From Tricharina praecox (Eukaryota), in contig NW_026250405.1 of NCBI RefSeq assembly GCF_024521635.1, forward strand, positions 186,001 to 250,000: DNA of 64,000 nt. The letters are read 5' to 3'. A program made the position numbers and the translations under genes. Below, one piece after another: positions 1-64,000 of the stretch. Each line of letters starts with the position of its first letter. Position 1 is the first letter of the stretch. Below the pieces are notes generated by a model. That model made no database searches. It saw only the letters and a program-made list of their open reading frames with translations, and had not been told where the DNA came from.

Positions 1-2281
1 TGTGGCTCAGTGACTTTGCTGTGGCCGCCGAGGCCGGAATCCGCCTGCCGGGCAGAGCCGCACAGCCGGTTTCGAATGAGCACGGAATGGCTGGCGCTTC
101 GCTGTAATGAGCACTATGACCGCAGACGCGCAATGTAGCTCTAGAAGCCAGTTTACTCTATCTCGACTGCTCGACTTCCCGACGGACTGGCTACACCTGT
201 ATCGCGTAGATTAATCGTCAATTGCCTTCATCTGCCATGTGTGATAGAGTAGAGTGATGGCGTGGTTCGGTTCTGCTACATAGCGGTCAGCGGTATTCAT
301 CCGCGTGCGGCTCGTCTCGGCCAAATAGGCTGTGTTGGGGCCCGCGACAGCAAGGTACCACCTGATTGATATGTAGTTTCACCAGCAAACTCAATCCGCA
401 TTGACATCGTCACGCTTTTTGCTACTCTGCACCGTACGTGTGGGGAGACCTTGTGTGCCGCCTGAGAACGCCGTACAAACGCAACGTCAATGCCGCCTTT
501 CCCACCGAACATCAATTTAACCTGGCCTTCTGCCCATCACCAGTGCCCTCACACGGCACTCCCGGACGGCCGGATGCTCTTGTATCATCGAAAGATATGC
601 TTTTCGAAGCTACAGTACAGAGCTGATGAAGCCTGATGCCGCTTCGGCCCGGTCGGCCGGATGGCTCGATTGCTCCCCACCCTCCATTATCCGTGTAGAT
701 ACCCTGGAGTGCCGCGCCCCATGGAGCTCTCCGGGGTGGCATCCATCTCGCGCCGTATGGCTTGAGTGCCGATCCTGCACGTGGGTGATGCTTGAACATA
801 CCTTAAAGCTTCATCGAATCATCCGCATGTAGAAGAGATCAACCGTGATGTAGCTCGTGTCGCTTCTAGCACGGCTAAAAGAAGCCTGCCTCCCGCCGAA
901 GAATCTGTGCTAAAATCGGGCAAACCCACTGAGACACAGGCCTCCCGTGTGGCCCAAGGGCGTGAATAGGCTGATGCTTGTGCGTCTTTGTCTGGATATG
1001 AGTTTGATCGAAGAGTCTCGACGTCGGATAATGCGAAGAAGCAATGTGAAACGGCTATGTATCTCCCTGCAGAAGCGGACAGTTTCTTGAATCTCGGCAG
1101 CGCAAGCGTGTGTAGCGAAAGGCTCCCCCAGCTCGTGCAGTTGTCTTCCCTCTATGCATACCCTCGATTCCGAGCCGGACTGCCACCGATTCAGGCTGCA
1201 ATCATCCCCCTTCGAGCCGGTGAGCTCGAGACTCTTCGACAGCAAGCACGCTTCGGCAGTTCGAGGTTCGGCATAGGTAGTTAACATCGGGCCAACGGAA
1301 GCTAAGGAAATCAAACTTGAACCGGAAGATCTGAAGATCGGAGCCCCCGAATGTTCCCCGGATAAATTGTTGGTGCCGGCTCGACTGCCTTAGGTCGTCA
1401 GCTATCTCCAACAAGCTTCCTGGCGTTTAGGCCGGTAAAGGTGTCGACCTCCACAGCACGGTTGAACTCTCTCTTGAACACGAGTGCCGGCCAAAGCTGG
1501 CAGCCCTATGATCTCAGCTTTTCGATAAGAGTAGAGTCGTCCGTCCGTCTTCACCGTCGTGATTCGAAATTGCTGGCCGGCATACAGTCGCAATTGCTGC
1601 CGTACTGAGAATCGACCGTCTCTCGCACGAGCTTTCAGCGTTGGAGGTGGTCTCGCCGGATTGTCCGTCCTGTCCCCACAATGGTGAGGAATATCAAAGT
1701 CGAGATGGAGTTGGTATCTCTTGACGTCATTGTCCGTGGTGATGAAGTCGAAACAAAGCTCCGAAGTCAGAAAATAAAAAAAGAAAGAGCGGAAGCAGCA
1801 AAGCTTATGTTCTTTCAGCTGGCACCCAAGCCTCGGAATTCGCTTCTCCCCCGCACCCTTGCAATGCTGAACCTAAAAGGCAACTGAACAGCTACTTCGG
1901 TACTTCGGGGAAATCGATGCCACTCTACTTTAATTCCAACTAACACGATAGCTACCCGCGACGATGGATGCAGGCTGGCGGGCTTTAGTGAGCGCGCGGA
2001 TGGCATAGTTAGTTAGCAAAGTATAACTTCTGTCTGATGTGCATGCGTTCTCCATCGTCAGCAGCATCGACTTCTGCCTGGCGCAACTGATGTAACATAA
2101 CGCTCGCAGTCCTAAGCCTGCTTACTCTGGAGGCGAGGTCGGCCGGTCGATCGGTCGCTTGGTCGGCCAGCCAACCACCACCATCCACAACCATGCAGCG
2201 TCCGTAGGTAGATACCCACATCACCAGCAGCACCATCACCCATTCGCCATCCCCAGCCTCAACCCTCCACCCGCACACGCA

Positions 2282-2349
2282 ACCACCACCACCACCACCA
2301 GCAGCGTTCACCACCACCACCACCACCACCACCACCACCACCACCACCG
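2282..2349 (+). repeat. (CAC)n trinucleotide microsatellite just upstream of the ATG at 2377
   Basis: Interrupted ACC/CAC run seen directly. Confidence 0.9.
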
Positions 2350-2376
2350 CCGGGCCCACGAAACTCACTCAGAACG

Positions 2377-3314
2377 ATGACGACGCACCACAGCCCCAGC
2401 CTGGGCAAACGTATCGGACAATTCGCGATCGACCTGTCGGTCGCGATTCTGTGCTGCCCATGCATAGCGTGCGTCTTGATCCTGCGGACGGGGCGGTCGC
2501 GGGGGGTGCGGGCGACGACACACCACGTCCTTTTGACCGCGTCCGCGCCCCCGCCAGCGTACATCTCGATCCCCGACCCGTCGAACGAAAACTCCGTCGT
2601 CGTCGACAAGCTCATGGACCACCTCATGCACGAGGGGAACCGGGTGTTCCATCTGCGCCCCGACACAGGCGTCCTGGAGTCTGGGAATCTCGCCGCCGCA
2701 CATTCCGGCTTCGAGGTCGTCGGGAAACCAACGTTGGTTGCGACCCTGCCGAGGGAGAAGTGGCGCCCGCTGCTGGCGCAGTTCATGAGTGCGAGAGATC
2801 AGATTACGGAGAACAGTGGGGGCGCGTGGAAGGGGAAGGAGAAGAAGAGTAGGTGGGCGAAGAGGGAGAAGAGCTGGGTTGACAGGTGCTGCGAAGTGCT
2901 GAAGGAGTGGGGCGAGCAGAAGGGGAGTGTCGAGGATGGCGGGTGGTTCGAGGTTTGGAGTGCCGATGTCACCACGCCTCAGGTGGCTGCGGTGGTGGAT
3001 CAGAAAATCGCCGGCGCGGGAGTTGACGTTCAGTTTGTGAGTGGCCTTTTATACAGTTTTATCGGTTTCCCGCTAACTGGTGGCAGGCGCACGATATGAA
3101 ATACATGTGGGCATCACGGGCCGTCGCACGCGATCAGGCGTTGATCTGGTTCACGACCACAACTCCGGTACAGGATCTGTTTGAGGGCTCGTGGCAGGAC
3201 GACTTCGTGCACGGCCAGGCTGATGGCATTCACGTGGACGTCAGTGGGTGGTTCAGGCTCGTCGGTCCGCGGATGTCGACTGATAGTGGACGTGCCGATG
3301 ACATAATCATATAG
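2377..3314 (+). CDS. Hypothetical protein, 2 exons (intron 3037-3086)
   Basis: 240-aa ORF joins ORF 3096-3314 in frame through a GTGAGT...GCTAAC...CAG intron (VQF|AHDMKYMW). Confidence 0.7.
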
Positions 3315-3457
3315 CTCTCTCCCTCTCTCTCTGTCTCTCTCTCTCTCTCTTTTCTCACTTCTGGTTTGATATGATATGTTTGCGTTGGTGCGCTGGTACG
3401 ATCGATGGATTGTTTGTTTACATAACGAAATGGCTCTCTAAACTAAAGAATCAAAAG

Positions 3458-4505
3458 TCATGGTTTAATCGCATAGATCTGGTACGCCCCCACATACTCG
3501 TTCAGATCGAGCTTCTCGAGCCTCTCGCGGTACGCACTGCCCGTGGCCCCCTGGGTTTCGGCCGTGTCTCTAACATCAGCTCCGCAGCAACCTTACCGCC
3601 GTCAATATCGCAAACCAACACAGACGAAGGGGAAACTTACCATTCTCCTTCAACTCCGGCTTCGGCTTCGGCTTCGGCTTCGCCGCACAGCACGCCGCCC
3701 CAGCATCCGCAACATCAACCGCATCTTGCGAGAGAATCCCCTCCTTGTAGACGTTCAAGTCACTCTTCGTATCGACAAACACCACATCTGTGCGCCTTCA
3801 TTAGTCTCCCACCTCCCTCGCGGCATCGCACGCACCTTTAAACCCCACCCCCCTCAACCACGCCTCATACTCGTCGACCCTACTCGCGCCCGCCACGCAT
3901 CCAACCAGCAGTGCCGCATCGCTCCTGACCATCTCAGGCAACTCCCCCCTCGCCAGCAAATCCGACACCGCCAGCCGTCCTCCACTCTTCAGCAACCTCC
4001 AGCACTCCTCAAACACCTTCTTTTTCTCCTCCTGCGGCACAAGATTAATAACACAATTACTAACCACCACATCCGCGCACCCACTATCCAGGGGCACAGC
4101 CGTCACCCTCGCCAGAACAAACTCGACATTCCCGTACCCCCCCTTTTCCGCATTTCTGCGTGCAAGCGTAACCATGGCGGGCGTCATATCCACACCTATA
4201 GCGCGGCCCGTGGCGCCAACAAACGGCGATGCGAGGAATACGTCCAGCCCCCCGCCGGAACCGAGGTCCACGATCGTCTCGCCAGGCTGCAGGTGCGCGA
4301 GTGCTAGGGGGTTACCACAGGATACGCCGAGGTTTGAGGTACCCGGGAGAGTGGAAAGGGAGAGGGCGGTGTAGCCGAAGCTACGAGCTACGAGGTCGTT
4401 GGTGCGGGAGGTGGAGGGAGATTGCTGCGAGATGTGTGAAGTGTAGGCGCTTGAGATGAGCGCGTATGTGCCATCGGAAGTGGAGGGGGTGGGGCGGGTG
4501 GACAT
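3458..4505 (-). CDS. arsM: Arsenite S-adenosylmethionine methyltransferase (AS3MT/ArsM family), 3 exons
   Basis: Motifs LGVSCGNP, SAM-binding VDLGSGGGLD, IGVDMT, SNCVINL and VGCVAGA, a CC pair, and the fungal C-terminus LDLNEYVGAYQIYAIKP*. Introns 3835-3788 and 3640-3568. Confidence 0.92.
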
Positions 4506-5244
4506 CGTGCGGTTTGCGGGGGGCGGGGGTTGTGGCGTGGATTTCGGGGGCTGCTAGGAACTACCGGTATATATGGAGCTCGAGGACACTTCTTTGTACG
4601 GTACCTATATTATACCAGAGCTGGGTGTGTCACTGCGACGCTGCTATTGGTCCGAGTATGCATATTATCATATCATACATGCAGAAGTACTGTACATACA
4701 TCCTGACTCAAACGCCTTGCTTTCAAATTGCAAAATTGCAATGGAGCTCGAAGCGATATCATAAGCTTTTGGATCTAGTCTCCAGGCAAACATGCGCTTT
4801 TGCAATCAGCATCTGGAGGCTACAGGGCGATACATAATAGGTTTTTTCTTCGGCTGGTTGAGAACTTGAGATCTGCACGCAATGTAGCAGGGGGAGCGAG
4901 TGATTATACATGCTGCTTGCAACACCGTCGAGTATCACCACGTAACGTACCAAACGAAAAGAAAACCGATGACGGAGAAGCTCCATACTTCCTATTGCTA
5001 CTCATACAAAGCTGGTCCGCAATCACGCTCCTCTGTGCCTTAAAAATGACTGCTTTAACTTTTGCGCCGCTGTCGGGGTGGGTAGAGTAGAATCCGCCCA
5101 CCTGGGTCTAGCGGACACAATTCACGCCTGTTCTCGTGGGGGAGCGGTGTATTGCAAGGTTTTTTCTGTTTTCTGGTTCTGGTTTGGAGGTTTGGGAGGT
5201 TTGGGGAGATTTGGGGAGATCGTCTGGGACATGGAGCAGTGACT

Positions 5245-5287
5245 AGTGAGTGAGTGAGTGAGCGAGTGAGTGAGTGAGTGAGTGAGT
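5245..5287 (+). repeat. (GAGT)n microsatellite (second copy near 28093-28125)
   Basis: Seen directly. Confidence 0.85.
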
Positions 5288-5958
5288 TTGCCTTTCTTTG
5301 CTGCTCCTTGGGTTTCTTTTGCCTATCGTTTGGAATTACAGTACATATAAATGGATACCTGCCTCATCACAACACATTAATCAATTGATGGATGTTCTAC
5401 AAGTTGGATGCACGAGAAGAACCGACGCCGGAGAAGTATGTACAAGAGAACGTTTGCATTGGCAGCCATCGTGTTCTTCAAGGACTTTACCAGGACAGGA
5501 CAGCAAAGCAGAGATTCGTAGCCGTCTCGAATTGTTAGAGTATCCACCCATCCCCGAATCACTTCCGTACGTGCTTGGGATGCTTACACAGCAGATTCTA
5601 CTCGCACTCGCCAACGCGACGAGTGACACGTAATGAAGGAGATGTGTGATGTTCCGCTACACTGCATAGCGTCATGGCCAGCGCCGATTCGGGAGAAGTC
5701 TCGGAGTTTGGACTCTGTTTGTTCTGCTGGCCAGACTCTCCCAGCCGGTCAATCACGGCCGGACGATCACGGCGACGACGGCGAAGACGGCAGAATGCAT
5801 AGCAGCTGCGTCAAAGCCGAGGGCTCGGCCATGATTCATGATTCATGAGGTATGTACATACGAAACAGAAAACAGAAAACGGGAAGGAAATGGCAAGGCA
5901 AGTAAGGCAAGTATCACCCTTCCCAGCCGTGTGTGAGACAGTGAGTGACACACCCGAG

Positions 5959-6036
5959 CTTCGAAGCTGTGTTCCGAAGCTGGGTTCCGGAGCTGTATTC
6001 CGAAGCTGTATTCCGAAGCAGTATTCCGAAGCGGTA
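5959..6036 (+). repeat. 13-bp minisatellite, about 6 copies of TTCCGAAGCTGTA
   Basis: ttccgaagctggg ttccggagctgta ttccgaagctgta ttccgaagcagta ttccgaagcggta seen directly. Confidence 0.85.
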
Positions 6037-6650
6037 CCTACCGGTGTTATCGCTCCCGCCGCTGCCGAACGGCTGAAAGGATGATACTGCATTCTGCCCT
6101 GCTCCCGGGCTTCCGCTCTACCTGCCAGGCCAGATTGTACATACATCTCGTCCGTCCATTCGTTGGCCCCGACTCCCCTGGGCGGAGATATTCCCGAATT
6201 ACACGGACATAAGTTGTCACCCATTATCGACTTTTCGGATTGGGGTCGGCAAGTGAATTGTCCTCCGAAACGCTAGAGTAGTTATCTCTCGCTTTGCTTG
6301 TGAGGAAGTGGGTCGCTGCTAATGAGTCTCTCGTCCGAACGGCGGACAGATAGGACAGGATATAGTTCAGAATATGTATTATGCCATGATCTAGGTAGTT
6401 CGGCCAAAGGCTCCACGATGAAACAAACAAATCGCCGCCAATAAAGCATGATGAAAACAATACGGAAGGATATGTGACAGATTCGCGATACTGCACTGTC
6501 GTGCAGATCAGTATGATAGGAGGAAAACACGAACCCAGCACCTGCTCCAAATTTCAATAAAGATTTGGTGAGGAAAACCCGCCGAAAGCAAAAGCGCACA
6601 TCACACTCCCCCCTCCACATTCCAGCTTACCCTCGACATAGCTCTCCGTA

Positions 6651-7545
6651 TTAATCCCCCACGCAACACCCACTATCCTCGGACCTTCTCCTATCTCCCA
6701 TATGCTCGAACCAGGCGTCATCGCCCTCATCCCTGGTGACAGACGGGCCCCCTCGCTGCACAAAGTCGACCTCCCAGTCGCCGTGGAAAACATCGTCCGT
6801 GTGCCGCTCCACATCCGGCCCGTCCATCGACGTAAACGGCGACTCCCGTATCGTCCAGCGAAACTGGAGCGTGCCTTCTTCCTACATTCCATACGCTGTT
6901 AGTGTGCGGGGTGTGGAGCGGGGGTGGGGGGTGGGGGGTGGGGGAGAGGGGGAGTACGGTTATGACAGTCTTATTCCCGAAGGTGGTACCGCACAGCTGG
7001 CGAATATCGACATTGAGAGTGGCATGCCAGACCTCGAACGCCTCATTATCCTCCGCATCCCCAGCATCCCCACCAGCTCCAGCACCCCCAACCTGCGGCC
7101 ACCTCCCCAGCTCCCCCACCACAGCCGCATCCCACCCGCGCCAGCTCCCCCAGCTCCCCCAGCTCCCCCACGGCCTACCTCTGATCCTCCGCCGGGCGTC
7201 CTTCATGAACTGCAGCAGCGGGCGGAACGCGTGCCCTTGCAGCACCGCTACCCGCTCTATCGCCACTACCCGCTCCATCCTCGCGAGCGCAGCGAGCATA
7301 TCGGGCGCAGCGAGCTCGGCGAGCATGGGCACAGCCCCGAGCGCGCAACTTTCCAGCCCGCGCCTTGTGGCGAGGAACAAGCGGTTCGACGCGCAGAACA
7401 GTGGGTTGTGCGCGCCCGACTGTGGGTGCAACGGGGATGAGGCCAGAAGGATCTGCCGTGGTGAGGAGGGGACGAGGATTATTACCGCTGTTGGGGTTGA
7501 TGTTGGGGAAGAGTGGCGGAGGCGGTGGAGGCGGCGGATGCGCAT
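6651..7545 (-). CDS. Hypothetical protein, probably 2 exons
   Basis: Long GC-rich minus ORF (MRIRRLH...GNKTVIT), a C-rich GTACTC...ACTAAC...TAG intron, then a protein-like exon EEGTLQFRWTIRESPF...GCCVGD*. Start codon uncertain. Confidence 0.5.
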
Positions 7546-8313
7546 CGTGGTGGAGTGGGGAGTGGGGAGGGAGGCATTGAGGTGGTGGGATGGGGTTGGT
7601 GATGTACGAACGGTGGTGGGCCTACGTTCGTGTAACCGTCGCCTGTAGGCAGCCGGGGTGAGATACGCACGGCGATTGGCGATTGGGCCCCGGGATAGTG
7701 AGGCGTGGCCTGTGGCCTGTGGGGGTTGGTGCAGATATGTAGTTATCCCGGGGGCTTGGGCAATTGCAGGGCTGAATGCTCGCTCTCGATGTTGTGCATG
7801 GTGACAGCTAACAGACACATGCTCTACATACAGAGTTGGATACGGATAATGGCGATCTCATGTCGGCCCCGCCCCACGCCTTGTCTCTCGGCCAAGAGAC
7901 ATGTTGGGTTAGGTATTAAAGCGAAGGCACCCCCGCCCCGCAGCTCAATCGCTCGCCGTTTCGAATCCCCTGGGTTTCCAATGTCCATACCGACTCCGAC
8001 CATTTTCGAACAAATATCACTCGACCTGCCAATTTGGATCCTGAAGGATGCCTGAATCTCACCAGTTTTTGCCATACGGTCACGGGTACACATCACATCA
8101 CATCACATCACATCACGGAGCTCTCCCGGTCCGGTTCATTCAACAAGATCATTCATATCGTGACAATCTCATTATCCTCGTAGGTATCGCGCTGAACATG
8201 CATGGATCCGATATAGCAGGAAGAAAAAGAAAAAAAAGACAGATAACCACCCAGCCAGCCGTTCGTTACACGCGCAACCCATCCATCCATCCATCCATCC
8301 ATCCACCAACCGT

Positions 8314-10154
8314 CTACTCGATATACCTAAACTCTGGATGGCGATAGCCGAGTTTCCTAGCCTCGACCTCGGACATCCCCTGGATCCTCTGGTCACGATC
8401 GCCGCGCGCGCGCTTGTTGTTCTCCCAGCGACAGTAGAACACGCCAACGAGTGCGATGAGTGCCGCGCACGCTTGCGCACCAAGGTTCATGCTGTGTCCT
8501 GTGATGTAGTTTGGCGCATCCGACGGGATGTAGGTCCATGTCGCCAGGATCGCGCCGAATGTGCCGATGGATACGATGTAGGCGCTGGAGACGGCGCGGA
8601 TCGTGGGGCCGGCGGCGTCTGTGCAATTGGTTAGCTGTGTGGGAGAGAGGGAGCAGGGAAAAGGGGGGATAGTACTGTTGATTCCCCAGGAGAGGAAGAT
8701 GGGGCCGAGCGGATAGCAGCCCAGCGCGCAGAAGAAGACGGCCATGTATTTAACGCCCGCCTTATCGGTGGAGATGAGGATTGCGTAGCCGACGATGGCA
8801 CAGATGGAGTGGCCTATTGCGAAGATGCCGCGCTTCTTGTAGCGGTCGCTGAGCCACGAGACGAAGATGGACCAAGCGGCGGCAAGGACATAGGGAGGCA
8901 CGGTGAGCAGCTGGGCCTTGGTCGAGGTCCACCCAAGTGCCTTGAGAATGGTCGGCATGAACAGAGCGAGCGATTGCACCGATACGTTGTTGAAGAAGAA
9001 GCCGAGCGCGCAGAGGAGGTTGTTGATGTTGAAGATTCCGCGCTTGACGTGGACCATCTGCGTCTTCTCCGCAGCGTTCTCGCGGGAATCGCGGTGCAGC
9101 CGCTCCATCGCGATGTACTTTTGCCGGGGTGTCAGGAAGTTGCACGTCTCGGGCGATGTGTACATGTAGAAGTAGCAGACGACGGCGATCGCCATGGTGG
9201 CGAGTCCTTCGAAGAAGAAGATGTTACGCCACGAGTGGATGGGAGTGGAGCTGATTCCCCACTGTGGGATTCGACTGTATCGTACGTAGTTAGTACATAC
9301 CCTCATGGGGGAGCTCTTGAAGGCTCTGTTTTTGATTTGATACTCACGCTAAACCCGTAGCCAGCAGACCTCCGAAGGCACCGGACATGGAACTGGCCGA
9401 GATGAAGATTCCAATGCGGAACATCAATTCTCCACGGCGGTAGAAGTTGCTGAGGAAGAAGGCGATGCCGGGCATCGTGCCTCCCTCGAACAGCCCGAGG
9501 AATGCACGGGCAATGTAAAGATGCGTGTGCGTCTGGACGAAAGAGGTGCATAGCGAGCAGAATCCGAAGGCAAACACAAGGAAAGGGACTTTTCCGAGAG
9601 TTAGCTTTTGCTGATGGCGGGGGAATGCTGCCGGGGGTGCCTACTGAAGACCTTTGCTCCAACCCATTTCAAGAGGATATTGCTTGGCACTTCGACACTG
9701 TGGATGTCAGAAACCAGGAGTGGGGGGAGGTGGGGGCAGTTCTTGTGGGTCAGCTGCCGGATGAGACATACAGGAGGTATGGAATGTAGAAGATGGTCAA
9801 AGCCCAGTTGAAACGGAAACCCGTGAGCCACAGGTCTTCCTGCATTCCCTGGATGCGAGCATTCCCGACATTTGCTCTGCAACGGTGTTAGTGGCAACAC
9901 TCTTCCACTATACGCACTAGCCTTGCAAGCCGGAGGAAAGGAACGCACCTGTCGAGGAAACATAGCAAGTACAGAACGGTGACGAGCGGCACAATGTACC
10001 AGTCCATCCTATTCCTCAGGGTTTTCTCCTCCTCATCCGTCCATTCATTATCGATGCCGCCGGGTCCACCGGACGAGGTAGGGGTGTTTTGGCCTGGGAG
10101 GGTCTTTTCGAGCTCCGAAGCAGTGGCTTTCTCGTGATCGGTGACGGACGACAT
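8314..10154 (-). CDS. MFS transporter, anion:cation symporter family (Dal5/Tna1-like), about 6 exons
   Basis: Spliced motifs LYLLCFLDR|ANVGNARI, EVPSNILLK, RAFLGLFEGG, FYRRGELMFRI, WRNIFFFEG, AQLLTVPPY, WENNKR and LGYRHPEFRY. Confidence 0.95.
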
Positions 10155-12722
10155 TCTGGCCTAACTATGGGTTGATGTCGAGTATGTAACTGGAGTCGAG
10201 TCTTGTCCAAGGTTCCAACCGCGGTCCACACAGAAGGCGATAAGGACACAGAGGGAGGGCAGTGTTCAAACCCGTTGAAGGGGGGGACGGCGGGGATCTT
10301 TAACTGCGAAGCATTTTTGAATTCACTCGGTGGTGCAGGGGCAATATCAAGCACTACTGCCCCAGACGCTAGCGTCTGCGATTGGGGAGGCATGTAGCTA
10401 CTCTGCGGCCCATGCTAGCAAGCCGCCATCACGCATCGCCGAGTATGGGGTAAAAGCCAGAGTGCAACACAGCACCGAAGAGCGAAGAGCGCAGCGCGAA
10501 GCAAGCAAGCCAACCGCCAACCGCCAGGGATTGGCGACGGCGGACGGTGGATATTCTCCACCACTGAGCAGACGGGTTTCCAGCCCATCCTTGTCTGCGA
10601 CACGGTTATTCGCAAGCAGCGGCGTCGACTTTCGGCATGTGGGTACGTCGGTTTTTTCGGCGGTGGGAGGCAGTTGCCTGTTTTGCGACCATTCGAACCC
10701 CCCCCCCAGTTCGGGCTAGATGCGACGGTCCTCCGCATTCCGCCTAGAGGATCCAGGTATCAGTGGTACATACTGACCTACTCTACTTTATACCCCACAT
10801 TGCTCGCGACGTCGGTACGCCGAGTAGGAGCCAATCCTTGTCGGAAACATTCAAGTATCGAGTGCAGAAAACGTGGTATGTACACAACGGGCGCTTGTGG
10901 GCAGCAGCAGTACGTGCGTGCGGAGGTACATACATGGAGCAGATGCCTTGGGTACGCCCGAGACAGCGATCGTGACATATCGGGCTGTGTTATAGGTGGC
11001 GGTGGATGGCTGTGTATGCGGCACTATCTCGAACGACCTATTCCTCACCGTTCTGCCGGGCCCCACATCGTATGCAGTCCGGCATTGGGCTGGCGCGCGT
11101 GCACGATCGTATGTATGCACCGGTATTGGTATCGACCCCTTCTCGCCGGCCTCGTGATCTCGTGATCCCAGCTCACCCCGTCGAGGTCGGAGGAATGAAG
11201 ATGGAGCTTCACTCCCGAGCTGACCAACATACGTCCTGTAACCTGCTGCGGGAGTGGACGCATCACCGCAGCGCTCCAGCATCGAGATCCAGCAGCGGCA
11301 ACGAGCGTCATGCAGCCGCGCAAGGGAAGCGCACTTCCTTCCACCGCACTTCGCACTTCGCACTTCGCTTCAAGACATGCAAGGCTGCCTGCTGCTGCTG
11401 TACGGTATCTGCGGCAGTTGCCCGTGGCGCGAGAGCCCTGGCTTCATATCTCAGACAGCTGGAGTACCAGTACATAACCTCCCGGGCTCTATTGGCCATT
11501 CGCTCAACCAAGCCATCAGCCCCATCACCATTGGTTTCCTAATCTTCCCCACGGGGTCCGAATCCCGGGGAAGCCTGTCTTACTGTGGCGGCACCATCCC
11601 CGCAGTATTAAAAAACTGCGGGGTGTAGTGGGGGGTGGGGTGGGGGGAGGTTTAGTTTGCGCGGCACAGATATATATCTAAGCCCACTTCTTCACTGGCC
11701 CCCTTGGGCCCTAGCTTCGGTACCGCAATCTTGGTGGTGGTGATGCAGATGGCAGATGCGCACGTCAAAGCTGTGGTTGTGTGGTGGTTGTGTGGTCGTG
11801 TTACACCGCGGTAAGTTTCGGCCCGGGGTCCATAACCACCGTAACCGGGGGGTGGGAGAGGTGTGTGCTACTGTAATACCTAGACCCTGGATGGTTTTTG
11901 TTTCTTCGTTGTAACTTGTAAGAACTTCGCGTAAGCTTAGGTACCGTACATACCTGTATCTGGACTTATGTATTCAGGTATCCTGTTGACGGTAAATAGA
12001 CGTTCGGTCTGGTAACCCACCGCCTAACCCGTGACCACTGGCAACGACGCCTGGCCTGGCCTGGCTAAGTCATTCGGCTGCGCTTGCCTATCTTGGTACT
12101 GCCGAGTGATGGGCGGTGATATGGAATGAGTGGGAAACGGTGAGGGAGGAGTTGGTCGAAGGATCTGGCTATATATCATAGGATACGTTCGAAATCTACA
12201 CCCGCTTACAGAGATCGCTGTGGTGGATAGTAACTATGGGTATGTACGAGCCTGAAGTTCTAGTATCCTACAATCACAATCCCTTCAACCATCTCCAACG
12301 TTTCCGCTTGATGCATGATCTGCGCTTAGGGAGAGCAATGGGGGACTAGATCCTTTCCTTCGATCACGAGGCCACTACGGGGGAATATTTGCCCTTTCCC
12401 TTGCCCTTTGCCCTTTCACCACAGGCTACCAACGATCGCCCGGCAACCGAGAAAGCCTGAAGCCCCTCTGACCAGCAAGAGTACACCTCCTCCTCCTAAT
12501 GTACACAGTTCACACTCGCCTCCCTCCCGCACCTCGTATGCATGTAGTAGCAGTAGCGTCGGTGCTAGAGTTTACACCAATCCACTGGTCGAGACGGTCA
12601 GACAAGACTTGAATGCTCGTGTGGGGTACAGGTATACCGGTACATATCATCATATCCCGTTTTCTTCTTTCTTCGTTATGCTTCACCAAGGATGGATTGA
12701 TGGATTGAGGATTGATCACCTA

Positions 12723-12765
12723 CCTAGCATCTAGCATCTAGCATCTAGTATCTAGCATCTAGCAG
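12723..12765 (+). repeat. (TCTAGCA)n 7-bp tandem repeat
   Basis: ctagcat ctagcat ctagcat ctagtat ctagcat ctagca seen directly. Confidence 0.85.
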
Positions 12766-14645
12766 CTAGCAGCCAGCTTTGTAGCATTGGGTCAAGATCT
12801 CCAGAGTCCAGACGGCAGACGTACCGTACCTACTACCTAGCTGGCCTGGGGGCGGGAGAGCTGAGGTGAGGGTGTGGAATAAGATTTCTCCGCCACCCCA
12901 GGTCACCAGGGGGTCCGGCAGTAGGCGTGCCATATTACGAGTACATATTACGAGTACATAGATACGTAGATACATAGATTCATACCGGTAAAGTTGGTAG
13001 ATACTAGAGAGATTCAAGAGTTCAAGAATGCTGGGTTGGGTTGGGTTGAGTTGGCAGGTTGGCAGGCTAGCAGATACTTACTACCCCACATTTCGCAGTG
13101 TTCTTACTCCTCCTCCTCGGACTCAGAAAATGTGATTGGTCTCAGGAGCTTCCAGCATTCTCTGCGGTGGCGACGTAGAAAAGTGCAACAAAACCACTTC
13201 TGGAATGGTCGGAATGGTGTGATTTGTGTGATTGGTCGTCGGCGAGTGCGTACTCATATCATGTATGATGTACTTACCTACATGGAATCTGGATTTTCCC
13301 CGGCTGGAAGGCCGGTGATACTACCTACCCACCTACCTACATCCTACCTGGTATGCTTGAAAAGCGTACTTACGTATGCGGCCGCAGGTCCACAGGCCCA
13401 CAGCACTCCTGGTCTTTACCGAATCGGACTGGACGTGTGTAGGTACATAGCCTGTAGGTGATCTAATCTTCAGCTAGCCAGCATGGCGGTGGATGGCGGT
13501 GGATGGCGGTGGATGAACGATGGGCCTGTGCTGTGCTGTGCAATGATCGTTATCGCCGCACTGTCCTTGTCTGTCCTTGTCTGTCCTGGACTCCTGCACT
13601 CCTGGTGGGCCCGTCGGGGCCGTAACTGGTTTCGGACTCCGGAGGAGAGGCTGGGTTTGAGCGACTGCAGGCGGTAAGAAGACTGTGGGATCTTTCCGTG
13701 CTGCAGACGAGCTCCGTGATTGTGTCTGCTGGGTTAGCGGTGAGAGAGATGGATGGATGGATGGTTGGTTGGTTGATGGTTGTCGGCGGTTACTGTTCGC
13801 ATCCGGCATGAGTGGATATTTGTTGTCGATTCGGGTTTGGCTGCCACCTAGGACTCGGGAGTCGATTGCACCCCTTGCGAGTGCCGTTGATACTCGGAAG
13901 CCAAACCTCATGTACTGATATCTCAATTGACTAATAAAGGACGTATGTACATGCATGGTGATGGCTGCGTATTCGTATCCATCGCCGGCTCGACTTCTAC
14001 TACTGGTAGGTATTCTACCATGCACCTCACCTGAAGGCTGAAAATATTCGAGGCTGGCCGGCTTTACATTGCATTATGTAGGTACAAAGTTTTTACGCTT
14101 AACCGCCCAAGGGCCAAGAAGATGTGAAGGCCAGTGATCCGCTGGTCAGTTCCCTGGCCAGTAAACAATAAATCAATGTTAGCGTACCTAGCTACTAGAG
14201 ATTCTATCCAGAGTGATATCTTCCTGGGTGTGGAACATTTCCTTTCTCGGCGTTTGGCGGACTTGATTGTTAATCGACCGCTTACATGAATCCGTCTAAT
14301 AGGTAGAACGGGTCGGAACTTGCCATCCGTAGGCATTATATAGTACCGGTACCGGTACTGGCATAGCTGGCAGATTTAGACTTTAGGCTGTAGACTGGTA
14401 AAAAAGAGAGATCTTCAGTTTATTTCGCACGCAGCCTATCTAGAAAGGCTGTAGACTGGTTAAGCGCGGGCCCAAATACATGGTATGTAGGTGCTCTCGA
14501 ATAGTAGTGGTATCTTTGCATACCGATGGTCCAGCTGCCAATTCCCAGCTCCCATGCCCAAAAATTCCTACGATAGGTATCAGCGCTGCTATCAAAGACT
14601 ATCGAAGTCCCGATGGCAGACAGCTCGTCAAGTACGGTATGTACT

Positions 14646-14809
14646 TCTTATCTAATAGAGACCGAGCAACGTCCAGCAACGTCCATCGCGCTCGCCTCGT
14701 CGCCGAAATTGGCGCCGCAACCACCCTCTCCTCCCTCTCCTCCCTCCCCGACATCTCGGCAAGCGCGCTAAGCGATGCGCTCGGCCCGGGCAACGCTCGG
14801 TAAATCTTG
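14646..14809 (+). mobile_element. Candidate degenerate non-autonomous mini-Helitron
   Basis: 5' TCTTATCTAATAGAG; 3' hairpin CCGGGC-AAC-GCTCGG followed by TAAAT-CTTG; 7-bp subterminal inverted repeat ACCGAGC/GCTCGGT. Both termini are imperfect. Confidence 0.3.
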
Positions 14810-16631
14810 GCCCCACCCCACCGTAACCTTACAGCCGGCCGGCCGACACCCGGCCGATCCGGGGGTGCTCAGCCATTAGCGAGATCTAACTACCGTAGGT
14901 ACTCTAGTGCGGCTGTTGGCGTGCACTGGACTGGACGCAACGGCAGAACATCCCGGAATATAGTAGTCGCGAGCTCGCGAAGGTTTACTTGGGTAGCCTG
15001 TCGCTTCTACGCTGCTGCGCAGGAGGGAGGGACCGGGGCGTGACGGTCGTCGAGGAGGGAGGGACGTCGGTGGTGAGGGGTGAGGGGTATCGCGTCGTGT
15101 GGCGAATATGCCCCGCCAGACTACCTACGGAATGGGCCATGGTTTGCGAGTAGCATCGTGCATTGTCGCCCTGCTTCTAGACTGGCAATGATATCTTTCC
15201 TCAGCTCGATCAATCCGATCCGGCAACTTTGAACTTGCGCACGTACGCGCCCACCCACGGACGGCAGCACGTCGCCTTCGTGCACTCGCAACTAGGCAGT
15301 GGCATGAGGGAGCATCCATTATCCTCACGCGGCGTGAAGCTTTGTAATTGACAATCTCTCGAAGGTATCGAGCCGGTGAAAATATCAGATCGGAGAAAAG
15401 CCTGAGCACCGCGACCATTCGCGAGGAGTTCAACTTGTGCCGCCTGGTACGAATAGGAGTACATAACCTGATACACAGGTAGGTAAGGCGTGTATCCGTT
15501 CCACGGCAGAGAAAAGGCTGCAGAAATTGGGTATGCGTACATCAAGTAGGTAGCGGCTGCTCGTATAACCTGAGGATCTCCAAAGAGTGTGGGTCATGAT
15601 ACATACGACTGTTTCAGCTGTGCCGTGGGTCTTCCTGACGCTAGTTGATGGTTCTTCGCAGTCACAGCCATCGGGAATAAGCAATGTCTCGGGTAGATGT
15701 GGGATGGTGGCTCTGACACATGAACCTTCTGGACGTGAAGCGGGGATAAAACGTGACGTGAGAGTCGTGCCGTTCATTATCTAGAACTTCTCGCACGTTG
15801 TCATAGAACTGACCGAGAAATTCACTCTTGGATGCACTTGGATCTACCAATTGTCAAATCGCCGTCAACTGGTGGATGAAAGCGTAAAGGAATATACGCC
15901 TTGTAGGTGACTTGTATACCATCATCATCCACTGTCGCGTTGGTCAGCTTGGAAGGATGAGAATCTGTGATTGCCCAGTGTGTTGAGGCTTACCGTCACG
16001 TGACCGATCGCCATTCGCCCTCCGCCACCCGCCCTCCGCCTCCTTTGCCAACCAGCTCAAACAAGCGATGTTTGTTCCAAGGGCAATTGTCTCAGTTCAC
16101 GATGTGCGAAATGTGCTTTGGGAGCTGAGGGAGTCTGTAAGGAGCTGATAGATCGTGACGTAAATCCTGTCGCCACATGGGCGCGCCGTTGAAGGAAAAC
16201 AGGAGGTCGAAGTGCAGCTGCGTGTTACCGTCCCTTTCCACCATCCTTCCTAGAGACTCCTTCACATCTGCATCGACCCTAATACCCGAACCCCCATTCA
16301 TCTCGGTCGTTCACACCCGCCACAAACCGCCATTCTTTTCGATATTGCTGCTTTAGTGTGACGCTTCCTTGTTTCTTTGTTTCTTTGTTCTCCAAAGTCC
16401 CCAATCGCTCCTCCACTCCTCCAACCCGTCGCGTTTCCCTTTACCCTTTGCAAGTCCCTCTCAGTCTCTCACTGAGCTTTCCCTACCAACAACCATCTTC
16501 TCGAATCGCGTCGTGTCGTCGTCTCTTCACTGGTCGTACCGCGATTCCTACCGAGCGGCACTCGGTCGTCACCCGACTTCGTTAGCCTGTAGAAAAAGAC
16601 CGACAGGCGACAAGCTTTTTTGAGCCGCACG

Positions 16632-19088
16632 ATGTCGCTGCTTTCGCCCCCAGCCCCCGCTACTCCCGTCCACAACAACCAGCAGCACCCACCGCACCTA
16701 GCCAGCATCTTTGCCTCGGGCGGAACATCGAATTCGTTCCAGACACCAAGCAGCACGCCGATGCAGGCTCCGCCCGATAAGAACGCGCGGAGAAAGTCCC
16801 TCGGTGGCGGAAGCGGCGTCGGGGGAGCTGGAGCTGTCGGAGGTTCGGCGGGTTACCGGCCCGTGGCTTATCGTACGGCTGGTATGTCTAGCCCGGGGGA
16901 TTTGCTTCGTTGATGGGTGCTGGGGCTTGTGGGTGCTGACGAGGTGATGTCTAGGTGTTAGGTTAGCGTGCCTCGTTAATGCTTCGGTGACGGTATGCGG
17001 CGACGACTCGATATACGCGTTCGGCGGATTCGATCAGTATACGGACGAAGGTATGTTTGGTGGGGTTCGGAAAATGGGAGGTTATAACTGTATAAGGCTG
17101 ACTCCGGGAAGTCTTTAATCACGTGTTAAAGCTAGACCTCAACACGTATACCTGGACCCTCGTGGACAACTATGGTGACATTCCTAGTGTTCGAATGGGT
17201 ATGTACCCCGCGGCGAGATGGGCTTGGGGTGTCTAGCTGACGGGTTATAGGCCATACCACAACGTATTGGAAGGAGAACAAACTGATCATCTTCGGCGGT
17301 GAAAACGAGCAACGTGTATTTTTGTCGGATGTCTACATCTTCGATATCCCAACGGCGACCTGGTCACAGCCAGTACTGTCCGGCTATCCTCCGTGCGGCC
17401 GGTCGAGGCATGCGGTGGTGCTACATGACGACAAACTCTTCGTTCTGGGCGGAATCCACCATGTTGCGCAGGCCGATTTCGACCCAGAGGACACCGAATT
17501 CAACCCGCAAGAAGTCCTCGATGACATCTGTTACCTCGATCTCAAAAGTATGACATGGAGTCGGAGTTGGCGGTGGGTTGCGCGGTTCGATCACCAGGCA
17601 TGGGTGCGGAACGGAAAGCTGTGGATATTTGGCGGTATGGGCAAGGAGATGGATAGGACTGGAGAGTTGATATCGCTGGATCTCAGCCATCCGGTATTTG
17701 CAAGGACAGATGTCAAGCAGGTGGGATACGCAACTCGACAGGCGCGCGTGACGGCGGATGCTACCAGTGGTCAAGGTCGCGTCCTCAGATCACACCGCTC
17801 ATACGGTCCGAACTCTCCTCGCCCTGTTTACGCCCAACGCCGCAACACCCCACCGCCAAAACAGCACCTCGTTCCGGCAACGTCGTCATCGGTTCGCTTC
17901 CTCCTGAGCGAACACATTCCCTCCGAGGCTCATGGAACCCACTTCCATCACATCTGCGGCAGCACACTGCTCGACTTTGTCACCTACGCCAACTCCATTC
18001 GGACCGCCGAGACCGGTCTTTCGGCTCTCAATCTCCAGGACATGACGTGGCGGAAGATTGCCGATGGCATTGACATGCTTGGTGGCGCAAACTGGCGATG
18101 GCATTACCTCGCAATTTCACCGAACTCGGCGACGGCTTATCTTTTGGGTTGCCCCATGGATAATGATGAGATAGGAGATGGCGAGGAATACCTTTCCGAC
18201 GTCCTCCCCATCGATCTCACCCAATTCGGCGTCCATCTGGAACAGGAACCTGGCGATACTCCTGCAGGCGGCATGCTCGGCTCGGACTTGGCCAAAGTTT
18301 TTGATACCGAGGATTCGGGTTGGGACTTCACCATCCGTGCGATGAAGGACGAGGCCGCCGAGGGTGACGAGTGGGATGTTGAAGGGATGTGGGGACGAAG
18401 TATGATCAACAGCCCTGACGCCTCCGGTCAGACGGCGGAACAACGGGAGGACGATGACCTCCCTCCAGAAAATGTTATGGGACCACCGATCCGCGTTCAC
18501 AAACTTATATTGCTCACTCGCTGGCGTCATTTCCAGAGCCTCTATAACTCGAGGATGAGGGAGTTCCACCGCGGTCGACTGTACCTTCCGGAGCCCTATA
18601 CCGTCGTTAGAGCATTCTTGTACTACCTCTATTCCGACTCAATCGCGAGATCTCCCTTCTGTCCAGATATCTCCGTGGTCGCAGGCCTGCTTGTCATGGC
18701 TAACCTCTATGACATCACACGCCTGCGATCTCTCTGCCTAAACCGACTCTATAACGAGCTAGACGTGGAATCTGCCGCCGTGGTCTGGGAGAGGGCGGGA
18801 GTCGCCGGCGAAGACGCGCTGAGAAGGAAAGCCGCCACCTTTGTGCTGACCTCCTGGGGTCGCGTGGTACGCACACGTGGGTTTCGCCGACTAAGCCGCA
18901 GGAGTCTAATGGAGCTCTGCGAGGAGGTTGACGAGGAAGGGCGTGTGACGGGAGGCGATGAGATGGGCTGGGAGGGGAGTTCACCCGGCACTCCCGTTGG
19001 ATTCGCAGTCGGCTCCACCGCTACGGAGCTAGCCAGTGAGGGCGGCGGTCCCCCAGATGAGAATGATGAAGACGAAGAGATGATCTGA
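16632..19088 (+). CDS. Kelch-repeat + BTB/POZ protein (LZTR1/Ral2/Mds3-like), 4 exons
   Basis: Kelch blades ACLVNASVT..IYAFGGFD, RMGHT..LIIFGGE, GRSRH..LFVLGG and RFDH..LWIFGG; BTB signature DFTI...IRVHKLILLTRWRHFQSL...FLYYLYSD. Three GTATGT...CTGAC...AG introns between 16882 and 17250. Confidence 0.93.
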
Positions 19089-20221
19089 CGAGAAAATTGT
19101 TGGGAAAGTCGTGATTTGCGATAAGATGAAGTAGCGTTTAGGTATGCCGTTATGTTTCTGGTCTCTTGGTATTACTGCATCGGTGCGTGGGATAGGGGTT
19201 TGGGATTTGCAACTGTATCTTAAGAAGTTTCGTTTTCGAGATGTGGATGGAGAATTTCCTTCGACTGGTAGGATAGATAGTGCGAGTGTGATTGTGTTTC
19301 TTTCGTCGGGCTTGGATATGTGACATCCGGATCGGCGCAGGTCACAGGAAAGAAGAAGGGAGGTGAAATGGTGTGGTTGTTGTACTCTAAGTATTTTATG
19401 TGCATACACAAGGCCTTGCCCATGTACCTAGCCCTATTCGCTCCTACATCTGCAGAAGCTCTAGAACAAGAAATCATCATCGCCATCGTCATCAACTGTT
19501 CTAAAGACCTCGGGATTGAAAAGGCTTTCCTGGAACACAGTATGCCCATCTGATATAGAATTCTACAGCAGAGTGCAACTGGTCAAGTAACGTGTAGATA
19601 ACACCTTCGTCCAGTGTCGGTATGTAACCTCGGCGAACGGACAAGTTCCAGGTCACCCATGACTCGGGGGAAGGAGTGCTTCCGCACCACCGCCATCGTG
19701 ACATTGAAGTAACCATGGAAAGATTGCAGCAAGTATCTATCAGATTCTTGAGGTTCTCACAGTCTTATCTGCTATTTGAATCTGTTTTTTCTCCAAACAA
19801 GACGGTACAAACTCACGGAGGATCTCGAACGGTGTAAATATCCAACCGTCGAGTGAGATCGTGTGGATTGCCTTAATTGCATCATCATCCAATCAACTCG
19901 AGGTCTTGATTCTATGGCGGGATTCATTCGACAATCTCATCAATGTTATCTCGTAACTGGTCACTGCTCAAACGGACACGATCGGGGTGTTTCCAGCCAG
20001 GCTAGGCTTGTGCGGCCTTACCATGTAATAGTCATCTGGACCGGTTGGGGCCCCGGCGACCTAGTAACAGCCTTCTCTCTTTCCTTCCTTCCTCCGTTCT
20101 TCCTCCTTCATCCTTCCTCCATCCTCCCTCCATCCTTCTTCATCCATCCTCCTTCATCCATCCTTCTACCTCCATCCTTCTACCTCCATCCGTCTGTATC
20201 CATCTTTCTTCATCCATCCAT

Positions 20222-20922
20222 CTATCAACTCACCCAGGGTCGTCACAACCTTCTCAAAGACGCACGCCGTCTATACTATACGAGATACCGGAGCGATCTG
20301 CAATCATCGGCTGTGCAATCCTTCTCCATCCATCATCTCCTCCGCCCTTTATTTTCTCCGTCCTCCGCTATCTCCTCCGCCCTTTTACTTCCTCCGTCCT
20401 CCGTTATCTCCTCCACCAGTTATTTCCTTCTTTCTCCTCTAACCTTCTACATCCATCGTTTTCGTTCATTCATCCGTCTACCTTCATACTTTCTTCCATC
20501 TTCCATCAATCCTTCTATCTATCAACTCACCCAGAGTCATCACATCCTACTCAACAATACACGCCGTCTGTACTATTCGAGATATCGGAGCGATTAGCAA
20601 TGATCGGCTGTGAGTAATATGTTTGACGGTGGATCTCTCGGCAGTCCAACCCTCATACCACCTACACTCCAAAATTCTACCTTCCCGGAAGCCATCGACA
20701 TCAGCGAAAACCATCTGACTGCGACACAATATGAAGGGAAAGGAAAAAGGTAACTCATTCACTCTTCGATTTGTTTTCTTGTCTCGAGCCTCCCTCCATC
20801 TTTCTTCTATTTTTATTCATCTTTCTATCCATATACTTACCCAGAGCCGCCAGACACTCCTGAATAACGTACGCCATCTGTACTATACGAGATACCGGAG
20901 CGATTACCAATGATCGGCTGTG
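20222..20922. repeat. Three dispersed-tandem copies of a ~90-bp core (77-nt units at 20234, 20531, 20841) separated by pyrimidine-rich spacers
   Basis: Core act(c/t)acccag...acgcc(g/a)tct(a/g)tactat(a/t)cgagata(c/t)cggagcgat...caat(c/g)atcggctgtg; periods 297 and 310 bp. Confidence 0.9.
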
Positions 20923-21482
20923 ACATCCACCTTCATTTGCCCCCTTCAATTGGCTCACGGGCTACTTTTGGCCTATCCTTCTTCCATCTCCAGAGCTCTC
21001 CGGGAGCATCGGCCGAATACAAACAGGCGCTCTCCGAAACCCCGAGCAAGAGTCGAGGTCCGATTGTTGGAATCGAGAATGCCCTGCCCGAAAGAGCTCT
21101 CCGAGAGCGCAGGCCAAAGAGAGGGACTTCATTTGTACGCTTTTCGGTTTGGAATCACCCTTGGCCACTCGTCTTACCAACGGACGCTGCTGTCATAATC
21201 TCACGAACTTCCGTGTACCGCGTTACTTCCGCGGACGGGTCATGAACGATCACTCGCTATGTCGAGACACTTCCGTTATCCGTTCTCACACGGAGGTGCC
21301 GAGCGGCGGCGTGGGGCCTCTATCCGAGGCATCCCCGAGCCTTCCTGTATATATACCTTTCTTTCTGCCGTGTCTGATACTCAATACACTATCTCGCGAT
21401 ACCACTTTTCTTGACAGCTGCGGCATCTCACTTTTTTATCTTCATCCTCATAACTTTCATAATGTCATTTTCTTTGTCTTGG

Positions 21483-21655
21483 TTCTGCTTTAAGAATTGC
21501 TCTTCATATTCATGGAGATCACATTTATCATGAGTTTATCGATGTATTGTTTCTGCTTTAGGAATTGCTCTTCACATTTGTTCATCTTTTTTCTGATCAC
21601 GTTGATCATGTCATTGTCATTGTCTTATGTAGTTCTGCTGTAGGAAATTGATATA
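21483..21655. repeat. AT-rich patch with three copies of TTCTGCTTTAGGAATTGCTCTTCA-like motif
   Basis: Copies start at 21483, 21551 and 21633 (third degenerate). Confidence 0.7.
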
Positions 21656-22491
21656 AGTTCGCGGCATCAAATCTGCAACTTTAGGTCCACAAAATGGTTC
21701 AATGGTTCAATGTTTCTCTTCCATCGTGGCGGTAACTCTTAGTCTTAGGCTCTTAGCTACTTACCAATGTACTCGCACGTTATCTTGTGAAAATCACAAT
21801 CTGACCCTTGGGTGATTAGTTGTGTTAGATTACGGCGTCCGGCCGGGGGCACATGAAGGATCTCTCCTCATGTCCGCTGTGAGAGTCGAGGCGATGGTGG
21901 AAGCTTCAAGGAGCACTGCTCTGAAGGAAAGAGTCGAGGAGTCAAGGGCCCGGGCATGCGAACTGTAGTCTGTATCCGGAGGAGTGGATTTGTCGTGCTG
22001 TCTGGTCTCGCCGGCCGGCGGTGGGTCTTCTCCCTCCCAATTGTAGACATATTCTGTATACCCGGTAGATAGAAGGGCGCCGGCCCGGAGTAGAAGAAGA
22101 AGCAAGCAAGCAAGCAAGCAACAAAACAGTTACATCTTCCTACCCATCTTCCTATCGATCGCAGTATATTTGACAAGTTTCCCCCGCTGGTACCCGAGGC
22201 CGAGTCGTTCACCTCTGCTACTCCTTCGGAGACATGTTCTGTTTCTGCTTACTTCACAATCGACGTGGGCTTTTTGGGGGCTGGGTGCTGTGGTTATACG
22301 GTGGTATCGTCGCAGCAATTGGACTCGCACAATTCACCGATCAAAAAAAAGTAGGCAGCCATCATCCATCTCTCATTTTTCAATCAGACGCTAGGTACGA
22401 CTATTACACAGGAAATTGCAACCGAACAAGCCCTACGAACTGCTAGATCTCCCATGTCATTGCCCAACGAAACGAACGAAATAAGTTCAGA

Positions 22492-24020
22492 TCAGAATCC
22501 GTTCGACTTCGGCGCGTGCCTGCTCTTCTTCATGTCACTCAGCGCCGTGAGCATTTCGTTGTTGCTCTTCATGATCTTCTCGATCATGTTCTCGACAATG
22601 TTGACGTCGTCCGCAGGCACCAACGAGATGCTGACGCCGAAGTAGCTCTGAATCTCCTGGAGCTCCTGCCAGCTGCGAGCATCGTGGACGAAGGAGATGG
22701 AAATGCCATCGCGTCCGAAACGTCCGGTGCGGCCGATACGGTGGAGGTACGTGACTGGGTCGGGAGCGTCGATCAGCGTGCGCGGGAGATCGTAATTGAT
22801 CACCATCGAAGTCGTAGCGACATCGATACCGCGAGCCAGGACATTGGTGGTGACCAGGACCTAGATGGACTCCCTGTTAGCCCGTGATCACGTTGAAATT
22901 CTGCAATCGAGTGATGCGACAAACCTTGCACTTTCCGTGACGGAAGCTATCAATGATTTCATCACGATCGGTCACAGTGTGGAGGCCTGCGTGTAGGACT
23001 GCAACCTTGTGGCCTTCGGCTTCCATCCGGCGAGCAATACGGTCGGCTGTGTCACGTCTCTAGCCCGAAATTAGCCAACCTTTCAAGTTTGGTGAGACAA
23101 CGAATGGTGAAGTTACCTTGACAAAGATGATGGACGAAGCAACCGTCATGACGTGGTAGAGCATGACCAATACACGGTACTTGTCCTCCTCATCCTTGCA
23201 ATCCATATAGATCTGCTTGATGCCCTTCATCGTCAACTCATGGCGCTGCAGTGTTATAGTGTGTGGATTCGGACATAAGGTTTTGGCGTAGGTGAGAAGC
23301 TCTGGAGCCCAGGTCGCGCTGAACATCATTGTTTGGATACGGTTAGGCAGGAACTTTAACGACCGGATCACCATTTCGGCCACACCCGAGCTTTCGAGCA
23401 TGTTGTCCGCCTCGTCCAGGACGAAAATCTTGAGCTTAGAAGCATCGAGCTGCTTGTGGCGGAGGCAGCTTTGGGTTGTACCGGGCGTTCCAACGACAAT
23501 GTGGGCGGCGATCTTGGTGCCTCTGGCGTTCGACTTTGGAACGCAGAGCTCAGTCGTGATATCCGGCATGAACTGAGCAACCGTGTTGACATAGACCACC
23601 ACCTGCCGGGCAAGCTCTCGGGTCGGAACGATACACAACGCCTGCGGCGCCATGAGACTTATGTCGACGCGCTGAAGCATCGCAATAGTGTATGCCGCTG
23701 TCTTTCCGGTGCCGGTCTGAGACTGACAGATCAAATTCTGGGGGGGATCTTTCGTGACCAGCGGAATCACCATCGCCTGAATCTTCGAGGGCGCGCGGTA
23801 ATTCATCTGCAGCAGGCCATCGACGATCGCTTTGGGACTGTGGGCAAGGTCAGAGAGGTACCACGAGGATAAAGCGGAGCGAGTGATCGCACAGTTTCAG
23901 TTGGTTGAAGCTCAGATGCGACGTGATGTGACGCTCCACATGCTCCACCAGATTTCCTCCGGGATCCGCCATCTTAATTTCCAAGTCGTCATCGTTGAAA
24001 TCGTTGGCTTTGCTTGCCAT
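22492..24020 (-). CDS. DBP5: DEAD-box RNA helicase, Dbp5/DDX19 subfamily, 4 exons
   Basis: Q motif [52 protein letters not shown] and [14 protein letters not shown]; exons join in frame. Confidence 0.9.
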
Positions 24021-25844
24021 CTTTGCGGTTGTAGCGAGCGTAGATTCCGACGGATCTCGGCTGAGAGGGGAGTGGGGGTGGGGGGGAGGGGGGAGGGGGA
24101 AGTAGGATTGTGATAGGGAAAGCTGATACGTCGGTGAGGAGAGAAGGAGGAGGAGAGGGAGTGATGGGGTCGTATTTGGATGGGCTGGGAGGATGGGTGC
24201 TAGTCCAGTATGCAGTGGAGCGGAAAAGGGTATCAAACATCGAAAACAGAAGCAAACACTAGAGCGGCCGCTGGACCGCAGTTATGCCTTTAACCTAGCG
24301 ATTGATAGTTTATGACTTGAAGAAAGTACCCGCTCTGATGGGAACATTGCACACCAAAACACCAAAGCAGCAAAACGATAACATGCGAGCCTTTGATTCA
24401 TCAAGAGAAATTATGTTCTCTGTCGTCGATGACACTCCTGCCCTCAGTTACAACTACCCCATTGAATACTTAGCTGTAGGCTGGGTTGTGGACATATACC
24501 GAAGCATCTGCCTGAGCGAGTGGGGTGTTGGAGGTGCCACTGGATTCACCACGGTAAAGGCAAGAGTACAAATTTACCGCAAAATGTCCAGACATGTACA
24601 GTTAATGTTACCTAACATTTATCTGCATGAGAAAGCAATCATTTTTACATTATTTCGTAGGTCTTGAAGCATTTAGATGACATGTAGTTGTGATGTCACA
24701 GTGGACATGGTGGGTTGGAGCGGGTAATATGTTAGTCCTGGAATGGAAGAGTGTGGGAATCTTAACTCATCACCAAATTACTGTATACAGACTGAACAAC
24801 TCATGTGCACCTATCCTAAAAGGCTATCTACGAAAATTGCGGGGATTTTCCATATGTCGAAGAATAAATAGGGTTCTCGACTGGATAACGTATCTTCGAA
24901 TCCGCCGAGTTGTCGGTTTGGGTCGGGGTAGTTTGGGCACGACACTTGCGGGAAATAGAATGGAGAAGGCATTCCGGGAACGAGTGAAGTGTGTGGACGG
25001 TGGATTGGGGTTGCTGTTGGTTCGTGGAGACAGTCAGATACGGTAGATACCGGTAGCTCGAGACGAACCACTCATACGGGGCTGTCCATCTGGCTTATAT
25101 TGGGTGTATCGAAGTAGAACAGTGATGATGGTACGATCGTGGATGACCATCCGTCTAAGCAGCGGATGTAGAAAGCGGTAGAAGTACAAGAAAATGCCTA
25201 GAAAGAATACGGAAGAGAAGAGTACTGTAAGAAGACGAACGAAAATGGCGGAGATGCTTGCCGGCGCCTCATAAGTCACGGGATGGGGGGGCCAAAGTCA
25301 TTCCTCGTCTCCTTCGCACAACCAATGGACCGGACGGCGCAAGGGCGAGAGAGGAGGCGGGGAACAGATAAACCGGAGGGCGTGAGGGAATGAGGAGACG
25401 AGTGTTACACAAGGGATCAAGGGACAGAGGCCATCAATTGGTGGGTGCGCGGAAGGCCAAAGCTGGAGCAAGCTGTAAGCCCCCCAATAAGGACTGCGAA
25501 GCCGAAGAACATGGCGAACATACTTCGAAAAGGAGGCAACTGTGCCAAGAACAAGCCGTGTCTTTTATCTTCCTTTTTCTGCCTGCGCACAGGCCTGGGG
25601 TTGTGCTTCATCACGGCCAATGATTCACGTGTACTCGCGGCAAATCCGCGTCTTGAAACGGGGCCAGAGCGCGACTAGGGCACTGATTACATCAGGGATA
25701 CGTGAAGGCTGGTTGTCTAGTGTGGGACCATTGCTGTTCATCGTCCTGCCAACTCTCTCCCAGCTCCGATATCTACTCAGCAATTCATCTCCCTCTACTG
25801 GTACCATCGAAGCGACAATTCAATTCAACATAAGGTACCGATCT

Positions 25845-26849
25845 ATGGCTGCACCAAACCTTAAGATAATCGGCGAGGGATTCGCCTACAAACCCCTCGC
25901 GAAACCCCACGCTGCCACGGAGACATCTCCCGCTTTGACCAAGGAAGCCGAATCCCGCGGGCAGCCACCAGTCGCCGACGTCGCCACCGCCTCCAAAACT
26001 AACACCCAACCGCAGCCCGCTCACGATTCGAAGCGTGCGCACTCCTCCATCTCCGACGATGACGAGGACCTCGTCTTCGAGTGGGACTGCAACCAGGTGC
26101 GTCGCAAGATCAACACCTTCCTGGAAGCCGGGGAGATGAAGGTTAAGGAGTTCCAAGACGCAATCGGAGTGGGCAGCGGGTCGTACGCGCGGTTTATGGC
26201 GCAGCATGGACGCTGGGACGGCATGGGCAACAACACGATGGCGGGGGCGTACAAGTTCTTCAAGAAGCGCGAGGCGCAGGGTATCGCCATGCCCAAGAAG
26301 CGGAAGTCTACGGACGCGGCGATCTTCGACGTTTCGGATGTGCATCTCGAGGGCGAGGAGGAGGATGCAGTTCAAATCTACGACAGCTGTGATGAGGTTC
26401 GACGGAAGATCTCGGCGCATCTCAGGAAACCCGGGGTTACGCAGGCGTCGTTTTTGAAGACTCTCGCGGCGCAGTTTCGTTCCATCGAAGTGAAGCTGCA
26501 GTCGAAACAACTGAATGACTTCCGTGGCAAGCACGGTGCGGATGCGGGGAACACCAGCAGGGTGTTTTATGCGGCTTATGTATTCTTCGAGAAGTTGCGC
26601 ATCAAGGAGAAGAAGCCGAAGGGAAAGCATCGGGTTGAGATGGAGCGGGTGTGGGGGAAGTCTGGAGGTTTCGATACGACGCATGTCGGCGGTGGTAGAG
26701 GATGGTCCGACCCCTTCATCAAGTACATAATATCATCGTATCCGGAGACTGACATTTCTCTGCACAGGGTCGCTTGCATGAAAGGCGAAACCCCCTTGAT
26801 GGACCAATACGGCAAAATTACGTTTAGTGGGGTCCCACGGAAAGGTTAG
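25845..26849 (+). CDS. Fungal protein with two homologous domains (resembles DUF7726, from memory)
   Basis: Internal duplication DCNQVRRKINTFL...AYKFFKK versus DSCDEVRRKISAHL...AYVFFEK; probable in-frame 63-nt intron 26705-26767. Confidence 0.8.
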   Translation: MAAPNLKIIGEGFAYKPLAKPHAATETSPALTKEAESRGQPPVADVATASKTNTQPQPAHDSKRAHSSISDDDEDLVFEWDCNQVRRKINTFLEAGEMKVKEFQDAIGVGSGSYARFMAQHGRWDGMGNNTMAGAYKFFKKREAQGIAMPKKRKSTDAAIFDVSDVHLEGEEEDAVQIYDSCDEVRRKISAHLRKPGVTQASFLKTLAAQFRSIEVKLQSKQLNDFRGKHGADAGNTSRVFYAAYVFFEKLRIKEKKPKGKHRVEMERVWGKSGGFDTTHVGGGRGWSDPFIKYIISSYPETDISLHRVACMKGETPLMDQYGKITFSGVPRKG

Positions 26850-28234
26850 CACGTGGGCGCGCATCTTGCCGGCGCGACGATAGTTACGGGGAAATGGGAC
26901 TGTGTGAATCGTCTTGAATCGGTTTTTTTTATACTTCTTCATCGTAGTCACTGTCTTTAATTCATCTTTTCGTCACCGACATTCTGCTCTTCGTGCATCA
27001 GGTCTACTCATCAATCTTGAATCTAGACATAGGCATCAGAATCTCCAAGGGCCCCATAGTCGATGTTTTTCTTGGTGTGTCGTATCGGCGATTCTTGATT
27101 CTAGATAGGGTCGCGGGCTTGTTTCCACTTGTCGTTGATCCGTCGCGTCTGATGGGGAGTGTCTACCCTGCACACTATGTACCGGTATATACCCTGGGTA
27201 GAGTACCTATTCATGCAAAGTTTAAACGATATCGAGCTTGTTCCATGTAGAGATGTACCCCACTTATCCCGCCCACCAAACTTCCTCCATCCCCTGCGGG
27301 TGATCATGGATCCACCACCCTTCCTCGCTATGTATACCCGCCAGCATCCTGCTATTTTTCCCTGTCATCATCACAGCACGGCGATTTTTACCGAAACCCG
27401 TCGTGCGGCCTGCGTCGCTACTCAACACGCGCCGAATGCGCGTCTGACGACCGAACCTCCGGCGACACAGGCTCAGGAAACTAGTTGCGCGAGAGTTTGA
27501 ATACCACATAGATACATCAGCGGAGTCATATTGCTAGTATCTCGACATTACATACCCCCCGTCGATGCCGACCGGCCGCCACCCACCACACCACGACCAA
27601 CGTATTGGAACCAATGGTCCACAATAAACGCGATCGAATCGGTTCTTGACCGAGCTGCCGAGCGAGGTATATACAAACGTAGACGACAGCTGGCGCAGCT
27701 ATTTCGGCTGCGACGCCTTCTACACGCGATAACCTTCCTCCTCCTCCGACGAGAATATACGATCCGATGCACCATTCATCGCAAACATTCAATCCGGCGT
27801 CCGTCATTATATCCATGCCTACCTATGCTACAATAACCTATGAAAACTGCCTATGAAAAAAATAAAAATGAAAAAAATAAATCAAAATGGGCTACCGGTA
27901 CTACGGTAGTGTGTATTGTACATCACTCTCTGAGGAACTCCATATGTATAACTAGCTTAGGCTGCATAAGCCAGTGGATAGTGAGGTACACGGAGTAGGC
28001 AGCTTTGTTTTTTGTTTAATCAGTAATTGCTTGCGACCTATGTAGATCATGGCAATATACGGAGTAGGCAGCCATACAATTGCCAATCCCGAGAGTGAGT
28101 GAGTGGCTCGTGAGTGAGTGAGTGAGCAGGAGGCCCCACTGCCCCACTGCCCCAGATCTCCGCAGACTAGCTAACCTCAAGGTAGAATTCCGACCAATAA
28201 CTTCCCGCTGGTACTATACATTAGTTATGTACGT

Positions 28235-28956
28235 ATGGTACGCAGTATGGCACGCAGCAGCCAGCGTGTCCTAGCCTTGGTAGGAGAATCCACCGCACCG
28301 CCACCCGCACACATCCGCTCCATCATGATCATCGCGCCGCTCTCTAGGTCCACGGCCGTCGCAGGTATTCCTAGTGCGCGCGGACGGCTTTCGTGGGGAG
28401 GGACACCTTTCTCGCGGCGAAGATCTACAACCCATTTTTCTCCAGTTCGGACGACATCGTCTCGACGCACCCTATTATTTTCGCACAGGCGCTGTATACG
28501 CGGGAGGTATCCGTCTACCGGCACATCACCGGGCGCTCGTCTCATCTCCCGGTCCCGCGGTTCTACGGCTCCTTCGAAGCTATTCTCCCCAGTGGCCGCC
28601 CCGTCTACGTGGTGCTTCTCGAGCACATCCCAGGTGCGACGCTGCAGGAGGATCTTCGGGACTACGACGACGACGCTATCCGCGCTGACCAGGCCCTGTT
28701 GCGTGCTGGCATCTACCACCGTGACCTCGCCGGAAGGAATTTTGTCCGCCGCCGCGATAGGCAAATCGCAGTCATTGACTTTGGCGACGCGGATATCGCG
28801 GAGAATGGCCAGCAGTCGGACGACGAGGATGTGGTCATGAGGTGGGCTGGTAATGAAGACTTCGTGGCCGCTGGTTATATCCCCGATCCCCGCGGTGGCG
28901 GTGATCCGGGCCGTGCTTGTCTGAAGATGGTCCGAGATGTCGAAGGTGGAGGGTAG
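28235..28956 (+). pseudogene. Protein-kinase-like gene with two apparent N-terminal frameshifts
   Basis: AAKIYNP, REVSVY, VPRFYGSF, VLLEHIPG, IYHRDLAGRN and VIDFG in ORF 28393-28956, which lacks an ATG; the upstream kinase-like segment SQVFLVR and the ATG lie in other frames. Confidence 0.7.
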
Positions 28957-29674
28957 GTATTGTGTTTGTCGGAGAGGTAGAGGGGTGGAGGTCAATCTGT
29001 ATGTTTTTATTACTGACGGTTCACTTAATAGGTGATGGAGATGGTGGCTGAACGTCAGTGCCATAGTGATATGTCTAGTGACATGGCTGTACAGTCACTA
29101 AGGTCTGTCTTGATTATAAATGAATGAACGAAGGAGCTGGATAGGACAGAACACAGCTTCAATCTAATATCTTATCGTAAGGGTGCTATTGATAGCCTCT
29201 GTAAAAAATTGATTGTGCGTGACTGTTCTTGATACGGCTTCTACTGCTCAAACGATGAGAACGATGACCAGTGCTCGTTTCGGTCGATGGTGAATACCCG
29301 TTTGATCCTGTGGATTATTTCCTTTATGTACTGAGCTTTACTACTGCCCTAATCTCAATCGACCGCCCTTCCGAACACCCATCACTGTTGCCGACATGAC
29401 CCTTGAGTGGCATGTGCCGTCACTCGCACCGCTCGTTGGTTCCCGATCTGGAAATTCCATCCGCTACGTTTTTGACATCACTCGTTTTGTATCAAAACTA
29501 CCACCACCTGAAGTAATTGTGCAACAGTGGCAATGTAAAATGAACGATCGCTGGGTAAACGTTTTATATCAATCGTCAGCTCCGGGTTTCCGGCCATAAG
29601 CAACGTGACTTTACGAACAGATCGTCAACTGGATGCCTAGTATTCCGAATCTCAACATCTGCGGGAAAGATAAC

Positions 29675-30745
29675 TTACAGCAGTATATAGGCATGGACGT
29701 TCTTATTTTTAACCACCGTGTATCCTTTACAGCAGATGCGATCGGCCTCGTTCCTATCCAAGTCCAAGACACAGGTGAACGCGGCGAGGCAGTACGCATG
29801 AAACGCAGTCTCGGAGTTGACCAGCGCCATGGCTCCCACCTGCTTCAGCTTCTTACACTTCGGCCAGAGGCTCAGCGGCTGCTTGAACGCGAACGTGGCG
29901 ATGTCGACGAAGCCGGCGATCTCCAGCCGCATCTTGAGGGCCGCGCCCGATCATGGTCATGGCTTTGCTGCCGAGCTCGAAACACACCGCGCACGGGTTA
30001 TCGGTTGACATGCTGCCGTCGTCGGAGTACGCTGCACCGCCGAGCTCGGTCAGCTCCACAAATCCCCCAGGTGCGGCACACCGGCAGAACTCCAACAAAA
30101 GCTTCGGCCAGTCGCTGATCGCCTGGTTAAGGTTGCGGCTATAGATGAAGTAGAAAGTGTTTTCTGCAAAGGTTTACTCCTCCTCCGCGTCGTCGACTTG
30201 GAAGCGGCAGTTGGGTGGAACCCTGGAGGGGAAGCCATCAGTTGATACCTCGCGTTGTCCGAACCTTATCTATTGGAACGCACCAGCCAGGTTGGATGGG
30301 ACTGTGCTCTAGTCAGCTATACAGTCCTCCAAGGAGGAACTTTGGAATGACCATCACCTGAGGTCCGTGCCTATTACTTCCGCCATGAGATACGTATCCG
30401 CCATATCAATCGCCCAAATCCCAGTTCCTGTTGATTCATCGTTCACTCAGCCAACATCTCCCAAACCAGCAAACGCCTCACAGCTAGTGCTGCATACCAG
30501 TTCTGACATCAAGCACGCGCTGTGGCCTCTTGATCGGCGCTTTATGAAGTTCTCAATTCAGAAGCATCAAAAAGATCTCGTGATGCATATCCAGCCGATC
30601 TTGCTCTACCTACATCACATCGCATGCCATGTTAGCTATCCAATTCCTGTATTTATCGGTTGGCGATGAGCTGGCTTGAATACCTACCTCGACATTAGGC
30701 ATGGTAGTCTTCTCAACCCCGAAGTAGGCATGATTCCGTCTCGGA
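29675..30745 (-). pseudogene. LaeA-like/TAM-type SAM-dependent methyltransferase pseudogene
   Basis: EQDRLDMHHEIF..N*ELHKAPI..RVLDVRTG|TGIWAIDMAD..VIGTDLS|PIQPGW|VPPNCRFQVDDAEEE*TF..DWPKLL..PGGFVEL..AGFVDI..WPK; two stops and a frameshift near 29930. Confidence 0.88.
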
Positions 30746-31910
30746 CAGTGCAGTGAGTCGTTCGTGTCAGAAGAACAAGCATATCAATCAATCCGACATC
30801 ACATCTTCACCCACCTCCGGGACAGCATGGCGGCCAACTTTATATGTCTTTGCCCGCCCCCACTCATTCTTCTTGCATGTGGTCCGACACGCACACACAC
30901 ATACCGAGATCATCAAGCGTACGAGATATACCCAACACCGTGGTAAAATCGCCTGTTTCTCTGGGCGCATCGAGTGCATGCAAGTTTCGGCGGGTAGGTG
31001 TATTAACCACACGGTGAGAGGTAGAGTACTCGTTAGTGGAGAGTAAGGTTCTACCCGCCGGCACTCGGTGCTCACCAAGCGATGGTGGTCTATTTCTACC
31101 GTATCCACCATTTTTTTGTTTGATCATAATGAATCCCCATATAGATCATAGCCTACGCATGCTGGATATCCTACATCATACCTGCTATATGGGTATTTAA
31201 CTCGAGACTACGACCCATATCCCCCACCCTCCGCCTGGACAGCCAAAAGATAAAGAGCGTATTCAAATACAAAAGAAGCAAAAATAGTTTCTGTGACCGA
31301 TCATGCGTCGGGCTATCCCCATGTTCCCTCATACTGGCCCCCTCACCAGCCGGTATGTAGCTCTCGTACAACCCCTCCAGCGTGTACCAAAAGATAGAAA
31401 CCTCCATCTCTCCACGATCTCCGCTTTCTTGACCCTGCCGGCTCGCCCGTGTTGCTTAGACTCCTTGGCGGTTTACCCTTCTGCCTTCAGCATCATTCCC
31501 TTCTTCTCGCCTCACGCCTTTCACCTAGGAAACCCACCTTTCCCTTAGTGCTTGTGCTACTCTGAGACAGCGGTATTCCTATAGCCGTTGTGCCTCTAGT
31601 GTGCATCACAGTCGGGGGCCGGCGTTTTGAGTGTGGCCGGCAAAGCTGCTAGCTCTTCGCTTAGATACCTGGTGCCACCTTCGCTTGGGTCCCTGTTCTT
31701 ACATAGCAGGGGTGGCGGCGGGAGCCACTGGCAGGACGTTGAAGGATGTGGCTGGAACCGCCATACCCAGGGTCCATACGCTCTGCGGAACAGGAGTTTC
31801 TGTCCCGCCAATCGGAGCCACCGAATCCTCGAAACTCTTCACGTTCGCATTTTTGGCCTCTTGATTCTCGCGGCGGAGCCGCGGAGAGGCTCGGTGTCCC
31901 TTAACAGAGT

Positions 31911-32296
31911 CTAGCTCATCGGGAGATGCCATGAAGGGGGGTGTAGGAAGGAGCAGCGGAAGTGGCCCCAGCTCATCAACCTCAGCGCCCTCTTCCTCCT
32001 CCTCTTGTCTCTTCTCTGTCTGCATCTATTCTCGCTCCCTGAGCTTCCACCCGGGCACCTTACTTGCTGCCTCTTCCTCAGCGACCTCCGGGATCCGCTT
32101 GCTCACATCAGTGGTAACGAGAACCTTCAGGATAGCTTGGCTGCACCCCTCGTATGCGAAGAGGTCACCGATCCTGAAGCGATCCTTGTCCCTCCCCCTC
32201 TCTTTCCGGACCTCTGCGCACAGGATCTTCTGTTGGCTTTTCCCCTCGGGGCGACACTTGAAGAGGTGCACCTTCGTCCACTAGAGGTACTGGCCC
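31911..32296 (-). mobile_element. 5'-truncated, degenerate non-LTR retrotransposon (Tad1-like LINE) ORF2 C-terminus
   Basis: GQYL*WTK..HLFKCRPEGKSQQKILCAEVRKERGRDKDRFRIGDLFAYEGCSQAILKVLVTTDV..WKLRERE..LPTPPFMAS resembles the post-RNase H region of Pezizales LINEs as I recall them; contains stops and an internal deletion. Confidence 0.7.
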
Positions 32297-32335
32297 GCAT
32301 TACGGATAGGTGGCGGTTGTGTTGGAGTTAAGCTT

Positions 32336-32970
32336 ACTCTAGGTAGAGTGATGCACAATGACCCCATCTCAGAGTCCCGAATGGAGTCGACCATGCCCAT
32401 CCATTCATCCAATCCTTTCAATCCATATAGAGTTTCGTAATACATCCACAAGAACTGCCCTGAAGGGAACAAGTCATTGAAGTTGGAATAAACGTATCCC
32501 GGCACTGGATCATGTCGGGTTCCTTCTTCTCGCAATCGTCGAGAACCGCCGAATAGTTGCGTATGCCATGTGCCCTCTTCGTTGTAGTTCCCAGTCCCCT
32601 TTTCTCGAAGATGTTTGATGCAGAGCTCCCTGGGATCCGGAGGCTGCGCTGAAATTTCCTGCTTATATGCTATTAGTCGCAGGTTGTGGTTTGAGGTAAT
32701 TGGACCTTACCCAATCGGAATGACAATGTGAAGAACGCAATTCTGGCGGTCCAGCTGAAGTGGCACGCCTGGCAGCCAGGTGATTCTTGGACATCGGTCC
32801 CGTCGGAGGTGCATTTGTGTACAGCTCTGATGTAGCCGCCGACCCCCGAGGCCAGCGGGACCAGTGGAATGACCGAGGTTTCGTGGTAAAGTTGCGGTAT
32901 TTGCGCGCCGTATAATTGATTCCGAATATGGAACGCGGTCATTGCATGCGACTCGTTGGGAAAACACATG
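32336..32970 (-). pseudogene. Relic exons of an unknown gene abutting the LINE fragment
   Basis: Protein-like exon AYKQEISAQPPDPRELCIKHL...LCITLPR bounded by ACTAATAG and GTAAGC; upstream exon ends in a GTAAGG donor; no coherent 5' end. Confidence 0.35.
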
Positions 32971-33779
32971 CCACCGAAGGTTGGTATGGCGCAGTTAAGT
33001 AGCAGTATGCTGATTTGCGTATGATTTCTGTTACTATGGGTATGCAACGTGGTGGAAAGACATGACTGATGTAACTCACCATTGTCCTAGGAGCGACGAT
33101 TGCGGCCTCATCTGGAATTCCACGGTAGTAGAATCGAGAGCAGTGACTCGTCCGATCGCATGAACGACACAGGATCCAATCCTACCTCTAAGGTTCGCTT
33201 CTTTGACTTGTTATTGCTGCGGTGATGGGGATGATGTTGCCGGCCGATGGCGCAGGAGATACGGGGTGATTCGTGATAAGGTCGAATAAACACATCGTGG
33301 TGACTGAGCCGTATGAGATGAGTGTAAGGTCTTGACGTTACTTCCATCATTGATGTGAGAGGTTACTCGACAGGGTTTGCCGTACGCACGCATCGTCGGT
33401 GTATCCGGGTAGATCGGGCCTGGATTCATGCATATCCCTGTTAAGTGGAGTCGACTCCCGCAGAGACCTCGAGGTCAGGTGGTAGGACTGGCCGCTGGCA
33501 GCCAGTAGGTTGGGTGATTCGGGGATCAGTGCGAGAATAGATATCTTCGAAATAGGTTTCAGATATTGGCATGTTCGGATTCCTGTGAGCGTGTTATCAA
33601 AGGCCGAACGACTTAAGTATGCTCTGACAGAAAGAGGAAGAAAACGTGTATGTACGACGGGGGAGGACCAAAAGAAAGCCCATTGCGAACATGGCTACGT
33701 CACTCGTTTAAGTGTACATCATGATTCTTCCATCCAGATCCTAGATATCCTGGGGCAAACACAGCACCTACGGTACTCA

Positions 33780-34157
33780 TTACAAGCCAGCGGGAATCCC
33801 ACCATCCGCCTTTCTACCGTCCGCCTCCCCCGCCTCGCGATCTCCCCCCACAACCTCTGGCTTGTCCACATTTTCGCCGCCCGAACTCGTTCCTGGGTGC
33901 CCACACGTGCAGCAGCCCTCTCCCTGAAACAGCTCGCCCTCGCTCCTCCGCTTTCCGTTCGACGTACGCGGCGCGAACGGGTGGCGCATTCGTACCTTGA
34001 AGCGCTGGTACTTGCCGACCACACTCGCACAGATGATAATCACACAGCCGAGGATATGGATCTTGGTGAGCAACGGAGCTGATGTGTGTTAGCTGCGAAG
34101 AGAAAGAAATATGGCGAGATACATACCGTCCCTCCACGGGTTGAGATGGACCTTCAT
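33780..34157 (-). CDS. Small orphan protein (~108 aa) with one hydrophobic segment, 2 exons
   Basis: MKVHLNPWRD|GTATGT...GCTAAC...CAG|PLLTKIHILGCVIIICASVVG...GIPAGL*. Confidence 0.6.
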
Positions 34158-35007
34158 GTTGAGGGATCGTCGCCTTGCTAATCAGGGGGATCGAAAGCGA
34201 AGGTTGTCGTTGGGTGGAGGGGGGGGATTGGGCGGAGTAAGGGGCGTAGAGATGGCGGCGTTTGAGGAGAAGGAGGAAGAAGGGGTTGAGGTGTAGAGGT
34301 GATGCCGAGATGGTTGCTGCCACTTCTTGGTCGACTGCCGTTCCCTTAAGATCGTGCTCACACAACATGCATCACGATTGGACACCCTTAGGGTTGGCAG
34401 GTGGGTGTACTGCAGTTTCACTGGAGTCATATTTGATTTCGTCGTTTGTGTCGCCGTTTACGACTTCTCGCTCCGCGGTGGAGCGCTGTTATCGACGCCA
34501 TACTCAGCGTCTTGGGGTCGAAGATAGCTGCACCACATCTAGTAGCCGGCCGGCCGGAGTGGGCAGGAAATGAGTGCAACAGTTCGCCATAGTCTAGATG
34601 GTCTGCATGCGAAATAAACTGAAGATCTCTCTCTCTACACCTAGTAGCAAATCGGCATTATCAGCACAGCTCGCAAGGCTTTAGTTCTCTCCTCATACGC
34701 AACTCCTGCCCGCAACACCTCTACCACTTTGAATTTCCCCACCATCTTGAAGTACCTGCTAAACCATGATAATGACACAGATTTTCAAGCACACTTATGA
34801 CCCGAAACGGATAAGCATACCCCCTTAGCAGCTACATCCTCCCGCCTGCGCCGCCTGTAGACCGATTACAGACCAAATGCAGAAAAAAAAGAAGAAAAAG
34901 CAGAAAAATTCCCATAAACCCAGTCGTTGTATTCAAGAAGCTTAGCCTCGGCGACCCAAATCCATGCAGCTCAGACATTGAACCGGAATCGCAAGCAGGG
35001 CCTGAAT

Positions 35008-35294
35008 CTACTGACGACGGCGACAACAGTTGTAGAACTTTCTCCAATGGAGGCCGGCATAGATCAGACCGATCGCACCAAAGAGGCCAAACATGACGAC
35101 GAGTCCAATGGCCTTCTCGGACATCTCGTCGGAATGAAACTTCTTGGCGTAGTCAACTGGGTCGACCGGGGTGACGGAGTCGAACGGAGTAGTTCCGGCG
35201 GCCGCGGTGAGGGGGTCGACGACGGGCATGTTGAAGTCTAGAAGGGATTAGATTCATTCGCTGGAAAGAACCATGAGAGAGTAGTACTGTTCAT
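35008..35294 (-). CDS. Small single-pass membrane protein (~78 aa), micro first exon
   Basis: ATGAACA|GTACTA...CTAAT...TAG| then MPVVDP...AIGLVVMFGLFGAIGLIYAGLHWRKFYNCCRRRQ* (TM helix plus basic, Cys-Cys tail). Confidence 0.65.
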
Positions 35295-35969
35295 GATTGT
35301 CAGTCGTTTAGAGGAGGATTGCGATAGTTGTTCGTGAGCTCGATTGACGAAGTTTGTTTAAGGGAGATGAATGGTGGTTGTTGTTTCCAAGACAGAGAAG
35401 AAAGGCGAGAGAATTGGTGGTGGTGCGGGCACTAGTACACACACATTCAAGACGTCGCGGGGTCGAGGTAATTTGGATGAAGGGTTGAGTGAGAGAAAGT
35501 GTACGAGATCGCGGTGATCACGTGCACGGACCTTTCTATTTTACCTGGTACTGTATATCTCACTCGGATCTGCCTAGCTACTTCAGTTGGCACCAACTTG
35601 GTTGGGGCATGCTTGTGGTTGACATAGTCTAGTAAGGCCGAATGCGAGAATAAGATGATTGTCTCTATCTGATTTGGGTATACGTTATGCAAAACGAAGG
35701 TAGAACGGAGGCAGTACGATGGATACGCCGCAGGTGATAACCCATGTGTTACATACTCGCAGACGGACAACAGAAATTAAAGAAGAACCGAAGACAATTA
35801 TCACAGAAACGCCCCAGGTGTAGCATATGATACCTACGAAAGTAGTGACCATGAACTGAAAGAAAAGGAACGCAACGCAGCATCAAACCGTATCGGTTAA
35901 GCGGACCGCCGAAGCACCTTCACACTGTCAGCAATCCCCCGTTCCGAGAACCACAACCTCCCGCATACT

Positions 35970-36553
35970 TTATCTCGCTCCATCAGAACCACTGGGACCA
36001 CCGGTAGCATTGGACTTCATCTTCTCCGCCATCCTGTCCCAGCATCAGCTTGATATCATTTGCGGCCTTCCTCGAGTATTCATGCATACGCTTCACCAGC
36101 GGGACCCATTTGGGCCAACGCTTCCTCCATCCAGCTCGGCATCGGTCCATCAAAAGAGAACACTGGCAGCTCGGCCTTCCACCTCTCCAGATCTTCGCTA
36201 CTGTAGACTTGTGAAAGCTCAGGTAGCTTGGATGAGTCGATGCCAGTCGATGAAATAGAGTGCTGTTCCTCTTCAGGGCTGCCAGCCGCGGGGCTCTTGG
36301 ACTTCTGCATCTGCTGCTGTTGAGCAGGAGGGCTCTTCGGATCGGGAGGAACGCTCGACGCAGTCGAGGTTCCGGAGGAGCTGCCGCGTTTGGTCTCGTC
36401 CTCCGCCTCAGTGCTGTTGGCAGCCTCCGCCTCCATCGCGGCGAGCATCTTCGCAGGGGGACGCAGCTTGAAATCCGAGTTTTTGCTGTTTGCGCGGATG
36501 AGTCTCCTGAGTAAATACTGCTGCTCAGCTTCGGTAAGAGTTCGGCGGGACAT
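35970..36553 (-). CDS. Hypothetical protein, 2 exons
   Basis: 157-aa ORF; a GTATGC...GCTGAT...CAG intron removes the TGA and adds MAEKMKSNATGGPSGSDGAR*. Confidence 0.65.
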
Positions 36554-37607
36554 ATTTGCTGAGAGCTGGTGGTTGGTGTAGGATCGCTAGGATGGTTGTG
36601 CTGCAGTGATTGTGAAAGGAGAGAGGTGCGGTCGTCTTGCAGTTGTATTCAAAATGGACGTCATACATGATGCTTCGACCCACGCATTGTGATATTCAAG
36701 TTTTGGCGTGTTTTAGAGTTTCTATATAAACAGATCACAATGTTTCTTGCATCGTATTTCAAGCTGGGGGCGAATCACTTGTCAACATCAAGCCGGTTTG
36801 CTGACTGAGGAAGTAACATGTGTTCATGCAATTTTGTGAAAACACATGGCGATGTTGTCTGCATACCACGCGGTGCAGTTGCTCCCGAGTATATTGCAGC
36901 ATCTCCAACTCATCGGTGACTTGACATCTTTCGTAAGGGTGCTGTCGCACAGCTGACCAAAGCCTTAGCACGGCGCATGGGTCATGGTGTCTCACTCGTC
37001 AACGTTTTTTTCTTGGGTAGATCCGAGGTGCCATGATCCAGTTTTTCTAACCAATGATTAAACAAAAAAAGGCATGATCTGGATACGTTGCACGCAAGAG
37101 AATCATTCAAGATAATCAAGAAGCTGATACATCGCCCACGGCTGGCTAACAAATATATGGAGAGGATGTGTATCGAGGTTACGTTACATACCGCTGCTGC
37201 ATAGGGAACTTGCGGTTCAGCTGGAACTTGAAACGCCAATGTACAGGTGGTAATAGTTGTGGAAAGCGGCCCTAAACATCACCCGCTCCCCTTTAGCCCT
37301 AGCTTGTTGGCAAACGACGATGCTTGGAACTCCCGTCCTCCCTTATAAACCTCCTCCGCTTCTCCACCCTTCTTTCTTCTTCCTTCCTCCTTGTCATCAC
37401 AGAAAGCCTTGCTCAACTGTCTCCACAACTCTTCTTCGACACAACTCTTCTTCGACACAACTAGTCTACGACACAACATTCATACTACCCCTACACTCAC
37501 CGACAAAGCTGGACCCCTCCCTCTCTATCTCCTCTTCACCCACTCCAATCACTGGTGATACTTCCGCTATCAATTCTCCAGCGTATTCCCTGACTTCTAC
37601 GTCCGCG

Positions 37608-39892
37608 ATGTCTTCACCGTCTTCGTCCACATTTAACTCTACTCTTTTGAGTCCTTCCATCGAGTCCCTTCTGTCGAGCACTCCTGCAGACGATGCTGTC
37701 AACATCACTTCAAGTTCTCCGATGACTTTATCCGCCGGGACTTCGGACTCTGCAGACGATGCTGTCAATATCACTTCGACTTCTTCGACGATTTCATCTG
37801 CCGGGGCTTTGACGTCTCCGATGAATTCATCCGCCAAGACTTCAGGCTCTACAGTTGATGCGACTGCTGTACTGCATCCGTGTGTCTCTGCTTCTCTTTC
37901 GCAAATGACTTCGCCGACAGCCGTTCTTCAGGTAAATTCAACTCGCGATTTGCTATTTGCTTCTTTTACTAACTTCCCATTGTTTATAGACTGCTGGTTC
38001 TCCGGGCACTACTACTGCTTCCGATATTCAGACCGGCGGTGCTTCGAGTTCGCAGATGAAACCTGCTGCTACCGACTCTCAGGCAAGTTCACCACCCGCT
38101 CTTTTTTTTTTGTTACCTTACTAATTCTTTGCAGACGATTCCCCAGGCTGCCGATCCTCAGTTGGCTTCAATCCCCGATGGTTTTCAGAATATTCCTCCG
38201 ACCTCTGCCTCCGCGGCTTCGACTTCGGCGATTTCTGCCCCCGGTCTGTGCTCTGACGACCCCACCTCGGGACTCTTGTCCAGCATTCAGACGATGGGTA
38301 TCTCTCAGAAGAGTACCAAACCCGATATCGACATGCTTTTCGGAAAGATAGGACTCAGTGATACGCATGGCTCGATTTTCCACTTCGGTTGTTCAGATAC
38401 CAAGCAGCCTTCGAAGGGTATTTTCGATTTCAATGCAGTCAGAAAATCTGCTTTCGCGGAGGTGCCGTCGGGTATTTTTCAGCAGGTGTCTGCGAAATTC
38501 CAGGCTCCACAGGCTCTCGATTCGGACGTCAACACGCAAGTGGTGATTTACGACGCATCCAAGCACCATTCCAACAGCCAGCTGAAGGGCCAGAAACGCA
38601 TCAATTTTGTGCAAGAGCGCGGCAGTCACCGTCGCAACGTTCAGCTTCCTGGTCGGCCCTCGCACCCCTCCAATTCTGTGGCCGGTATTCAAGCAGATGG
38701 TGTTGAAGCTCTTGTCGAGAGATCTCCCTTTGTTGCCATCGTCGACAAGGTTCGCAAGCTCAACACCTTTTGGCAATCCATCTATGTCGGTGGAAGATCA
38801 TGGACTATCGCACCCGAGTACCTCCATGACGCTCATCAGGATATTCTCACCGAAATTATAATGGCGCCAAATGAGCTTCGTCAATACAAGTTCACCCTGG
38901 TGTCTCCCTCGGAGGAGAAGCTCAGGGGAATGCAGAGGTGTAATGTCTGCCTTCGGACCTCGAACATATCCCAATGTCGGACTCATCCCGGGCAGGTTAT
39001 CAAGTTGTGGGATCCACGCGCCAGAAAGATGATTCGCGTTTACAGCTGCTGTCATGCCAAGAAGGGCAAATTGTTGGCTGGATGCACGATTCATTATAAT
39101 CACGATCTGGAGAGTCTCGAGGACCTGAAAACCGACTTCACCTACCAGCCGACTCTTGCCGTCCATCCGAAAGGGTTGGAGACAAAGCGAGCAGTGGTGA
39201 TCAAATGTTGTACCGGAATTGCTGGGTTCGGCCGCCCCGAGTTGATCAAGTTTATCGTGATCGACTTCCACACCGCGGAAGTGCTGATCAATATGCTCGT
39301 GTCTCCTACCGCGCCAATCCTACGCTGGAGGACCGGAAAAACTGGCGTCACCAAGAGCAAGATGGTTCAGGCGGACAGCTACGGCGAGAACCTCGAGGGA
39401 TGGGAGGAGGCTCGCGACCTCCTCTGCAGCTACATCGACCAGACCACGGTCCTGATTGGCGAGGATATGAAGGCCAACCTAGATGCTCTTCGACTGACGC
39501 ACCGTCGAGTCATCGACGTTGGCATCCTCATCCCGAAGGTGGAACACCAGAAGCATAACCTCCGGGCCCTTGCCGCCTCGCTCCTTCATGTACACGTCAA
39601 TGAGAAGTGGAAGGACATGGTCGACGACGCCCTAGCAGCTAGGGAGCTCGTCTTCTGGGTCCTGAAATCTCCAGACGCGTATATGAAGAGACTGAGGCGG
39701 CACTGCATCCAGACTCTCTCCAAGGAGAAGAGGATGATGCAGAGGGCCCGGGAGGCTGCGGTGAAGAACGAGGCCATCCAAGCGCGCACCAAGGCCGTGC
39801 AGTCCGCTCGTAGAAACGAGCGTGACGGGGGCGAGGAGATGTGTGAGGGGGAGGCGCAGAGGGCCGCCAAGCGTGTCCGGCGCAACAACTAG
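37608..39892 (+). CDS. Rex3-like DEDDh exonuclease-family protein with degenerate active site, 3 exons
   Basis: Ser/Thr-rich N-terminus; introns 37932-37989 and 38083-38134 (GC-AG); C..HPG...YSCC...GC...H motif, then exonuclease fold AVVIKCC..GRPELI..VIDFHTAEVLINMLVSP..WRT..TGVT..GWEEAR..IDQTTVLIG..LRLTHRRVID..LRALA..DDALAARELV. Confidence 0.85.
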
Positions 39893-42383
39893 AGGGTGGG
39901 GTAGTTGTTGGCTGGTGGGGAGAGGGGGTGGATTTTTTTTTGTGCGCACCATATGCGTGATTTTCCTAAATTTACTTTTTTTCCGTTTCATCTTTTACTT
40001 GCCATGTAACGCATAAGTGTACTCATAGACTGTGACGGCTCCCTCGCTGTGAATCTGCCGAGCCGTCCCTCAGTGGGAACGCCGGCTGGTGGACCGTAGA
40101 ATATTCCATAATCCGATGGTATGTATTATTTAAGTAGCTGTTAGATGTTCATCGTCAGAAGGGTCCCAGACGCCGAGGGGAGCCGAGGGAGAGAGTGCCG
40201 GTTGCGGGTAACAAAGAGGGGGAAAGACATCAAACTCAGGGTCACGGTTATCAAGGACGAGGTCAAGGCCGATGTAACGCGCAACTTCCAGCACCTACAG
40301 ATCCACTGCTCAGATCACTACATAACCCCTCCCCTCACCCTCCATCTACTTCTCAAAGCTCAAGCACACCACTACGTCCTCAGCGTCACATGGAGTCGCT
40401 CCCGCTAGACATGTCCGCAACTAAGGTGGCCGTGATTCTCGTCGGAATTCTCTTGCTGTACTTCCTCATATGCATCTGTTCGGAGATCGCCATCAAGGCC
40501 GGCTTCAGCGTCGATGGTGATGTCGACGTGGTACGTTGCGTCCTGGCTGTGCATGTGCCTTTGTTTGTCATTTTTGCTTACGGAAGAATCATGGAACTCC
40601 AGGACAATCCTCATATTCACCAGGGCGAAAGGACGCATTCACGACGGAGAAATACGGGATGTCCAGCTGTAAGGGAGAGAGGACTTCGATTTATTTGGAT
40701 TTCTCGCTTTAGAGAGAGAGAGAGAGAGATCTTCAGATCTTCCTGTTTTATTTAAAACTTGGAGCCGGCGAGGGAGAGAGGATGTCGATTGCGGGGCTAT
40801 GACCGAATTGACTGATGTCCTGACAGAGACCGTTCATCTAGGTATGTAAGTACATAGCTTATCGTTAGTGTCGTTGAGCTGGGTAGCCTATACGTACGCA
40901 AGGAGCGCTTGATAGGTAGGGGAAATACACATCATACAACAGGAACAGGGTTCGAAATGGGTGCTTCAGACTCCGGTGTCGGCGTGGCTCAAACATTCGC
41001 CGAATCTCCGTCGGACCCGGGAGGAGTCGTGACTCGTCACTCGTGGCTATCGCGGTCAGCAAACGACCAACTTCGAGATCAGTCGAACTCACGGTTCACT
41101 ATCAAGATGAAGGGTAAGCGGCAGGCTGGAGAGTCTTCTACCAGATACGAAGAGGCCACCAATGACTTTCTATCTATTGGCACCTGCTCCTACCTAACTA
41201 TCCTAAGACTGCTCACATCCCATCTACCGACCCTCATCCTGGCTGATGGACGACCACTGTAGTAGTACTCCATCTCGACGTTCCTCCAAACAGTTTTGCG
41301 TGGCGCCCTCGAAGTCCCGGCGGTGGCATGCGCTGTTACCCTCCTCGTGCTCCGGACGACCGCCATCCTCAGCTCCTGCGTGACGCTGTGTTTTGTGAGT
41401 TTTTGCGGGTCTTTCATCACGGTACTCGGCACTGCAGAGTGGACTGCGAAAGTTGCGTATACGGTACTGTGGGATGGAGAATCCGAGTTTTTGTCGGTGA
41501 ATGATGGTCGGCGAGAAGGCGGATCACGAAAGGCCATGGTGCCAAAATCTGGCATTTCTTTTTGACTGAATGTTTGAGCTGCTGCCTCAGCGTGGGCACT
41601 CATTTGATAGCATGCTTATGACCCAAGCCCTCGCCCTCATGCTGAAAAACGTTATCATACTTATTACATAGCGTAGAGTGTCGTGCAATATTGGACGTTC
41701 AAGTCGAGTGGAGCAGTGCCTCGTTTTAACAAGACAAAATACTACCAGTGCTCAGAGCTTTTCTTTTGTCCTTAATTTTATATCATTTATGATCCCACCT
41801 ACGCTGGGGGATAGTGAGAATCACAGTGTCCCCTCAGGCGAACCATCGAGGCAGCTTTGTAGTGAACAGGGAACAGAATCTGTATGTACTTCAAATTGTC
41901 AGGCGGCGCGCGGCCAGGTGCAGAATTATGAAACAAAACCTTAGGATCGCCAATCCTATGATAACCCCAGGACTAGGTATGTAGTACGACCGTTGGAATA
42001 TCTACTAATAACTCTATTCTTCCTTCCGAAACGACGAAAGTTCCTCGGAAAGATGTTTCAACCCAAGCCAAAGCCAAACGCGACGGCCGTGCCAGATACG
42101 GACTCCGACGGATGGCCACAGGACTGGCCGAGAGCTCCGAAGGCCTCGCTCATTGTTTCGAAGGGGACATTCTACCCAGGGCTCAACAGTTTGATTTTTT
42201 CGATCGTGTACCTACTATCATAGGTACATATCACCACTTTCCACAGTGCGCAAGTTCCGGTCTCGACTCTCGTCCGTACATCCCGGTAGTTAACCAGGTA
42301 GGCCCTATGATATGTACTTGGCTGACCACTGCAGTAGATAGGTAATTCTTCAGGGATCCGAACTCTACTTTGGACCACAACTA

Positions 42384-42557
42384 TCTACTAGTAATAAAGC
42401 ACCTGGTCAGCGCCTCTGCCTGCATACAATCGCGGCAGATGGACGGCGGATGATCAACTACCTGCGTCAAGCTGGCGAATCCGGAGACTTTCTAAATTCT
42501 ATATAGATGTTCGTTTATGGTAGGTGTGTGCGGAGCGCTAGTTGGTTAACCATCTAG
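42384..42557 (+). mobile_element. Candidate degenerate non-autonomous mini-Helitron
   Basis: A|TCTACTAGTAATAAAG 5' end; GCG-GAG-CGC remnant hairpin; CTAG|T at 42538-42542 and a second CTAG at 42554-42557; starts where a coding-like frame (GSELYFGPQL) stops. Confidence 0.3.
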
Positions 42558-45500
42558 AGTATGTATCTACCGGGACTTGCCGGCGCGCCGACCGGTTCGG
42601 GACTTGTCTCCTCTTTCAGCCGCCCCCGAGAATCCCGACTTGGCGTTTGGGTTGGTTTTGCTGGAGATCCGTGGTCAAGGCAGGTTGCGCCATCAACCGA
42701 TAGCTCCGTGAGAGGGTTTCTTCAGGAAGGCTGTTGATATGCACACTCTCGGGTCCATGCATACACGCGGGAACAATTATTATATCGGTGAAACCATATC
42801 GATCGCAGAGTCACGGTACCGGTACTCTATCTAATGACCACCTAATCTGATCTCTTTCGATCTTGGCTCCTGTTAATCCATTATCTTCTGCCCAGAAACA
42901 TCGCGAGGAGGATTGATCGAAATCGTCAGCCCCCACGTCTCCCCGTTGCCATTCCCGTTCTCCTCCTCGTCCTCTTTCGAAAGGCCTCGCGAGCACCCTG
43001 AAATCTACCCTACTGCCAACTTTTACATCGGCCCGTCGACCGATATTGGGAATAACTCGACGGCGGGATACCTAAATACTTCAACGCATTGCCTTAGCTT
43101 CCGGCGGCAGCGGGAGTCCGCGGATGTCGCGTCCATCTCCCGGGTGTGCCCTGTTTCAACCTCACACCTACCCCGCTGAACCAGGATGCTCGAATGCCTA
43201 GCTCTGGCGGAGCCACGGAGGTCCGGTCTCGAGATGGATCCGAAATGTCTTCCGGGGATAGTGAACTAACCCCGTCACCGGTGCCTTGCGGCTCCCTCCT
43301 CTATCTCGGAGTCGTGCTTTCCCGCCGGGGCTCCAACTTCCAAGTACCTACATACACAAGGATCTTGCCTACGTACTACTGCCTTGTGGCTGTACATACC
43401 TATTGGGAATACACATCGTCGATTCACATCCTTTTCGCCGAGCGCCGAGATGTGGGGTTATGACGTGGCATGTTGTGTTGTGGCAGGAATGGCTGCCGTT
43501 GACGCCGTACTGAGGGAACTTTTAAGGTTCCGATGTATATCACAGGCTCTGTCCATGAAACTGCTTCCCTCTAGAGGACTGACGTATGTAGAGTCCAGCC
43601 ACTTTTGAAGTCATATAGATTTCTAGAGTGGTAACTAATCCGCCACTCTGTCGATCTCAAGCACTATTTCCAGTCTTGGACCAATGTTGAATTCGCAATC
43701 ACAGTCGATTTCGGGAATGCATCCATGGGCTGTTTTTCGATATCCGACAAGCGCGTTACTAGGTATCTGCAACTTTTCAGTTGGGAGTCTTGAACGTACT
43801 CTTCTGTTCTTGCTCATTCGTTCACTGGCAGATTGGAGGATGTCGTTTTTGAAAATGCTTGGACCTCGACAGGGCTGGAATGGTTCTAAGTAAAATCGGC
43901 GATTCTCCGGAACATCCGCTAGGACTAGGTAGTTAGTTGACCAGGTAGCTATATGCCTGGTAGTTAGCATGGTCTGGAACCAGAATCCAGAAAACCACGA
44001 CTACGCCTTGTGCGTGTTCCTCGGTCGCGATTCGGCCCTCTTTCTCAAAGAGCAATGGGCAGGAACACTTGAGCGTGGCGCCAGTAGTATCTCAGATCGC
44101 TCCGGAAGTAAAAAGCTCCCTATGTACTTTTAGAATAGATTATCAATAATAGATCAACATCGAAGAGACAGTGTACCTACCTATCTCTGGAGGCACGACA
44201 CGGCAAGCAGCTGTGCGTCCAAGCAGTCGTTCAAATATAGAAACCATTCGCCGCACTGGTTGCGTGTGTGCGTGCCTGGGTGCGTGGGTGCGTCCGCTGA
44301 CGATGCTCCAGAAAAATCCATTCTGGATGCCGGGACCGTGTTCCGGTGGCACGAGAAATTGGGCGGCACAGTGAGTGGAGAAGCATGTAGTACATCTGTT
44401 TGTTTCTGGGAGAATGCGAATTAGATGGCGCACGGCGGGATCGACAAAACTAATAGCTTCCTAGACCTTTGCTCGGCCGCGGAAGTCATTGAAAGCGGCG
44501 GTCAGTGGTTTATTGTAACGTCGGAGTAACATCCCTGCCGAGTCCGGAGGTACATACCATTGGCAATAGGTATCGGCGGTGTCGCCTGGCCGTGGCGATT
44601 CACACGAGGCTATCGTGATGGGAAAGAAAAGAGTAATGGAGGAAGGTAGACGCAAAATTTTCGACGAGCAGGACCGCGTTCTTCGGGATGGAAGGGGCAG
44701 AGACATGGCGTATCGGATGGCTCTGGGAACAAGTCCACCCTAAGAAGAGCGACTCCCGATGCTTCGAGGGATGAGGTGTTGAAAATGATGAGCGAGTCTC
44801 GCGTTGTTTGTCGAGACTCGAGAGGTCGGAAGGAATGAGTTGTTGCGGTTGTTGTAAGGCTGGTCCGAACTAAGCTTGTACAGCTCGGATACCCAAATAG
44901 GAATACAGTGTTGAGAATCCGCTCGGAAAATCCGCTCTACGTTAGCAACACCTCACATCTCATTCTCACATCACCCACCGCCCTTCTGTCCTAAACGCCA
45001 TGGAGCCACCCACCATCCGACCTTGAGAGGAGGAGTCCCGGGAATTACGCCTCGTTCGTCATTACAGTTGCGAGATTACACAAGAAATTCAAGCTAACAA
45101 GTATAGATACCACTCCTCGGGGAATCGGCGTCATCGACTTGGAGGCGACCGGCGACTGTGGCCATGAGGTGTGACACGCAGGTTAGCTCCAGATGAGCTC
45201 GATAATGCGGCTTAGGATGTCCTGAAGAATTTTCGCTTAAAGGATTTGAGTCGGATATCGGTTTTCCAGGGGCCATCCTATGCACCTCCTATGCACCTTC
45301 TGGTTATACATATACTTGCAACGGGCCTCGTGTGGTTCAATACCGACTACATACGAACATGGCTCGCTTAACCCGGCCAATACACAGGAAGGCAGCTTCG
45401 GACGGAGTCGCTGCGGGAACGCGGGCTGAGGGCGGCATATCGCTTCTCTTCCCTCCACCGACCCTTCAGCATGACGAACCCGTGGATCATTTCCAGCCCA

Positions 45501-47999
45501 CCCGATGAAAGCTCTTGTACCCTTCATCGGATCTTTCACATATGTAGGGGGGGCGCAGCGGGGCGGTTCTCTCGGGGCCGCATTGAGTGCAGAAAATCGG
45601 ACTGAGGTTCCAGCTGCCGGTTCATATCCGGGCTCCACCTCAGTAGCTCTCACGGCAAGCGCATACCGGTATTGTGATGGCATGACTATGCATACATGCG
45701 AATTCGAGTGCGGGCAACAATCAGTAATGCAGATGCTGACTTGATGCAGGGAGTTCAAGTGTGTCTCACATCCAGCCGTTATGATACTTTTCCTGACCAG
45801 CGGCAGGATGAGATTTCGAGCGCGAAAACGTCAGTTGAATGGATACCTACACGGAATATCGATCATCGCGTCGATGCTTCCTCGCCGGTCGACGTTGGGT
45901 TGGACTTTCTTCGTGGCTTGACTAGGCAGGTACCAGCGGATGGCATGATCGAAGAGAATACTGGTACCTACCTGCTGCGATGAATGAACTATCTCCATCC
46001 GGAATTTGCTTCCAGGATCCTGCACGACGTCGACTGAAAGTGGCGAATTCCAGCACAGCGCGTCGCTCGGTAGTCGACCGAGAGGTCAGTGAGGAACCAC
46101 AGAGGTCTGGACGTTTATATAATGTACTCCCTGCAAGCCATCTACACGCCGGGCGGATTGGGCGCAAGGAGAGAAAAGCCATCCAATGGCAAGTCGGCAA
46201 CAGCACTGGCGGGACGCAGCTGGCTTCTCAAACATCACAGCCCCCAAGCCACGTGAGATATCGGCCTGAGACAAGCGGCGCGTCGGATTACTAGTGCTGA
46301 GCATTGCAGCATCCGAAACCTGGTTCGCACTGCCGAGCCCCTGCATGCCCAGAGAAAGTGGGTCCGATCCTCGCGGGGAAGTGTTTGTTCACATGTTTAT
46401 TGGTCTGTCCATCCACCACGTCTCGACTCTCGACTCTCGACAAGCTTCCCCGCCCCGTAGCTAACTACAGCACATATGCTGCTCTACTAGGAGTCTAGGG
46501 TACGTATGGCACCTAAAGTATTCCAGATAAGCCCGTCAATCGATTCCCCAGCAAGGCTACTTTTTCCCCACAGCTGAGCATCCCGATTCACTATATACCG
46601 GTATTCTACCTATAGTAGATATCTGGGGTACAAAAAATACCGTACGTCGATCAGGTTAATTTGCCAAGGACGTCGCTTGCTCCACATATATAGGAATTCA
46701 TGTTTCTCGGCTGATGAACAAGCTAAAGTCATGCGTTCCTAGGTACACATACCTACATACCGCGAACCACGACTGGACGCATGGGCAAGAGGCGCAGCGT
46801 CATCCGTAAATGCGCTAGCCTCGTGGAATCTACGAGAGTTCTACTATCTGCCTATTGTAGAGGCATACATGCTGAAGGAACAAGTCACCTGCAACCCGGA
46901 TCCTCACCGGGGTTCAAGGACTGGAAACAATACGTGCCAGACCGTTATAATGCACCTCCTCACGAACTAACTTCATCTTCGTGCCCTGGTTCCTGCCGGT
47001 ATCAGTCTTCTGTTACGCCGAGCAAATCGGTTTGCTGGACCAACCCAATAGACGCACCAACCGGAGATGCATCACCTGAAGAAAACACTGATCATCATGT
47101 CCGGCGTCAGCGGCAACAGGTGTTCTGATGCCATTTACGGAAGGTCTGGTGGCAGGGAATCCGGAGTTTATGCACCTACCTCGTCGTCTCCATGATCACC
47201 GTACACATTTACTGCGTAGCTAGATCATGGGAGACGCAATTTCACACATCAGCTGAAATGTGGAAGGTGCCCTTTATGGCACATACCATCGGCCACGGAG
47301 AAATCGCCGTTCCGACGAGCGTCAGGATCGCCTTCAAAAGCAAAGAGAGGAGGCTATCACCGAGACAGTTTCAGGACGGACAAACTACGGAAGTGAACCG
47401 AAGGAGCAAAGTGGATGCGCAACAGTGGAAAGATGATTTCGCATCCTACGCTGTCCGTCGACCACCGACACTGTCCAACAAACATCAACCGCATTCTAGA
47501 GGCAGTGGCAGGCACTACGTGGAAACTCCCTGCGAGCCAGACCACATCTATCGTCGACACTAAAGACGAAGCCAAGCCGCCCCCACCCTACAACGCCTCT
47601 TTGCGACGTTCGGCTGTCGCCCGCATGTCGGTGGACGGCAGTAGGATCATGGAATCTAGCATCGGCCCTGGCATCGATCATGCCGTGGTTGGGCATACTG
47701 CTGCACAGATGGACGAGCATGAAGCACATCCTGAATGATAGGGGATTCAAGGATGGGCCTCGCCTGTCGCCACCGCAATCCTGGAGAACTACTTACACAA
47801 TTAGAAGCTCAGGTCGCTGCACTTAAGTACCTGTGTAAATCCATGCTCTCGCGTCCTCGACATGACACGACGCACCGGATACGCCTCGGCTTTGCTGATC
47901 ATTCCACCGGTATATAGGTATGTATGGGCCCTCCATCCTACACTGAAAGACACGAAGAATAATGGATCTCTCCTAGGCGCAGCGCTCCCTGACGGTACA

Positions 48000-49330
48000 A
48001 TGACACCAGAACAAACCCTCGCATTCCTGATCACGGTTCAGGTCCTTGATGTAATCATCTGTGCCACACGATTCATCCTTCTACGACATCACCCACGGAA
48101 GACTCGCGACTTACTGGCGGACTTCTTCTTCGCATCCGCATTCGTCATCAACTTTTCCTTACTATGCTGCTTGATGCTGCAATCTCGCGACGAACTTCGT
48201 GCTATCACCAAGTTCAACGGCGATATGACGAAGGTTGCAACGTTCATGTACCGGCCTTATTGGACGAAAATCACATATATCGTTGGATTCTTCAATATTA
48301 TCGAGCTGTGGTGTTTGAAGGCGGCGTTCTTAAGCTTTTACTGGGGACTGTTCAATCGGACTCAGACGAGGCTGCGATACTTGCTTCACCTTTGCATTGC
48401 GCTGGTCGCAGCAAGTGGGATTGCGCTCCTTATCTTGCAGTTGACTTGGTGTCTCCCGGTGGAGAATAATTGGTATGTACTTATTTGCTCACCACTCGAA
48501 GATCAAATATGCTGATGCGGCCAATGCAGGGCACGAGATTACCAGACATATGTCCAGTGCGCATACCTGAGTAGTCGGTTCACTCTCATATTCCAATCAG
48601 CACTCAATATCGGCACGGATGTCATGAGTACATTCCCATACCTCCCCAGCGGAAGGAAATCCGTCCCGTCACTCGACAGTACTAAGCCTCCGCGTCCTTA
48701 GTCTTTTGCCTACCACTCCTCGTCATTTCCCGCCTCATGCTGGAGCCCAACGTACGATTTGCCTTGATCGTAGCCTTCCTCCTCGGCGGAGTTTCGATCG
48801 CCGCGTCCGGTGTTCGCCACGCAATAATCAACCACATCCTTCGCGACCGATCCTCCGCTCTCGAGAACTACTCCCGCCGAAAGACCGTCGAGATGTGGGG
48901 CGTCATCGAACTCTCCTCGGCACTACTGGCGTTCTGCCTCCCACTTTTCAGACGACACCTGGTAAGCGTGTTTGGGCCTGGTGGTGTGCTGAGTCGTCGC
49001 GGGGGGAACAGCGGGAGTTCGAAGCAAAAAGTCCAAGTACTTGCCGCCGCAACGGTCGGTGGAAGTGCTATGAGTGAGGGACGGAAAGGTTCTAAGGGTA
49101 GGGCTGGAATTGAGATCGAGGATGTCGAGTTGGGGAGATATCTTGGGATTACAGAAGGTAGGGCGCCGAAATTTGGTGCCGAAGATTGGCGTTCACCGAC
49201 AATGAAAACAGCGTGCTCGTCGTCGTTAGGGATAAGGTCAGGTGCATCGAGTCAGGAGCGGCTGAACAAGGAAATTACGCATCTAGAGCAGGAGACGCAT
49301 CGTCATCGAGCGAATTCTACTATGGTCTAA
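48000..49330 (+). CDS. Pth11-like integral membrane protein (fungal rhodopsin-like domain, no CFEM), 3 exons
   Basis: Seven hydrophobic segments with ELWCLKAAFLSFY, WCLPVENNW, ALNIGTDVMIFCLPL, FLLGGVSIAASGVR and WGVIELSSALLAFCLP. Confidence 0.9.
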
Positions 49331-49924
49331 CCTACTGAACATAATAATTGTAATGACTCTCTCTTCATCAGTACTTACTCGGTTAATGTCCATTCTGTCG
49401 GGGAGTGTCGAGCGAGCCATCCGTCCCCGAAAACCCAGTCGGACCTTGTGATTCCAGAGCCGCGAACTCAGCCTCTACTCTAGAGCAACTAGCTCCCGGG
49501 CTTTGATGTAACCAGGCTGGGCACCTCACGGGATGCAAGCAAAGCCACAATAAACACCCCGTCTGGATCGGATGGCCTGGATACTAGATGGACTTACCTA
49601 CCTCTGATATCGGCGGCTGTCTTGGCCGGAACGACGTCCGGCGATGACCTCACACGGGCTCCCGCATCAGCCACAACGCGATGATGTCAGTAGTTCGTTG
49701 TTGGCTACAATATTAGCGCTGTGGCTCATTAGCCATTGGAGTTGTCTCACATGGCGGTTTCCCGTATGAACATTCTCAATCGTTGAACTCCATGAGCTGC
49801 CGTGCTTGAGTGAAGTGAAAGAATAATTGCCCTGAGTGAAGTGGAAGAAGAGTAGCAGTTTTATCCCCATACGCCTTAATATAGTACATGATCCAATGAT
49901 ACAATAGCACCCATAGTTAGGCGT

Positions 49925-50854
49925 CTACAATTTTCCTCCCGAGAACTTCCACACCGCCATGTACGCCCAATCGGCAATACTCCTTCCCTTCTCCTCCGGC
50001 GTTGCATTATCCCACTGATCCACGGGGCGTCCAAACACCACTGGGAAGACACTCGCCACCACTTTCTGTTCGTCCTTCGCCAGGTGCGGCCAGATGTCGA
50101 CAATCTTGCCGGCATTGGCGTTCATCGCAATCTCCGGTTTCGGCAGGATCGTCTTAATAGCCAGCGGCAGGTCGTTGGCGAATTTGACGAGACTCTGCTC
50201 GCTCGAGAATCCCATCGTTTCCCAATCAATCTTGTTCTCCAGCAGGAGCTTGGTTATAGGGTGCACGTCCTTCTTCTCCAACGCGGCCAACCGCGCCGTA
50301 AGCTTGTTCAGCAGCTGCCCGTGTAGATCCGCCTGCACAACCGTGCTCTTCTTCGCCAACGCGGCCTCGATAGCTGCTATCCTCGACGGCAGCGGGTTGA
50401 CGGACTCGGTGAGCTTCGACAGACTCTTCTCGGTGGCACTGGTGGACTTCGATTTCTCGAGCGCCTTCGCAATCTCCTTCTTGATCGAGTTCACCTCCGT
50501 TTTCGTCGTGTTCAGTGAGCTGGTGTGATGCTTGTGCAGCGCCTCGTGTTCGTGTGAAAGCCTCTTCAGCTGTACCGAGAGCGTTTCGACCGTGTCCTCC
50601 GGCTTCACAGGTACCGCCTCAGCTCCTTCCGCCGCTGCTATCGCTGCTGTCGCTGCTGCTGCCGGGTCTCCATTGCTGGCGGAAGCCCTCGCGGCGGCAC
50701 GGGCGGCAGCACGGGCTGCTTTATTGGATAAGGTTGGCGCTACAGCGGTAGCTGCGGGTTTCGATGCGCCGGAGAAGGGGGCCTGATTAAGTTGTTAATT
50801 GAGGCGGCAGTACGGACGAAGAGATGAGGGGCGTACTCTGATCCATCGAAACAT
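49925..50854 (-). CDS. Hypothetical Ala-rich/coiled-coil protein, 2 exons
   Basis: MFRWIR|GTACGC...CAG|APFSGASKP... continuing in frame into ORF 49925-50608. Confidence 0.7.
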
Positions 50855-52339
50855 CTTGATAATTTGGAGTTGTTGCACGGAAGAAGAAAATCTTTAGCGT
50901 AGAGTTTTTTTATCACCCGCATTGGAGCCGCACGGGGCAAACCTAGCCCACGGCAGGTGCCGATCAGTAAGCCTAGGCAACACGTGGACGTTGTGAGAAG
51001 CAGCCTCGATGTGAGTATCGCAGCATCTTGAGATATCTAAATTTTTGTTTTATTCCAAGTATGTGATGCGGCCAGAAGTCTTCCTGTTGCTTTATTCCTC
51101 GAGGAGGCGGTGGCTAAGCTCTCCATGCGCCACTTCAAGCCACCATGCATGCCCCAGTGGATTCGTGCTGCTATGTAGAAACGTTGTTCCGCACCGACCA
51201 ATACCTACGCTGAGCCTCTACAGACCACTGACTACGCTCAGCCACCCTCGAAGCTACCCCGCACGTACCAAACGCGTGATCCAGTGACCCCGCCACGCGA
51301 GACTCGGTCGATTTCTACCCCCACATCCGACCCTCACCCTCCCGCTCACTCGGCCGCCGACTCCAGCTCACGGATATGTGGTCTTCACATGTGACTCTTC
51401 CTATGTAGAGGCCGCCAACTGCTGTCGTAACCGTCGGAGTTGCGGTACGGCTCACTCCCGTGATGCATGGGACTACATATCGCGGCTATCCGGCATAGAA
51501 GACCGATACACCGGGCGAACTATCCCAACGGTCCATCGTCCAGGAAAGGCATGTGACGGTGTTCATGGAAGAAACAGCATTCAGCCCTGTGGCTCTTCAA
51601 TTTGCCCGTCGATTGATGGTCTTCTCCCACCCCGCAAGCGATCTATGTCGCCAATTACGGTACCGGCTGCTCACCATCCAGGCAGTCGCGACTCGCCCCT
51701 GGCGCAGAAGATATACATAGCCATCCCAGCGATAAATACTACATGTTCATAGGATCCGTCAGCCAATCTTCTTCAAACCATGGCAATCGAGATTTCAGGC
51801 GACCCAGACCGGAGGACACTCTACTATTTAGCCGCGACCACTCCTACCCGTCGGCAGCTAGCGCCGTCTGCCTACACTGTAGGAATGACTAGGTCGTTGT
51901 AGAGAACTCTTGGTCATTATAACTTCCTGAAGATCTCCTTTGTGTGGACGTCTATGAAGACATTTGACACCGCTCAGAAAAGAAAAGGGTGTTTGAGCCA
52001 TCACGAACGACCTTCCATGCGATCTCAAACGACTTTAAAAGGCGGAAACATCAGATCTCATTTCAAGCATTCAGGCCACCCGCCAGATCAGCCGCTGCAT
52101 CTAATCCCTGGGTATATGGGTTCGTTACCTGCTAAAACTGCTACACCTACCGAGAAAAATCTAATAATCCGTTAAAATAGCGTGGAAGACAATCGCGTAA
52201 CGTCCAGGCTTTATGGGTGGATGTCACCTTCCTGTTAGGCAACCGGGACGCCGGGAATTTTTCTACATAAAGGATGTGTTGGTTCCCGCATTGATTTGGT
52301 TTTTGGTAACCCAACCGACTTCTTCTCGCAATTCCGGTC

Positions 52340-53554
52340 ATGTTTGCATTCCGATTCTCCTCCGTACTACTGTTGGCCCTGAGTTTGGCTGCCGAAGTGT
52401 TGGGTTCGCCGACGACCTCGACCTGCAGGAATCCTATCAAGCGGAAGGAATGGTGCGTACTGATATCCTTCTCCTCTGCACTCGGTAGCTAACCGACATC
52501 CAGGCGCGCACTTTCGCGTGGAGAAAAGAAGAACTACCTCAAAGCCGTCCAGTGTCTCGGCCGCAAGCCCGCAAAGTTCAATGCCGATATTCCCGGCGCC
52601 ACATCGAGATTTGATGAATTCCAGGGCGTGCACATCCAACAGACCGAGAGAATTCACTTTGTTGGCGCGTTCGCTATCTGGCATCGGTACTACCTGATGG
52701 AATTTGAGAGGGCATTGCGAACGGAGTGTGGCTGGAAAGCTGGTATCCCGTACTGGGACTGGTTCGTACTTTCCAACTTCCACAGAAGGATCGGAATGCT
52801 GACTTTCGGTGCAGGACAATCGACGCGGAAAGCGATATCCCGATGGAGGAGTGGTCGATCTTCAACTCCGACGACGGCTTTGGGGGTAACGGGCCCTACA
52901 TGGACCTCCCCGCCAATAGCACTCTCTTCCCCGTTCCCGGTCGCACCGGCGGAGGCTGCGTCCCGGACGGCCCGTTCACGGCTGACAAGTTCCTTGTCGG
53001 CCTCGGTCCTTCGCACAACGCGTCGATCGCAAATCCTCACTGCCTCAAGCGTGACTTCTCGCCGGAGGTGGTGAAGTACAACCTGCAGAAGGCGACGTGG
53101 AACGAAGTGCTAGAACAGTCCAATTTCGGGCGCTTCGCGAAACGGCTGGAGGCGGAGCCGAACTGGACAACTACCAATATCCACGGCGGAGGCCACTTCG
53201 GTATCGGTGGCAGCATGGGCGATATGGGAGATTCCTACAATTCCCCCGGTGGTCAGTACTCCTCTACCCCCTCCCGGCGAAATTATCGTACTGACATGTG
53301 ATACCTTCGCAGACCCGCTGTTCTACCAACACCACGCAAACCTCGACCGCCTCTTCTGGGATTGGCAGAAGATCTCTCTGCCAGCGCGGCTGAAGGACGT
53401 CTCTGGACCCATCTACATGTTCGATTACGCCAACGCCGTGGGCGGAAACATCACGCTCGACTTCGAGATTAATCTGGGTCCGTTGGGCAAGACAAAGAAG
53501 CTGAAAGAGCTCATGGACATTAGACAGAAGGACATCTGCTATACTTACGTATAG
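52340..53554 (+). CDS. Secreted tyrosinase / type-3 di-copper oxidase, 4 exons
   Basis: Signal peptide MFAFRFSSVLLLALSLAAEVLG; RKEW; CuA SRFDEFQGVH..IHFVG.F..WHRYY; IPYWDW; GGGCVPDGPF; CuB IHGGGH..SPG|DPLFYQHHANLDRLFWDWQ. Confidence 0.95.
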
Positions 53555-54497
53555 CGATGGATGTATGTAGCATGGCGGAGTAATGGGAGAAAGAGCGTAC
53601 CTATGACTTTGTGCCGTCACTCATTTGGCGTATTTCATTATGACTCACTCGGCTTGACATCTCATTTGCCACCTCAACCCACCGTGATTGCTACCGTGAG
53701 TCACTACCACAAGCCGGTTATCGAGATTGTAGACAGGTTAGCTGGGCAGTGAGTCTCGCCATGGTCTAGATAGACTCTATGCGGGTAACGAGGAATCGAG
53801 AAGAAAAAATGAGGGCATTGCTACCACTCTGAATGAACACCCAAACCACCAAGCTCATTCCCATCCATTTGATCTTCCAAGACCCAGGACCTCGCAAACC
53901 CAAAACAAATCGAATTCCACCACCTCCCAGCTATCCCATGCCCTTGCGGTCCTATCCTCCACGACTTCCACGCCCGCTCGCAGTTGTAGAAGTCGAAGTC
54001 GTCTCGGTGTCGTAGTACATCGATCAGGCCGGGTTTCTCTCGCAATTAGTTTCTTCTGTCGCCGTCTCTTCCTTGACTGATATACCCATTCGCACAGATC
54101 TGTGAGGAGTTCAGGTACTTGGGTTTGGTGTTTGGTATGGTGATGATCGCAACGTGTGTGATGTTTGATGTCCGTAGGTGGTTTGGTCCTTGCTGCACTG
54201 TACCCACAGCGCAAAGCGGGCGGCGGAACGAAACGACTGTCCGGCTTGGCTGGTTGCTGTCTTTTTATTTTTATTTTTATTTTGTGGGAAGGAGGAGGGG
54301 GAGTGGCTGCCGGAAAAGGAGGGCTGCACTGCAAAGAGTGAGGCTCGGCCAATATTCCAAGGTAACTAACTCCAAGAGGTCTCTGCTACTTGCTATTGAC
54401 CTTCTATCTCTTCCATTCCCTCACTCTCACACTTCCACTCCCACGTCCCATTCAAGTACAACCCCAACTTCCAAGCAATCACTACCTATCATCCACC

Positions 54498-55507
54498 ATG
54501 AGCTTCAACCTGCCTATCCGCCACCATCCCCTGTCTCGAAGGTATATCGTTAATCCTACGAGGCACTGTTTTACTTGTTTACTGATCTTCCTAAATCACA
54601 GCAACCGCCGTACTGGAGACCTTCGAGGACAAAACAACTCGGCTAGGGGAAGAGGTCGTGATAGATATGACTCTAGTCGTCCCCGACGGAGGTATATCCA
54701 TCACTCTCGACTGCTATTCCATCTGATTCAATTGTTTCCGTAGGGCTAGATCTTCAAGTCCCGTCAACAATAGGTTCCAAAGGCTGGTTGTATTCGGAAA
54801 CTCGAGACAGGAACCCTTCCGCCTTCGAACCAGGTCACTCCCTTCGCATACCCCCAGTATTCAGTGCTCCGCTAACACCACTCACCAGGTCTGCTAGCCC
54901 GGCCCGTATCCAGGCTACCCCCATTCTAGCAGAACCACGATACAGCTGTGACGGCTGCGGAACCCAGATTCCCATTGGCAGCACGTGCCCGTTCTACCCT
55001 CACAACGGATCTCCTTTGGGTGTCATAAAGCTTTCGAACCCTCGCAAGCTACCTTCCTGGCAAGCTAGGTGCCGTTCGAATGCTCAGTCTGTTACTCCTG
55101 GTGGCAATAATGTCCCGCAGGCGGAGACTCAGCCGCCTCTCCAAGGTATGGGACACGGCCAGTCGCTTTCGGTCCCCATGAAAAGCGAGAAATACCGCGA
55201 CGCTCCTCGTGCAAGAGGTGGTGATATCCTACGTCCTCGCAACGACAATAATCGGATCAACAAAAATCCGCAGCCAACACCAGTACAGCGTGCACCAGTA
55301 CAGGCTGCACCACTTCGCCGTGGCGAACTTTCCCCCAATCTGAAAGCGTGGCAGGAGTTGGTTATCGCCCACCGGCAGACCTACGGAGAACTCGAACCCA
55401 GAAGGCAAGCCGCGCAGGCCGATCACTGGACTACGCAAATGGGTCAGTTGAATATCCAAGAGTGTGGAGACCGTGCTTCCACTCCCGGAAGGTTCATGGA
55501 AGAGTGA
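54498..55507 (+). CDS. Hypothetical Arg/Pro-rich protein, at least 4 exons, with a CxxC...C...H motif
   Basis: Three introns join in frame (MSFNLPIR...|...|...|RSASPAR...YSCDGCGTQIPIGSTCPFYPH); a last intron may move the stop to about 55623. Confidence 0.6.
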
Positions 55508-56027
55508 GTTGAGTTAGACTTGTGTTTTATTGATACATTAACGAGTGTTCGGCCTACATATTTACCAGGCTTATGCGAACGGTTGGAATTGACTTTATTA
55601 CTTGTTGGTTTTCTAGGGGATAACATTGTTACAGGGAGTCTTGATACATGATTACTTGCTTCGATATGTTTCTTTTGCTTCTGTGAGCTCTGGCCGGAGT
55701 TTATGAGAGGAGTCCGTATTTTTTCTGTGTTTTTTTTACTGATGAGCTCTATTGGAGAGTGGATGAAGAATTTTTGCATTGTACAAGCAGTTTGGGATTC
55801 TGTGTATTGTTACTGTGTATGCGCTGTTATTTCTGTATCTTACTCGGTGTGGCTGCGGAGTATCGCCAATGGGAAGCGAGACTTCAATTGTAACTTCGGT
55901 ATCGTCATGATCATGGTTTCCACTTGATATCACCTGCCACTACACCAATGACTGAAAGATACCGAAGTAGTATGGAAAGAGGAACGTCCATTTATTTTAT
56001 ACATGATATGGTCCCAACCCCAACAAA

Positions 56028-56850
56028 CTAAGAACTAGACATGCCGATTCCACTCTCTCTGTGCTCTGTTCCTTCCTCCGGCGCGCGGACCACACCATGC
56101 AGCGCCGTCAACTCCGCCTGTTTACACACATTTTCAGTTTGCCATTAGAAGTAGTGAGGAAAGAAGGAGACTCACGAGATTGTAGAGCAGTGTTCTGTAC
56201 GTCTGGGCACAGACGCTCGGGCGGGTGGTCTTGAAGCTTAACCGAACCAGGAGCAGCTCGTAGATGTCCGCGTTGATGCGGTACACGGTCTCCAAAACCT
56301 CATCCGACGTGAGCAGAAACTCGGGGCAGTTGAGGTCACTCCTCATCATTTCGAGAAGAGGCACCAGCTGTGCCATCCGTTAGCATCCATCAGAAAATCA
56401 GCAAAGGAGATAGAAGTGAGTGCATACAGATGGGCAATCATTCTCGTCCGGCAATTGCGGGCCGTGGAAAGGGTCCGGTTAGGAAAATTCCCCAAGAATG
56501 TCCATCAGGACACGAAACCGGTGGATAGCCACCTTCAGATCCTCTGTGAGGGTCCACGGGTCTTCCACAGGCCAAGCGCGGATAGGAGGATCCGGAGGCT
56601 GCTACTTGGTGATCAACTTGTGGTCTGATTCTCGCGAGAGTCCCTAAGTCTCGCGTTCCTCGCGGGAAAGAGGGATCTCCTTGGGGGCAAAAACATCCTC
56701 CGGCCAAGCCCTGAAGAATGACATACCCATCGCCGGAGAGGTGGGACGAGGGGTGGACTCCTCGGCGTTGACGGAAGAAAGCTCGACCGCAGCGACAGAA
56801 GAAGTTTCGGGAGGAGTAGTCTCGTCGGCAGGAAGAGAATTGTCCGCCAT
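56028..56850 (-). pseudogene. 3-exon orphan gene with three in-frame stops in exon 1 (pseudogene or editing-dependent gene)
   Basis: Single frame from the ATG with TAG 56646-44, TAG 56604-02 and TAA 56481-79; two canonical phase-0 introns and open exons 2-3. Confidence 0.6.
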
Positions 56851-58030
56851 GGGGAGATTGAGCTGGTCCGTTTTGTTATAAGGTATCGAAGAGATGGGAG
56901 GGGTCTTCTTGGTGTTTTTTGTGAGTGGAGTTTCGATGCGGTGGATGAAATTGATTCAGACAGAGGGAGGAAGGGATGAAAGAGAAGAAGGAAGGATGAT
57001 AGGAATTTAAGGTTGAGAAGTGTGGCATGACGGTATCTGTTTCGGGAACAGTGTCGGGACACAGGTACGGATTGTCGGCACCAGCCTTCTCCGACTGACC
57101 AGGAAGCACTGCGTTTCCGTGCTTTCAATCCTCTCAATTCCTAAGCGAAGCAAACGCTTTGAGAGAATGAGAATGAAGTGACATAAAACTGCCCCGAGGA
57201 CTCAGTAAATCTCTCTCCTTTTCTTTATACTTCTATACATGTATGTACTAATTCCTCCACGGTTGTCTCAGCCGCATCTGAGAGATTCCACGGAGATTTT
57301 CCCCCCCACTGTTCAGATCGAGCAACAGCTGCAGCAAGTTAACATATCTTAACAGAACCACCGGAAATCTCGAAGTACCAGTCAATTCAGCTGGAAAGCC
57401 CAGTGCAGATTTGAACTCTTTTTTTTCCTCGACTTGTGCGACCATACTTTCCGACGTTAGGGCTGCTACCCGAGCGAGCGAGTGACCACCTGGGATGGAA
57501 ACTGGGAAACAGAGTAGTAACTACTTGAGGGTCTTCCACGACTCAGTTCCAACTTCACAACAACAACACCGACAACAGCAACAACAAAAATACCTACAAC
57601 AAGAGAAAAAACGACCGCTTGGTCCTCCCACTCCAGTCAACATCACCTCTTGGCCCTCGGCGCCATGTACGTTCTCCAGGGCTCCGCTATTCGCAAGAGT
57701 ACTACACCCTGTCGAAGTAAGTATGGCAGTCGGTGCTATCTATAGAATACCCTCAGCACTTGGGTTCGATCGCCAAACTTCCACATCTTATGCATCACTT
57801 TCAAAGGTCGTCGCTGATATCGGCATTCTATAGATGCATCGTATTTATATCCAGCTCACTGCTCGGCCCGACCTTCCAGCAATACTTCTCCATCAACCAT
57901 CACCCTATTGCAACGTCGAAAATAGCAAGAACTGAGTACCAAACCAGCAAGCTTCATTTTCAACTGTATTTCTACAACTCGGCCAAGCTAAATCGTTCCG
58001 GTACATCTCGACAACACAGCACAAAGAAAG

Positions 58031-58435
58031 ATGTCCAATAATACCGCCTCACGTCCTTCGAGTCCCGCAGACAACAAAGACGCGCACTACCAAGAGCGTC
58101 TGGCCAACTGCGTTAAGGCCTTGCGTAAGTTCCGCTTCCCTCTCTAGAGATACCACTTACTGACTTCATTAGAATCTCGTGACGAGCACATCGCCGAAGT
58201 TGCTGAATTTACAGCGGCGGTTAAGGCTAAGAAGGGAAAGATCCCGAAGACGAAGGTGCTCGATGCCCAGAAGGGCCGCGTGAAGAAATGCCGCGTCAGG
58301 AAGAGCCGCGCCAAGAAGCCCAAATGGGAGGAGATGTCTAAAGAAGAGAGGGACAAGGTTGTCGAAAAGCGATACGAAAAGGCGGGGTTCAAACTGCCCG
58401 TCAGTGGAAAGGGGGCTGGATCTGAGGCGGAATAG
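58031..58435 (+). CDS. Small Lys/Arg-rich orphan protein, 2 exons
   Basis: MSNNTASRPSSPADNK...VKAL|GTAAGT...ACTGAC...TAG|QSRDEH...KGRVKKCRVRKSRAKKPKW...EAE*. Confidence 0.7.
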
Positions 58436-59487
58436 TTTCCGCGCGATTGTTATATTTTTGCGTCACTTTTCTAGTGTTATTTGAAGAGCGATTTCGCCCG
58501 TTAAAGTTCTTGTTTTGGAATACACTTTTTCATTTATATCGTAATGAGTACTATCCATTACAATAGGCATTTGGGTTACAGAATATCATGCAATTCACTT
58601 CAAAACTAGGACTATGCCATTGCCATATCCCACTTACATATACCATCCATTAAACCCAACACGAAACGAAGATGGGTGAGTCGCATCGGCTAAGGACACA
58701 CTAAACACCACAGGCCCACAACCCACCGTCAGCAACCCCTGAAGGATCCGATCAGCCTGCAAAAGAATAGAGGAGATAGGAGAGTCGGCGGGCACGCGCA
58801 TATTTCGAGTCTCTCCCATACCACCCTCTTTCCGGCTTGAAACACCATCTCGAGCTTCTCGACCTACCAGGTAATTTTCTGCTTCCGGGCCTGGCAGCTC
58901 CGTGAGTTCCGTGTTGATGCAATTGCTGCAGACGTAGATATTGCAGGGGCAGAGACGATTGCAAACGTGGGTCGTTCAGCTTATTTGGAGCCGTACGAGC
59001 GCATGTGGAACGGGGTCGGCCAGAAGGAGGAGGGTTAAGCTATTGCAGTTGGGCCGACTGCCGCTATTAATTCGAGAAGATGATATGGGCAGTGTTCGGC
59101 TTTGATGCTACTAAGGGCGCACAAGATGTCATTTCATAACAACTCAACGTAACTAGACTACACCGCTCGTCTTTCAGTATTGTAGACTGTGCAGGTGTGC
59201 AGTGGAGTTGAGTCGCGCTTAAACGAGCCTAGGGCAAAGAGGGCCTACTCATTGCCTCGTCTTGGCATAGACTGGCACTCGCCCTTTCTAGTGAAACAGC
59301 GCAACTCTACTTCTTATGCAATCCAAATACTTAGTCTTCAAGCATCTGATACCTTCGCCACATGCGCCGTCCCTTGTTTGCACTCGTCGAATTGAAAACA
59401 GCAGGATCGTCCCTTTCCGTTCATATTGAACGTCTAGCTCAAGGGTCCACGACAGGACATATAAGTACCCGCGGCGGCTGAACATCG

Positions 59488-60951
59488 ATGCAGACACAAG
59501 AACGCTACCACATCCCCCCTACCAGCCACAACTCGACCATGTGCACTATTAACACGGAATATCCCCATGAGGGAGAATGTCAAATCTGCCGCCTGAAGCT
59601 CGGCCCATACCTTATCTACAGCGATGTATATTCCAACTCCAAGGAAAGGCATAAGCTGTGCGAAATGAACGGTAACCAGATATGTCGCTTCTGCTTTCTC
59701 CGTGAACTCGTGGTGCGCGACTTTCAGTGTTCCAACTGCAAAAACAAAATCGAGCAGGTTACCTACGGATACTCGCGATTCTGCACGCGGCAACTCGATA
59801 CACAATTAGAGGTCGTTCGCATGCGAGGACGGCAGATGCAGTTTCCAAAGGCGCGAGGTGGTCGCATGTTCTGTCCTCATGATATAATGGAAGACTGTTC
59901 ATGCCGCGACTGTTATTGTCCCGATTGCCTCACCGTGGCCCGAAATCACCCGGTATCCAAGTTTCATCTGGTCTTTCGGCATCTGTTACAGGTTTCTTCA
60001 CAAGAGCATCCGAACATAACTCCAGATCGTGCGTTATTCGAGTACCTCCTCAAAGTGAGGCTGCTTGACGACGACGACGAGATAATAGTCTCGCCCCCGC
60101 CCCGGGCTGCCAGAACAACCACCCCGGCCGGTGGACGTGCTTCCGGTGCCACCTACCGCGCGCTGATAAATGATCAGCCGGTTTCCCTATCCTGGCAGAC
60201 GTCGAACTTCGCCGACTTCGAAGCCGAGGTCCTCGCTGGTGCCGCCGTCTCCCCGGGGACTTGGACGATCTGGTATAAAAGTGCCTTCACCAATGAGGAA
60301 CTACTGGTGTATGACCAGGACAGTTTGGATGCGTATCTTTTCGAGCTGACGAAGGGTCACGTGACCACAAAGACAGGCAACCAGGGGAAGGTGGCTCTCA
60401 GCGTCCTCACGCACGAGGAGGCGTTTAGGTCGACCCGATCACCTGCTACTCCTGAAGATCGCCGCCAAAGATCCCAACTCCTTCATCAATGTGAGGAATT
60501 TCTCGGCCGCCCGATGACTCTCGAGGAGGAATGGTATCTCTGGGTTTTAGTGAACAGCTGCAAAGGCGATTACGCTGTATCTAGCGGTAATATCGAAGAG
60601 AAATATTCCGACGACCGATGGGTCAACCAAGACAGACGACTTCAGGAAACCGACCCGGCCGATCCAAAACGTCCCCGAGTCCGTAAGGACATTGTGGTGC
60701 GGTGGATTGAAGAGATTGAAGGAATTGAAGGAATTGAGCCGCCTCAGAAGTGGTTCCAGGTACAGATGAGGCATCTGGATGGTGAATTGCAGGAATATCT
60801 TTATTGCAGGGCTTCTGACAGCGTAGAGAGGGATCCCAAAGCCATTCGGACAGACTGGACGGAGTTAGATACTGTCCGAGGGGAGTATCTGCTATTCGAA
60901 GTGTGTAAGGCAGAGGGTAGAAATGACTTGAATCCCGATGTAACTTATTGA
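59488..60951 (+). CDS. Orphan 487-aa protein: Cys-rich (RING-like) N-terminus, PB1-like middle, ubiquitin-like C-terminal start
   Basis: Long uninterrupted ORF; CQIC...H.LC...CRFC...CSNC then CPH...CSCRDCYCPDC. Domain calls are pattern-based only. Confidence 0.7.
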   Translation: MQTQERYHIPPTSHNSTMCTINTEYPHEGECQICRLKLGPYLIYSDVYSNSKERHKLCEMNGNQICRFCFLRELVVRDFQCSNCKNKIEQVTYGYSRFCTRQLDTQLEVVRMRGRQMQFPKARGGRMFCPHDIMEDCSCRDCYCPDCLTVARNHPVSKFHLVFRHLLQVSSQEHPNITPDRALFEYLLKVRLLDDDDEIIVSPPPRAARTTTPAGGRASGATYRALINDQPVSLSWQTSNFADFEAEVLAGAAVSPGTWTIWYKSAFTNEELLVYDQDSLDAYLFELTKGHVTTKTGNQGKVALSVLTHEEAFRSTRSPATPEDRRQRSQLLHQCEEFLGRPMTLEEEWYLWVLVNSCKGDYAVSSGNIEEKYSDDRWVNQDRRLQETDPADPKRPRVRKDIVVRWIEEIEGIEGIEPPQKWFQVQMRHLDGELQEYLYCRASDSVERDPKAIRTDWTELDTVRGEYLLFEVCKAEGRNDLNPDVTY

Positions 60952-61464
60952 TTACACCCAGACTTAACTCTTTCCTAAGGAGGAGAAGTTTCGCCAAAAT
61001 TCTACGTTAAAGCAGGAATTAGATAACCCTTTGATACTTGTTTTTAAGTTGTTACATAGGATGGAATATTAGTGAATTATTTATTCTCAACTCCTTACGA
61101 AACTGTATCCTAATCATCATCAAACCAGACCCATCTACTATCCGCAATGACAGCCATTCACTGTACGTTTGAGGTAGTATCGAGGCAGATAACGAAAGCA
61201 AAGGATCTTGCTACGATTCCCCGAAGTATTCTGGCGGTTACTAGGAGGGGCCATTTAAACTAAACACGTCATGAAGCTGCATACCTAATATACTATGTTA
61301 TATAGAGCCATTGTGGTTTCTAGAATGTCTTGGCTCGTTCGACCCCCCTCCTCCCTGCCTCCTCCCCCCACTGTTTTGTTTAGCACACCTACCCACCCAC
61401 CCCACCATCACCATTTCATACCACCACCAACCTTCACCTTGCCCAAAACCACAACCACCACAAA

Positions 61465-63071
61465 ATGCCGAAACCCCGCCGCACCATACTTCAAAAGCCT
61501 GATCTTTCCGACGAAGAACTCAGCATCTATGACTTCCCAGGAAACGCCGACGATGGAGCCGCCAAAGCCAACCACTGCGCCGTTGAAGTCCCCGCTCAAG
61601 AGTCCTACTCCAAACGTTCTCAAAAGCCCCAAAGTCGCCAACAGCGGGTGTACGGCCGAAAGCCCTTGAAACGTACCCGTCAGACTTCCGGGTCGCCGGC
61701 TCGCATCCGAAAGCCTCGCAAACTGCTCTCCGAGAAGAAACGTCTCGACAACGACCGGGGCAGGGTCACTGATGAAGACATCGCGGCAGCGGTGAAGTTC
61801 GACAGCATGATCTCTAGGGTGACGAAAGTCGACAAAGCTGAGGTCGCTGAGAGGGAGAATGTCGCCAGCAACTCCGCAAAGCTACAGAATGGTGACAACG
61901 TCTCGGAAGCGACGTCTCAAATCCCCGACCCGATCCCTTGCCCCTTCTGCTGGGCTAAGTTTCTGCCTCGCGGAAAGTTTTGGGATGTGGACAAGTTTAC
62001 CGAGTAAGTCCCCGCACCCGTGATTTGATCCTGAAGCATAGAGTTGAGTGCTGATACAAAGCTTATTCCAGGCATGTAAAATATGATCACGGCAAGATCG
62101 AGATTAGCAACAACCAGCAGTACATCGAGTGCTGGGAGAAGATTGCGGAGCTGAACTATGATAAGGAGTTCCACCAACAGTTCATTCAAATCCAGATACT
62201 GGAACAGAGACAGAAAATGGTGCGGGAATGGTATCGTCGAAGTGACGAGATGAGGGAGAGGGATAGGTTGGAGCTGGAGGAGAAGAGGAAGGCTCTTTGT
62301 GCTGAATCTGACTCTGATACGGCTGTCGAAGATGATGCTATGAGGGTTATTAATGCTGGAAAGTACCATTGGCCGCCGCTTTCCAGGAAGACCCTACTTG
62401 CGATGCAAGAGAAGCGTTGTATGGTCAAATCCCGATTCACCACTGCCAATGTCAACAATGCGAATCGGACCGGGGAGCTTTCGAGCATCGGCAATGACAA
62501 AAAAAGCGTGGATATTTCGAACAGCAGCGGCCCGGGCCAACCGAACCGGAAACCCGCAAGGTTATTACTTCACGCAGTCGAACTTGTCACAAAGAAGGCG
62601 GTTACGTCCAGCGGTGATTATGAACTCCACGATCCCAGGCCGTCAACAAACTCGACTCTGGAGAGGAGGGCTAGCCGTGAGGATGAACTCCACAACCCCA
62701 GGCCGTCGACGAACTCGACTCTGAAGAGGAGGGCTAGCGGAGACGATGAACTCCACGATCCCGGGCCATCGACGAACTCTACCCTGAAGAGGAGGGCTAG
62801 CGATGACGATGAGCTACACAATCCCAGGCCGTCGACGAACTCGCCTCGGAAGAGGAGGGCTAGCGGTGAACTCAAGATTCAAGGTGGCAGCGACACTGAC
62901 GGGTACGATACGGACGGAGATGGGGACGAGGAGGGTGAGGAAGCCGTGAGGTCGCACCGGCGAAGGTTGAATAATGGAAAAAACGGCGGAATGGTGGCGG
63001 AAAGGTGGCTGTCTGCAGTAGAGGGGATGGTGGAGACGGCCAATCTCTCGCTTAACGGCTTGAAGGCTTGA
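61465..63071 (+). CDS. Hypothetical nuclear protein with one C2H2-type finger and 20-aa tandem repeats, 2 exons
   Basis: Intron GTAAGT...GCTGAT...CAG (about 62004-62071) joins CPFCWAKF...KFTE|HVKYDH; four DELHNPRPSTNSTLKRRAS repeats. Confidence 0.75.
62611..62872 (+). repeat. Coding 60-bp tandem repeat, 4 copies
   Basis: gatgaactccac(a/g)a(c/t)cccaggccgtcgacgaactcgactctgaagaggagggctagc repeated. Confidence 0.95.
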
Positions 63072-63568
63072 CGGAACTCCAAGAGTATCCCCGTCAGCTG
63101 CTATGTGTCAAGGAGAGTAGAGGAGGGGGAAGATTCTTTTATGTTGGAAAGCAGTGGGTGGTGCAGTTGTTATACTGGTGCTGTTCTGAAAGGAGTTGCA
63201 ACTATAGTCTATTCCTCTTGAATGAATTGAATTGTTTTATTCTTCCTTTTTTTGTTCAATCAGCAATTGCTTGCAACCTAAGTAGACCATGGCAATATAT
63301 AATGAATGGATTGTGTTGAAACACTCGTACAGCGATTATCACTCGTAAGCGAGTGATACATTATGAGGCTTGCCGCTCGTGTAACGCACCCGGTAGCACA
63401 CAAACGGCATCCGCCTGCTTTCGTTTCACATAGGCAGCTCGTCTAATTCCCACTTTAAACCCTTGTTCACGTCATCTGCGGGAATCGCCCGCAACCCACG
63501 GCCCCTATAACACTACCACCCCCCCGCAAAAGCGCATATCGCATCTCAATCCTCAATTCACTTCCAAC

Positions 63569-64000
63569 ATGACGCCACCTACCGACGAAGAATCGAAACC
63601 TGCCTCCTCAACTTCATCAACAAGAACCATCACAGCAATCCCTCTCGAGGCGCCAGTGTCCCTGCCCCTCCGTCCTACCCTCCGCGAGCGCTACAACCAT
63701 CTCGTAACCCGGTTACTTCCACAGCCCTACTACCTCCATCCACTTCTCACCCGCTCCCGCCTCGCCATTGCTCTTCTCTCCTTCATTTTCCTCCTTCTGC
63801 TCCTGATAATCATCCTCCCCATCCTCCTCACCCACCGCTCATCCGCCAATGTTACCCTTCCAACCGGGGCAGAGACGTATTCTGGCGACGGCACGTACTA
63901 TGGCACCGGCCTTGGCGCATGCGGGATCGCCAGCAAAGACTCGCAGATGGTCGTCGCAATCGCCTGGGAGCTGTTCGATCACCTGGGTAAGGGCTCCGCT
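63569..64000 (+). CDS. RlpA-like double-psi beta-barrel (expansin/loosenin-like) protein with N-terminal TM anchor, runs off window
   Basis: MTPPTDEE...LAIALLSFIFLLLLLIIILPILL...TYSGDGTYYGTGLGACGIASKDSQMVVAI; absent from the ORF track because there is no stop in the window. Confidence 0.9.
   Translation, partial: MTPPTDEESKPASSTSSTRTITAIPLEAPVSLPLRPTLRERYNHLVTRLLPQPYYLHPLLTRSRLAIALLSFIFLLLLLIIILPILLTHRSSANVTLPTGAETYSGDGTYYGTGLGACGIASKDSQMVVAIAWELFDHLGKGSA

Follow-up and report, generated by a model that had tools for sequence, protein, structure and literature searches.

Three premature stop codons in an otherwise intact, syntenically conserved fungal gene: a candidate young unitary pseudogene

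Sequence comparison shows that there is a real gene, and not a chance open frame, on the minus strand of the window (the whole stretch of 64,000 nucleotides analysed here), in which the coding sequence is interrupted by three in-frame stop codons. The gene extends from position 56850 to position 56028 and comprises three exons that yield a spliced sequence of 705 nt, corresponding to 234 codons and a stop, without any frameshift. All internal stops are located in exon 1, at codons 69 (TAG), 83 (TAG), and 124 (TAA); the start ATG, both introns (which are canonical), and the terminal stop are all intact, and there is no indel and no lesion in a splice site or in the start codon. The best explanation appears to be a young unitary pseudogene, or a gene that is in the process of being lost, caused by ordinary point mutations, a reading to which we would give about an even chance. 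Whereas the gene model, the orthologous relationship, and the location of the stops in conserved coding sequence emerge directly from the sequences compared, we infer that the stops are not repaired.

Exon 1 (56428..56850; 423 nt, 141 codons) opens with ATG 56850, the first ATG past an upstream in-frame stop, and begins with a disordered-looking N-terminus rich in Ser, Thr, Pro, and Glu (residues ~1–45), which is followed by the conserved portion of the exon (about codon 46 to 141). The first premature stop (TAG-1; 56644..56646, with its A at 56645) is followed by a second (TAG-2; 56602..56604, with its A at 56603) that lies directly upstream of PPIRA, the best-conserved motif, and then by the TAA (56479..56481, with its As at 56480 and 56479). 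Intron 1 (56368..56427; 60 nt, phase 0, GTATGC..GCTAAC..CAG) separates exon 1 from the predicted helical exon 2 (56176..56367; 192 nt, 64 codons), and intron 2 (56118..56175; 58 nt, GTGAGT..CTAAT..CAG) leads into exon 3 (56028..56117; 90 nt), which contributes 29 codons and the terminal TAG (56030–56028). All these features are on the minus strand, where the coordinates, stops, introns, and unbroken frame described in an earlier note on this DNA were confirmed throughout. The coding-type composition of the gene is still strong, with GC3 values of 0.62, 0.80, and 0.63 in exons 1, 2, and 3 and GC contents of 0.45 and 0.40 in the two introns. The +1 frame across exon 1 is also open for 145 codons (56875..56438, without an ATG), so that openness by itself is no evidence for a gene.

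A query that reads through exon 1, intron 1, and exon 2, with an X at each stop (P0004), was searched with phmmer against 1.84 billion representative proteins and returned four matches at E ≤ 0.001. Two of them (P0005, 68 aa; P0006, 80 aa) are ORF fragments of the window's own sequence from a Logan contig of 3,455 nt; both are 100% identical to the window, the former starting at ATG 56850 and ending exactly at stop 1, the latter covering exon 2. Another (P0008; E = 3.1e-4, in five repeated stretches) is a repeat protein and was judged spurious by eye. The remaining match (P0007, 238 aa; phmmer E = 1.1e-07) is identical to the query at 49 of 154 positions in a pairwise BLASTP alignment (E = 2e-13) that covers all three stop positions.

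P0007 was found on three metagenome contigs (L001–L003) and represents an ORF call that runs into intron 1 of the orthologue. Exon 1 of the orthologue (on L002) consists of 207 codons without a stop and aligns with exon 1 of the window in the same frame at 34% identity. Intron 1 of the orthologue (58 nt) starts with GTATGC at the homologous codon boundary, and exon 2 has exactly the same length as in the window, 192 nt, with 25 of 64 residues identical (39%; in tblastn, 49% identity across 45 aa, E = 9e-09). Intron 2 (60 nt) occupies the same position, and a GGCAAACTGA stretch near the branch site is, by eye, common to both. The tail encoded by exon 3 is poorly conserved, and its likeness to the orthologue is limited to the first ~7 residues.

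The gene neighborhood is conserved as well. The region from 2.8 to 20.5 kb of L002 is collinear with the region from 64.0 to 48.0 kb of the window, with neighboring ORFs that are 40–76% identical, and the ORF of the orthologue has a single match in the window, without a second copy. Judged by sequence and gene order, L001–L003 come from a moderately distant fungus and carry the syntenic orthologue of the gene. The intactness and collinearity of the orthologue, together with the shared intron positions and the equal length of exon 2, indicate that the copy in the window is the derived, disrupted state. By this alignment, the stops fall where the orthologue has coding sequence, and all conserved sequence is located downstream of stop 1.

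Opposite stops 1, 2, and 3, the orthologue has the codons CTC (Leu), TTT (Phe), and GAC (Asp), each of which is two to three changes away from the respective stop. Neither of the residues that the earlier note had set against each other at these sites, Trp and Gln, is present opposite any stop in the orthologue, and at 34% identity the ancestral codon is not fixed by this comparison. L002 differs from L001 by two mismatches and three gap openings in 3,000 nt, with one mismatch within the gene, and L003 is identical over 1,949 nt. Because L001–L003 differ at one site in the gene and the sole relative is saturated, dN/dS is not computable.

The description of the gene as a structurally intact orphan also agrees with the results of the searches, in which it belonged to no Pfam family and had one distant orthologue as its only relative. 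Pfam detected no domain in the pieces of the gene or in P0007. Exon 1 with W at the stops had no match among proteins of 77–247 aa, P0007 matched itself alone among proteins of 130–417 aa, and the read-through query matched just the window's own two ORF fragments among proteins of 30–122 aa; a search of the protein atlas with exon 1 of the orthologue gave no usable match. The structure predicted by AlphaFold2 from a three-row alignment (mean pLDDT 44.5, pTM 0.25) is too poor for a fold search, and its rough pattern suggests a disordered N-terminus and several helices past residue ~98. The window itself can be placed at the level of Pezizomycotina by its Fung_rhodopsin and tyrosinase domains (Pfam) and its short GT..CTRAY..AG introns.

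If the locus is a young unitary pseudogene, it would derive from a small, fast-evolving gene of ~234 residues, confined to filamentous ascomycetes, whose product combined a disordered N-terminus with a helical C-terminal half and which was functional in the ancestor shared with the fungus of L001–L003. Its knock-out in this lineage would be due to three nonsense point mutations that struck exon 1 independently. Translation of the unedited mRNA would end after 68 residues, ahead of every conserved segment, and the two downstream introns would probably make the transcript a target of nonsense-mediated decay. This reading is preferred because the orthologue is intact and collinear and all conserved sequence lies past stop 1, because no Trp is found opposite the stops in the orthologue and no splice form rescues the frame, because one of the stops is a TAA, for which no conversion to a sense codon is documented, because none of the premature-stop-correction (PSC) genes counted in Fusarium graminearum has three sites (PMC10776026), and because the editing machinery is reported to have arisen in Sordariomycetes, with a suggested separate origin in Pyronema (PMC11087585).

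The locus shares with ordinary unitary pseudogenes the disabling mutations in a single-copy gene, the conserved synteny, the position of the nonsense codons upstream of conserved sequence, and the intact state of the syntenic orthologue. It differs from them in its intact start, the absence of frameshifts and splice-site losses, its strong coding composition, and the low probability of this pattern in a neutral model. Neutral decay was simulated by placing random substitutions, at a transition bias of 2 or 4, in a stop-free version of the coding sequence. A median of 101–117 substitutions (5–95%: 28–294), which corresponds to 0.14–0.17 per site, had to accumulate before three in-frame stops existed side by side. 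The joint chance of finding no frameshift and an untouched ATG and both GT..AG pairs was 0.5–7% in this simulation, a range that rests on assumed indel:substitution ratios of 0.03–0.12. None of the three stops is a TGA, against an expected probability of 0.22–0.28 per nonsense hit in the simulation, which is only weak evidence against neutral decay.

Three stops with nothing else broken are unusual for neutral decay but not extreme, because the locus was chosen for this very appearance from a very large scan. The lack of further lesions fits a very recent loss and continued selection alike. The features that would count against a pseudogene are the clean three-stop pattern, the strong coding composition, and the predicted quality of TAG-1 as an editing site, with a full motif score and a position in a putative hairpin loop.

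A doubtful but not negligible alternative is that at least one of the stops is edited. The gene would then be of the PSC type, with UAG-69 and UAG-83 converted to UGG in sexual development by a deaminase of the Tad2–Tad3–Ame1 type. Premature-stop correction, as described in PMC4817773, is a conversion of UAG to UGG, and the inventory for F. graminearum comprises 71 PSC genes with 77 sites, including six genes with two sites each (PMC10776026), which by arithmetic leaves none of the 71 genes with three. The locus resembles the PSC pseudogenes described in that fungus, such as PUK1/PSC03 (with two tandem UAG codons) and AMD1 (PMC4817773, PMC10776026), in being Pezizomycotina-specific and otherwise intact, in carrying premature in-frame UAG stops inside an intact, conserved coding region, and in being a gene that gene callers would skip or mis-model.

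Also its putative product, a hypothetical protein with a disordered region, is of a kind frequent among the 71 PSC genes, of which 43 encode hypothetical proteins and 50 have disordered regions (PMC10776026). By contrast, every premature stop of a PSC gene is a UAG and the PSC genes of F. graminearum have at most two stops each, whereas the gene in the window has two TAGs and one TAA. The conservation and otherwise intact state of the gene and the poor fit of its lesions to neutral decay argue for editing, as do the six two-site genes among the PSC genes of F. graminearum (PMC10776026).

According to PMC9600606, editing sites of F. graminearum prefer C or U at position -2, U at -1, A or G at +1, G at +2, and A or G at +3 and +4, more than 62% of them are located in predicted hairpin loops, and sites with depleted nucleotides at -1 are far rarer than expected. 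Scored by these Fusarium-derived rules, which may not transfer to this fungus, TAG-1 (A 56645) matches the motif at six of six positions (-2..+4, U U [A] G G G A) and falls in the predicted loop of an RNA hairpin (56622..56668, minus strand; 7-bp stem CGCGAGG/UCUCGCG) with a P(unpaired) of 0.89, in line with the published preferences for both sequence and structure. TAG-2 (A 56603) matches at four of six positions, with the depleted nucleotides G at -2 and C at +2 and the preferred ones retained at -1, +1, +3, and +4; it is predicted to be unpaired, in no hairpin loop. The first A of the TAA (56480) also scores four of six (C at -2, U at -1, A at +1) and lies in a predicted stem, whereas the second A (56479), which scores three of six and has A, not U, at -1, lies in a predicted 5-nt hairpin loop (P(unpaired) 0.79).

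Among the 1,309 TAG triplets in the window, 2.1% have a full motif score; in a sample of 600 TAGs, 182 are located in predicted hairpin loops and 2 combine such a position with six of six. Against this background, which speaks for editing, TAG-1 would be an unusually good candidate editing site by the Fusarium rules. The predicted stability of its hairpin appears unremarkable (MFE -13.9 kcal/mol, z = -0.93), with 34 of 200 shuffled sequences folding at least as well, which speaks against editing.

The proposal of the earlier note that all three stops become Trp holds for the two TAGs to the extent that both are of the editable type, but does not extend to the TAA, since the published correction is of UAG to UGG only. 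Edits at natural stops comprise 323 conversions of UAG to UGG, 175 of UAA to UGA, and 5 of UAA to UAG (PMC4817773). Editing of UAA to UGA keeps the stop codon (PMC11156358), and TAA alleles serve as the uneditable control in tests of PSC genes (PMC10776026). What these sources say of stop codons includes no documented fungal edit that turns TAA into a sense codon (PMC4817773, PMC11156358, PMC10776026). The notion of the TAA as a further editable lock is therefore not borne out, since its second A would be preceded by A or I and not by U, and since the UAA edits in this literature remain stops.

A full rescue would require that both As of UAA-124 are edited or that UAA is converted to UGA (followed by C) and then read through, yielding low amounts of full-length protein strictly in the sexual stage; we regard this version as very unlikely. 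In its favor, UGA is relatively leaky (PMC4817773), and the first A of the TAA is in an editable context, as in the stop-retaining conversion of UAA to UGA. Unlike the TAA in the window, this conversion is described at natural termini, where read-through was suggested but not demonstrated (PMC4817773). In addition, the need for four edits per mRNA would multiply incomplete efficiencies, and conversion of UAA to UGG is unreported in the sources cited above, TAA being the uneditable allele in experiments.

Editing is also not universal in Pezizomycotina: the Tad3–Ame1 interaction that enables A-to-I mRNA editing is described as an innovation of Sordariomycetes, a separate origin is suggested for the editing in Pyronema, and editing has not yet been found in Leotiomycetes (PMC11087585). 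A partial version, in which at least one TAG is edited but the full rescue fails, is improbable; in this case, the locus may be a two-site PSC gene that was later struck by a genuine TAA mutation. Contigs from soil metatranscriptomes, when compared with the region 55000–58500, are uninformative on expression, as two sets (X1, X2) gave no match and the third (X3) a single 33-nt piece (57557–57587) outside the gene.

The loss of the gene might also have occurred in a single event, by a RIP-like burst of C-to-T transitions after a transient duplication that changed CAG, CAG, and CAA to TAG, TAG, and TAA. Each stop is one C-to-T transition away from a Gln codon, at CpA, which is the preferred context of RIP, and such an event would account for stops without indels. 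A positive composite RIP index elsewhere in the window (800-nt windows starting at 11201–16801 and 41601–42001) indicates that a RIP-like process may act in this genome. The gene itself, however, does not carry the signature: TpA/ApT is 0.54 in the gene and 0.35 in exon 1, compared with a window mean of 0.73, and (CpA+TpG)/(ApC+GpT) is 1.13 in the gene, identical to the window mean of 1.13, and 1.10 in exon 1 (means from 158 sliding 800-nt windows).

Moreover, exon 1 contains 7 TpA, 3 of which belong to the stops, and has kept 20 CpA; if 3–7 hits had occurred, three of them would strike the five CAR codons of the frame with a chance of 0.006–0.09. The lack of Gln at the stop sites of the orthologue and of a second copy in the window also argues against this origin. 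The alternative of RIP-like transitions, which had been raised in the earlier note, is thus left with a very light event that may have escaped these indices, and its chance of being correct is slim.

It is also conceivable, with a similarly small chance, that the locus is expressed without any recoding, as an N-terminal peptide of 68 residues, a C-terminal protein of 87 residues initiated at the Met-Met in exon 2, or a splice form lacking the stop-bearing segment. In favor of this, the start codon, the two introns, and the terminal stop have remained undamaged, and splicing from an in-frame donor-like GTGGCT at 56532 to the acceptor of intron 1 would skip the TAA alone. Nevertheless, the 68-residue peptide holds no conserved sequence, and the stop-bearing segment is translated in the orthologue. 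When every GT..AG intron inside exon 1 was enumerated, the frame was rescued by a single intron in 8 solutions, with lengths of 252–429 nt and donors that agree with the consensus at no more than 4 of 6 positions, and by two introns in 132 solutions, the best of which start from the GTATGT at 56726 and rely on GAG/AAG acceptors and on another donor that is weak.

The rescuing introns have poor signals, are 4–7 times longer than the real ones, or delete the conserved PPIRA..AIH, and every enumerated rescue removes sequence that is translated in the orthologue. The cryptic GTATGT (56721..56726, minus strand), which was correctly located by the earlier note and offered there as an alternative donor, lies within exon 1 at codons 42–43 and is not a donor in the conserved model. 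The acceptors tried with it lead into the +1 frame or depend on a further intron whose GAG/AAG acceptor is weak, and the alignment with the orthologue continues in frame 0 right after its position.

That the real gene is intact and the stops result from an assembly or sequencing error or from a minority haplotype is barely credible, as it would require three separate substitution errors within 170 nt and none elsewhere. In its favor, the window may derive from environmental data or closely match such data; the sequencing runs linked to it through the same study are soil samples. The identity of the Logan contig ORFs (P0005, P0006) with the window also argues against an error, with the qualification that both may derive from the same reads and would then not be independent.

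If the gene is a plain pseudogene, as preferred here, it would be an unexceptional case of an orphan gene lost in one lineage, and a lesson for annotation, as gene callers miss the locus and just ORF fragments are recorded. If both UAGs were edited, the locus would be another gene with restorative editing, from an unstudied soil fungus that is possibly uncultured, and would widen the range over which the phenomenon is known; if also the UAA were overcome, it would break the rule that UAG alone among premature stops is repairable. A full rescue would mean that a premature-stop-correction gene has, for the first time, more than two locks and that a premature UAA is, for the first time, overcome, and would provide a natural test of the number of locks that such a switch can carry, in a lineage that is possibly without described editing. 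Restorative editing is already well described, and only the rescue of a UAA would be new in kind. For tests of any of these readings, the intact syntenic orthologue offers a ready comparison.

The stops of exon 1 are not accompanied by a second stop-bearing gene next door. A neighboring gene on the plus strand (58031–58435) seemed to contain an in-frame TAG in tblastn, but the TAG sits in a 48-nt intron (58125–58172; GTAAGT..ACTGAC..TAG) that is also present in L002, so that the neighboring gene is normal. A wider tblastn count of stops is uninformative because off-frame and antisense ORFs align too. A neighboring ORF of 470 aa yielded RING and ubiquitin-like leads in the protein atlas, all with scores below 0.9 and none informative on taxonomy.

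The intact syntenic orthologue of the stop-bearing gene, located on metagenome contigs L001-L003, is longer at its N-terminus than the window copy by about 66 residues. Within its first exon, the N-terminal part (L002 10001-10330, residues ~30-105) appears by eye to contain an internal tandem duplication, whose unit of ~35-40 residues is rich in Val, Ala, Ser, and Glu. Together, the difference in length and the duplication suggest that the disordered N-terminus is quick to change length.

Exon 1 of the stop-bearing gene is overlapped by a second open frame of 145 codons (56438-56875, minus strand; +1 relative to the gene), which lacks an ATG and can be entered only via the cryptic GTATGT, a donor-like site at 56726. 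Nothing in this frame resembles the orthologue, and base composition is its probable origin. Upstream of the start codon, a pyrimidine-rich tract and the short element TTTCATCCACC were recognized, by eye only, in both orthologues (window 56960-57000; L002 9930-9985); this shared region may represent a conserved core-promoter or 5′UTR element.

The adjoining, divergently transcribed gene (58031-58435, plus strand) encodes a small Lys-rich protein with a conserved counterpart in L002 (52% over 126 aa). At first this gene, too, seemed to carry a TAG in its reading frame, which was ruled out because the TAG lies within an in-frame intron of 48 nt (58125-58172, plus strand; GTAAGT..ACTGAC..TAG); the intron is present also in L002, where it is open.

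Synteny is interrupted between window ~50950-54700 and L002 ~12440-17800. Each of these two segments lacks a counterpart in the other sequence; the one in the window includes a tyrosinase gene (Pfam PF00264, 52.5-53.6 kb). Between the syntenic genes of L002, an ORF at 7437-7781 matches a distant, non-collinear position of the window (32059-32304; 38-48% over 71-78 aa) and may be a small gene fragment that was relocated or repeated.

A RIP-like C-to-T process is an unlikely rival source of the three in-frame stops. Across the whole window, the composite RIP index (800-nt windows) is positive, reaching 0.34, only at ~11200-17600 and ~41600-42800, which are possibly RIP-affected or repeat-derived segments.
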